A DNA stretch of 64,000 bases from Asterias rubens (GCF_902459465.1 NC_047067.1:186001-250000), one strand, 5' to 3'. Counted from the first letter of the stretch, positions 1 through 64,000 are shown. Translations and numbers: made by a program. Notes: generated by a model from the letters alone, not told the origin.

Positions 1-87
1 ACAGTGGACCTTTACTATAACAGGAGTGCAGGGACTGGGCAGCTTAAGTGTTTATAACATGAATGTGTTAAAAGAGGACTACTAAAC

Positions 88-335
88 AAAGAAGCGGAAA
101 TGAATTTCAGTAGTATTTATCATCCACATGCCATGCTACAGATAAATACAAAGAAGCGGAAATGAATTTCAGTAGTATTTATCATCCACATGCCATGCTA
201 CAGATAAATACAAAGAAGCGGAAATGAATTTCAGTAGTATTTATCATCCACATGCCATGCTACAGATAAATACAAAGAAGCGGAAATGAATTTCAGTAGT
301 ATTTATCATCCACATGCCATGCTACAGATAAATAC
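88..335. repeat. Minisatellite, 62-bp unit x4
   Basis: gaagcggaaatgaatttcagtagtatttatcatccacatgccatgctacagataaatacaaa recurs at 91, 153, 215, 277. Confidence 0.95.
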
Positions 336-1010
336 AAAGAGTACATCCACATGCCATGCTACAGATAAATACAAAGAGTACATCCACATGCCATGCTACA
401 GATAAATACAAAGAGTACATCCACATGCCATGCTACAGATAAATACAAAGAGTACATCCACATGCCATGCTACAGATAAATACAAAGAGTACATCCACAT
501 GCCATGCTACAGATAAATACAAAGAGTACATCCACATGCCATGCTACAGATAAATACAAAGAGTACATCCACATGCCATGCTACAGATAAATACAAAGAG
601 TACATCCACATGCCATGCTACAGATAAATACAAAGAGTACATCCACATGCCATGCTACAGATAAATACAAAGAGTACATCCACATGCCATGCTACAGATA
701 AATACAAAGAGTACATCCACATGCCATGCTACAGATAAATACAAAGAGTACATCCACATGCCATGCTACAGATAAATACAAAGAGTACATCCACATGCCA
801 TGCTACAGATAAATACAAAGAGTACATCCACATGCCATGCTACAGATAAATATAAAGAGTACATCCACATGCCATGCTACAGATAAATACAAAGAGTACA
901 TCCACATGCCATGCTACAGATAAATACAAAGAGTACATCCACATGCCATGCTACAGATAAATACAAAGAGTACATCCACATGCCATGCTACAGATAAATA
1001 CAAAGAGTAC
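336..1010. repeat. Minisatellite, 37-bp unit x~18
   Basis: aaagagtacatccacatgccatgctacagataaatac repeats with period 37 (336, 373, ...); the unit is an internally shortened version of the preceding 62-bp unit. Confidence 0.95.
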
Positions 1011-1493
1011 ATGTTCAGTGACTGGCCAGCAGGACCATTTAGCTTTTTTATGTCACTGGAACGCCAGCTTTCTTCACTTGTCCATTATTCATACTAAAGA
1101 GGAATGCTTTACGGAGTTGAGCTAGCAATCCCAACCACAAGTGATTTTTAACTGGTCCTGAGGTGTTTAACTGGCTACATATAGCTAAACCACTGTTGAA
1201 GGAGAACATTGCATGTATGCATAATAGATGTTAAGTTTTTATCGGGGATAAAGAATATTAATTTTGGTTTTTACCCATACACCGATGTGTGTTAGCACTG
1301 TATACTCAGTACTGCATGTATGCAGTTGTGATATATTACCTAGTTTTCGTCTTTGTATCTTTGTTGTTTGACACACAAGATCCAAATTTTACTAAGGTTC
1401 TGGTACCAGTTGAGGTTTGATATTGAACCTTTACTGAACCTGTAACCATAAATTCGTAACACCAAAGTTCATGTTTCTTATTTTCAATTGTAG

Positions 1494-1605
1494 CAAGTAC
1501 AACAGATGCCAATGTTTGCCCCTCAAGTAGTTTATGGTGGAGTCCAGCCCATGGTTGTTCCATCCCCCTATGGTTACGCAGCACCTGTTGCTCCAAATAT
1601 GATGG
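1494..1605 (+). CDS. TOLLIP: Probable TOLLIP penultimate coding exon (Pro/Gln/Tyr-rich linker QVQQMPMFAPQVVYGGVQPMVVPSPYGYAAPVAPNMM-G)
   Basis: Acceptor ttttcaattgtag| at 1493 and donor G|gtaagt at 1606; 112 nt, phase 0 to phase 1, joining in frame to the CUE exon at 4349. Resembles the linker between the TOLLIP C2 and CUE domains. Confidence 0.75.
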
Positions 1606-3508
1606 GTAAGTACTAAGTAGTTTAGGGTTGTTTCATCCCCATATATGGTTATGCAACACCAGGTGCTCCTAATATGATGGGTAAGTACTAAGTAGTTTAG
1701 GGTTTGTTTCATCCCCATATGGTTACGCAGCACCCGTTGCTCCTAATATGATGGGTTAGTACTAAGTAGTTTAGGGTTTGTTTCATCCCCATATGGTTAC
1801 GCAGCACCTGTTGCTCCTAATATGATGGGTAAGTACTAAGTAGTTTAGGGTTTGTTTCATCCCCATATGGTTACGCAGCACCCGTTGCTCCAAATATGAT
1901 GGGTAAGTACTAAGTAGTTTAGGGTTTGTTTCATCCCCATATGGTTACGCAGCACCCGTTGCTCCAAATATGATGGGTAAGTACTAAGTAGTTTAGGGTT
2001 TGTTTCATCCCCATATGGTTACGCAGCACCTGTTGCTCCTAATATGATGGGTAAGTACTAAGTAGTTTAGGGTTTGTTTCATCCCCATATGGTTACGCAG
2101 CACCTGTTGCTCCTAATATGATGGGTTAGTACTAGGTAGTTTAGGGTTGTTTCATCCCCATATGGTTACGCAGCACCTGTTGCTCCTAATATGATGGGTA
2201 AGTACTAAGTAGTTTAGGGTTGTTTCATCCCCATATGGTTACGCAGCACCCGTTGCTCCTAATATGATGGGTAAGTACTAAGTAGTTTAGGGTTGTTTCA
2301 TCCCCATATGGTTACGCAGCACCTGTTGCTCCTAATATGATGGGTAAGTACTAAGTAGTTTAGGGTTGTTTCATCCCCATATGGTTACGCAGCACCCGTT
2401 GCTCCTAATATGATGGGTAAGTACTAAGTAGTGTAGGGTTGTTTCATCCCCATATGGTTACGCAGCACCCGTTGCTCCTAATATGATGGGTTAGTACTAA
2501 GTAGTGTAGGGTTGTTTCATCCCCATATGGTTACGCAGCACCCGTTGCTCCTAATATGATGGGTAAGTACTAAGTAGTTTAGGGTTGTTTCATCCCCATA
2601 TGGTTACGCAGCACCCGTTGCTCCTAATATGATGGGTAAGTACTAAGTAGTTTAGGGTTGTTTCATCCCCATATGGTTACGCAGCACCCGTTGCTCCTAA
2701 TATGATGGGTAAGTACTAAGTAGTTTAGGGTTGTTTCATCCCCATATGGTTACGCAGCACCCGTTGCTCCTAATATGATGGGTTAGTACTAAGTAGTGTA
2801 GGGTTGTTTCATCCCCATATGGTTACGCAGCACCTGTTGCTCCTAATATGATGGGTAAGTACTAAGTAGTTTAGGGTTGTTTCATCCCCATATGGTTACG
2901 CAGCACCCGTTGCTCCTAATATTATGGGTTAGTACTAAGTAGTGTAGGGTTGTTTCATCCCCATATGGTTACGCAGCACCTGTTGCTCCTAATATGATGG
3001 GTAAGTACTAAGTAGTTTAGGGTTGTTTCATCCCCATATGGTTACGCAGCACCCGTTGCTCCTAATATGATGGGTTAGTACTAAGTAGTGTAGGGTTGTT
3101 TCATCCCCATATGGTTACGCAGCACCCGTTGCTCCTAATATGATGGGTAAGTACTAAGTAGTTTAGGGTTGTTTCATCCCCATATGGTTACGAAGCACCC
3201 GTTGCTCCTAATATGATGGGTAAGTACTAAGTAGTTTAGGGTTGTTTCATCCCCCATATGGTTACGCAGCACCCGTTGCTCCTAATATGATGGGTAAGTA
3301 CTAAGTAGTTTAGGGTTGTTTCATCCCCATATGGTTACGCAGCACCTGTTGCTCCTAATATGATGGGTAAGTACTAAGTAGTTTAGGGTTGTTTCATCCC
3401 CATATGGTTACGAAGCACCCGTTGCTCCTAATATGATGGGTAAGTACTAAGTAGTTTAGGGTTGTTTCATCCCCATATTGTTACGCAGCACCCGTTGCTC
3501 CTATTATG
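1553..3508 (+). repeat. Intronic minisatellite, 73/74-bp unit x~27, derived from the exon 3' end plus splice donor
   Basis: Unit ggttgtttcatccccatatggttacgcagcacc(c/t)gttgctcctaatatgatgg-gtaagtactaagtagtttag; period 73 (e.g. 2161 to 2234); the first copy overlaps the exon at 1494-1605. Confidence 0.95.
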
Positions 3509-4169
3509 AAAGCAGTTTATTGTAATTAGTTTATCCCCTTTGAACATAGAATCCATCCATGTTCAGTGAGGTGAGAGGAGGTTCATTTACCACTTGTATC
3601 TCTGCTTATATTGATCGGAGAGGGCAGAATTCAAATGGACTCCAAAGAAATATCCAAAAGTCTCCTGCAGGCGATCTTTGGAGATTCAAACGTTTCAACA
3701 TACTTTTATTGATTTCATCAACGGTGGCTCCAGCAAAATAATTTCAGGGAATGCTTATTACCTAAGCAATCTTTAAAACAAGTAGGCGTTCAGACACAAT
3801 TTCTTTTCAATGTCATTACCAAAGTATGCCCCTATTTTTATAGCAGTAGTCTGGAAAACTGTATGTGCCATCATTCAGTATTATTTGTGTTTTTGTGAAC
3901 ATCTGGAGTAATGCATTGAACATGTTGTTGCCACATTGAAACCCTGGCCACAAATCTTTGTTAACAGAAAGAGGTGACTTTTTTTTTAATCAGGGCGAAT
4001 GGTCCACTGCACATGATTATCCTTCAGCTATATCCTAGCACCTTTGAACATTCAAAGTTTGAATGATGTGCTGGGATTGAGTAATATATGAAGTAAGGCT
4101 CAGGATAAATGAGACAGTCAACAAAGGGGGCAATCCATGGCTCACTGTTTACGTAGGCATCTTGAACTT

Positions 4170-4300
4170 CGTCTTTGTTCAGGTTGGTAAAATGCTTAAC
4201 CTGGAGGTTGTTGGTTCAAATCCAATTCCAGTCAACCTTCCTTCGCTCACCCCACAATTGAATTTAACATGTACCCAGTCAGTTTCCCTTGTGGTTTAAT
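4170..4300 (+). mobile_element. Degenerate tRNA-derived SINE-like fragment
   Basis: B-box-like ggttcaaatcc followed by acccagtcagtttcccttgtggttta, a motif that recurs at ~8562 (reverse) and ~40357. Confidence 0.4.
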
Positions 4301-4348
4301 ACTTGAAAGTAAGATGTGTTTGACAAGCTTTGTATTTGGACCTAACAG

Positions 4349-4557
4349 GTTACCCAGCTCAGGCTGTTCCACAACCTCAACAACAACAGCAACAACAGAC
4401 ACGTCAACCACAACCAGTTCAAATCACACCAGATGATATCAACAGCTTGAAGGAAATGTTTCCTAATATGGAGGAGGCTGCCATTCAATCAGTTCTGGAA
4501 GCAAACAATGGCAATAAAGACGCTGCAGTCAACAGCCTGCTTGCAATGAGCAGTTAG
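4349..4557 (+). CDS. TOLLIP: Probable TOLLIP terminal coding exon, CUE ubiquitin-binding domain
   Basis: Acceptor cctaacag| at 4348; (G)YPAQAVPQPQQQQQQQTRQPQPVQITPDDINSLKEMFPNMEEAAIQSVLEANNGNKDAAVNSLLAMSS*. It has the CUE MFP motif and closely resembles the vertebrate TOLLIP C-terminus ([31 protein letters not shown]). Confidence 0.85.
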
Positions 4558-5235
4558 AAGGTCTTTCTTGGACTCCAAACACTCAGTTGAGTATTAATGA
4601 AACTAGGATCATTCACCATTGTAACGATATTTCAACATCCAAATTGTTGGACCTTGAACCATTGGAATAATAACCATGTTAAGCTTGGGCTGTGATTATG
4701 CAAAAAGTGCCGTGGCTATGGCCACTGTTGCCATGGGCCCAATTTCTTATATAAGATCTGTTAAACATTTTCTGCTTAACAAAATTAAGTAGGATCACCA
4801 GTCAAAGATGTGATGTGTGACATGTTAGTTGGCTGGTAAGCTGGTAAGCACATTTGTTATGCTTAGCTACTTTTTGTACAGAATGGTACACAATCCCGAA
4901 AGAAAGAGAAATAAAAGGAAAGTTTATTAGTGAATAACTTAAAAATAAATAGATTTATTGAAGTAAATAAATACATATATGGGATTTAAGTACAGTATAT
5001 AAACTTTGCATCAATAATGAAGAAAAGAACGCAACATAATGATTTATTCTTTTTTTTACAGAAATTTTGAACAGTTTCTAAGCCATTAAAACAACAACAA
5101 AAACAGCAAAACAAATGATGTCATCTCCCTGTTAAAGTTCTATCAGTTTTTATTTTTTTGTACTCGCATGGGAGGAAAATGAACCTCGGTATTGTGTGCT
5201 GTCTGTGCGCAATGTTTTCAATTGTCTCAAGTTTT

Positions 5236-5385
5236 AAGGATCTTTTACCATTTGTTGATGTAATAGTTTACAAAGTATGGGTTAAAGGATCTTTTACCAT
5301 TTGTTGATGTAATAGTTTACAAAGTATGGGTTAAAGGATCTTTTACCATTTGTTGATGTAATAGTTTACAAAGTATGGGATAAAG
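5236..5385. repeat. Tandem repeat 49 bp x3 (likely TOLLIP 3' UTR)
   Basis: aaggatcttttaccatttgttgatgtaatagtttacaaagtatggg at 5236, 5285, 5334. Confidence 0.9.
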
Positions 5386-5416
5386 GTTTTAAGGAGAATA
5401 ATATAATATAGAAAGT

Positions 5417-5560
5417 TGCTTTCGTTCTTGAGGTAGTTCGCTGTAAACATGATACAACTCTCGTTTCCTTTTCAGTAATATTTCCAAATGCTTTCGTTCT
5501 TGAGGTAGTTCGCTGTAAACATGATACAACTCTCGTTTCCTTTTCAGTAATATTTCAAAA
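5417..5560. repeat. Tandem duplication 72 bp x2
   Basis: tgctttcgttcttgaggtagttcgc...cagtaatatttc at 5417 and 5489. Confidence 0.9.
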
Positions 5561-6442
5561 TGTAACGCATTTCAGGAAATGAAAGATGTCACAATGTGTT
5601 GTTATTTTGGATAAGTATCAGAGTAATTACTCATTTAGTTTTTCAGGAAGCGTTTTTTAGTTGATATGTTATGTTAGTATAAAATGAAAAATATAGGGAG
5701 AAAACCCATTGAGTCAGAGCAGTGTCATTATTGTGAAAGAATACACAATTTGGTCTGTTTGCATAACGTTTGTATAAGTACAGAATCATGTGTGCAACTT
5801 AGATTTCGTGGACGTTGTTTCTTTTTGGGGGTGAGATTTCAGCAAACCACACAACTTGAACTAGTCTTTTCCACCTAAATAAGTTTCAATACAATTTCCA
5901 AAATAAATAATGTAAATAGTTGGGTTTTCCTGTAAAAGGACATCGCGCTGTAGTAGGAGGCTTTAAAGGTCTTTGGTTTTTGAAACTGTTTTAGTCCTTA
6001 CAAATGTACATGTAACCAATAAAACTAACAGGTGAAAATGTTTGCGTTTTTGAGATATTTCTGAAAATCAGGATTGAATGTCAACGCACGAAGAAAATTG
6101 TGGGTCATAAAAAAACTAGTATCTTTTGACATAACCACATTACTTCGAAGTGAATTGTGTCTCAAAGTGCTTCATACTGTTGAAAGCCGCTGTAGGCTTC
6201 TTACCAGAACTTGTTGCCAATAACTTTAAGAATGGTTACCAAACAAGTTACCTTAATAGATGGATCAAAACTATAGCAACAAAATAAAATACCTAATATG
6301 ACTTAATGGAGGATAAGGGCAGCCATTTTGTAACGGCAAGTTTATGTTCATATGTAGGTCCTTTGAGTGTAATGAAGTACATTCATGCCATGAACAGATT
6401 CAATTTAATTCCATCAATGTGGGGACTCTCTTGTCAGTTTAC

Positions 6443-6445
<3 letters not shown>

Positions 6446-6478
<33 letters not shown>
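6446..6478. repeat. (CT)n microsatellite
   Basis: Direct read. Confidence 0.95.
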
Positions 6479-6480
<2 letters not shown>

Positions 6481-8289
6481 AATGTTACAAAACATTTCTG
6501 TTTAATACTGAGTATGGACTGGTGAAAAAGCTTGTGGACTAGTGAAAAGACAAGGGCCAATTGCATGCTTGCAAGCACAAAAAACTTGCTAGGCACACAA
6601 TAGTATTGCCTAGCAGAAACAGGTTATCAGCCCAGATTCACTAAGTTTGCATTGTTTTGGCTGGTGCCCGACTAATTTTGTCCTTGTCAAAGTAATTTGT
6701 GAAGCAGTATTATCTGCCATTTGTATGAAATTTGGTCCAGCTAATTAGCTGGTCGTGATGCTGGCCTATCACGTAGAAGTTGAGATCACCAACAAACACA
6801 GGGACTTACAAAACTGGGTCCTTTTTTCAGGGTTCGTGTTCGTCCATTATATCAGGCTTTTGTTTGATTATGACAATGAAAATAAGAAATAGCTTCTTTT
6901 GGGGTGTTGGAATGCGCACAATGGTGTGAACTTTATATCTATACTATTAAAAACGTAACCCGCGCCATCTTGGATTGAAATTAGAAGGCCCAGTGGCCTG
7001 GCATCCTTGTGGAAATCAACAGGGTTGTGTGTGTGTAATTCAACACGTTTGTGTGGTTTCAGACGTCGTGTTGCAAGTCTACAAAACCCCGACCCAGACT
7101 CGCACTTACGAGTCATCTGATTGGAGGAAGTTTGGGCGGCGACCGTGTGTCAACCACTGGTCGATGTTGTTACCAGACTTCCTATCAATCTTTCTGACAG
7201 GTGACTCATTGTGGACAGTGTTTCGCAGATGGTTCTCCGGATTGGTTCACTCATTGCCCCTTGACCGCCCACCCGCCATTCGATCCGTCCTTTTTGGTCG
7301 GGTTACTTTCGTGTTGTACAAAGCATGGTTCTCCGGATCGGTTCATTCATTGCCGCGCAGGGTCGAAGAGGCTGGGTGCCAGGACAAAACCGAAACAAAT
7401 TTGCATTGAATGAAGTAAGTCACCGTGCTGTAAAGCATGTGAAATCGAGCCCAGCCTCTCATACATTCTGGTCAGTGTATGAGTGGTGGAGACAGGCCAC
7501 CTGTTGCTTGGTGAAGGAGGTCGCCGTGGGACCACTTTAGGTTGAAAGTGGGTTGCGACCTCGTGCTTCCAATAAATCTAAAAAGAGGCCGACGCTCTTA
7601 CCCCCCCCCCCGAAAAAAGCGGTGGTTAAACAAAAGTAGATAGATTTGTGGCACACTATGCACAGCATGTTCCGAAAACTCGCTTTATTTAGTGCTACAA
7701 CAACCCTATCTATCGTGGGACGTGACGCTCCATAAATCGCGATCAATAAGTAAAGAGTCCAAGATTCTAAAATCGTAGCATTATTGGAAACAAAGCAACA
7801 AATAATTCAACAAAGCAAAGCTGTTTACTTTCTTCCTTTTCCAGTCGGATAAACTCTAATATTGGCTGAGACTATTCAAGCCTTTTTAGTCGGATATCTC
7901 CTCTGCTATTTAGTACCGATGATTATTGTTGAGGAGGATATTATACCAGCCTCTTACGAGCCATTGGTCGAGTAGCTCGGCGCGGCTATTGACGGTGACT
8001 ATGGATTTGTTCGTGGAGGTACCTGATTTGTTGAGAAGGGAACCAAATACCACTAAATTGAAAAATATGGGCCTACAACACGACATCCACAACTAAACTT
8101 TAACATCGATACCAAGAAACATACATTATATCAATAATTCGCTCCCTTATGGGGAATTACCAAACTATACACCAAAACATCAACAAACAAACAAGTCGAA
8201 ATAATTACACTTAAAAGAAGTTTAAAGGGCATGGACAGAAAGAAACAAATTAATGGCAAAACACAGAAAAACCTCTGTCCCTCCAAATA

Positions 8290-8437
8290 CGCCTCTCTTC
8301 AATATGTATGCATCAATCAGGTACTTCGTCAATCTAACCCAAAACAGAGCTATGGGCGCAGCCATTGCTAGTAGCCACAGCCGATCATTTTGGGGTAGAA
8401 TTATGACGTCATGCATAAATATTAAGAGAGGCGTATA
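8290..8437. mobile_element. Small MITE-like inverted-repeat element
   Basis: tacgcctctcttcaatatgtatgcat ... atgcataaatattaagagaggcgta are imperfect terminal inverted repeats. Confidence 0.55.
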
Positions 8438-8490
8438 GCACCCTCACCCACATTACATTTCAAAACATTTATGTAAAAGAGCTTCATCCT

Positions 8491-8527
8491 CTAGCGGGGT
8501 GCCGCGCGAAGCGCGGCATCCCGCTAG
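8491..8527 (+). mobile_element. Helitron-like 3' terminus (GC hairpin ending CTAG|T)
   Basis: ctagcggggtgccgcgc-gaa-gcgcggcatcccgctag followed by t: 17-bp stem with one G-T pair. Confidence 0.55.
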
Positions 8528-10026
8528 TAAAATATATATAATTATATATATATATCAAATAATAAACCACAAGGGAAACTGACTGGGAACATTTTTAAAT
8601 GATTTTTGGATATATATATATATATATAAAATTTGTATAATTATATATATATATAAAATTTGTATAATTAGTGAGCTTTTCAACTCATGTACAGGTACTT
8701 TAATTTTAAATGTTGACTCCTCGGTAACCTGTCTAGTTTTATTTCATTATAAGCAGACTTCAATTTCTTGGTTTTAATACTAACACATAGAAATGAAAAC
8801 CATTTCTGAACAAGAACTGGGCCTAAGTTCGTAAAGTCTGTAAGCAGGTTAATTGCTAATCAAGCACATAACCATATTGCTTAGCATCAACATGAATAAT
8901 GGCAAATGCCAAATGTTTATATTGTTTCGACGGGTGCCCACGAAAGTTTTGCCTCTTAAGGCAGTACTTTCTGCTGACAGCATTATGAAATTTTGTTTTT
9001 GTTTACCCAAAGAAAGAAGTGAAAACTACTCCCCAAAACCAGTGTATCAGTTTAAGGCCTTCGCGAAACATTTCATTTCATTTGGTGTCTGTTGGCTGGG
9101 GGAGGGGGGGGGGCGGGTATATGTTTTGCTCCAGCGATATTCTAGAAGACTTTTTCTGTCTAATGATTTGGTTTAATTATCAAATAATGTATATAATTTA
9201 CACGGAAAATTGCATATGTCTGCGTATTATGCTTTATGGTGAATAAAAACAAGTATGTTTTAGAAAAGACAAGAGATAGTCATAATGTTCTTTTTACATA
9301 TCTGACAACGGTCACACTTTGCCTTATAATTAATTCTGTCACGTGTATAATATTATGAAAGTTGTTGCTTTCCTGCCATGCCCTTTGTACACCTCTCATT
9401 GTAATACTTACGGTACTTGGACAGGAACTGGGTCGAATTCAACGCTGCTTTCCGGTGCTCGTCGGGTAAGCAATCACCAAATCTTGTTTTCGGCAAACTT
9501 GAGCCGAACATTCTTATGAAGAAAGTTATGATAATTCATTATTGCACAAAATAATCTGCAAAAATTACACGAGTTAAACAAAAATTTCAATCTCACGATC
9601 CCGTCATTTTCTTACATCCTGTATCAACCAATGTAGGCTTACAAATATAAATAATTTTGCATGTTACACGTAAATTCATTGTGTGGTGAATTTAAATTTT
9701 GTTCAGTGCTTTTTTGTTTCGTCTCAGCGTAGGTTTGTAAGAGAAGAAATCGCTTTTCTTCAGCTTAGTTCTGGCCCATGCATGCACTTCAATCATACCT
9801 GTTTTGTCTGTTCCAGTGCTGTTTACAATTGTTCATAAATAGGCGTCGCTATTATCCTTCAGAACTTTCTTTGAAAGATGTCCAAATAATCTTCTCGTTT
9901 CAATCGGGGAAACAAAGTGTGTTGGATTGGTCGGCCGACGCCTGGCTGGTTCTTGATAATTTTAGCTTAACTTCGTCTCGGTAAAATCGCTAAGAACCAT
10001 GACTCGGCAGGTACACATTGATTGTA

Positions 10027-10858
10027 CCGGGTGTCTCAAAAAAAAACTTTACACTTTTGAAATCATGCTGCCGAATAAAAACAATTACGATTCTGGGGCA
10101 AAATGTTTATGTGTATGGATAGCTAATGGTCTTACATTTGATATGACACCAAAAAGTCCGGAAAATAATTCATGCCGGGGTGATGAGCACTGCTCACTTT
10201 TGTGAATGGTATGAAAATAGGCTGCGCAGAAATTAGCCGTCCTTGATAAATTCATGATCAAAATGCGATCGGTTTGGGTTTGCTGAATGAATTTTGTGGT
10301 TTATAACCCCATCTAAAAAACAATATTATAAGTGAACATGGAATTGCATGTTTGTTCTTGTAGTATTGTAACTGTCCCTGGTGGACTCTGTGCACGGGAG
10401 TCAGAATGGGGTGATGGTACATTTTGGAATTCCATGTTACAAACTTCTTTTTTTTTTCTTTTTTTTACATTCCACTTTTTCTTAATAATGACCAGATGGG
10501 GGTTAAATAAATTGATTATTCAAATACGGCCTGTTGAAAAAAGGAATGTCAAAGATGATGGCTTCTTAGTGTTTAGGTTACCCATTGACCTGAAAGAGCC
10601 GATATCTTGGATTGAATTGTGTTAGCTACAAAGGACTACCTCTCACACAGGGAAGGCTAATTCCAGCGCAGCCTAATTCTCAACCCTTCACAAAAGTGAG
10701 CAGTGTTCACACAATTATCAGTTACTTTTGGACTTGTTGGTGTCATGTGAAAGTTGAGACCATTAGCTATCCATCCACCTAAACCTTTTCCTCCAGAATC
10801 ATATACTTTTTATTCGGCATCCATTTCAAAAGTGTATAGTTTTTTTTTAGACACACGG
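10027..10858. mobile_element. Tc1/mariner-type non-autonomous element
   Basis: TA|ccgggtgtctcaaaaaaaaactttacacttttgaaat ... atttcaaaagtgtatagtttttttttagacacacgg|TA: TIRs of ~37 bp or more, TA target duplication. Confidence 0.85.
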
Positions 10859-11526
10859 TATAAGCCATGCAGAGACGCCACAATCCGCACGTGGACACCA
10901 CGCGCCGTCTACCAAGTAAATATTGTTGTCACGTGACACGAACGGGCCAGTCAGCGCCAGTCTTCGCTCGCACTGGTACACTGCACAATGTTAGTTCTTC
11001 CATGCGACTTTTCGCTGGTGCTTCGGAAACATGTGGTTTGTTCGTCGTGTTTACTCTAGTAAATAAGTTTGCAGACGTTTGCCGGTGAATAATTTGAGTT
11101 TAACTCGTTATTCTGGGAAGTTCCAAACGGTTAGTAGACGCTACATGGTTTCTGTCGTGGACCACGGACTATTTGTGAGAAACTACAACTGACATTGGAT
11201 TTGTAGAGGGTCGTCAGCAGGCAACACAGTCCCGTTTCGAGAGTCAAAAAACCGGACATTCCATAAGCGGCCGTCTTGTCTTGACTGCATGCACAAACCG
11301 CCATCACTGGGCTAATTTGGGGGGTAAGTCACATACCTTTCGTTGTAACATTTCAACACAGTATTGTAGTCTTATTACGCGTTGATTGACACCGAATAGC
11401 CATCCCGAGTCTCGAGGGATCACAAAATCCTGTGGTTGGTAAAGCATGACAGAGCATGACACTTCCGGAATCCAAAGTATTACTAAAATAAATACAACCA
11501 CATACCTAAGCTTATTTGTTTGTTGT

Positions 11527-12008
11527 CACTATTAGTAATTACTCCAAATAATTATTCGCATAAAACCTTTCTTGGTGACGAGTAATGGGGAGATGTTGAT
11601 GGTATTAAACATTGTGAGAAACGGCTCCCTCTGAAGTGCCATAGTTTTCGAGAAAGAAGTAATTTTCCATGAGTTTGATTTCGAGACCTCAGATTTAGAA
11701 CTTGAGGTCTCGAAATCTAAACGCACACAACTTCGTGTGACAAGGTGTTTTTTTCTTTTATTATTATCTCGCAAGTTCGATGACCGATTGAGCCCAAATT
11801 TTCGCAGGTTTGCTATCTGTATCTGTATGGTTGAGCCGGCAAAAAAATGTCTAAAGACACATCACACCAGTGCGCATATGCATATGTTGAGATACACCAA
11901 CTGTGAAGGCTAGTCTTTGACAATTACCAATAGTGTCCACTGCCTTTAAGATACACCAACTGTGAAGGCTAGTCTTTGACAATTACCAATACTGTCCACT
12001 GTCTTTAA
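11527..12008. mobile_element. Kolobok-type TTAA MITE, family 1 (left end truncated, right end tandemly duplicated)
   Basis: Matches the ~385-bp aggcagtggacactattgg...ccaatagtgtccactgcct family; ends cct|ttaa at 11945, then the last ~58 bp repeat to 12008. Confidence 0.85.
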
Positions 12009-12039
12009 CCATAATTACTGCTAATGCTATCGGATGTGA

Positions 12040-12552
12040 CGTATTATATAACACCCAAGCAGATCCTTGCCATTTGATTGGAGGATTGTCCGTCACGTGA
12101 TAGCAAATAAAAGTACCATTGCACGCTGAGTCACTCACCGTGCTTTTTCGTTCCATCCGAAAAGTACCATTGCACGCTGCCAGCGTGCAATGGTACTTTT
12201 CGGATGGAACGAAAAAGCTGAGTAAAAACATCACTGCGTGCGCGTTGTCTTCGGTAACGCAGCAAGGCATATTAGTAAATGATTACTAGCATTCGTCTTC
12301 TACAATTAAAAATTGGAGGCCTACGCTTTGTTTGTTTTGAAAGTTGTATCTTTCAATCAAAATGACAAAGATCTACTTGGATGTTATATAAAACAAATAA
12401 TGAATGTTTTTCATTCGTGCAATGGTGCGAATATGTTCATTCGTTGAAAGCTGGAATGTTCCATTCAACTCGGCTCCGCCTCGTTGAATAGAACATTCCA
12501 TCTTTCAACTCATGAGCATATTTGCACCATTGCACTCATAAACATTCATTAT
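12040..12552 (+). mobile_element. Unclassified foldback element (two long palindromes), copy 1
   Basis: Perfect 38-bp-arm palindrome 12142-12218 and a long imperfect palindrome centred on ctcggctccgcctcg (~12470); near-identical reverse copy at ~22190-22600. Confidence 0.8.
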
Positions 12553-12664
12553 GTGTATACTATTGCACTTATCGTACGAAAAGCCATTTCGCCTCGGTCG
12601 GCAACATACTGCGCAACAGCACCTTCAAAAACGTAACTCAAATTGAAAGAAAATGTAGCCTATA

Positions 12665-12753
12665 TAGAAGAGTTTGCGGTAACACCATGTAATAATCTCT
12701 AAATGAGTTGGGGTGGTTCTGAAAAGAACCGTTGGTTTAACTCGACGTTTCGA
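12665..12753 (-). mobile_element. 5'-truncated Penelope-like terminal-repeat copy
   Basis: Same sequence as the arms of 16444-16933; flanked by the 10-bp direct repeat gtagcctata (12655-12664, 12754-12763). Confidence 0.6.
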
Positions 12754-12789
12754 GTAGCCTATAATTGTCCAGCATTGTTCTTACTTGCT

Positions 12790-12962
12790 TAAATTTGGAA
12801 TAGTTGTCTTTGGTCATTTGTAGTTTTCTTAAGCAGAGTTTGTTAATCTGTTTTTCTTATTTGGTCTATATGTTTTCTTAACTTGATATTTTTAACCTCT
12901 GAAGCGGGTTATGGGCGCTATATATGAAAGCCGTGTATTATTATACATTATTATTATTATAA
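12790..12962 (+). mobile_element. L2-type LINE 3' tail
   Basis: gggcgctatatatgaaagccgtgtattattat...(att)n, resembling the tails of the L2 fragments elsewhere in the window. Confidence 0.45.
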
Positions 12963-13527
12963 ACACAGTACATATCATTTGACAGAATCGTTTTTTCCTT
13001 TAATATAACGGCTTCAACCGGTACCCAGAATGCGCCACGGGCATTGTCCATCAAGCTTTTTGACTAGCTCACATGGAACTTGGCATTTGAGCAATTTTTT
13101 ACACAAGTTTTGGCAGAATACACAATGTATGTACTTGTATTAGTTTACAAGCCGGTACTGGAGGCTGGTCCCAGAAAAACCAATTTTAGGCAATTTCTCA
13201 CGTCTGGATCAGGGTCCGGGCGGGTGGTCATCACTTTAAACTTACCTGATGAGGTTCATACTGAGAGATGTAGCCGCTTAATATGATGGGTCGACGTTGG
13301 AGACAGATACAACTCTCGGCTATGACAATAATCTGATTGTGTAATATTTTGACTTCTGTTGAGCGAAGTGTACTTTGTGGATTCACACATGTACAAAATG
13401 TACATGATTGTACGCTACAGATTGGCAGCTCAATCAATTGAGTCTTGGGCAAACCTCTAAAGATTGTGCAACATTGGACAATACAGATTCTGTCCACGTG
13501 TGAGCCTGCTGTCCGGGGGTTCATATA

Positions 13528-14594
13528 AACAGCTCACAAAAAGTAAGGAAACTTTTTTCAATCCAGTATATTTGTTATTATTTAATACTCTCTTTGTATA
13601 TGGTATATATCATTGCAAAGCTGAACTGTTCCTCTTTAAAATTATACCACAATTGCAATGATTACATGTTGCTGGACTTCACCACGTTAATGAGAATGAG
13701 ACAAAGTCACAAATCAAATGTGCCAAAATTAGCAATACTATTGTGTTACTGTATGAACAATCAAATTGACACTGTAATTCAAACTTCCTGATCTTAATCC
13801 ACTTTATTGATACAAGAAATTTGGTACAGAGCAAGACAACTTACTGATCTTAATACACTCTATTGATACAAAAAGTTCAGTAACGAGTGGATGATCCGAA
13901 GGTGTTGATGACAGCCTGGCACCTTCTTATGCTGCACACAAGTCTTGTGATGCGCTGATGATGAGGGATGGCGTTCCATTCTCCATTAAGGATCCTGGAT
14001 GGGTCAGCCACAGTTGATGTGTTGGTGGTTCTGGTACGGACAGCGAGGCCAAGCTGGTCCCACAGATGTTCCATGGGATTCAGGTGTGGACTGTTAGCGG
14101 GCCAATCCATCCGGTGCACCCCAACATTTTTCAGGTAGTCAGTCACCAGTCGGGCTCGATGGGGGCGAGCGTTGGCATCTTGAAAGATGGCATTTGGTCC
14201 AAAGTCTGCAAGTATGGGACTGCATTCGGCTGTAGAATATCGTCTTGCAAATACCCATCAAACAAGGGGTTTTTCATGAGATGAGGGTAAATTATTGTGT
14301 CCAATGAGCTCACTTGTGCACATCATTGTGTAAACCATTAATGGTTCTGAAAAGCTTGATCGGTTTGATTGACCATACACAGACAACGGTAATTTTGGCA
14401 CATTTGATTTGTGACTTTGCCTCATTGTTATTCGTGTAGCCAAGTTCAGCAACATGTAATCATTGCAAATGTGGTACTATTTTAAAGAGGAACAGTTCAG
14501 CTTTGCATTGATATATACCATATACAAAGAGAGTATTAAATAATAACAAATATACTGGATTGAAAAAAAGTTTCCTTACTTTTTGTGAGCAGTT
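13528..14594 (-). mobile_element. Internally deleted Tc1 transposon with transposase C-terminal remnant
   Basis: ~250-bp TIRs (TA|aacagctcacaaaaagtaagg ... ccttactttttgtgagcagtt|TA); ORF 13877-14146 contains WPANSPHLNPMEHLWDQL and ends RRCQAVINTFGSSTRY, typical of the Tc1 DD34E C-terminus. Confidence 0.9.
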
Positions 14595-16405
14595 TATTTT
14601 CCAAATCGCGTGCAGCATAGCAGGTCGTATCACTATTATGGACAATGTATCCTACTTTGATGATTATACCACGTATCCAGTCATAGGACATCATATCATT
14701 GTTCTTTTTAATAGGCCTACATGCTTAATTACTGGATCTCATTCATACATGTATCTGCTGGAGGTAGATTATAAAAGCGAAAAACAATAATTCAACTATA
14801 TTGTTCATGTACATGTACATGTACATGTTTATTCCTTTTATAGGATTTGAGGCATTGCATGGTGAGGTATCAATATATATTTGGTTTGCGGTAACACCAT
14901 AATTGTGTGTATCTACCTACCAGAACAGATACACCATTTGTGTGTTTCTACTTACCAGGATAGAGTTTGTTCTTGGAGAACTTTTTTTTTTTCCCCACGG
15001 AGGAATTTGTTTTACTCACACTTAAGACCACTCCTCATAATTACAAACACGCTGAAAATACGTATGATTAACAGCAACAAAAAATAAACGATGTTTACGA
15101 GAATACAAAATACGATGTTAACCTTGAACCAATAGTTTGAAAGAGACCCATTTTTGTGAAAATTAACAGTGGAATCATTGGTGATGGAGATGTATTTATC
15201 CAAATATAATAAAGCTTTAAATCCAGTTTTAATAGTGCAAGGGAGGGTCTATTTTCACTCATTCTCATTTTATAGATATGGAAACGACACAAAAGAAGAA
15301 TCAGATTTAGAGCACTCCAATATTTTTTCCTAGAGAACTTTCCTGCTTTATTCTACTGCCTCGGAGGTTCGGGACACTTCTCAGTTCTTAAAAGAACTGT
15401 CCTGCTTTTTTTACTCCTATTGTTAACAATTTACTGCCGCAATCAAGGAAACTTCCGAACATCTAAATTTAGTTTACAACACGTAGTGTCTGGTGCAAGT
15501 GCACAGATCAACAAAACTCATGATTATTGTAGTGACAACTTTCATATTTTAAGTGTCATATAAAAGAGCAAAAAAGAGCTGTTAACGCAAAGTAAACATT
15601 TACGCAAATGGTGGAAACAAAAGCAATAAATAATGTACATGTATAAATGTACAACGTGGTAATATTTCACTGGTAAAGAGAGTTGGCACTGAGCTCCAGG
15701 CAGTCTCATTGAATGATAATATGACAATCCCGCACAGCATAATTGGTCATAATGGCTCTAGCTCTATAACTAACCATGTAAAGGAAAGCTTTACAGAGTT
15801 AAAGAGCAGATACCAAGTAGAGGGAGAACAAGTAGGCTCTATGTTGTGTTAGACATGGGTGGGGAAACAGTCTCAAAGCCAGCCTCTAAATAAATTTATT
15901 ACAGAATTGACACCATTGCAAAGGGCAGCAAGAACAAACATGCAAGACAAGACAATTTCATCTTATCATTACCATTCCACATAACATTACACAATACATG
16001 TACGTGTACTGTATATTTTAAGCCCTAACAAAACTAATCAACATTTTTATGTACTTTTTACGAATGTACAATGTACAGAATACATAATTTTGTATTTAGA
16101 AATGTTCATATTTAACGATGCACCTAAAGGTAGATAATATACAATATTATTACATAACAAGTCTGTCCAATATAGTTCCTCACCATGGCCGGTGCACGTA
16201 CAGTCAAGAGTACAGTGGACGGGACAGGTTTATTGCAAAACCAATGTTTCGTCGATCGACTGGCGGTATTCACGTTGTCCCTTGTTAGTATATTTTGTCC
16301 CATTATTCGTTTTAAGATTTTAAAGATTTCTTTGAAACATTAGTTCATTGTTGGGAAGGGTACACTAAACCAACGATTTCGTTACATTATGGGATTGTGG
16401 TTTAA

Positions 16406-17281
16406 ATGCAGTGGTCACTATTAGTAGTTACTCAAAATAATTAAGTAGGATTTGAAACTTTGCATGGTGGAAGTAAGATATAGAAAAGTTTGCGGTAACA
16501 CCATGTAATAACAATCTCTAAATGAGTTGGGGTGGTTCTGAAAAGAACCGTTGGATTAACTCGACGCTTCGATCAGTATGCTCTGATCGTCTTCTGGAGA
16601 ATGCTGGACTCTGATGCTGCATGCTGCTTAAGTACTGGGCGGCGGATCAGCGGTGATGCATGAAGGCGGGAAATAGAGGCGGGAAGTGATATCGATGATG
16701 CGTGGTGAAACCTGTTGTGGAGACTTGGGTGGTGTGTGGGGGGGGGGGGGGGGGTGTGCTCACTGAACCGTGTCAGTAGGAACAAGCATGCAGCATCAGA
16801 GTCCAGCATTCTCCAGAAGACGATCAGAGCATACTGATCGAAACGTCGAGTTAATCCAACGGTTCTTTTCAGAACCACCCCAACTCATTTAAAGATTGTT
16901 ATTACATGGTGTTACCGCAATCTTTTCTATATCAAAATAATTATTAGCATAAAACCTTTTTGGGTGACGAGTAATGGGGAGATGTTGAGGGTGTAAAACA
17001 TTGTGAGAAACGGATCCCTCTTAACTGCCATATATAGTTTTCGAGAAAGAAGTAATTTTCCATGAATTTGATTTCGAGACCTCAGTTTAGGAATTTGAGG
17101 TCTCGAAATCAACCATCTAAACGCACACAACTTCGTGTGACAAGGGTGTTTTTTTCTTTCATTATTATCTCGCAAGTTCGATGACCCATTGAGCTCAAAT
17201 TTTCACAGGTTTGTTATTTAATGCATATGTTGAGATACACAAACTGTGAAGGCTAGTCTTTGACAATTACCAATAGTGTCC
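16406..17281. mobile_element. Kolobok-type TTAA MITE, family 1, interrupted by the insertion at 16444-16933
   Basis: ttaa|atgcagtggtcactattagtagttactcaaaataatta [insert] aaaataattattagcataaaacc...caatagtgtcca. Confidence 0.85.
16444..16933. mobile_element. Head-to-head inverted pair of Penelope-like terminal repeats with a hammerhead-ribozyme-like motif
   Basis: ~145-bp inverted arms (16477-16625 and 16786-16933); 10-bp duplication aaaataatta at 16434-16443 and 16934-16943; motif CAGAAGA-C-GATCAG agcata CTGATC-GAAAC at 16814-16844. Confidence 0.55.
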
Positions 17282-17753
17282 AACAACGCGAGGCGTGCAA
17301 ATGCAATTTACGAATATTGAAGTCTTATATAGCGCACCTATTTTCCAAACAACCTTCAGAAAGATAGGTTATTGAGGTGATGAATTCCGAGAACCAATGT
17401 ATGTAGCACCTGAAAAGGGTTTACATGTACAAGGTGCTAGGGTGCATATAGCAGCTATATTCACAAATGGAAGGACGTGACGCACTTGTTACAAGTCACC
17501 TTTCACCTAACTGCATCTTGCCTTTTAATTTATCTTACTTACATCCTACAATAAAATACACATAATGTTGTTATAATATGCAGTGGTTACATGAATATCA
17601 GTGTGTTTAGATAAGCAGAATGGGTGGAGTTTTACGGGTTAGAAGTCTCTAGAATGAAAGTTTTATATCCAAAGCTAAAGCTTAAGTACAAGTTCAAATG
17701 AATCGATGAGAAATTGCTGTCACTTAAATAATTTTGGCACAATTCACATGCAC

Positions 17754-20502
17754 TCAAACACCATTCACATTGTTCTTCAATGCGTTCAGTGCAATCTCTT
17801 GTTTCAGTTTGGTCTCTTGAAGCAATCGAACTTTTTCCTGAGCAGTCATGTGCTGGAAATTTGAACCGTCATGTGTTCGGATATGATTAGTGGAAGGCTC
17901 ATGTTTGGATACATTTAGGTCGTATCTCTTAGAACCCTTGCCTGAAAAGCGAATCTTCTTTGTCTTTGAGACACTGCTTTGACATTCTGCTGGTAAGTAC
18001 TGTTGGCTTCTATCTGTCTGGGTCAAGTCAACGTCGCTATCTACACTGAAACCATAACTAGCCCCGCTAACGGATCGATTGCTGTTTTTCTCGTGCTTTA
18101 TTGCAATCGTTGGCTTTTTCAAAGTCGTGCCTCGATGTTTTACCTTCTTGTCTGTGTACACAAATGAGGCTCTGTCGTTTTCCAATGTATTCTTGGAGCT
18201 CGATTGACTTCGGTCTTCTTTTAAAGGTTCAATCATTTGACTGTCAATTAGCATACATTCCTCAGTGTACGAGTGTAATGCATCCATGGATCCTGCATTT
18301 ACACTGTCTTGTTTTGATGTAGATGACAGGTTCACAATTTTATCGAGTATTAGACAAGGAATCCTGCCATCGATAACAACATCTGTGCTGTTCAAACGGC
18401 GGACGAATTTCACATTGTCAAGTCCAAGATTGTTCGTGACGGTAACTTCTCCAGCTGGGATTGAGCCGGTGGGCGGCATTCCTATTTGTGAAGTACGCAG
18501 TGCGTGAGTTACTTCAACGGAGGTATACGGCAGTGTTTGGGTAGGCATTTGCTCCATAATTACTACATCGACTCTGGAAATATCACTTGCGTTTTGATTG
18601 CTCACTCGTTCAATGTCATTCCTACTGTCAACAATAGACGTGCCCGGAGGTGTAACTGGAGTTGAAAATACGCTTCGGTTTTTAGTTGTCGCCATTGCTA
18701 CAGTCTCTGTAGTGGAAGTGGCGAATATTTTATTCGATTTGCCGGATTCCTTATGCGTTGGTGAAGGTCTATTATACCAGGCATGGGGTGCAACATGTAC
18801 ATGTACAGGTACTCCGATTGGTGAAGCTGACTCAACAGGTTGTAAGTCGTTCTCACGCTGGACTTTTACATGGTCAAGAATTTCTCTAACAGTTAAACCA
18901 CTATTGTTCAGTTTCCTGTTTAAAAAACGAGCACTAGTTTTGTACTTTGTGGTTTTATTTAAGACAGTTTTGATAACAGGTTTTGGAAAGCTTTCCTTTG
19001 GCAGTTTGGAGAAAACCTCTTTAGAAAATAACCGCCTTGACCCATGTAAGAAAGCTTGTTGGTCCATCTCCTGTGGAGATTGCATCGGGCATGTCGTCCT
19101 GTAAGAACTTTGCTTATCTGGCTCAGTACGATTTCCAGTAGGATTTTTCTCATTTGTTTGTCCCTTTGGTTGGACACCGGCCATATTCTGTTTACGTTGC
19201 ATGTTGGAAGTTGGTGATGTAGGTTTTTGTATGGTTTGTACTATTGGAACATTCTGTCTAGCAGTTTCACGCGAAGACCCGGTAGGCTTATGTCTGACTA
19301 GACCCTTGGCAGTTGCCGAATGATGGTAAGTGGTATCCTGTTCTAATGGCGGTTTTATAGGAGATCCACGTCTCCTCGGTCTAGGTCTACGTTTCTGTCG
19401 AACGGGTTCATCTGTTTTCTTGCTTAAAGGAGCAGCCTCAACAGGCCGCGTAGTAAGTTGGCTCTTGCATGAAACCCTTTGTCGATCTGGGTGGGTGGCT
19501 TTTAATAGGGCATCGGTTATTCGCTTTGGTAAGTTTTCGTCTGGTGAGGAACATTCACCCAGTGAAAACACAGAGCCGATTTGTGGTAGAACCATTTCAT
19601 TGGGTGCATCACTCATCTCATTGGTAGATCCGTGGGCAGGTGGTGTTGTAACATCGTGATATTCGGCAAGAGTTAGAGTCGGCCCTTTCTGATGTTCTTT
19701 CAACTTTGAGTTATAATACGTCCTGTACAGTGATGTAGAGGCCGCTTTCACATTGGCTTGTATTGACACTGGTGACGTTGATCTTGGCACGTGAACTTGG
19801 AGCAATGACCCAGTTATTTTGGGAGGAGGAAATATCGGCCTTTGTACTGTTTTCGGATTAAGCAAGCTGGAATCTATCGGCAAAGTTGTCAACCCTTCAT
19901 TCTGCGATAAGTCTAGTGTATCAATACTCTTTGTTTGTAAGCCATCTCCTAGTACAGGTTCCCGTGGAGTGGATACAGACTCCTTCAGACGTCTCAACTT
20001 ATCTGAGATTGAGCCAGATGATATATCAGGCGGTTTTGAAAACAACATCGGCATATTTCCATTTTGATGCAAAACATCGCCTGGTTGCTTTTCGTTACGT
20101 ATGATGAAGACAACATCCTCCATGTCCTGATTCTTTCTCTCAGGCGCACCCACAAACGGCACATTCAATGCTGGCACCCACGCGGCGTCCGAAATGTCCG
20201 GATATGGTATCCCATTAGTCTGGAGCTCTTGTGGTTTTTGAGGGTCCCTGTGGATCGACAAATAAGGGACTCCAATAATGTTTCCAGATGCATTATAAGC
20301 AAGAAGATCATGAGGGACTCGTTTGTTTCCAGTGCTGTCTGTTTGCGAAGCTGGTGATGCACATACCATCTGGACGACTGTTGATGATAAAGGCAGAGAC
20401 CTGGTCTCGTCAGGTGATAACGGACAGAATGCCGTAAAGTAGGACGAACCAACATTCCAGAAAAGACGCTTACAGAGGCATAAAAAATCACTTTTCTTTG
20501 GG
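17754..20502 (-). CDS. Large, probably terminal coding exon of an uncharacterised Ser/Thr/Pro/Lys-rich protein (>=915 aa in this exon)
   Basis: 871-aa ORF from Met 20369; the frame stays open a further 44 codons to a strong acceptor ttattttgctttcctcaacag| (exon start 20502). A 2.7-kb open frame is very unlikely by chance in this AT-rich DNA. No domain recognised. Confidence 0.85.
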
Positions 20503-20791
20503 CTGTTGAGGAAAGCAAAATAACAATGTTTGCATTAAAACAACTCTACCATGTTGTTGAACAAAATAAAACTAAGTCAGTAATTGTTTTGATGTATAAT
20601 TGATTATCGTGTGAAGTGAACATTGTTACACACAATAACACATTGTGTACACTCTAAAAATACATGAAATCAAGGGATAAGAGCAGTACATGTATACCGT
20701 ATGGCCAAATTAAATTCCCAGTGTCTCAAGTTGTTTTGACAAACTTTCAAGCACATTTAGATAATGTTTCAGTAGGGAACGGATATAAAAC

Positions 20792-20913
20792 CTTGGAAGA
20801 GGAACAGCAAACAGTGCAATCTTGTCCTCCGGATTGGTTTGTGATCCATTACTTCTGGCACTCCAGGCTTGTGGTTGATTCTGCATTGCAATACCTTGTT
20901 TAGCAGTTTTATT
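20792..20913 (-). CDS. Candidate upstream exon of the large-exon gene
   Basis: Acceptor ttttgtacattcgccaacag|, 122 nt open (NKTAKQGIAMQNQPQAWSARSNGSQTNPEDKIALFAVPLP); a phase-2 end would join the 20502 acceptor in frame, but the donor AG|gtttta is weak. Confidence 0.3.
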
Positions 20914-21164
20914 CTGTTGGCGAATGTACAAAAACGTAAAATGTAAACAACTGTGACAATACGCTTCGTAGTGAAAAGTTTTGTTCAATTCTTTTTGGTG
21001 CGTATTGTGTTCATGGACGTATCTTGCATCAAACTTAAGAGAAACAACTGATAGTGTGACGTTGTACAAATTGTTCGGCCTGTCTGACAAACGACCAAGT
21101 AATGCCAATTGATTTAGTAAATTTGTGTCAAGTAAGTACTACATTTTTGATAGATAGATAGATA

Positions 21165-22687
21165 AACTGCGCCAATAAAGTATCTAAACACTTACAAATG
21201 GTCAGATAATATCGGAACCTGAAACAGTATGCCAAAAATAATTATTCATTTCGAGTCACCGTTAATTTCTGCACATTTTGACACATCTTGTGTTGCGCTA
21301 CGATGTTGTTTGGTGGATTTACGGGCACTTGAGTGGCTTAAGGTCGAATTTCAAAAGTTGCAAAAGCCCCTATTCAAGCTAAATCGTTGTATTGTGACGA
21401 GTAAGATCGGCGTTTCTTTTGCTCGCCTTTTATAAATGATGTTTTTTTGGTCGCGTTTTGGATAAATCGGTTGTGATGAACATACTCACCAATAATTGTC
21501 AGTAACCAAGCAAAGGGGTCAAAGATGGGAGGCATACAACAATGGTAAGACAGGGAAAGGTGTTTCAAGATAACAGGAAATATGGCTCAAACGACCAAAC
21601 AGGAAAGAGGACGGATCGTTGGTTTGATAGAAGCCGGTACGTCGATGCGAGGTAAAAACGTCACCAGCGACGGTCAGTAAATGGTGGAATCGCTACCAAG
21701 CTCAGGGAAATGTGGACGACCTGCCAAGGAGTGGCCGTCCGAGGGTGACTTCTGCAGCAGAACAAAGTGAACAAGTCCATAAAGCCTGACACCACTCTCG
21801 AGGGGTTTGCGACGCATCCTGATCAGGAAATGGCAGGGGATTGACCAGGGACAGATCAGAGGTCTCATTGAGAGTATGAGAAGACGACTCCTTGCCGTTC
21901 AGGACAGTGATGGAGGACACACCAAGAATGGAGGACAGGATAACAGCAGTTTTAGAGTTAAAGATACGGCAATTAATTTCATGGTCATGTAAACGAAACG
22001 AGTTTGGGTCTTTTGTCTTGATTTTGTCTGAGTGTGATGCTTATGTGAGTTCCCTTTTGGAATTGGGGTGAATAGGGGCTTTTGCAACTTTTGAAACTCG
22101 ACCTTAAGCCACTCAAGTGTCCATAAATCCACCAAACAACATCGTAGCGCAACACAAGATGTGTCAAAACGTGCAGAAATTAACGGTGAATAGTATACAC
22201 ATAATGAATGTTTATGAATGCAATGGTGCAAATATGTTCATGAGTTGAAAGATGGAATGTTCTATTCAACGAGACGGAGCCGAGTTGAATGGAACATTCC
22301 AGCTTTCAACGAATGAACATATTCGCACCATTGCACGAATGAAAAACATTCATTATTTGTTTTATATAACATCCAAGTAGATCTTTGTCATTTTGATTGA
22401 AAGATACAACTTTCAAAACAAACAAAGCGTAGGCCTCCATCCGAAAAGTACCATTGCACGCTGGCAGCGTGCAATGGTACTTTTCGGATGGAACGAAAAA
22501 GCACGGTGAGTGACTCAGCGTGCAATGGTACTTTTATTTGCTATCACGTGACGGACAATCCTCCAATCAAATGGCAAGGATCTGCTCGGGTGTTATATAA
22601 AAACGAACAATTAAATTTGTGTATACTATTTCAGGTTCCGATAAATCTGACCATTTGTAAGTGTTTAGATACTTTATTGGCGCAGTT
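21165..22687 (+). mobile_element. Internally deleted Tc1 transposon; right TIR interrupted by a foldback element
   Basis: TA|aactgcgccaataaagtatctaaacac ... gtgtttagatactttattggcgcagtt|TA; remnants MAQTTKQERGRIVGLIEAG, TVSKWWNRYQAQGNVDDLPRSGRPRVTS (paired-like HTH/GRPR) and LIESMRRRLLAVQDSDGGHTK (C-terminus). Confidence 0.9.
22190..22600 (-). mobile_element. Unclassified foldback element, copy 2 (reverse; lacks ~115 bp of the middle)
   Basis: Reverse complement of 12040-12552; sits inside the Tc1 right TIR with no visible target duplication. Confidence 0.8.
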
Positions 22688-23747
22688 TAGTTTATTTTCT
22701 TTTAGATTCGTGGACAACGGTCAAATTACAGTAAACATTACACTTTATACAAAAATGGTGTACAGCTAGATTATAAAAAATATATATCTCCATTGGAGGC
22801 TGTAATAAAATATACAAAGAAACACAAAAACCCACATCAAAACACACAATCTTTTATACAAAGATTGTTAATTGCCTGATGTTTATGATGGCACTTGGGA
22901 CGAAACGTCAGGCCACTAACTAACTGTTGCACTAAAACCATATGTCTCTTTGGTTGTTAAGCAGTTTTCAATAGCTTTTTAACATTGTGCATTCTTCATA
23001 CATAAACCATTAGCCCAGGTGCCAAGTGGCGTGTTTCAAGCAGCTCTATGCAGCTGTATTGTAAGGTAAATTACCCTCACTAAGCTCACCATAGCAACCT
23101 ATTGGCGCAAAATACAAATGAAGGTTATTGCCATTCTTGGTTAACTGCAAAGCGCACCGCTCAGTAACATTAAGCTTGATCATTGCACGTCAGTATTAGA
23201 GCAAGCAGCAGAGCGATGTGCGTTCCGAAGGTCACTTGCCAGGTCAAGTACACAACAAATACAATCTAAACTATTACTTCTATTGATACATCAATAATTG
23301 AGTCAATTCCCCTACTATACGTAACACTACCAAGAATGTTTCACTTTTTTGATAAAAAAGACAATGAAACATTCTTGGTTCAATGTGTAAGTATTCTAAA
23401 TGGATATGTTCAATAAAATAACGAATTATGGACGCGTTTAAAAATAGGCAAGCAGCTGGGTTTTGGGGGTGTTTTTTTTGTATAATGTGGGGTGTGTACA
23501 CGTAAACTAAGTGGTAATTTTATGCGTTCAAACAGATGCACTACTCGTTTGAAATTTACGGAGCTCTAAAAGAATCACAGATAGTTTACAGTAGGATGGT
23601 ATGTAAACACATCAACAAAAGTAAGCTCCCCCCCCCCCCTCAACAATTCGTCATAACATCGTCAGGTAAAACATTGTACCAAAACAACTAATTATGAAAT
23701 AATTCTATGACACGTTTCCTAAGTGTTGTTAAAAAATCTTTAGCCAT

Positions 23748-24646
23748 GGATAAGTTAGTCAATACAAAATGCCGTTCCGCCTCGTTTGCTCTACACAAGA
23801 TCGGACAAATTCGCCAGCTCATAAATAAAACTACAGCAGAAAAGCTCATCCATGCTTCGGTAATTACTCAAAATAGTTATTGGCATAGAACCTTACATGG
23901 TTATGAGTAATAGGGAGAGGTTGATGGTATAAAACATTGTGAGAAACGGCTCCCTCTGAAGTGACTAGTTTTCGAGAAAGAAGTTATTTTCCACGAATTT
24001 GATTTCGTGACCTCAGATTTAGAACTTGAGGTCTCAAAATCAACCTTCTAAATGCCGTAACTTCGTGTGACGAGGGTGTTTTTTTCTTTCATTATTATCT
24101 CGCAATTTCGATGAACGATTGAGCTCAAATTTTCACAGGTTTGTTATTTTATGCATATGTTGAGATACACCAAGAGAAAAGAATGGTCTTTGACAATTAC
24201 CAATAGTGTCCACTGCCTTTAAGAAAACGCGATTCAATTACTCCATTGGCTTCCTATTCATTCTCGCATCATCTTCAAAATTCTCCTTCAAACATTTCAA
24301 TGCAGTCGCGGAACTGGACCAACTTACCTGAAAGATCTACTAACTCCATACACTCCTACTAGAAACCTCCGTTCTGCTAACAAAGACACCCTCGTTATTC
24401 CTACAGTTACCAACAAAGCATATGGTCAACGTAGTTATCAGTTTGCTGCTCCTCACTTATGGAACAATCTCCCTCTACACATCAAACAAGCTACCACGAT
24501 CTCAAGTTTCAAGACTCTTCTCAAAACATATCTATTCAAATCTTCATATACTTAATTATTCTTTTGTTTTCCGCTGAGCGCTTAGAGACTTTCTTTTGGA
24601 GGTGTTAGGCGCTATAGAAATACGGTTATTATTATTATTATTATTA
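23748..24646 (+). mobile_element. L2-clade LINE 3' fragment (interrupted by a MITE)
   Basis: DKLVNTKCRSASFALHKIGQIRQLINKTTAEKLIHA, then LHWLPIHSRIIFKILL...RNLRSANK...YGQRSYQFAAPHLWNNLPLHIK...SFKTLLKTYLF*, ending in (att)n. Confidence 0.9.
23859..24218. mobile_element. Kolobok-type MITE, family 1 (left end missing)
   Basis: Family-1 sequence ending ccaatagtgtccactgcct|ttaa. Confidence 0.85.
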
Positions 24647-26217
24647 ATGAATTCATGGCTAAATTAGCTCAAATGGAAGACAAAAACTGCCTTTCCAAAA
24701 GTCACAAAGGTTGCGTTGTGTTGTTCACCGATGAAACGAGAAGTTGCCTGCGTCACATTGATGGCAGGAGACGGGTGTGGCGTCGAGTTGGAGAGCAACA
24801 TGCAGAGTGCTGTGGTTAACCAGTTACAGCCTATGGTGGTGGGAGTGTCATGGTGTGGGGTGGTATAAACCTTACCAGGAAAACACAACTTGTGCAGATT
24901 GTTGGCAACCTGACAGCGCAACGATATGTTGACGAAGTGCTGCGTCCACATGTCGCACCACTTGCTGCAGCCCATCGTGGAACGACCACACAGAGGGAGA
25001 GTAACTACTGCTTTTCTGGTTGATGAAGGCATTAAACGAAAGGTGTGGCCAGCAAGCTCGCCTGACCTCAATCCCATCCCTGTGGGACTAGCTGAAGCGA
25101 TCTGCATATCCCCACATCAATCCAACAGCAACCTAGCTCACCTGTCCCATCTTCTGCAGGTTGTGGAATGCCATCCCAGAGCAGCGTGTCACCAGACTGA
25201 TCAACACCATGACCATGGAGGTAGACCTCCATGCCATGACGGTGCCAGGCGGTCATTGACAGGCGTGGTGGATACACCCGTTACTGGCCTGCAGATTTGA
25301 TAAACCTTTGTGACTTTTGAAAAGGGCAGTTTGTGTCTTCCATTTGAGCACATTCAGCCATGAATTCATGGACATCTTTCATTTTCACACAACACTTAGG
25401 AAACATGTCATAGAATTACTTCTCAATTAGTTGCATTGGTAAAATGTTTTACCTTACGATGTTATGACGAACTGTTGAGGGGGACTTACTTTTGTTGATG
25501 TGTTTATGTTAGATGACGACTTCTTGAGATGGAATTCTTAATAAAACACAAACGGGTAAGAGTATCGCATGGACTTAAACTATTGCTTATGTTGAAATGA
25601 ATACGTTGTTAACTACAATTGTACGAACAGTACATGTACATGATTGTTCTAATTCCAAAGCTTGACTATTGTACAAATCACCAAATTAACATTTCCCAAA
25701 AGGCGTTGCCAACTGAAGATAATTATGTCGTCATTATTTCAACGATCGTCGTGGAAAACTAGTGACCATAATAACGTAACGAGTTTCCCCTTGGTTAGCC
25801 TGAACGTCTGACGTCATTCTTCGAGGCTCGTGAATAACGCCAGAGACCGGCCAAAAACCGGCGTGTGGTTTGACCTTTGACCTCTCATAGAGATACGCAC
25901 AAATTCTACACCAACATTACCAAGCAAGTATTATACCGTATCCACCATGTATACATACTACCACACACGTGGACACACACGTGCGGACGACCGAAAGTAA
26001 GCTTTCCATACCTGTGTTTTAATTGGCCAACCGAGGTGACCTCGGACCAATCAAAACAAACCCAGCTACGGTAGCTTTCAGTCACTGCATCTATCCAACG
26101 TTATCATTATACCAAATGGAATCATTGGATCTGAATAGCTGGTACATGTACCTGTCTTTATCCTTGCGGATAAAGACAGGGGCCCAGTCTACCCCTTGGT
26201 TGAAGTCTCTTACTTAT

Positions 26218-26367
26218 GGTGCATTCGTTTAGCTTCCCTGAGTCGACCCCGGTGTGTGGCGGTTTTTTTTTCCAGGACGAACGTGTGCATATAATTACCC
26301 ACGTTCGTCTTGGAAGTAAAAACCGCCACACACCGGGGTCGACCCAGGGAAGCTAAACGAACGCACC
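26218..26367. mobile_element. Palindromic MITE (~150 bp)
   Basis: ggtgcattcgtttagcttccctgagtcgaccccggtgtgtggcggtttt ... aaaaccgccacacaccggggtcgacccagggaagctaaacgaacgcacc. Confidence 0.85.
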
Positions 26368-26779
26368 CTATAATATCAGTAGATAACTCCAGCCAGTGGG
26401 CTATTGTCCCTATGCTCACTATCAATGCTGATAGTATCAGTATTTCTAAAAGGCCCTTTCACACTTCGAACAATCTCCATGTTGAACACGGGTCTGACAC
26501 GTGTTAACAATGAACCCTAACAGTTTAAACACTGCAACTTTTCAACACGGCAGTAAACCGTGTCGAGCTCAATAATCTATGTCGACATTTACCCTACTCG
26601 CTATCCTAGTACACTCATGGAGGTAGTAGTACAACCAATCCGCAGCACACTGAATTTCATTTCCTTTTATCTGAAAAGTTTCAACCAAAATAATGTACCA
26701 GTAAATTGAAACGAAGAGCATAACTGTCGTTTTGTTATTGTATGAACTCAAATTTTAAAAAGTTGCTTCAACAAGAAAG

Positions 26780-27165
26780 AAAACAAGTCAAATTTTCCCG
26801 TTATGAATGTCGGCAACAGTCCCCATTAGTATACATGTATATGGACAGATTATTTCATATTCTTCCCGAAAATCTTAAAAGCGAGACCGGATCGTAGCTA
26901 GTCCAGTCTTGCAGCATACATCGATTTCCACCAGTAGTCCAGAACTCCCGTTACGAAAGAAATGAACTTTTAGACAGCATGGTTTAGATGCACGGTGTTT
27001 AGATGCACGGTGATTGGATGGCGATGACATCATCGATTGATATGGCAGCGTGCTGTTTTTCGTGGGTATTGTGCCCCGACCCCAAAGCCAGCGTTCGTCA
27101 ATAACAAAAGACCCTGTCTAGCATGAGCTGACCCCCCCCCCCCACATTCAGCTCATGTTTTTTTT
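26780..27165. repeat. Interspersed repeat, reverse-oriented relative of 36520-36850
   Basis: Shared blocks such as gcgagaccggatcgtagctagtccagtc / gactggactatagctacgatccggtctcgc and tgtctagcatgagctga / tcagctcatgctagaca. Confidence 0.75.
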
Positions 27166-28158
27166 TATCGCCACTCCGCACTTATTTCGCCCGCTGTTTG
27201 TCATCACCTTCTTCTTTGTTGCTTTAGCGAACGATCTAAAATGTTGCGCGTGGAATTTGTAAACGTACTCAAGCTAGCAACCGTTGGCGAAATTGGTTTA
27301 CGCTAAAGCATTTTGTATTGTTACATTAAGCAAAACAATTTGCTTACCGTTAAGCAAATCTATAGAATTTGGCCCTTCTGGGGTTAACTCGGATCCTTGT
27401 TAAGCTACTAGCTGGTACCGCGGTGGTGCTTGCATTGGTGTTACGCAAGGAAGATTCAAAATGACCTTTGACCCGCATCATCAATTAATCACCTGTCCAT
27501 TACGAATTGAAGACAATCATTCACAATTAAATTATGTCGCATGCTTCGAGAGAAGAGCCATTTTCTTTCGAAACATCAGGAATATCCGATAAACTTTTTT
27601 ATATAAATAATTTAAAATTACAGGATAATATTAATACATCAGAAACATTAACAATTTAAAAGCGAAAGACAAGAGAGACGTAATGAGAAGTAAAACATAG
27701 ACAATAAATTGTAAAAAGCACAGTAAACTAACAAACCCGACGGAGGCCAACCAAAAACCCCAACAAACAAACAAACAAACAAACAAACAAACAAGCTAAC
27801 AACTCCACAAACCAAAGTTGAACTTTGCCTTTATTAATTTTCCGCAATAGTATTATTATTAAACCGCACCAACTTAAAATAAATCCAATATGTACACACT
27901 TTTGTTTTTAATCCGATCAACTCGCCAATATGGAAACACAACATGAACCTGAACATTTCATACAGAAGAAAAAACATTGGAACATCATTAAAAAGTGTTT
28001 AGTTTTCAATTTGTTTTCTGAAGAAAATTTGAAAAGCACAGACGTCGTCCCCCAAACCTTACGGACTGTCTTATTTAACATCCTTCATCGATTGTAAATA
28101 ATACCGACTTAAATTCTTTATTTAAAAGTAAAGTGGGTTTTTTCCCCAGTTAGCTTAA

Positions 28159-28770
28159 AGGAACATTACAGAATTGGTGTTGCTGGTAGTGTCAGCACTT
28201 TATGTTATCCACCATACTATACATTAGATGACAAACCTGTACAAATTTGAGATCGATTTGCCATCCGGGTGGCAAGACATTGTGAAAAACCGATTACAAA
28301 CTCCAAACGCAAAATTTGAATAATTTGTTCTCATCAAATATCATTTGACATTATTCAGACAGAAATATTTCAAGGGGTGTTTTCTACTATCAGCATCATA
28401 TATCGTGTAAGTTTTATGTAATTCTGTGAGCTTCAATAATAATAATAATAATAATAATAGCCAGTATTTATAAAGCGCAAAAAGCAGCGGCATCGAAGCG
28501 CTGTTAACAAACATTAAAAATCTTTAGCAACAAAATAGACAATCTAAAAAATACCTTATGCTACATTAAAGCCATTATACACTTTCGGTAAACAGTATTG
28601 TCCAAGGCCTACACTTCGTGTATCACAACTAATATATAAAATAACAAACCTGTGAAAATTTAGGTTCAATCGGTCATCGGAGTCGGGAGAAAATAACGGG
28701 AAAACCCATTCTTGTTTCCGCACGTTTTGCCTTCACGATTTTTGTTTCTTACCAATTCTGTAACGTTCCT
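28159..28770. mobile_element. Kolobok-type MITE, family 3, with nested fragments
   Basis: ttaa|aggaacattacagaattggt ... accaattctgtaacgttcct; contains a reverse LINE tail (~28436-28520) and a partial family-2 MITE (~28566-28735). Confidence 0.7.
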
Positions 28771-28948
28771 TTATTTAACAGTGATAAACAACCAACAGCA
28801 ACAACAAACAGAAAAAAGAAAGAAAAAAGACAAGTAATAACCGCCCAACTGACCCAAACAAACAAATAAACAAACAAACAAACGAGAACATTCGTCACTA
28901 CTCTACACAAAGAGGAGAGCTCAGCTAAGCAAAGACCGTAAAGCTTAA

Positions 28949-30012
28949 AGGAACATTGTAGAATGGTTTTTTTGCTAAGCAAAACAGTTGCTGGCAGTGT
29001 AAGCACTTAAAGTAATCCACCCTATACATTAACTGACAAACCTGTCGAAGTTTGAGATCGATCGGCCTTATATATGTAGATCACCAGAGATCATAGTAAG
29101 AACAGAATACGATTACAAGTTGCCCAAACAAAAAATGAATAACGCTCACTGAGCGATTAACTCCAAACGCAAAATTAGATTATTTATTTCTCATCAAATA
29201 TGACATTTCAGACAGAAATATTTCAAGGGGTGTTTTCTACTATCATCATCATTAGACCGTGTACGTTTTATGTCAATCTGTGATCATCATCACGATTTTT
29301 GTTCAGAGATGCCAAGTCCAGAGGCCAGCTTTGCGTGAGATTTTTCAAAGCTCACAACCACCACCCCCCCCCCCCCCCCGAAAAAGAAAACATTTCAGTT
29401 TAAGAAGGCCTTTCGAAATCGCCGCCCAACTTTTTTTTTTTTTTTTATAAAATAAACAAATTACACATTTAATTGTGGACAAAAAAGTGTTCAAAAATGC
29501 ATCAAACACCTGTTCAGAATAATTAAAACTCACATGAGGTACACAGGAGATGTTGATGGTTAATGTGGAGGTACGATTGTGTCAGATTATTTCCCCCAAA
29601 AATAAAAATAAAATCGACTAAAATTGATGTCCAAAATCCTCCGCTCACTTCTTCTGCCTGTTGTGTCTTCGCTAGTGGAGCGCATTTAACGAATTTGCTA
29701 AACGAATCGGGAAAAACTTGTGCGCAATAAGCGATTTGCGATTTTAGCTGAACCTGCTGGGAGAGCAAACGCGTGCGCAATCTGCAAATTGCAAGATTGT
29801 GCAAACATTGTAGATTGCGTTTATAGTACACACGAACGCGATTTGGCAATGCATTGTCGTTGACTTAAATTTTTTTCCCGGTCTGGCCCCATGCGTGAGA
29901 AAATGGTTGCTGTGCGTGTGAGCGTGAGACAGAGCCCAAATGCGTGAGTCTCACGCCTAATGCGTGAGACTTGGTAGGTCTGTTTGTTTCTGACCAATTC
30001 TGTAACGTTGCT
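28949..30012. mobile_element. Kolobok-type element, family 3
   Basis: ttaa|aggaacattgtagaatgg ... ccaattctgtaacgttgct|ttaa; internally similar to the 28159 copy. Confidence 0.7.
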
Positions 30013-31568
30013 TTAACAATAGTAATCAAAATATACCCATACAAGTATATAATCAAAGCGACTTGCGACGCATTTATATCAGTTGATAATAATAATAACA
30101 ACAATAATAATAAAGAGCATTTATACCGCCTTACAAGTGGGGAGGGAACAAAAAAGGGGGCATGCTTGATTACTTCTGGCCGATGATGGCTTATTAGAAA
30201 TGCCGAGGATTCTATTTATGCTTCTTCCAGTTTCTGTATCGACGCCGTGAATACGCTTTAATTAAAGGAGCACAAAGGGATTTCCTTTATGAATAATGCT
30301 TCGGCTCAGTAAGAGCAGGGGCAGTTTATGCAGAATGACGCTGCAGTCCCAACCAAGGCCGTACTATGGTTAATGAGATACATGAGTAGAATTAAGTATA
30401 ATAATTTCAATGTCTATGGTTGGACCCTATATTGAACGGTCAGCTTCATCAAAAAGACGCAGTGCACACTGTTAAAGTTTAAAACTGTATTTTGTTTTCG
30501 TAAGTTATAAATACCACCTTTAAGTGTAACTGCTTATTGTCCCGTCGGTCGTCTTCGGTTTCCAGCTGTTACTTTTGTAAGATTGATGTTTATTTTCCCA
30601 CGATTGGGATCAAACGATGCCATGATACATGTTATTGTATCAACCTAAAAATGTTTCACGGGCTTTGTCCTTATCCTGCTGATTACTAGCAACTAAAGTA
30701 ATCGATCATAAATTCAGAATCACACACACAAACAAAATGCGGTTGTCCAAACGACTTCTGTCATTGGTTGGTTAGATTCTAAACGAGTACATCATGAAAC
30801 AGATTCCACATATCTCACGTTGGGTCGAGATCGTACCTTCATGATTATAATCATGCCGGGACAGCAGTCGACAGATTGTTATTTGACTACGAATAATCAG
30901 AACTTAATTTAAACTATTTAGTTTACCTGCTCACGGTCATTCATGATGGCATGTTCCATTGTTGGACTGGACCCAAAAATCTAGTTGCCTTTTGATACAG
31001 TACAAACAAAGCTACCCTAGTACAAGCATAGAGAAACAAGTAAAGGCTGCCTAAAGCTCGCTGGACTGACAATGAATACGCTCAAAATGACGATAATGTG
31101 TGGGCCTCCATGCCCCAATTGTAGTTGAAGCTTTCTCCACGTCCCTTGTGTACTGTGTAGACGGTTTCTGCATGAGTGACCTAGGTCACTAAGTCCACGT
31201 CGTTGTCACCTTGGCAACGCTGAATATAAATGAGCTCTTACGAGTGCTGTGGTGGACGCGTGCACCTGTGTGTACTGGCTACGCCGCATAATTATCATTG
31301 TGTAGGGTGCCCCGATTGTTTTCATTGGTCGAGCTCTCCTCATTAACATTTCAAGACGCTTATGGCTGAGAGTGAATTTACCAGTTGTGTACGTATACAT
31401 TCTCGAACACAGTATACAATTCGTAGTAGTCATATGGATCTCATAATCACACTTTGTTGTGGTTCTTGATGAGACGTCACTCTTGAAGCAGCTTTAGAAC
31501 ATGCGCAGTGTATCGGCTCCGATCGGTACCATACGAAACCAAAGTAACCAACAAGAAATAAACATATA

Positions 31569-33105
31569 GGGCCGTAACTACGAAAGCCGTTTAACCCATT
31601 AGATGCGTATAAATTAGTAGTCACTGTATAAACCCCGTGTCTAACTTCAATCAGGTACTACAAAGCTTGCTTTTAGTTAGCCGCGTTTAATTACCATTAC
31701 AGCATGGTCCTCCATGATTAGAGTTAAACATTGATTATAACAAACAATAGCAGTTCTTAAACATGGTACGGGGGTTGTTTAGTGAGTATTCTGAGCCATT
31801 TAGAAGCCAGATATGTACACAGAAAGGTAGAAAGGTGGACAGGATGGATGGGCTCCAAATCTTCTTAATTGCACAAGAGGAGGATGACGAACAAGAAAAT
31901 CGTCATGGTCGCCAACACCAGCGTCCACCAAGAGTTTTTAGGGACAAGGTGAATCCCTTATAAGAGTATGAAGAAGAGCACCTTGTTTATGGCTTTTCCT
32001 GATGGTTTAAACAAACAAACAAACCAACAAACAAACAACTTTGTAGTTTAATCAGGAATTAAATTTACGATCTTGGCCAGCTGGGTATTTTTTATTTATT
32101 TATTTTTTATGTCGACTTTTATTTTATTTGTTTCCTTTTGGTAACTAATGATTTTCGATTTGCAGTTATTTCCTTGACCCACCATTCCACAATTTCGAAC
32201 AAAACGTTAATGTTTTCACACTGACTATTTGTAGTCCTTTGCAGATCGGTTTTTACGGTCAGGAAACGAGATGGACATTTCTGAAGTGATAGCTTTCCAG
32301 GCGTCACCTTTTTTTCTGGTTGGCTTCTGTGTCACATCGTTTGTCACCAATAATGGAAATGAAGTCCCTCATGGTCTCAACGAGAGCCATCCTTCCGTCG
32401 GCAGCGAAAATTGTCACTGCGTTGCTTTTAATCAGCCATGGCTGTGGAGTATCGAAGTAAGGACCTGCTGAAGATTTCTCTATACTGGTGCCTATCATTA
32501 TGTTCATGTTGTTGCGCAATCCTCTATCTACATAACAATGAATTTAAAGCCATTGGACCCTTTCGGTAAACAGTATTGTCCAAGGCCCACACTTCGTGTA
32601 TCACAACTTCTATATCAAATAACAAACCTGTGAAAATTTGGGCTTAATCGGTCATCGGAGTCGGGAAAAAATAACGGGAAAACCCACCCTTGTATCCGCG
32701 CGTTTCGCCGTGTCATGACATGTGTTTAAAATAAATCCGTAATTCTCGTTAACGAGAATTGATATTGTTTTACTGTTTTCTCAAAAAGTAAAGCATTTCA
32801 TGGAATAATATTTCAAGAGAAGTATTTCACCACTATCTTCTGTAAACCCTGTATTGGTAAAAATGTGAACTTTTTTCTGTACCGAAAGGGTCCAATGGCT
32901 TTAACAATATGGACCTCGGTCAATAAGTTTAAGACTGTCCTATCCTCGTGTAACTAGCTAGTTACACAAGGATAACTAAGCAACTTTTAAAGATATTTCG
33001 TAAGACTTGTTTAATTCAGGTGTTTAGGAAGATGCGTGTAACTTGGATTTATCCACGACTATATACTACACTAGAAAGATAAACGCCTTTCGATAGTTAC
33101 AGCCC
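31569..33105. mobile_element. Deleted PIF/Harbinger transposon with transposase (+) and Myb/SANT-like (-) remnants
   Basis: TIR gggccgtaactacgaaagccgttta / taaacgcctttcgatagttacagccc with 3-bp duplication ATA; + remnant ...RPPRVFRDKVNPL*EY (~31844-31995); frameshifted - remnant KQRSDNF..MALVETMRDFISIIGDKRCDTEANQKK/GDAWKAITSEM (~32205-32440). Confidence 0.8.
32548..32900. mobile_element. Kolobok-type MITE, family 2, nested in the Harbinger element
   Basis: TTAA|agccattggaccctttcggta ... taccgaaagggtccaatggct|TTAA. Confidence 0.9.
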
Positions 33106-34443
33106 ATAGATTTAGAAGAAATCCATGAGCATACCACGCAGAATTAACAAGAAACGCAGTGAGCATTGAAACCAATAGAGCTAAATTAATAATGTAATGT
33201 TAAGAGCAAAGTCCACTTCAAAAAAAAGGCGAAAACAAATAATAATAATAATATAATAAAAAGATACTTATAAAGCGCCAAGTTGTCACGAAGGCCTCAA
33301 ATCGCTAGACACAAAGGTAAAAAAGTAATTTCCAAAATACAACATTACAGTACAGAGGGTTTCCGAAGAAAACAATTTAAAAAGAAAATTAAAATTAAAG
33401 AGCCGCAAATTTGTATATGACCACAAACCATGCACAAACAATTGCTAAGTGATGAACGTGCTTTACCACGACACAAACACGTGGACAAATTGCCAGTGTA
33501 CGTACCCATGGCAATGCAGACGTCGCTTCATTAAGTTGCCATAGTTATATATGATAAATTATCCGTTGGTATACTTTGATAAATTTAATCAGAGACCCTC
33601 CCTTTACAATAAAATACACTTTTTGTTCATCTCTGGATCCTTTCAATTGGCACAAACCGACAAACGCTGCATAAACATTGTTAACTTTAAATATTTAAAT
33701 TTAAAATCGCCTTGAATTATTTTGGACAACAAATTGTTTTTATTAAAAGATTTTTCCGACACCTAGGCCTATGTAATTGTCAATGCACACCCGCCTGAAA
33801 TACGATTTAAATTTATGATGGAAGTTGATCGGTATATTATGGTTTAAAAAAAAATGACATGAGTACCTAACAGCACCGATAAACAAATGATCATCAATCA
33901 ATATAAGATATTTAATCCAATATTTGCAACAACAAACAATAGTTTCAAATGTAATTTCTGCACATGAGAAGTAGTAGCCTATAGTTTGCATTCGTGTACA
34001 ACTCCATCAAGGTATAAGCATTGTGATTATACATTTTGGAACGTTATTTTAGAAGTCACTTGAGCGTGTCAATCCCATACTGACAGGTTTTCTTCGCGCA
34101 TGAACGAGTTATTGAAACTCCGTTCAAACAGCCGCTTGTGTGATTTCTAAATCGTGCTCGTTTCACACATAAGCCATATGGACGACCGTAGAGATAATTT
34201 CTATACGAACCGCGCCCCCCACATCCAGTGAATGACTTCGAAAAATGCATTGTTTAATATGAACCATTTTTGTAGAACGCATATCACAATCACAGAGAAG
34301 TCCCTTTGCGCTTTGAGGTGAAAACAAAAGAGAAGTAAAAGTAACAGAGATGTAAAGTAAATACAAAAGCAAAAATTAGTTGATACAGAAAGAAGTACTG
34401 AAGGCTATTACAAAAATAAATGTGTTTTTAACTTTGTCTTTAA

Positions 34444-34926
34444 AGGGTGGCTGCAGTATTTTTTGTTCATAATTTAAACGATTAAACATGACTTTTTAAA
34501 CCTGAAATATATATATATTTTTTTTTATTAAACGCGCAAGTATTTTAAAAATGGTTTTCAAGAAATTAGGGGAACCCACCCCGCCCCTAAAAGGGGCAAA
34601 AACGTGACGTCATGTCGGGAACCCGAGCCGTCGGGCCCCCTTGGCTGCGTGCATACAGAGAGGTGTGCACTGTGTGGCCTGGTACCTAGGCGCGTGTAGT
34701 TAGGGACCAGACTCATTTTGCCGACGATATGTTTGAATTCCCGACGTGACGTCGATGGTAGGGGGCGGTAACAATCCTCAAAAGAGGGGGCATGACTTAT
34801 TCGCTAATTATGCAAGTGAGATATGTCGGGGGAAAACAAAACGCATTTTATTGAGGTTCAATACATATATCAAAAATAAATGACAGCAAAATTAACTGTT
34901 TTATTTTAATTCACTGCAGCATCCCT
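34444..34926. mobile_element. Kolobok-type MITE, family 4
   Basis: TTAA|agggtggctgcagt ... actgcagcatccct|TTAA with GC-rich subterminal inverted segments. Confidence 0.75.
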
Positions 34927-36519
34927 TTAATAAATTCACTGTTTGAGCTTGTTTTAAGGTGTCCGGAACACTATTCCATATTTCTGCTGCAGCTGCTACA
35001 AAAGCTCAGGCCCCATAAAATTTAGTAAAAGTCGAGGGACAAACTAAGAGATACCTGGATTTAGAGCGGAGATTATAAACTCTTCAAGTACAGTACGCCG
35101 CATCGACAAATGTAAAGTGAAAAAGAAAAACAAAACAAAACAAAAACTAGACTTCCGAAATCTGTCAATGCTTTCAGTGCAGGAATATGAAGAAAAAAAT
35201 GAACTACTTCCCATATACAGATAATGTAAATAAAAGGTATAAACGGGCTGATTATTAGTAATGCGTCTTTTGAGACGCGATAACATTTTTGGAACTACCG
35301 GACACCTAAACGATGAACACAATTGAATACCAACCATTTTGATCAACCGCTGGTGACCGGAAAGTTGCAAAAATGTAAAAATAATATGCTATGATGTTTC
35401 CATGTAAACACCACAAACGGTCAATGTGTATTCACAATATATTCAATGATTCAACTTTACACGAAGGCAACGGTGCAGAGCGGCGGTACCACGGGTTCTG
35501 TACAAAGAGATCTAATCCCGCTCGTTAATCGGCCGTCCAGCTGGAGGTCTCCTATCTTTTTTCACTTGTCAGACAGGGCATTGTCAGGGTATTCTTTTGT
35601 TACTCTGCGGTTTTGCGGGTCGTTCGAGCTCCTTCTCTTCCTTCCTCCATGCTTACACGAGAAAAAAAACGACGCGTACATCCAATGGTAGCAAAATTAG
35701 CAACAAGTAGCAGTAAGCAGATCAATAAATGTGATAAACACATCGTGGGGCCGTTTTGATTACCAGAGAGCTTGTGGAAAAAAAACAGCCAGACAAACAA
35801 ACAAGCAAACGAGCTCAAACGGACAGACAACGCAGACACGTCCAACCACGCCCAATACATAACAAAAACATTGATCGAACATGAGTTTAATTGTCGTTGC
35901 GGAAATTATTACGTACATTATGCTGCACATTGTAAGCACGTATAAATGAACAGCATGACAACAAAACAAGGTTGCCGATTTACAGAATTCAAAAGTAATT
36001 GGTAACTTATTTTTCGCTTATCTTTATTACTTGAACAGCTGTTTAATTGTTCTCTCGCTGTCATTCAACTAACGTTCCCGAATGATTACATAACGAAGAA
36101 AGAATCAACATTAACCCTTTACATGTTTTTTAAAGGTAGTTTGTGTTTTTTAACGTGGTAATAATTAACTTAATTTTATGAAAATTCTCGCAGTGTAATA
36201 TTTGACATAAACGTCAGCTTTAAATATGTTTTCATAGTTGCCAAACGTGTGATTAGAGCTTCTCGATGTCAACTTATACAGGGCATTATAACGAATTACG
36301 AGGCAACCTACTTTATTTTTAAAGGTGATGGCAAATGGCGTTGAATCTGTGCATGTATGCGCTTTTTACAACAATTACATTTTGCAATTCCCAGATTCTG
36401 CAAAGCGACCAAGATTAAGTCGTACTGAAATGATGTAGACTAATTAAACAGTTACACTTCTTTCCACAACGATTTACTAAACCACGTGAAGATGGTTACT
36501 GTTGTGAATGGTACACTTT

Positions 36520-36850
36520 TTTGAGCTGATCCCCAGATTCAGCTCATGCTAGACATTTTTTATTTACTAACGCTGGCTTGGCAGGCTGGGCACCATACCC
36601 GCGAAAACAGCATGGCTGCTACATCAATGGATGATGTCATCGTCAGCCGATCACCGTGCAGGAAACCCTGCTGTTTAATGGTTGAGGGTTTTTCTCGTAA
36701 CATGAATTGTATCGCTGTATCTTGACTGGACTATAGCTACGATCCGGTCTCGCTTTTAACATCTTGAGGAAGAATATTGAATAATCTATCCATCCTATGA
36801 TCTATCGTATACTCTTGGCGAAATTCATAACGGAACGTGTTTTTGTGAGT
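36520..36850. repeat. Interspersed repeat, reverse-oriented relative of 26780-27165
   Basis: Same shared blocks as the 26780 entry, in opposite orientation. Confidence 0.75.
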
Positions 36851-37951
36851 GTTTTTTTTTTTTGGGGGGGGGGGGGGGGGGTAAGCCCTTTTAGACGTAC
36901 AAATGTCCCTATGAGTTACACCGATTTTTTGTTTCATACAAACGACAGATATGCTCTTTGTTTCAATTCAGGTACATTATTTTTGTTGAGACTTTTCACA
37001 AATGACAGTTCGAAATGACAGAATTCCAGAAGCCCTTTCGACTAATAAATGTTCAAACCGAGGTCGCGCACGAAAACCCATGAATATCTGGCAGATAAAA
37101 TGAAAGGATTTTGTGTGGTGCGGATTGACTGGTAGGCTTCATCAAAAGCTGCAGCTCAGTAGAGTTAACTGTTTTGGATTGATTGGTTGATTTTTAGAGG
37201 AAGAAAAACAGGTCAAGTTATTCCTACCCTTGCTCTATGTTCCTACCAGGTCGTCCTGATAACAATACAGTGTCAATGCAACGCCTCACACCTTTAGAGA
37301 AAACTTAACCTTACAGGAAACTATGACAAGTCGTTAGTTCCAATAACATTTGGTACCAACACCTAAAAGGGGCAATACGGTGCATATGGAACAGTTGGTT
37401 GATGATTGGCATCGTCCAAATTTGAAAAAAAAACTCATGTTAGTCTTAAGAGTGAATCCTAGAGTGAACAGAAACAATTTATGTCACACTGTCAACATTT
37501 ATGTTATTATTATTTTTTACTCGGGGGGGGGGGGGGGGGGAGGAGGGGGTGAACAGAGAAAAACGTTTTGTGATACGATTGACGTCAAATACAATACCGA
37601 ACTACATATGTAAACGCAACCGCACAGCTTGTTCGTGGGTCCTCATTGTAACTATATAAAAATCCTTAATATCTTCAACTATAGGCCAATGTCTCTTACA
37701 TGCCATGCCTTCGTCAGAATGTTAAAACGAGGGTCACGTCAAACCACCATATGAGATTGGGCATTATTAACTCTTTGGTGCACACGCACACATTGCTGGT
37801 TGTGGGTACCTTGATTCCTAAAGGTAATTATTACATGTGTTCCATCGTGCAGCGGGGCCGCAGCCGCGATATCAATACACAATAGGCTCGCAACGCCACG
37901 CCACTATTGCTTTCTCGTAATACTATTATTTTATTCCAGCGCTTCTTTCAA

Positions 37952-38703
37952 AGTCACCTGGAAGTAGATTTTTTTTCCGAACATTAGAGTTAACAGTTTC
38001 TGAACAATAAAATAATTGTTTGAGTAATTGTTTTTAACGATTTATATGTTTTAAAAAAAATTGTGTGGGGGGTGACTCCGCCTACCCCTTTTGTGACGTC
38101 AATCGAGGCAGACTTTGCCTCGATCGAACATCGAACACACATACTTGCAAGTACATTCAAGTCCTAGTCGTGAGTTTGTACGTTTCAAAAAAAAATCTTT
38201 AATTTTTCCAGCAATGTCGACCAGGTGTATCGCTGCTGGACGCAGCAAAACAACTAAAGATGGGGTCAGTTTGCAAGTCTTTCCCAGTGCTTCGAGAATC
38301 CGGAATACACTACACGTTTTGACATGAAGAGAAAAGTTCTTTTCTAAAACATGACGCCATCCCAACAATTATTCCAGCTAGTGGGGAAGTCAAAGAAGGT
38401 ACCTGAAAGACGTAACGAACTTAAAGGAGAATTTGCCTAGCGTAAACAAAATCAGGTATTGTTTCAACTTTGGGTGCATGTTTTTAGTTTGCGGCGTCAC
38501 TATCTTGTGTTGGCACTACATGCGATTCATCGCGCCTCGATTGACGTCACGAACAGCGCCCTCTCGGGCCGGGCTTATTTGTAAATAACATCGAAATTAA
38601 TTTTTTTAAACCTTAGTTAATTGTTTATTCATATTCCACTCATCAAAACACAGATTTTAGTGACAAAAGCTTTGTTTTGACAAAATACCACTTCCAAGTG
38701 ATT
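37952..38703 (+). mobile_element. Kolobok-type non-autonomous element carrying a THAP zinc-finger remnant
   Basis: TIR agtcacctggaagtag / ccacttccaagtgatt|ttaa; internal MSTRCIAAGRSKTTKDGVSLQVFP (from 38214) and LKHDAIPTII (the THAP AVPTIF box). Confidence 0.75.
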
Positions 38704-40704
38704 TTAAGCAATAAAATTCCATTTGAAAAGTCAAAGTCTTCCTTACCCTCTCTATGACATTTTGTTTTCGTCGACGAAATTGTTACGGTGTCCATGCATG
38801 CAAAATGATTTCTCAACCTAATTCTTGCTCTTGATATTTATCTGCATATTTATTATCTATTTATAGGCTAAAAATAAGTTAATTGTTTATTGACAATCTA
38901 GGATCGCCATTGCCCCCCAATTATATCGAAGCGACAATATTATAAAATAACTTCATTATATATCTATATCAAAAATATATATGATACACACAAATTAAGA
39001 CTGGAGCAATGAATAGTTTAGTGATTAAAAAAATTTGATATATTTCTTTTTTCTTGGACTGAATTTTAAATTATCACAGTCCCGTCAGTAGTTTAAAGGG
39101 AAAGTATAAACCTTTAGATTGTGGAGCCGTCCTATTGTTTTAATCCAACGATCCTGAATAAATAAAGATACATTAAAAAAAAAATCATTTCAACGGCGTT
39201 TTTTTTTTTGTTTTTTTTTTATATATCATGTATCAAATCTGGAGCCATGATATATCCACGAGAATAATCCGTAAGCGGAATGCACAATTTTTAGAGACGT
39301 CACTGTCAGTCACCTTTCTACTCAGACTCACTTTTTACTGGATTCAAACCTTTCGATATAAACGTAATCCAAGTGTATGGTTTTCAAGATGCTATAAAAT
39401 CGAAACCTGCTGAACTTGTAAACCGAACAACTTTATATCATCATATATTTTAAGAGTGATTACCAAACGTATACACTCCCTTTATAAAATGGAATATATA
39501 TCTAAAACGTCTGCTGATCTAAAAAGCTACTATGTGTCAATACCTTTCCATTTGTTGTGTTTATTTCAATTGCTTCCTGTCCGGAAATATGATAACCACA
39601 TGTGTTACTGGGGTACGTGGTTCATCCACATTGTTCTCCATGAATGTCTCCCCAACTGAAGATCGAGGCTTCCGCTCCAATAAAAAACACTGCCGTGATT
39701 CAAATATAGCTCTAGGACTTCGTCTCGGTAAAATTATCAAGAACCAGGCCTCGTTGGGATTAAACCACTAGTTGAAAACCTCTTCACCACACATTGATTC
39801 CCTTATTAAATAACTAATTCAAATATTAAATTTTATTTTGTACACGTACATTATGAAGACCATTGGAACTTCGTGAGCTTAGCCAGCAATGATGTAATTA
39901 CACGGGTCGATGGACAGAGAAATGTAAACAACACAGAATGATCCACACACGGTATATTCATTTGAGTATCAGTCAATATTCTACCTAGACCAAGGATCCA
40001 TTGTAATTGCAGCTCAATCTAATATCTATGTCTTGTTAATTATAGTTTAAGGATTTTTGTTGGCATCTTACACTGAACTGCGCACTTTACTCCATTGTGC
40101 TTGTCACAGGAAACGCTCACTTGACATATCAAAGGAATATACATAATTAAAGGAACGTAGGCCAACTGCGTACCCATAACAACAAATTTCCCATGAGGCC
40201 ACATAGTTTTAAAATGTAGTTACTCGAACTGTCAAGCACACGTGCTATCTTCGCTATCAGGTTTTATTTGGGTCTCTTCAAGTTCATTTTAGGTTGAAAT
40301 GGATGAACAAAGACAAAAACTGACTTGTGTATATACCCCCATTTAACATTTAATTTACCCAGTCAGTTTCCCTTCAATCATGTCACTTTAAAACAAGATT
40401 AACCACCCTGAAGAATGGCGGAAGTATATTTCACCTCTACTTATGTCTTATAGTCTATTCCTCTTCCCATTTGTATGTGATACGTATAGACTTTGCTTCT
40501 GTATATTTTATAAATCAGACGTTGCTCGCTCCAGCTTGCCAGGCGACCTTGTAAGCCAGTTCTACACTGGTTCTACGTGGCAGTATAGGACGAGTGTCTG
40601 AGTCATGTTATATACGGGAAACGTTTCCCTGGATTTGTCTCGTTATGGACATTATAGATCAGATAACCAAAGACACACATGGCCACCCGTCTGGGTGAGT
40701 GTGT

Positions 40705-40735
<31 letters not shown>

Positions 40736-42675
40736 GGGTTGCTTGTGACCTTTAACTAAAGCACTGTGACTTCACTGACCTCCACGCACGGGCACTCACT
40801 GCATACGAATGTTATAATAGTTAAATACAAACGTCAACGTCACCTGACTGGTTATAAGAATAACAATTAAATTGTGGCAACAGCGAAAACAACGAAGACT
40901 GAAACTGACGCAATATATCCGGTAGCCAATGCCGGACAGCAATGCTTACCCCTGTTGCAATAATGGTACGGTCAAGATGTAGGAATTAAGGGTGTCCCCA
41001 CTAAAAAGACTCACATGGCATACAGTGCCAAGTGATTAACATAAAATAACATGAAACATAAAATAACAATAACAGCACTACCCACGAACATCCGACCTTT
41101 AATCTTGAAAATATTCCCTACACCTCTGGACACATTTTTGTACATAATCATTATTAATTTAGGGACCCGACACCAGGCTGGAAGTCAACAAGCCCAATGT
41201 CGCAACTGGGTATTAAAGCTTTCTCCTTCTGTGAGGTGTGTACTTTAAGTGCAGGTTGACTCAAGTGACCCTGCATCGAGGGACATACCGGTAGTTGGTC
41301 CAACACAGTCTCGGTATGTGTAGGCACGGTACGAAACATGCAATAATTGAAAAGAGCAAGGGGGTGCTATATCACCATGCATCGCCACAAGACAAGGATA
41401 CCCCCCCCCCCCCCTGTGAAAAGTAGCGGCTACACCACTTGTTATATACATTAAATCGCCTGCGGAAGCAACAGAGTTCAAACGAAACACAACACGATTA
41501 GGGTGCCCTTGAGAATCCGGTACACTGCCACTGCACATAATGTGTGGTGTGCTGGAATCCTCTATCAATGATGTGTGAAATGGAATTACACTCAACTCTG
41601 CACCAATAAACACAAAGTATTCTCAAGAAAATGTTATCAAAACAGACACAATTTTATCAGCAAATGGCAAAGATGATATGACAAACGTATACCTCACCTT
41701 GTCATTCATTATTACTTCAAAGATGCCGTATTAGCCGAGTTGAAGTTGCCGCTCAGATGCCATGTAGCGGAGTTGAAGTTGCCGCTCCTTTTATTTCATT
41801 GGAATCTGCCATCCACGTTCAACGTTCCCTCTGGAGGGCGCTCTACACATAAATAAATCTTCCGCATCTATCCGGCAGGCTTAATGAAACGAAGACAATG
41901 TGACTAAGTTTCGGGACCTGGTTTTGGGATTTGGGGACAGTGGTGACAGTGTGTATATCGATAGCATATGGGGAATGTGTTCCTGTGAAGGGGTTCACAA
42001 GTATAGCTAAGGATGGTTTTTAGAAAAGGTGGCGATATGAGTAATAATTGGGTGGGTGCTATGTTTACAGCAGGAGGGTTATATGTTGTTTTTTCAACGT
42101 AATGCCGATTCATGAGTAGGCATAAGTACAAAGAAAAACACAATGAAATTCACCTTTGTGAAAGTTTGCGCTGAAGTAAATAGCCACAAGCTGGTAACAA
42201 ATTGTATTTGCACAACCAATTGTATTTGCACAACCATGGGCGTATCCATCCAATAGCAATATGACCTTAAGTGCTGGCATACTAGGGATATCCACAAAGA
42301 TTTTGCCCCCAATTATGAGAAATTAACATGCCCTGGATGAGGAGGATTCAAGAGAGGGCGCTATCGAAAGAAGTTTGTACACAGCTCGCCGTATTTGGGG
42401 TGGAGGGGGGACGCAGAGCAACACCCAGGAGTCTGAGAAACATTTGAGTATGAATCATTTTTCAGATTATCCAAACCAGAAGGTATTCTTCACAAAATAA
42501 GTGACGCTATCAATAACTGCGATGCTTCTTCAAGTAAGTTTTTATGGTCATTACTTTTTGGAGTAGGTGCAGTTTATGATTCCTGTCACTCTAAGTGATA
42601 ACATCTTAATTAATGGATGTGCGAGTGGGTATCGTTATTTCCAGTAACACAACTGTATAAATATGATTATTTTAA

Positions 42676-43055
42676 AGGCAGTGGACACTATTGGTAACTG
42701 TCAAAGACTAGCCTTCACAGTTGGTGTATCTCAACTAATGCATAAAATAACTAACCTGTGAAAATTTGAGCTCAATCGGTCATCGAAGTTGCGAGATAAT
42801 AATGAAAGAAAAAAACACCCTTGTCACACGAAGTTGTGTGCATTTAGATGGTTGATTTCGAGACCTCAAGTTCTAAAACTGAGGTCTCGAAATCAAATTC
42901 GTGGAAAATTACTTCTTTCTCAAAAACTATGGCACTTCAGAGGGAGCCGTTTCTCACAATGTTTTATACCAATCAACCTCTCCCCATTACTTGTCACCAA
43001 GAAAGGTTTTATGCTAATAATTATTTTGAGTAATTACCAATAGTGTCCACTGCCT
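42676..43055. mobile_element. Kolobok-type MITE, family 1, full length
   Basis: TTAA|aggcagtggacactattggtaa ... ttaccaatagtgtccactgcct|TTAA. Confidence 0.92.
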
Positions 43056-45051
43056 TTAAGAACATTATTTATCGGACACCCTTTTGTAGCTTGCACAATG
43101 TGTACTTTATTCTCAACATACGCCACAATTAAATCATCTTTTTACAGTTCACAAAACATTCAAAAATAAAAACATTTTTTTATTTATAGTTTTTCGGTGA
43201 GTGGCACTTTTCCAACAACAAATAATTATGTTTTAGATACAAACTTGTTTGTTATTTGACTAATAAAGCGAAAACCGTCCATCCATAAACTAATTAATAA
43301 TTTACAATGTTGATTACATCTGACTTTGGTTGTGACTCTGTAACCTTGTTCTGACCCAATTCGGGTCAGGTGAAATGCTGTACAACATATCTGTGTCAAA
43401 GTCCACCAAATTTCACTTTGGACAAACTGGTGCATTTAACTAGTCGTAGTTCACTTTAACAACTTGAATCACACATAATGCTAGGTTATTCTGATTTATC
43501 TCAGGTTAAGCATGATCCATGATTCTGATTCAAACAAATCACCTAGAGTCAGCTTTAAAAGGTCCTTAACAAATAAGAACAACCATTTACCCCACACAAA
43601 TTAATGAAAGCCAAAGTACTACTAGAGTGTTATTTTGTGTTAACACTCAGTTTTTCCAATGGTGTCCATGGTTTGGAATCATTTGCAATAAAGAACAATA
43701 GATGGTCAGAAAATGGGTAATTGTTTTAACGGGAATGTTGCTTAAGGGGAATCAACGGGCTTCATGGCGTGACTGTCATGGGAGGGTTGGACAGCGCCCG
43801 GCCCTGTCAGTTCTCCCTTCCTCAAATGAGTTCGGAAAATGTACCAATAAATATGATTTGGTGCATTACCTACACATGCCCTCCTCCTACCCACCCCTCC
43901 TCCTACCCACCCCTCCTCCCAGTGAAACTGTTGGTGTTATTTACAAACAAAACATCCACATGGAACTTGACCGGGGCACTGCTGCACGAAGTTGTCTGAC
44001 GGGGGGAGGGGTGGTTGTAGACGGGGGATTTCGATTCGATTGCGTCTTAAAGTTATTACTAAATCGCAGGATGATTAAACTAGTCTGGGACAATCCAGAC
44101 CCCTCCCCCCCCCCCCCAACACACGCACGCACACACACACACACCATCTTCGCACCACCATCCGCGCACTCGCTAAATTTTAGTCTTTTAAGGCAAACGA
44201 ACAAAACATAAATTTGTTTTTAAATGTATATAACAGAAATACCAGAATGTCTACAGCCTTAACCTAGGTATACAAAACAAAGATATATATAAGACACATT
44301 ACTGGTGTTGTCTCAACTTTTGGTTTTTTGTTGACATCTGGAAAACAATAAATGCAGAAAAAACAACGCAAAGTTGTAGCGCCTAAGTTTCTGTGTGATT
44401 TGATCTTTTAAACTTTTAATAAAACCAAAATTGTGTTCAAGCACCTATTTTCTAGAAAGCTACTTTCAATGTGCTGGTTGGGGGGGGGGGGGTAACTCTA
44501 CAATACGATCAATGAAGAACAATCACGCTTGTTCAACACCGTTTTCTGAACCGCGAATGAGTACTTTTAGATCAGAATGTTGTAGCCAGTTGGTTTCGAA
44601 CTACCTTTTTCCTAATTTCATACGGAGAGAAAAGGCAGGTACATTTATCATGCTTATCTTGAACAGTAGAAACTTGTTTGTAATGTGTGTTAATTTATAA
44701 CAATAAATAAACTACAGTATTTATAAGGCGCACTTTAATGAAACAGAAAAACACTCAAAGGCGCCGGTCAAGTTTTGTCAAGATGTTAAAAAAGCAAGCA
44801 CTTTGTCGAAAATAACACGTTAAAGGCAGTACGTTCAAGTAGTAATTCAGGAACCAATATTGGCGGATCATAAACACGATCATGTCAATCATTATTGATT
44901 TAGTAATAAATATAATACCTTCACATAGACAATAAGTTGCATTATTGTTTTCTTAACACATGAAGAACAAATAAAATAAATACAATTTGACTATAATATA
45001 TGCAGAGTTGGTTTGTTTACACCACGGGAGTCCTTAACAATCTCCTGGCTT

Positions 45052-45239
45052 TTATCTCCGTGATAGCCATCCAACAAATGAGAAGTACTCCCTCTGTTTC
45101 TCCTCGCAACAGTACAACATCAACTCATTGGTCGTGCAGCGTTTCAGACAACACTCATCGATGATACCCCCACGAGCGCCTCCTCGTGACGTTCCGCGCT
45201 TGAAGAAATCCACGGCTGTTTTACGATCCATAAAAGGAT
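45052..45239 (-). CDS. Octinsulin-type insulin-like peptide, coding exon 2 (rest of C-peptide, A-chain, C-terminal extension)
   Basis: Acceptor gtttcatttctctcgcag|; (D)PFMDRKTAVDFFKRGTSRGGARGGIIDECCLKRCTTNELMLYCCEEKQREYFSFVGWLSRR*. Insulin A-chain pattern GIxxECCxxxC(x8)C plus an extra adjacent Cys; phase-1 join to exon 1. Confidence 0.93.
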
Positions 45240-45410
45240 CTGCGAGAGAAATGAAACATCGATGTAATTAGCAGATTGTTGATACTGAACAAACCCGCCC
45301 GTCCAGACTATGTTCTTGATCCATTGGCGAGTTGAATAAAGATCATGTTGGAAGGTTGTTTATAGACCGTTAAATAACCTCACACCAAACCCGTTTCTAA
45401 CTTGTTTTAA

Positions 45411-45787
45411 AGGCAGTGAACACTATTGGTAATTACTCAAAATAATTATTAGCATAAAACCTTACTTGGTAATGAGTACTGGGGAGAGGTTGGTAGTATA
45501 AACAATGTGAGAAACGGCTGCCTCTGAAGTGGAGTAGTTTTCGAGAAAGAAGTAATTTTCCACAAATTTGATTTCGAGACCTCAAGTTTAAAATTTGAGG
45601 TCTCGAAATCAAGCATCTGAAAGCACACAACTTCGTGTGACAAGGGTTATTTTTCTTTCATTATTATCTCCCAACTCCGACGACAAATCGAGCTCAAATT
45701 TTCACAGGTTTGTTATTTTATGCATATGTTGAGATACAGCAAGTGAGAAGACTGGTCGTTGACATTTACCAATAGTGTCCACTGGCT
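45411..45787. mobile_element. Kolobok-type MITE, family 1, full length (in the insulin-gene intron)
   Basis: TTAA|aggcagtgaacactattgg ... ccaatagtgtccactggct|TTAA. Confidence 0.9.
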
Positions 45788-47322
45788 TTAAATACAGTGT
45801 CACCAATTGCGGTTAATTGTTAATTACCGTCGACTTAAAACAACGCAATAAACCATGCCACCAGACAACTTGTTAATGTGTTTATAGCTCGACTGTCTAT
45901 AAGGCGTGGATGCTTTTAAAGATAACATCGCACGTTATTTTAATGTTGCTAGACACCTCAGCACTGAATGTCATTTTTAAAGCAGGTAAATTTTCCCGAG
46001 GTCTTGTCTAACATTGAGACTGCTGAGAACCCTATTGGTCAATAGCCCTGAGGCAAACAGCGCGTTATGTTTTTTTACCCGGAGGAATCGGAACAGCTCA
46101 GCTCGGTGGTTTAGGGTTAGTGAAAACGAATAGCCAATGCCATTCTGTCTGGCACTGTGTGGAGCGGGGCAGCCTGTGTCTGTGTACCTAGTGTCTGAAC
46201 AACGTAAACCCAAAGGAATATATTAATTTGACTTCCACATATTATTGCTTCACTGTGACCACCCCAAATTGGAGCTTGAATTGCAAAAGAACTCCTCCTT
46301 CGTGAGAAAGGTTAAAGCACTTATCGGGCTAGTCTTTGTCTGGTGTCTATACCCACGCCATATGGGTAGCCACGCCCCCCCCACCTTATAGCTCGATCAA
46401 TATTGCTATCTCGGTCAGAACCAATGAGACTGATTCAAATAAGAGCAAACACTGTTCTAAAACATTCAATAATTATCTTCTTTTTTTTCTCATGTAATTT
46501 TTGTATTATTGTCGAGCCTTGAGTGCCTGATTATTAAGTGGATATGTTGCATGTTATAATTATCATAAGTAATGTTGTCTCTCTATAATCACACAGTAAA
46601 TGTAGCATAGGAACAAATATCGCACCTCTGTCATCTGCGAAACTTAGTTCCGTATTAAAACGATATTCGCTTCTCAAACCCCGTGATTGCAATAAGACGT
46701 ACATTTAAATACTAACTCCCTTGTCAAAATTGATCCAGTTTTTCCCAACCCGGGTACCTTACCCATTTCTTGACCAGGCTGATCAGAAAAATGTGTATAA
46801 AAACTTATATAGGGCCTAACCCAATACACGCCAATCTTGACACAAATAGCATGTTAATACCAAGACTCAAATGGGTCAGACCTAAATCCGGGTCAGTTTT
46901 TTACCCGAACATGTTTATATTGTAGTTCAGTTTTTAGATTAAAAAATGCGAACATATCCCAGACCAATATTTCCCATAAACATGTTGTTATTGAACAAGA
47001 AAATGTGCTTTGAGAAAGAAACAAACAATAACAGGGTAATATAAATTAAGCGAATTTTAGTCAAAGCTTGTTTGAACTTGAGAGATTTATCTTTCGTGCA
47101 CTCTTGATAACTCTAAACATTCAGGCCTACGTGTGCGCGTATAAACATTGATGCATTGTTCAATTTATAAATGCGACGCATGAACAGCTTTTACAAGCAA
47201 AATGTTCCAAGTGATTGATTATTCTCGTTGTAACACCTTTAATGCTACGGAAAATTTGAACTCCCCATTCAAACATTGACGTTTGAAACTAAATCTGACT
47301 GACGGTTTTCTCTGTATCTTAA

Positions 47323-47672
47323 AGGCAGTGGACACTATTGGTAGTTGACAAAGACTAGCCTTCAAAGTTGCTGTATCTCATCATATGCATTAAATAACAA
47401 ACCTGTGAAAATTTGAGCTCAATCGGTCATCTAACTTGCGAGATAATAATGAAAAAAGAAAAACATCCTTGTCACACGAAGTTGTGTGCGTTTAGATGGT
47501 TGATTTCGAGACCTCAAGTTCTAAATCCGAGGTCTCGAAATCACATTCATAGAAAATGACTTCTTTCTCAAAAACTACGTTACTTCAGGGGGAGCTGTTT
47601 CTCTTACTCGTCACCAAAAAAGGTTTTATGCTAATAATTATTTTGAGTAATTACCAATAGTGTCCACTGCCT
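47323..47672. mobile_element. Kolobok-type MITE, family 1 (in the insulin-gene intron)
   Basis: TTAA|aggcagtggacactattgg ... ccaatagtgtccactgcct. Confidence 0.9.
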
Positions 47673-47836
47673 TCCAAGCGATCATAAACAGGACACTTTA
47701 TGTTCTGATGTGAAACAAAAATTGAGAATAGAATACGAGCAATTAAAACAAAGGGAGCCACTCGATCATCACTGTCATGTCCCGTACTTATAGGTCTTCA
47801 CCTGGGTAGCCTGTCTTACTTCTTAATAATACTCAC

Positions 47837-48047
47837 CAATTGTTTTGGTTTGTTGGTCGGATCTCTTTGCATATCCAGCATAACAACTGTCGCAGAGGGA
47901 CTGCAAGGTGCTGTATACATCAGAACAATACCAACTGTTGTTGGCACTAGCGTACCAGAAACACAGACAAAACACAATGGATAGAGCTGTGGCTTGACGG
48001 GCTTGTGGTAGGGTCAGGCGTAAATTGCCTCTTGAAGATTGCGTCAT
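47837..48047 (-). CDS. Octinsulin-type insulin-like peptide, coding exon 1 (signal peptide, B-chain, start of C-peptide)
   Basis: MTQSSRGNLRLTLPQARQATALSIVFCLCFWYASA-NNSWYCSDVYSTLQSLCDSCYAGYA-KR-SDQQTKTI; donor G|gtgagt at 47836; 211 nt, phase 1; the ATG directly follows an acceptor-like tttcttcgtatcttag. Confidence 0.92.
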
Positions 48048-48221
48048 CTAAGATACGAAGAAAGAATCAATGTCGGTTATTATAATGTGGTGGTTAGTTT
48101 GTATGATCATATCTAGGTAGCCGCTAGGTGGCTAGTACCGAAAATATTTGGAGGTGGACGAAAGAGAAAAGTAAACGCTTTAGGCTTTAATATGAACCCG
48201 TTTAAAGATACATTTCGAGCC

Positions 48222-48445
48222 TTTAAAGACACGTCTGGTCACTATTTGTAAATGTCAAAGACCAGTCTTCTCACTTGGTGTATCTCAACATATGCATAAA
48301 ATAACAAACCTGTGAACATTTGAGCTCAATTGGTTGGCGAAGTTGCAGGAGAACAATGGAAGAAAAAACGACCTTGTTACACAAGTTGTGTGCTTTACAG
48401 ATGCTCGATTTAGAGATGCTATAATCGTCTTCAGGGGAATGTCTT
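48222..48445. mobile_element. Diverged partial family-1 MITE
   Basis: gtcaaagaccagtcttctcacttggtgtatctcaacatatgcataaaataacaaacctgtg matches the family-1 body. Confidence 0.75.
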
Positions 48446-49714
48446 ACGCTCATACCATTCGAACTTTACCATTCCATGGCCCAACAGTAAAATAATCTTA
48501 CATAAGACAATTATTGGACTATTTTCCCAGCGAGATAAATGCAACAGTTGTTACAGCTCCGACTGAAGCTGCGAACTATGCAGTTCACAAGACTCGTTGG
48601 CATTAGGATGCCGAGTAGCGTGACGTAACCACGAGTCAATTAGCCCAATTGGCGTCAGGCAAGTATTGCAAGGAAATTGAAAAAAGAAGATACCCAGACG
48701 CCACCAGTCTGGACGTCATTCCTTGCTAAGGGTTACTTTATGTGAACGAACTGAGAGACAGATAATAATTGTAATCTTCGGAACGGCAGCTCGCTTCGTC
48801 CTAAATCCCATCTGAAAAACAATTCACTTAGCGGTGGTTCAGGGACCCCTTGACTCATGTGTATTTCTATGATCTTTACAGTTTAACTTTTCTAAAAGTT
48901 AAAGACCAGTATCCCCACTTGTTGTAACCCAATTTAAGCATAAACAACAACCCTCGAAATATTGGGCTCAGTTGATCCTCGAAGTTGCAAAAAATATTTA
49001 AACAAAATAAAAAATACCTTCGTTGCACAGAATGTTGTGCTTTCAGATGCATGAGAAAAGTTTCATGCCCGAAGCCTTTCTCATATTAATATTGCCCCCT
49101 TTCTCTCAAACTAGGGTGTCGTTTATTGCAATGTTGTGTGTTATCAGTGGTCTTTGCTCATCAGATGGATACATGTAAAAACACGAACAGTATTATATTG
49201 TAACTGATTTGCAATTTGTCTGAGAGTGTTTTGTCGTCAAACATGTATGGTTTAGAGTGTAAAACACCCTGGTGTTGCATGCTTTGTCAGCATTGTCTAT
49301 AATTATATGTGTACATTCAAACTAAATCAACTCAAGTTGTATTTAGCAGAGAAACGTATAGTATTTGGTCATTAGTAACAATTTTTGTGGAACAAGTAAA
49401 ATTTGGTTTTTATTTACTTATTTATTTATATATGTTTTTATATACTAGAAAAAGACAATAACAGTCAAACTGGATGGCTAAAAAATTATTAACATTCCTA
49501 ACTTCTTTGATTTTTGACCATTCAATTTAATGTTGCCACGCAATATAATGTTGTTTAATCTTTAACAGAACTCCTACATTGTGATTTGGAAACAGCGAGG
49601 TTAAAGAGAAAAAAAAACATCCGTACTTAAAAAGAACAATTGATGTTATCGTCAAAGTCGACAATTTTCTCACAAGTGACAACGATAAAACTACGATTAT
49701 ATGATTCAATTGGT

Positions 49715-49905
49715 GTTCATTAGCCACTGTGTAGCCAGATTGACTATCTCCTCCAGGGACTGCTCGCCAGGGTATAACCGTGATAAATCTATAGTCATTG
49801 GTGATGTGGGCAGCTGTTTGGGGGGCAGCTCCACACTCACAGGCTTGACTTGCAATCAGGCCAATCCAGAACAAGTTTGCCCGAAACTAACATTATACAA
49901 ATGTT
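49715..49905 (-). mobile_element. Non-LTR retrotransposon 3' remnant (RTE-X/I-like C-terminal zinc knuckle)
   Basis: WIGLIASQACECGAAPQTAAHITNDY resembles the WG...SP.CECG..EQT..HI..DC motif at the end of ORF2. Confidence 0.55.
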
Positions 49906-49951
49906 GGTAAAATCTTGAATAATATGGACTCCTCGGTATTACTTGTCATGG

Positions 49952-50020
49952 CAATACATCTCAGATGGTTTGATCAATACATCTCAGATGGTTTGATCAA
50001 TACATCTCAGATGGTTTGAT
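49952..50020. repeat. Tandem repeat 23 bp x3
   Basis: caatacatctcagatggtttgat. Confidence 0.9.
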
Positions 50021-51854
50021 TAATATTTACTGAGCGATACTTCTTGGCAGTCAATCGCTAATTATCTTTGCCAATTGTTGTTGTTGTTGTTGTTGGTGTT
50101 GGTTTCGACTAATGGGGCCCATTAATTTTAATGACTTTTAAAACTTAATTAACTCTTACGTCAAAAAAACAAATGCACGACCGCCGTTCTGTCGTTTTAA
50201 AGATAATTACTATAAGAGGTAGACCTCCAACATTGGGCCGGATAGCTCAGTTTGTATACGTGGCAACACCCATTGTGTCTATTTTAACATGGTGTCTGTT
50301 TTGCAGTGCGTGTATAATCAACAATTTCAAAACATTTACTTTGCCTATTTCTTATATTGTTCATATTATAATGAACAACACCCCCCCCCCCCTCCTCAAA
50401 AAAGAAAAGAAAAGAAAAAAGACCAAGACGATTTGGAGATAAATAATTTGTTTTCAGCTCAACATATCTTTAACGATCTCTTAAAAGTGAAGTCCCTGAT
50501 GATCAGTGCAATAGTAAATCTTCAGAATTGCCCAGAGTTCGACGAAGCTGATTTATCGAGCCATTTGGGATTTTCATTATGTTTGTTTACGAACTTGATC
50601 TTGCGTTTATACATCTTAAGAGCTCGTTATGACTGTTTGATTGCCGTGGAGTGGCTACGTTTGCTAATGGTAGATTTTGAGTCTTGTGTAAAACGCCAAT
50701 ATTGCACGCATTAACATCACGTAGTTGTAGTCTAAACGTCCGGTTAACATTTTAACATGTAAACATTTATTTTAATGTCTCCATGTAGAATAAATCTTTG
50801 GTTTATGTAGAAAAGCGCAAATCGGCGCTAAATGGCAATTTGTTGACAACTCATTGCGCCAAGTACCCAATGTTAAAATGTTGATATGAAATGTACAAAA
50901 CTTAGCATCAATTCACACACAAAAATAAAAAAGAATTGTTCAAAATCGGAATGATTCAAATAATCATTATGAGCCTGATGTATCAACTCTGACATTTAAA
51001 TGTTGTATTTGTTATCAGGTACTACTTTAATCCAGCTGAAGCTTTCGTGAACTTGTTTTTTCCTGGCTCTTGCATTACACTGTCTGCTCGCTTTCTCTTT
51101 TCTAATTTCGCAAATTGTCTGACATTACGATTGCTTAGCATGAATGGACCAGGTTATCATATTCCTAAACACTTCCAATAATTCCGGCCTAGGTTTAGTG
51201 AACGATAACTCTCTAGTCTCTACAAATGTTTCATTTCCTAATACACGAACCCTAATACCATTATTGGTGGAAACAGTTTGGATGCAGCTTTTGAACCTTT
51301 TGAACCGGTTTATTTACCACCGTGCTCTGGCTATGTACAGTTGGCCTACGTAAAAGCAGAGCAAACTTCCAGGTACTTTGTTGGAATCAGAGAGTTAATT
51401 ATTCTGTAACATTCTTGCGTTGTTGAAACCCAGGGAACAGTTGGTGTTTACAGGTTAGCTTTAGATATCAGAGTACAGCGTGAGGACTGAATAAATATTG
51501 CACAGACGTAGCTTGTAATAAATTCAGCCAGAATAGACACTCCATTCTCGGATATTGATAATAATTGTAAAATATCGGTTACAGCAGAGAAAAAGTTGAA
51601 GTGCAGTAACTACAGCTCAAAAGCCAGCCAGGGCTATCGACCGTATAATAATCGCTATTTAATTACAACCACAATAAGGTAAGGATTATGGCTTTATACG
51701 TGTAGCATAACAAGTTCCACGTTTCAGTGCAAAACCCGTCGGTTTAACATCATCGACCATAATTTTAATAAGACGGTTTTCTGGCTCCCCCCCCCAAAAA
51801 AAAAAAAAAAAGCACATTAAAAAAACGGGGGGAAAAGAGGAGAAAAAAAAAGAG

Positions 51855-52196
51855 AAACAAACAAACAAACAAACAAACAAACAAACAAACAAACAAACAA
51901 ACAAACAAACAAACAAACAAGAGTAGCAAGTCGTGGGGCGATAGGTCTTTTTCCCATGCTGGACCCACACTCTGGAATGACTTGCCTCTACAAATCAGCA
52001 ATATTTCTAACATCAATACTTTCAAGGTCAAGTTGAAAACCACTTTGTTTAATCTCGCCTATATGTAACTGGTCTATTTGTCTTATTTTCCTTGCTGTGT
52101 GTGGTTCCCCTCCTATGCACCTTGAGCACCTCATTTTGGTGGATGTTGGCGCCCTATAAATATTCTTTAATATGATTATTATTATTATTTATTATA
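51855..52196 (+). mobile_element. (CAAA)n microsatellite followed by an L2 LINE 3' end
   Basis: SWGDRSFSHAGPTLWNDLPLQISNISNINTFKVKLKTTLFNLAYM*, then a tail ending in (att)n. Confidence 0.85.
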
Positions 52197-54879
52197 TGCT
52201 CTGGTCGTTTCCGGGCTAATCTTCTACTGTTAATTAATTTATAATTTTTATCAATAAGTGTACCATATAGGCTGAAAACATTGTGACAAAATGCAGTTGA
52301 ACAGTATTTTCGTGAGCGAGGAAGTGGCTCTTTAACCGACTCAACCCGGCTACCTTGACGTTGCCACTTAACAGTTCTCAGTACCAATTAGTAATCTCAG
52401 GTTTACCTCTTGGATACGGTTGAAGTCATTGATGAGGGATATAAAGAGATTATCGAGATAGTCTTCAAGATCATGCGTAAGATGACCATTCTTATTAAAG
52501 GCTATGGACTATTACTTGCAATGTCACACCATAACGCATTGCTCGCCTTTGATTAAAACTTAGCTATTTGAAAGATACAATTCGGGTAAATTGTGAACCC
52601 CTTTTTATAAGTATTGTTTCCCAATATTTTAAGTTACAATGACGATGAAGAAATGGCGACTCGACCAACAAAGACAACGACATCGACAACCACAGCAGCA
52701 AAAACGACCAAAATATATTTTTAAGTATTCCAAAAAAAGGGCTGCACAAACCTAACAAATTGTGACGTGTAACTGAAGCGATGAATTTGCGTTTATTGGG
52801 AGAGCTTTAGATATGACCCGGATGTACTTCAATTCCCTGTGGACTTTTTGATCTCGGGTCCACACTTGGTATAGCGTTCAAACACACACACATGCCGTAC
52901 TGCTCCGAGTCAGCAGCGAGCCTGGGTACCAACAACAAGTTTTGACCTAGTCTTTAATTTCTTTTATTCATCACGGAACGTAGCCGGGTTCTAACGTTAC
53001 AGCGTTTTCCTTCGCTTGGAAGGGTGACTGAAGTTTGAATCATGCGCCTGCATTAAACGACTATTCACGGCGAGCGTAGAGCTAGCAAAGTGACGCGATA
53101 ATTCATATCATGGTTTCCCCCGTTGGGATCTGTCCGGGTAGGTGAAGTTACACAAACCGCGTCGTACAACACCAATATCAATCAATATTTACCGGCTCAT
53201 CTTTTGCTGCTAATATATCTGTAATTGTCCCCTCGTGTTATATTACCGCCCACATGATTGATGGTGAGACAACCAACGAAGGATCGATCAGTTAACTATC
53301 GTAGCACGGAGGAGCAGTGGGGGATACGAAAGTCTCCCTGTACTGTAGGTCGATTTAGCGAGTTTGAACAGAACCCCCATTACTATACATTAACCAGCCA
53401 TTTATGAGGCCAAATTAGAGCTAGAGATAGAGGTTGGCGTATTCTCTTCGTACGTTTGATTTCGCCGAGAGCAAGCTGAACCACTGCCCCTTGACAGGGG
53501 CAACATGCCCCCTTGTACATGAGGCCCAATTAGTAGCCACACCTGCGACGAGTTGACACCAAATTGACGTAAACTGATTGCCTCCCTTGTGAGCAATGTA
53601 CCGACCCATTCCAGAACAACCCTGACTTCAATTCTCAGACGGCCTGCTAATTATATCCTCGGAGATGCAATCTCGCTCCCTTATTTGATAAATGTTCCCT
53701 GTGTGTTGTTGAAAATAAAGAAATCACACCATGTGATGACAGTGATGCAGGGTGGTTACGTCAAGGCAATTCGAAACATGCCATGCAAAATACCAGAAAT
53801 AACAAGATCTTACATTGAAATCTAAATTCAAAATGTGGCTGTAGTAAATAACGATAGCGTATGACATTGGTTATCAGTAAAACCTTCATCCGGTTCACAC
53901 TCACTGATGTAATTAATATAACTTTACACTTCAATGCTAAATGGTAGTACATTTCTGATCCAGATGTACGTTAAAGGCACATAACTTTGTTGCCACATCC
54001 TTTTTGAAGTAGGTATAGGTATTTTAATGTACAAGTATTGTGGGGGGGGGGGGGGAGCACATGTTCAATGTATAACATTTGTAGTGGCTGGTATCTTTAA
54101 AATTACTGCACTCCAATCCATTAGAGATCAATGCATTGCGAAATTCCTGCACTAAAACAGTGTCATCGCCATACTGAAACGCAAACATGCCATATGACTA
54201 TTTTGTGTACGTTTTACTGGTATCTCCGACTGATGATGTTTTTGCTATAAATATACTGTACACAATTTCATTGTGACGCAAATCAAAGCATGTGTACTTG
54301 GCGTATGCAAGCCAATGCGTTCAAAGTACAGACCTGATAACATGTAGCCTAAGGAGGCCATGGCGTCTGTTGCCCCTGGTCTTGGCCTTGGTGCCCCTTC
54401 AAAAGTTTCACACTGACTTGGAAGTGCCCTTTGCAAAATTAAAACGGCCTTGCTCTTTCAAAGATGAAAATCCAGGTTTGGTAATGGTGGTCTAGACTGG
54501 CATGTATGACATGGGAAATTGGCTTAAAATTGACTGACATATACCCATTCGCTTTGAGAAGGGAAACATCCATGAAGATTGTTTAACTTATTGTATAAAT
54601 AACCTTTATCTCTAAACTTTTGTACAACTCGTTCATCAGGGTACCAAGAAAATGAAGTTGATTTATTCGTTTTGTTTCGCACAGGAACTGTGTTATACTT
54701 TGTGTTTTTCTTTCTTGTACCGTAATGAAACCAATTAATATACAAAAGTACTTTGCACTGTTTTAATCCATAGGTTTGCAAAAACTCGAAAAGAAAATAA
54801 AGCAGCACTTTCCTGTTTTAAATTTTGAAGTAAAAGCCAAATCAAGAGAAACCAAATAAAATAAGACAAAGGTACTTAA

Positions 54880-55227
54880 AGGCAGTGGACACTATTGGTA
54901 ATTGTCAAAAGCAAGCCTTCGCAGCTTGTGTATCACAACATATGCATAAAATAACAAACCTGTGAAAATTTGAGCTCATTCGGTAATCGAACTTGCGAGA
55001 TAATAAAGTTGTGTGCGTTTAGATGGTTGATTTAAGACCTCAAGTTCTAAATCTGAGGTCTCGAAATCAAATTCCTGGAAAATTACTTCTTTCTCGAAAA
55101 CTTTGGCATTCAGAGGGAGCCGTTTCTCACGATGTTTTTCACCATCAACCTCTCCCCATTGCTCGTCACCAAGAAAGGTTTTGTGCTGACAATTATTTTG
55201 AGAAATTACCAATAGTGTCCACTGCCT
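54880..55227. mobile_element. Kolobok-type MITE, family 1
   Basis: TTAA|aggcagtggacactattgg ... ccaatagtgtccactgcct|TTAA. Confidence 0.92.
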
Positions 55228-55282
55228 TTAAAAAAACAATCCATTCGAAATTCTCTGTTTCGGAGCGGGAGACGCAACGGCT

Positions 55283-55635
55283 GTAGCCTTGCTCAAGGCA
55301 GTCGCACTATTCGCTCCGAAAAGACGCTGCTGTAAACCCACCCGTATACACTGAGCGTGGTGCGTGTAATCACACCGCATGACCCACCCGTATACACACT
55401 GTCACATCGTACGACTACTGTGCACACAAGTCATCCGCACTCGTACCACTAACCGCATGCGGAGGCCGTGACGGCCGACGCATGCGGATAGTGTACGGGG
55501 GCATCGTGTCGTGCGATTTTACGCACAGTGAATACGGGTGGGTTTTTATGTTACGCACAGTGAATACGGGTGGGTTGTTATACAGCGGCGGTCTTTTTTC
55601 GGAGTGAATAATTCGACTGCCTTGAGCAAGGCTAC
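55283..55635. mobile_element. MITE with long TIRs and a flanking direct repeat
   Basis: gtagccttgctcaaggcagtcg ... cgactgccttgagcaaggctac flanked by aacggct on both sides. Confidence 0.85.
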
Positions 55636-55744
55636 AACGGCTGGTCCGTAGAGGTAAACGACGAGATAAGAACCTAGAACGAATCCCCCAAACCAACCTG
55701 ATACCCTCAAAATACACTTGCCAAACAATCAGTAATGTCACGTC

Positions 55745-56122
55745 TGGACACTATTGTTGTCAAAGACTAGTCTTAACAGTTGGTTTTACTCAACATGCAT
55801 AAAATAACAAACCTGTGAAAATTTGAGCTCAACCGGTCGTCGAAGTTGCCAGATACTAGTGAAAGAAAAAACACCCTTGTCGCATCATTGTCACACGAAG
55901 TTTTGTGCTTTCAGAATTGTTGATTTCGATACATCAAATTATAAATCTGAGGTCTCGAAATCAAATTCGTGGAAAATTATTCCTTTCTCGAAAACTACGT
56001 AACTTCAGAGGGAGCTGTTTCTCACAATGTTTTATACTAGCAACCTCTCCCCATTACTCGTAATCAAGAAAGGTTTTATGATATTAATTATTTTGAGTAA
56101 TTACCAATAGTGTCCACTGCCT
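55745..56122. mobile_element. Kolobok-type MITE, family 1
   Basis: tggacactattg...ttaccaatagtgtccactgcct. Confidence 0.88.
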
Positions 56123-57684
56123 TTACGGTATTAGCGACCTCAGTGCACGATTCTAGACGTCGCCTCTACCCATTTACCAATACGTCGCCGGAATGGGAAT
56201 CAATTATGTCACTGATTCGTTTCAAATAATGTGACGTCACAGATCGACACGAATGTGAACGGTTGTTCATTTCTTATTGATTATTGCCGTTAAGGTCTTC
56301 CGTTACTGCAAACTCTGATCCCAACCATAGCGTCGCTTTATAGAGTGGGCCCATAAACGAAAGGGAGATCATATCACCATTGGTTATGGATCCATACGTG
56401 GTGGGAATTCAAAAAGAGACACTCGACAGACAGTGTTTATTTCAGACTAATGTAAGTGGATCGTGGTATTTACTGATGACATGTTATAGATTCCAGTGAA
56501 TGCAATTTCCGCGATACGTTCTTAAAAATGGCTGATAATTATGCAGAAGTCGGAATTGTTTAATCATTTGACGTCATCAGTGCGCTCGCTTAGCCAATTA
56601 GCATGAATGATATGGAAAACTGGAGTAATGAGGACAACATCAGAACTTCCTCCTGAAATCGATCCAAATACTCATTTTTCTGTGTTCGTGGTGTTTTTTT
56701 CCCCATAAAATGGCGATTCCTTACGGAATTTTACGGAACATTGGCTTTTGAACAAAAAGTGGACTTTTTCTTGGAAGGAAACTTGACATAAACCTTATTT
56801 TAATGTTTTTGTAAAACAAAATCGTACTTTCGAGGAAAAAAACAACAAACAAAAAATAACTAAATTTATAAACCCTTATAAGGTGCTAAATAATTGGGTC
56901 TTAAAATTCATCACTGCAATAATCTATCTTTCTGAAAGTTTGTAATAATCAGCGCCTTGAGTACCTTGTTTGGTAGATACGTGCGCTATATAAAACTTTG
57001 ATATTATTATTATTATTAGTATTACTATTAAATTTTGAAAAAATAACAATGTGTAATCTAAAAGCCTGATATTCTAGACACAAAGATCCAACATTTAGTT
57101 GTTATCCCCTGTTGATATTAGATGTGATATATCCTTCCTTTAACCATTAATTTGCATTACACCGTGTGTATCCAGTATACACGCCAGTTCGTTCACTCTT
57201 TGTGAATGAAAGTCACGTTATCAATGTATGTTTCTGTTTGTCTCTTAAGGAATTAATTTGTTCGTTTTGTTTGTTTCTTGTTTTTGGTTTGTTTTTCTTC
57301 TTGTCCTCCATATATGTACAATGACCAAACACCGTGACTTCCCGTTCGGCAGGAAACCGAGGCAGACGACGAAACATCTGCCTTCACACTTTAACAATTC
57401 AAATCGATTGCAATTACAAATAATAACAGCCTAGTTCCATTGACCTTAACGCATATCCTTGGTGAATAATTTATATATTCCGTTTACAATGAAACGTCAT
57501 CAAAAAACATTTATAGGCAGCCGTACATGTGGAAATAATATGGCACTAGGCAGCTCGTATACATGACATTGATTTCTCACTATTGGTTCGAAACTAATTT
57601 CAAAAGTGCTTTAAAACAGTTCCGACGAATTGTGTGAGTAGAACGTTGGCACATGGTGTTTAAAATAATGTAGTTTGGTTCAAT

Positions 57685-57715
57685 GTCTGTCTGCCTGTCT
57701 GTCTGTCTGTCTGCC

Positions 57716-57757
<42 letters not shown>
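57685..57757. repeat. (TCTG)n microsatellite
   Basis: Direct read. Confidence 0.95.
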
Positions 57758-57758
<1 letters not shown>

Positions 57759-58094
57759 TGACACTATTGATAATTACTCAACCAAACCTTACTTGGTAAC
57801 GAGTAATGGAGAGCTGTTGGTAGTATAAAACATTGTGAGAAACGGCTCCCTATGAAGGGAAAGAAGTAGTTTTCCACGATTTGGTTTCGAGACCTCAGAT
57901 TAAGATTTGGAGGTCTCGAAATCAAGCATCAGAAAGCACACAACTTTGTGCGACAAGGGTATTTTCCTTTCAATATTATCTCGCAACTTCGACAGTGGCA
58001 ATTGAGCTCAAATTTTCACAGGTTTGTTTATTTATTAATCTGTTGAGATACACCAAGTGAGAGGACTGTTCTTTGACAATTGTCAACAGTGCCT
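57759..58094. mobile_element. Kolobok-type MITE, family 1, diverged
   Basis: gacactattgataattactc...gacaattgtcaacagtgcct|ttaa. Confidence 0.8.
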
Positions 58095-58400
58095 TTAACA
58101 TCTATCATTATGAATTGCACAAATCAAGAAATTGTTATTCAGACTAGACGACAATATATTCTAGTCATTGTGAAATCAGTGGTTGGCTTTGAGGATTCGA
58201 ACCCGCAACCTTGTTATTACACGTGTTGCAAGTGACAGCGTGGATATTAACAAACAATGAAGAACGTTGCATCTAACCATGAGGATAGTCAAGTAAAACA
58301 GTTTACAATGATGCTACTCATCTCTCTTGTACCGTCCGTTGACATATTTTTTATTTCAAGAAATCAAATTTAAGTCACTAATTTCTCTAAGTGAGCCCTA

Positions 58401-58620
58401 TACCTTATTCCAAAGTATGTGTTAGTGTTAGTTAATTAATCCACATCAGTCTCGTTACCTTATTCCATAGTATGTGTTAGTGTTAGTTAATTAATCCACA
58501 CCAGTCTCGTTACCTTATTCCATAGTATGTGTTAGTGTTAGTTAATTAATCCACATCAGTCTCGTTACCTTATTCCATAGTATGTGTTAGTGTTAGTTAA
58601 TTAATCCACACCAGTCTCGT
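58401..58620. repeat. Minisatellite 55 bp x4
   Basis: taccttattcca(a/t)agtatgtgttagtgttagttaattaatccaca(t/c)cagtctcgt at 58401, 58456, 58511, 58566. Confidence 0.95.
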
Positions 58621-60919
58621 TTGTATTCAAATTGACTTAATAATGTTACGTTCATTTTAACTGCTGTGTATTTTTTTTACCATTTTATTGCTATTTTTGC
58701 TCATGTTTTTTAATCCTGCATTTTAATGTTTTTTTTTACTGTACAGCGCTTTGAAATAGTGTTAAAGCGCGTTATAAATGCATTTAAGTTAAGTTAAGTT
58801 AAGTTCACATTCATAAGCCCTAGTAGTCAAGAATGTATACTTTCTTGATCTGGAATGGATGGCGCATCTATTCAAATTGACTTAATTATGTTACGTTCTT
58901 AATATGAGACCTAGCAGTCAAGAATGTATACTTTCTTTCTTCGGAATGGATGAAGCCTGACACGATGGCACTGTGTATGCCCGAGGTTATAGAGTAACAC
59001 AAGCCCTAGCTTATCTGCATCAAAAACCAAGCTAAACCCAACAATAGAAACTAGGCGTTACATGAGGGGATTAGAATAACTGTAATCATTGATTTGTGTG
59101 ATAATCGATCTTGGGACTCAAGGCGCTGGTTTAATATCTACACTGTGTCCGTGTTGTTTTCGCGGCCATGTTTCTCAAGCCATACCCTCTCGGGAGAAGA
59201 GGGCCAACGCGCAGCAAAGGGCGGAATGACAAGATTAGCAATAGCTACCGTGGAAAAGTCAACGTGTGCTTGGAGCAACACAAACTTACTGGTCACTAAA
59301 ACACGTCGCAGGACTCAACTTTAAAACTTCACGATCTGTCTTTAATCCAAGATATAGTTTCATTTCCGAATGAATCATATACGAAATGTCATGAACATGG
59401 TTAAAGTCACCCTTGGATGTTTGCTTAATGTTCTTCGACTATATGAGAACCAACTCTTAAAGCCATACTCCACTGCGACGTTATTTCAACAAAAAATATC
59501 GTTCATGACACTCCACAACAACAATCCCAGTGATACCCCCCCCCCCCATTGGGAGGGGCGGGGCTTATCTTTGGAATCGACTTTTTGCTGTCAAATTAAT
59601 AAAATGGATATATAAATTAACAATAACATAAACATACAAAATATTTATGTAGACTTAAATGCGAAAGCGAACATGCATTCAATTTGACTGTAGTATCAAC
59701 TTGATATTGATAAAGTTTATATTGTGTTCTTCGTGGAAAGAAATGTTCTAATGTGCCGTACAAATCAGTAGGCTACATTTACTTGAATCGGTATGTATTG
59801 GTTTAATCCAATGTGTGCTATCTTCAATACAAATCTAGGATTTTCGAATAATCAGGATAATCTGAATAAGCCGTTGGAATTCAGGCATATGGGACAACAG
59901 ATTAAAATATTAACATTGAAATGTAAATCCCCTACGCAAACGCTACAAGGTTGATGGAACGATAGTGCTGCTATTTTTATATACACGTTCCAATAACTGC
60001 TTGAAATGATAACAACAAATTATTGGAATGTATAAATCACAAGTAATCTTAATCTTCAGAAGAAGCAAAAATAATAGCACAAGCTCTCAAAACAGCCACA
60101 CGTGACAGCGGCAAGAACAGTAACAAGAAATACACTCTGTGTTGCTGTTACTCTGTGGACAGCAACAAATTTAAAACTGTGTGGACGTGTGTTAGTCCAC
60201 ATAGTGTTTCCATTCCCTAATTGGGTGGATCTACTTTGTTCTCTCAGAACCTCAATTTGAAGTAGTGTTAAAAAAATGGGTCAACTATTTGTCGACACAG
60301 ACATGGATGTGTTCATTTATGGTTATAGCAATCGTTTTCCTATTGCCTCTTGTTTTAAGTCCTTGGTTTGAACTCACACACAAAGAAAATGCTCAGAACA
60401 ATCGATTAGGAATCAGCAGATCGTCTATTTTTGTAAGTTTCTTTAAGCTCAACATCTGTGTTTTTGCGTAATGTATATGCTCAAATCAGATTATTTTGTT
60501 TACGCCTTTCAAATACTGCCAGAAGAATCAGTTTGCCAAATTAAGGTCTGTTATTCTGATGGTTTTTAAAGTCCCGGTCAGTTTTAAATGCCTTAAATTG
60601 TACTAATTTCACGTCTTCTACTGCATGGGAAGCACGCATGCCCTCCTCCCCCCTATACCCAATCCCGAGTCCTTTGAATTGCACTCGACACGCAGCTACA
60701 CCGAACCGATCTTTATTTAGTAAACGACTCTTAAATCGAACGCCGTGATGGAAGGGTCCTTAATGTCAGAGTGCAAGAGTCCTACGAGGACGAACACAGG
60801 ATAAGATCACATTTCTACGAACAAGTCAGGACCTTTTAATAAGGGTTGGGCTGATCCTATTGCATCGGTGCCCCCCCCCCCGCCCCCAAAGAAACGCGTA
60901 GCCATTGTTGTAGTGTTAA

Positions 60920-61303
60920 AGGAACACGTTGCCTTGGATCGGACGAGTTGGTCTATAAAAAGCGTTTGAAACCGTTTGTTATGAAATGCATATGGTTAGA
61001 AAGATGTTTACAAAGTAGAATATAATTATCCACACAAGTATCACTCAAAATTGCACGGTTTTCATTATACGTCGCGAACTAACACGGTCGGCCATTTATG
61101 GGAGTCCAAAATTTGACTCCCATAAATGGCCGATCGTGTTACTGGACGAGGTAAAAAGAAAACCATGCAATTTTGAGGGATATTTGTGTAGATCGTTGTA
61201 TTCTACTTTTACAATATCTTTCTAACCATACCAATTTTATAAAACAACTGTTACAGGACGCTTTTCAAGGACCAACTTGACCGATCCAAGGCAACGTGTT
61301 CCT
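60920..61303. mobile_element. Kolobok-type MITE, family 5, with a central palindrome
   Basis: TTAA|aggaacacgttgccttggatcgg ... ccgatccaaggcaacgtgttcct|TTAA; centre cacggtcggccatttatgggagtc-caaaattt-gactcccataaatggccgatcgtg. Confidence 0.92.
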
Positions 61304-61554
61304 TTAACCTTTCTGCTAATTATTGTCCCATCATGTAAAAAGATCACACAATGGGAACGGTCACACAAGCACACACATTTTGTCGACCTGTAAATGGTGG
61401 ACTTCTCAAGTTTGTTCTCCGATTTGAGTTACTTGTGGTTTTCCGACTGTTATTTCTCTTTCTTTCTCCTTCTTTTGTTTTTGAATCCTGATCTATTCTG
61501 ACCCCTGGTAATCTAAACCTTCACACTATAGATCAAGGGTCACCCACGTCTCCC

Positions 61555-62192
61555 ATGACGACATACAAGGGAAGCTGCTGAAACCATTGTCCATGCCTTC
61601 ATCACATCCAAGGTAGATGCATGCAACTCGCTCTTATACGGAATTAACAATACGCAACTCTCTCGCCTTCAACGATTACAGAATATTGCAGCAAGGATGA
61701 TCACTTACACCAAGAAAACGGAACACATCACACCAGTGCTAGCCGGCTTGCACTGGCTCCCCATCCAACGAAGGGTTAAATATAAACTGTGCCTCATTAT
61801 TTTCAAGATCTTGCAAGGTGATGCCCCAGCATATTTAAGTGATCTTGTGCAGATATACACCCCAGGACATCGTGGCTTACGGTCTACAAAACACAAACTC
61901 CTCCAGGAAAAAACAACTAAACATGTATGGGGGGAGAGAAGTTTTCAGAGTGCAGCACCAAAGCTCTAGAACTCCCTCCCGGACACTGTAAAACTCTCCA
62001 AATCACTCAACACATTCAAGAACAGTTTAAAAACTCATTTTCATAGAGAAGCTTTTTGTTAAGTTTATTTTCTTATTTTTGTTTTGTGCTACTTTCATTG
62101 CTTGTTTTCCTTTGTAGAGTAGCGCCATGAGCGCCGCTTGCGGCGGATACCGGCGCTTTATTAAGTGTCCATTATTATTATTATTATTATAC
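61555..62192 (+). mobile_element. L2-clade LINE 3' fragment
   Basis: TREAAETIVHAFITSKVDACNSLLYGI...LQRLQNIAARMI...HITPVLAGLHWLPIQRRVKYK...WGERSFQSAAPKL*NSLP, ending in (att)n. Confidence 0.92.
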
Positions 62193-64000
62193 TAGACAAG
62201 TAGAGAAGAAAAGAGAAGATGTTGAAGCTAAGGTAGGAATTGGGGTTACACAAAGTCGAATTGTACGTGTTGGTTATTACCACATACGGCATAGACAGTT
62301 CAGTTCTACTGGGTGGCTTAAGCAACCTTTTATACCAATTTCGAAACTCGAATAGTTACATGGTCTTAGAACCATGAAAATTGTTCACGTATGCAACAGC
62401 CAACTATTGTTGGCAGTTAAACCCAAACTGAATATTCAACAACTTAAATTAGCTCTTAGCGAATCGATTTCAGTAATCCAACCGTATTTCCAACAGTAGA
62501 GCTAATCTGCAGCAGTATCATATGTGATCTCTTAAACATTGTCAATGGACAAGATACGTGAGCCATCATACTTTGATTGTGGGGTTACATCGGATGAGTA
62601 GAGGTCGGCTGGTTACAAAAGGGTTTACCTGAGTAAAATAAATTGTCCTAAAATGATTCAGTCGTTTCGTGCGTTTCTAAATCCGATCCCATATGTGACC
62701 ATCCACCACCAATAGGCTGTAAAGTTGCACTTGTACATTGCAGAGCCTATTAAATTGTTTGGGTTTTCAAGAAATCTTTGAGAAATCTGAATAAAAAAGT
62801 AGGTGGCTTTGAGAAATCATAACTTCGTCAAGAAAAGTCTGATTTAAATGTGGATTGTATCATTTTGAAGCTGATTACACACTCTCTCCAAAAATGCATT
62901 GAGCCCATAACAGTAAAAGTGTCAACTTTACAGCCCATTGGTGGTGGATGGTCACATATAAGAGGCTTGGATTTACAAACTAGGGTTTCCAGTCGAACTT
63001 TCTTCATCGTTAAAGCTATGAAAGGCCTGTTTTAACCAACAGCTTTACCATTTTGATTAGGTTGTCCCTCTCGATAGAGTTGTTATATCTGATTTACAAA
63101 TGCATCTTAAACTAAATTCAAAGTACGTAAATAGCTGAAAACTAAGTTGATGCTTATAGCTTTCATAAATATTCTGTGATTACTTGCACTTTCAACATCA
63201 TTGATAATCAGATTTCCTTCCGAGTCACAAAAGAGTGGAATCTGAGACTCTATATAAATGTGAACTTTATCGAGGAGGTATCGCGTCACACAATGGTGTT
63301 TATACGTTACCATAGCTTTCACTTCTGTATAACAATGTACATGCCTTAAGGGTGGATAAGTACATCTGCGGAGAATACATTCCAAAGAATGACGTAAAAT
63401 TGTATACCACACACAAAAGAAGAAAAAAATGGCGTGGAAATTGGGTCTCGCTTACTGATTGTTGAATTCACAACGGATTGTGAAATGAACAGCTTCATTG
63501 TAGGTTTGTTATAAGAGGAAGTAGGGGAGTAACTCCCGTCTTCCCGCTGGACTTTTATGTCGTTATCATATAGTATAATAAAGCCCTCTCTGTGAGTGAA
63601 CTATTGTTTCCGTTACAAATACTATATGTCATGAATGTCCGCTCTAGATGTTGGGTAGCACTTGATTAGCAATCTGTTACTCTGATTTGACTCAATTTAA
63701 TAGCTGTTATGACTCGTCATGTCTATTAGATATAAACCCATCTCGCAAAACTTGTCCACTGTATGTTCCATGCTAAGCGGCTGTATGTTCCACGCTCAGC
63801 GGCTGTATGTTGTAATTTTGTGTACATTAAAATTAATATCCATTCAAAGACAGTTCATGGCGTCGCTCTTTTTGCTTCTCAAAATTGGGAAACTTTCTCT
63901 CTGAATCTTAAAACACCAACGGGAAATCTTTGTAGTATATTAAGCATTATCAGTCTACAAGCAACCCCATTGTCAGCTGTACGGTATTAGGGGAATGGGA

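Follow-up and report, generated by a model that had tools for sequence, protein, structure and literature searches.

Structure of the gene

The analyzed window is a stretch of 64,000 nucleotides of the Asterias rubens genome (GCF_902459465.1 NC_047067.1:186001-250000), and all positions are counted from its first letter. Its minus strand carries a gene with two coding exons that encodes an insulin-like precursor. The following features were recognized:

48048..48049, minus strand: acceptor AG of a 5' UTR intron, adjoining the ATG; RNA contigs leave the genome here
47837..48047, minus strand: coding exon 1, with the ATG, leader, B chain, KR61-62, early C-peptide and first base of codon 71; read from the sequence, with RNA contigs over 47837-48049
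45240..47836, minus strand: intron of 2597 nt in the C-peptide region, phase 1, with GT..AG ends; joint found in four runs
45052..45239, minus strand: coding exon 2 (coding part), with the remaining C-peptide, KR84-85, GTSRGGARG, A chain, tail EEKQREYFSFVGWLS, RR and TAA; read from the sequence, with a Pfam Insulin match of 27.7 bits
44000..45051, minus strand: 3' UTR, at least in part; RNA contigs and candidate poly(A) signals

According to the reading of the minus strand, the start codon ATG is located at 48047 and a TAG stop stands immediately 5' of it. The first coding exon ends with ACA ATT G, followed by a GTGAGT donor that begins at 47836. The intron acceptor is TCTCGCAG, followed by AT at 45239; the sequence 5' of exon 2 reads TTTCTCTCGCAG and continues as AT CCT TTT ATG from 45239. 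The stop codon TAA occupies positions 45054-45052. Joining of 48047-47837 to 45239-45052 gives 211 + 188 nt, i.e., 399 nt, which correspond to 132 codons and a stop. The intron splits codon 71 as G|AT. The gene was originally described as hidden from the ORF track; the pair of ORFs is real, but the phrase itself is trivial, as this is simply a spliced gene. Six ORFs of 100 aa or more that surround the gene gave no matches in a Pfam search.

As for the 3' UTR, one RNA contig runs unbroken from the coding sequence to 44819, and others, with similar depth, extend to 44168 and to the edge of the examined region (44000). Candidate poly(A) signals are located at 44739, 44420, 43184, and 43111.

Within the intron (45240..47836), an abundant interspersed repeat is present as two inverted copies. 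To type this repeat, the gene region was scanned for tRNA genes and Rfam families, with no matches.

Transcript evidence

Four sequencing runs from four different studies, with two organism labels, were aligned to the region 44000-49000. Three of them (X1, X2, and X4) are presumed to be RNA, and X16 is declared as RNA-Seq. X1, X2, and X4 each have one contig with the joint 45239|47837, which skips 2597 nt and appears as CT..AC on the plus strand, and three raw reads of X16 also contain it. On the genome, the 914-nt contig of X2 covers 44819-45239 and 47837-48049, and the 632-nt contig of X4 covers 45030-45239 and 47837-48049. In the unique sequence of the intron (45837-47172), the depth was 0 in X4 and X16, 0-8 in X2, and approximately 3-7 in X1; in the latter run, the depth of the coding exons was 5600-7600, i.e., about 1000-fold above that of the intron. 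Contigs of X1, X2, and X4 that lack the intron could hardly originate from anything but RNA. Thus, the gene is transcribed and is spliced exactly as in the original prediction, which would have been refuted if no transcript carried this junction; the junction is present in all four runs.

The upstream exon and the N-terminus of the protein

All RNA contigs depart from the genome at 48049 and contain from 28 to 280 more letters, with a loose end of 28 nt in X1 and 209-280 nt of the contigs unplaced. This indicates a second intron, located in the 5' UTR, whose acceptor AG occupies 48049-48048. To locate the upstream exon, the window was searched with the 28-nt loose end (up to 2 mismatches), its 12-mers, and the N-terminal extension of the RefSeq protein in six frames. 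The exon was not found there; therefore, it lies beyond the end of the window, more than 15.9 kb upstream.

The RefSeq protein for this locus (P0009, uncharacterized protein LOC117291630, 154 aa) consists of a 22-aa extension followed by the 132 residues encoded in the window (residues 23-154), which a script comparison showed to be identical. It might be supposed that the true product is this 154-aa form, with translation initiated at an ATG of the upstream exon, and that the N-terminus of the 132-aa form, given both in the original prediction and by Veenstra, is wrong. In agreement with this, translation of the loose end of the X1 contig on the minus strand gives GHTSSK, the last residues of the extension, in frame ahead of the ATG at 48047. 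However, in Patiria and Acanthaster the orthologous proteins begin at the homologous MT(x)S..RG.LRL, and this supports the 132-aa form. Moreover, in the extended form the hydrophobic core begins only about 42 residues from the start, and the RefSeq model is labelled "corrected" by Veenstra, a label that the extension from the upstream exon explains. Taken together, the longer product seems rather unlikely, and the 132-aa numbering is used below. The mature hormone is identical under both models.

Predicted precursor and its processing

Translation of the joined exons agrees with the chain layout proposed originally: a B chain with three cysteines, KR, C-peptide, KR, an A chain with five cysteines, an aromatic tail, and RR. 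The proposed phase-1 intron within the C-peptide is likewise confirmed by the split of codon 71 and by the junction found in RNA. The leader comprises residues 1-35; it has a long n-region and a hydrophobic core at approximately residues 20-32, ends with YASA before the predicted cut, and holds two further cysteines (27 and 29). The B chain extends from N36 to A60 and contains Cys41, Cys52, and Cys55. It is followed by KR61-62, a C-peptide of 21 residues (63-83), and KR84-85. After the second dibasic site there is the stretch GTSRGGARG and then GIIDECCLKRCTTNELMLYCC with Cys100, Cys101, Cys105, Cys114, and Cys115. The C-terminal part consists of the 15-residue tail EEKQREYFSFVGWLS and RR at 131-132.

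The N-terminus of the A chain in A. rubens may be G86 or may lie after R93. Before the A chain, A. rubens has ARGG, whereas Patiria and Acanthaster have the dibasic RRG, which makes the N-terminus of the A. rubens A chain less predictable. The linker that was originally placed before the A chain is therefore one possibility, but it is a guess, as A. rubens has no dibasic site there.

From established insulin-family biology, we infer the following processing, disulfide map, and secreting cells in A. rubens. The leader would be removed co-translationally after YASA35. Folding of the B and A regions would establish the three canonical disulfides of insulin (A6-A11, A7-B7, and A20-B19). A fourth disulfide is predicted between Cys115 (A21, directly after A20) and Cys52 or Cys55 of the C-x-x-C in the B chain. 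If Cys52 corresponds to B19, Cys55 would be B22, which is one helical turn further and adjoins A21 in insulin structures. Prohormone convertases (PC1/3 or PC2) would cut at KR61-62 and KR84-85, freeing the 21-aa C-peptide, and a carboxypeptidase would trim the basic residues, among them the RR at the C-terminus. The expected product is a two-chain hormone with an A chain extended at its C-terminus. By analogy with its expression in the sea urchin and other echinoderms (Veenstra 2021), it would probably be secreted from neurons and gut endocrine cells.

AlphaFold2 models of the protein were too poor to serve as evidence for the fold or the fourth bridge (pLDDT 49.1 for the full precursor and 54.5 for the mature part). 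The helices in these low-pLDDT models (49 and 54.5) are located at the expected positions of the B, A1, and A2 helices, and Foldseek comparison of both models with PDB gave no match at E < 3.

Homologues and conservation

The insulin-superfamily signature is present in the protein: the A chain contains CC-x3-C-x8-C, and the B chain contains Cys41 together with Cys52/55. The similarity to the Pfam Insulin family (PF00049) was 29.7 bits for the 132-aa protein and 27.7 bits for exon 2 alone, with a gathering cut-off of 23. A phmmer search with exon 2 against 1.84 billion representatives yielded seven proteins, and four of the best five matches, with artificial fusions set aside, have an identical pattern of eight cysteines. 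A search with the Patiria match and then with the family profile against 5.8 billion proteins found ambulacrarian proteins only; in both libraries, homologues were confined to Ambulacraria. The homologues belong to the following species:

Patiria miniata
Acanthaster planci
Asterias rubens
Amphiura filiformis
Apostichopus japonicus
Ptychodera flava
Glandiceps talaboti

Comparison of these sequences shows the same eight-cysteine framework in the orthologues of sea stars, a brittle star, a sea cucumber, and acorn worms. Cys41, 52, 55, 100, 101, 105, 114, and 115 are invariant in all seven full-length ambulacrarian sequences. In the seven-sequence alignment, W39, Y56, R62, F73, A79, F82, G95, Y113, and Q119-R120-E121 are likewise invariant. 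With the other ambulacrarian octinsulins, the A. rubens protein shares W-[YFH]-C-x10-C-x2-C-Y in the B chain, CC-x3-C-x8-CC-x3-QRE in the A chain, and F..A..F in the C-peptide; KR after the B chain is common to the echinoderm octinsulins, including that of A. rubens. Its identity is 67-68% to the sea star sequences and 26-42% to those of other ambulacrarians. A small tree mirrors the species tree (echinoderms 92/98, Asterozoa 81/95), as would be expected for orthologues.

In addition, a putative octinsulin-like peptide that shares the atypical cysteine pattern was reported in Xenoturbella bocki (eLife 2024;13:e94948), and its authors proposed it as a possible synapomorphy of Xenambulacraria.

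Identity of the gene

The octinsulin class was defined by Veenstra in 2021 and named for its eight cysteines (PeerJ 9:e11799, PMC8286064). According to this paper, octinsulin is present in all ambulacrarians and is single-copy in echinoderms; its precursor has KR convertase sites, and a phase-1 intron is the sole intron of the coding sequence. The 132-aa protein encoded in the window and the displayed coding sequence of 399 nt coincide letter for letter, as compared by eye, with an entry that Spreadsheet S1 of the same paper gives on its Asterias rubens sheet. Thus, the gene is almost certainly A. rubens octinsulin, RefSeq LOC117291630, listed there as "Octinsulin, XP_033629354.1, corrected". 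The octinsulin-type assignment made originally from the sequence holds: besides the identity with the entry in the paper that defined the class, it agrees with the eight-cysteine framework, with a coding sequence interrupted by one phase-1 intron only, and with the KR sites. Since the 2021 publication already covers the gene together with its name, intron, and relatives, and RefSeq contains the locus, the present finding is a rediscovery.

The CC-x3-C-x8-C motif occurs only once in the six frames of the 64-kb window. Neighbouring IGF and dilp7 genes, sought in the same six frames by means of the A-chain cysteine motif, were not found in the window. This is as expected, since the synteny of IGF, octinsulin, and dilp7 genes seen in sea urchins and acorn worms was lost in sea stars (Veenstra 2021, PMC8286064).

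Relation to other insulin classes

When the family profile was compared with all PDB sequences, the best matches were the A domains of IGF-I and IGF-II, with E values of about 1e-5 (e.g., 1bqt and 1igl). The sequence CCLKRCTTNELMLYC aligns to the IGF A domain, with GI[IV]DECC-x3-C-x8-YC aligned without gaps. In this alignment, Cys100, 101, 105, and 114 correspond to A6, A7, A11, and A20, and Cys115 is the extra cysteine of the A chain. By this comparison, the nearest counterpart of the A chain, GIIDECC...LYC, is the A domain of IGFs. IGFs are single-chain proteins with six cysteines and D and E domains and without KR processing sites; octinsulin differs from them in the cysteine directly after A20 and the third cysteine of the B chain. 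Known four-disulfide insulins include the molluscan MIPs, cone-snail insulins, and nematode beta-type insulins, which combine the insulin fold with an additional disulfide and have their extra cysteines at positions other than those in octinsulin.

That the two exons are a chance pair of ORFs or a pseudogene can practically be dismissed: each exon by itself is a short ORF, but the spliced transcript is present in four runs with the depth difference between exons and intron in X1 described above, the reading frame is intact, and the orthologues in two phyla have invariant cysteines. The cysteine framework, together with the intron pattern, the exclusively ambulacrarian matches of the profile, and published trees, is the basis for the assignment to the octinsulin class, our own tree containing octinsulins alone. 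It is very improbable that the gene belongs instead to another ambulacrarian class of insulin-like peptides, namely, an eight-cysteine multinsulin, the dilp7 orthologue, an IGF, or RGP/GSS. Some multinsulins likewise have eight cysteines, and a protein-atlas feature search placed an arthropod "insulin-like peptide 7" cluster first (score 0.90). However, the eight-cysteine multinsulins, which have the insulin fold and one extra disulfide, differ in the placement of the extra cysteines: in those of A. rubens, these are located before the B chain and two residues past its second cysteine, and the A chain has a single terminal cysteine. Genes of dilp7 and multinsulins have an extra phase-2 intron and a spacer between the signal peptide and the B chain, whereas here the two are contiguous and encoded by one exon; in the A. 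rubens dilp7 orthologue, there are six cysteines, and the spacing from CC to C is longer.

As for IGFs, they are the best solved relatives by sequence, but their E domain is long and their genes include a phase-0 intron, whereas the gene studied has two KR sites, a 15-residue tail, and no second coding intron. RGP/GSS, represented in the comparison by A. rubens GSS-1 and GSS-2, has six cysteines and an A chain that ends at or beside the last cysteine, with no tail; here, there are eight cysteines and the 15-residue tail. In addition, this very sequence was entered as octinsulin in the paper that defined the class (Veenstra 2021).

Octinsulin was proposed as the orthologue of arthropod gonadulin (Dilp8), from synteny and because there was no other candidate (Veenstra 2021, PMC8286064). 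Gonadulin/Dilp8 and the vertebrate relaxins share with octinsulin membership of the insulin superfamily and a single phase-1 coding intron, and the octinsulin gene of sea urchins and acorn worms lies in a cluster with IGF and dilp7, like insect gonadulin (Veenstra 2021). Unlike octinsulin, these hormones have six cysteines, and they show little sequence similarity to it.

Receptor and possible function

The expression of octinsulin peaks in nervous tissue and is significant in gut or stomach; in the sea urchin, 752 reads per million were counted in radial nerve and 26 in gut (Veenstra 2021, PMC8286064). In the pairing proposed there, octinsulin acts on an LGR3-type "gonadulin receptor" and GSS/RGP on a receptor tyrosine kinase. 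In a phylogeny published in 2025, RGP1 and RGP2 cluster with Dilp8 and relaxins (BMC Biol 23:59, PMC11863921), and in the cell assays of that study both RGP1 and RGP2 activated RXFP/LGR3 in A. rubens and A. cf. solaris. The octinsulin sequence was absent from the accessible part of the supplements of this study, and a 2025 review mentions octinsulin by name only. The initial statement that the receptor and physiology are largely unresolved also holds.

Since RGP1 and RGP2 activate the LGR3-type receptor in A. rubens, the published assignment of octinsulin to LGR3 is now in doubt. The candidate receptors are an LGR-type GPCR, as proposed by Veenstra, or an insulin receptor tyrosine kinase, the latter being a reasonable alternative in view of the IGF-like A chain. 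We tentatively suggest, as a possibility somewhat short of an even chance, that octinsulin is an orphan hormone that uses a receptor other than the one predicted, for which the insulin receptor tyrosine kinase or an orphan GRL101-type LGR may be considered; the fourth disulfide and the conserved QREY..F tail would then serve as determinants of selectivity. An insulin receptor tyrosine kinase, if true, would fit the IGF-like A chain and the expression in nerve and gut, and octinsulin would be an echinoderm counterpart of a neuro/enteroendocrine insulin.

The question matters because the result for RGP1/2 and LGR3 conflicts with Veenstra's model of octinsulin as the gonadulin/relaxin counterpart, so that two accounts of insulin/relaxin evolution are at stake. 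The peptide itself is conserved across Ambulacraria and perhaps in Xenoturbella as well, and its expression in sea urchin radial nerve is very high.

Start codon and putative A-chain N-terminus

The start ATG of the 154-aa RefSeq octinsulin model (LOC117291630) is located in an upstream exon beyond position 64000, outside the window and more than 15.9 kb from the octinsulin coding exon. The 3' end of the 5' intron (48048-48049) abuts the conserved ATG at 48047 exactly. Comparison with the orthologous sequences suggests that the 22-residue N-terminal extension of the RefSeq model either is due to an annotation error or corresponds to an upstream ORF.

Residues 86-95 of the A. rubens precursor (window ~45184-45155, minus strand), which follow the predicted convertase site KR84-85, are GTSRGGARGG; the corresponding segment of the Patiria and Acanthaster octinsulins is GTARG(S)TRRG. 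A. rubens has lost the dibasic site that precedes the A chain and carries one inserted Gly; therefore, the N-terminus of the A chain may differ among sea stars.

3' UTR and repeats

The octinsulin 3' UTR (44000-45051, minus strand) appears to exceed 1 kb, since RNA contigs with a depth similar to that of the CDS extend to the edge of the region compared. It is overlapped by the following ORF:

43702-44211, plus strand, ORF of 169 aa

A Pfam search with this ORF revealed no match; therefore, it is probably spurious.

An interspersed repeat of ~390 nt, containing a 45-nt palindrome, is present in at least 10 copies (83-89% identical) in the 64-kb window:

45336-45836, within the octinsulin intron
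47312-47673, inverted, within the octinsulin intron
48222-48416
42671-43064
23859-24222
16932-17282
55745-56125
11527-11816
57784-58091
55006-55233

The two intronic copies are inverted relative to each other, with arms of ~150 nt that are 83-93% complementary. RNA depth on the repeat was enormous in all four RNA runs compared (word depth 1e5-1e6), with 2000-3700 reads in X16, the run declared as RNA-Seq. tRNA and Rfam scans of the octinsulin gene region gave no match to the repeat, which probably represents an element resembling MITEs or SINEs.

In addition, the octinsulin gene is flanked by two short perfect tandem repeats:

43879-43919, 16 nt x 2.6
49952-50000, 23 nt x 2.1
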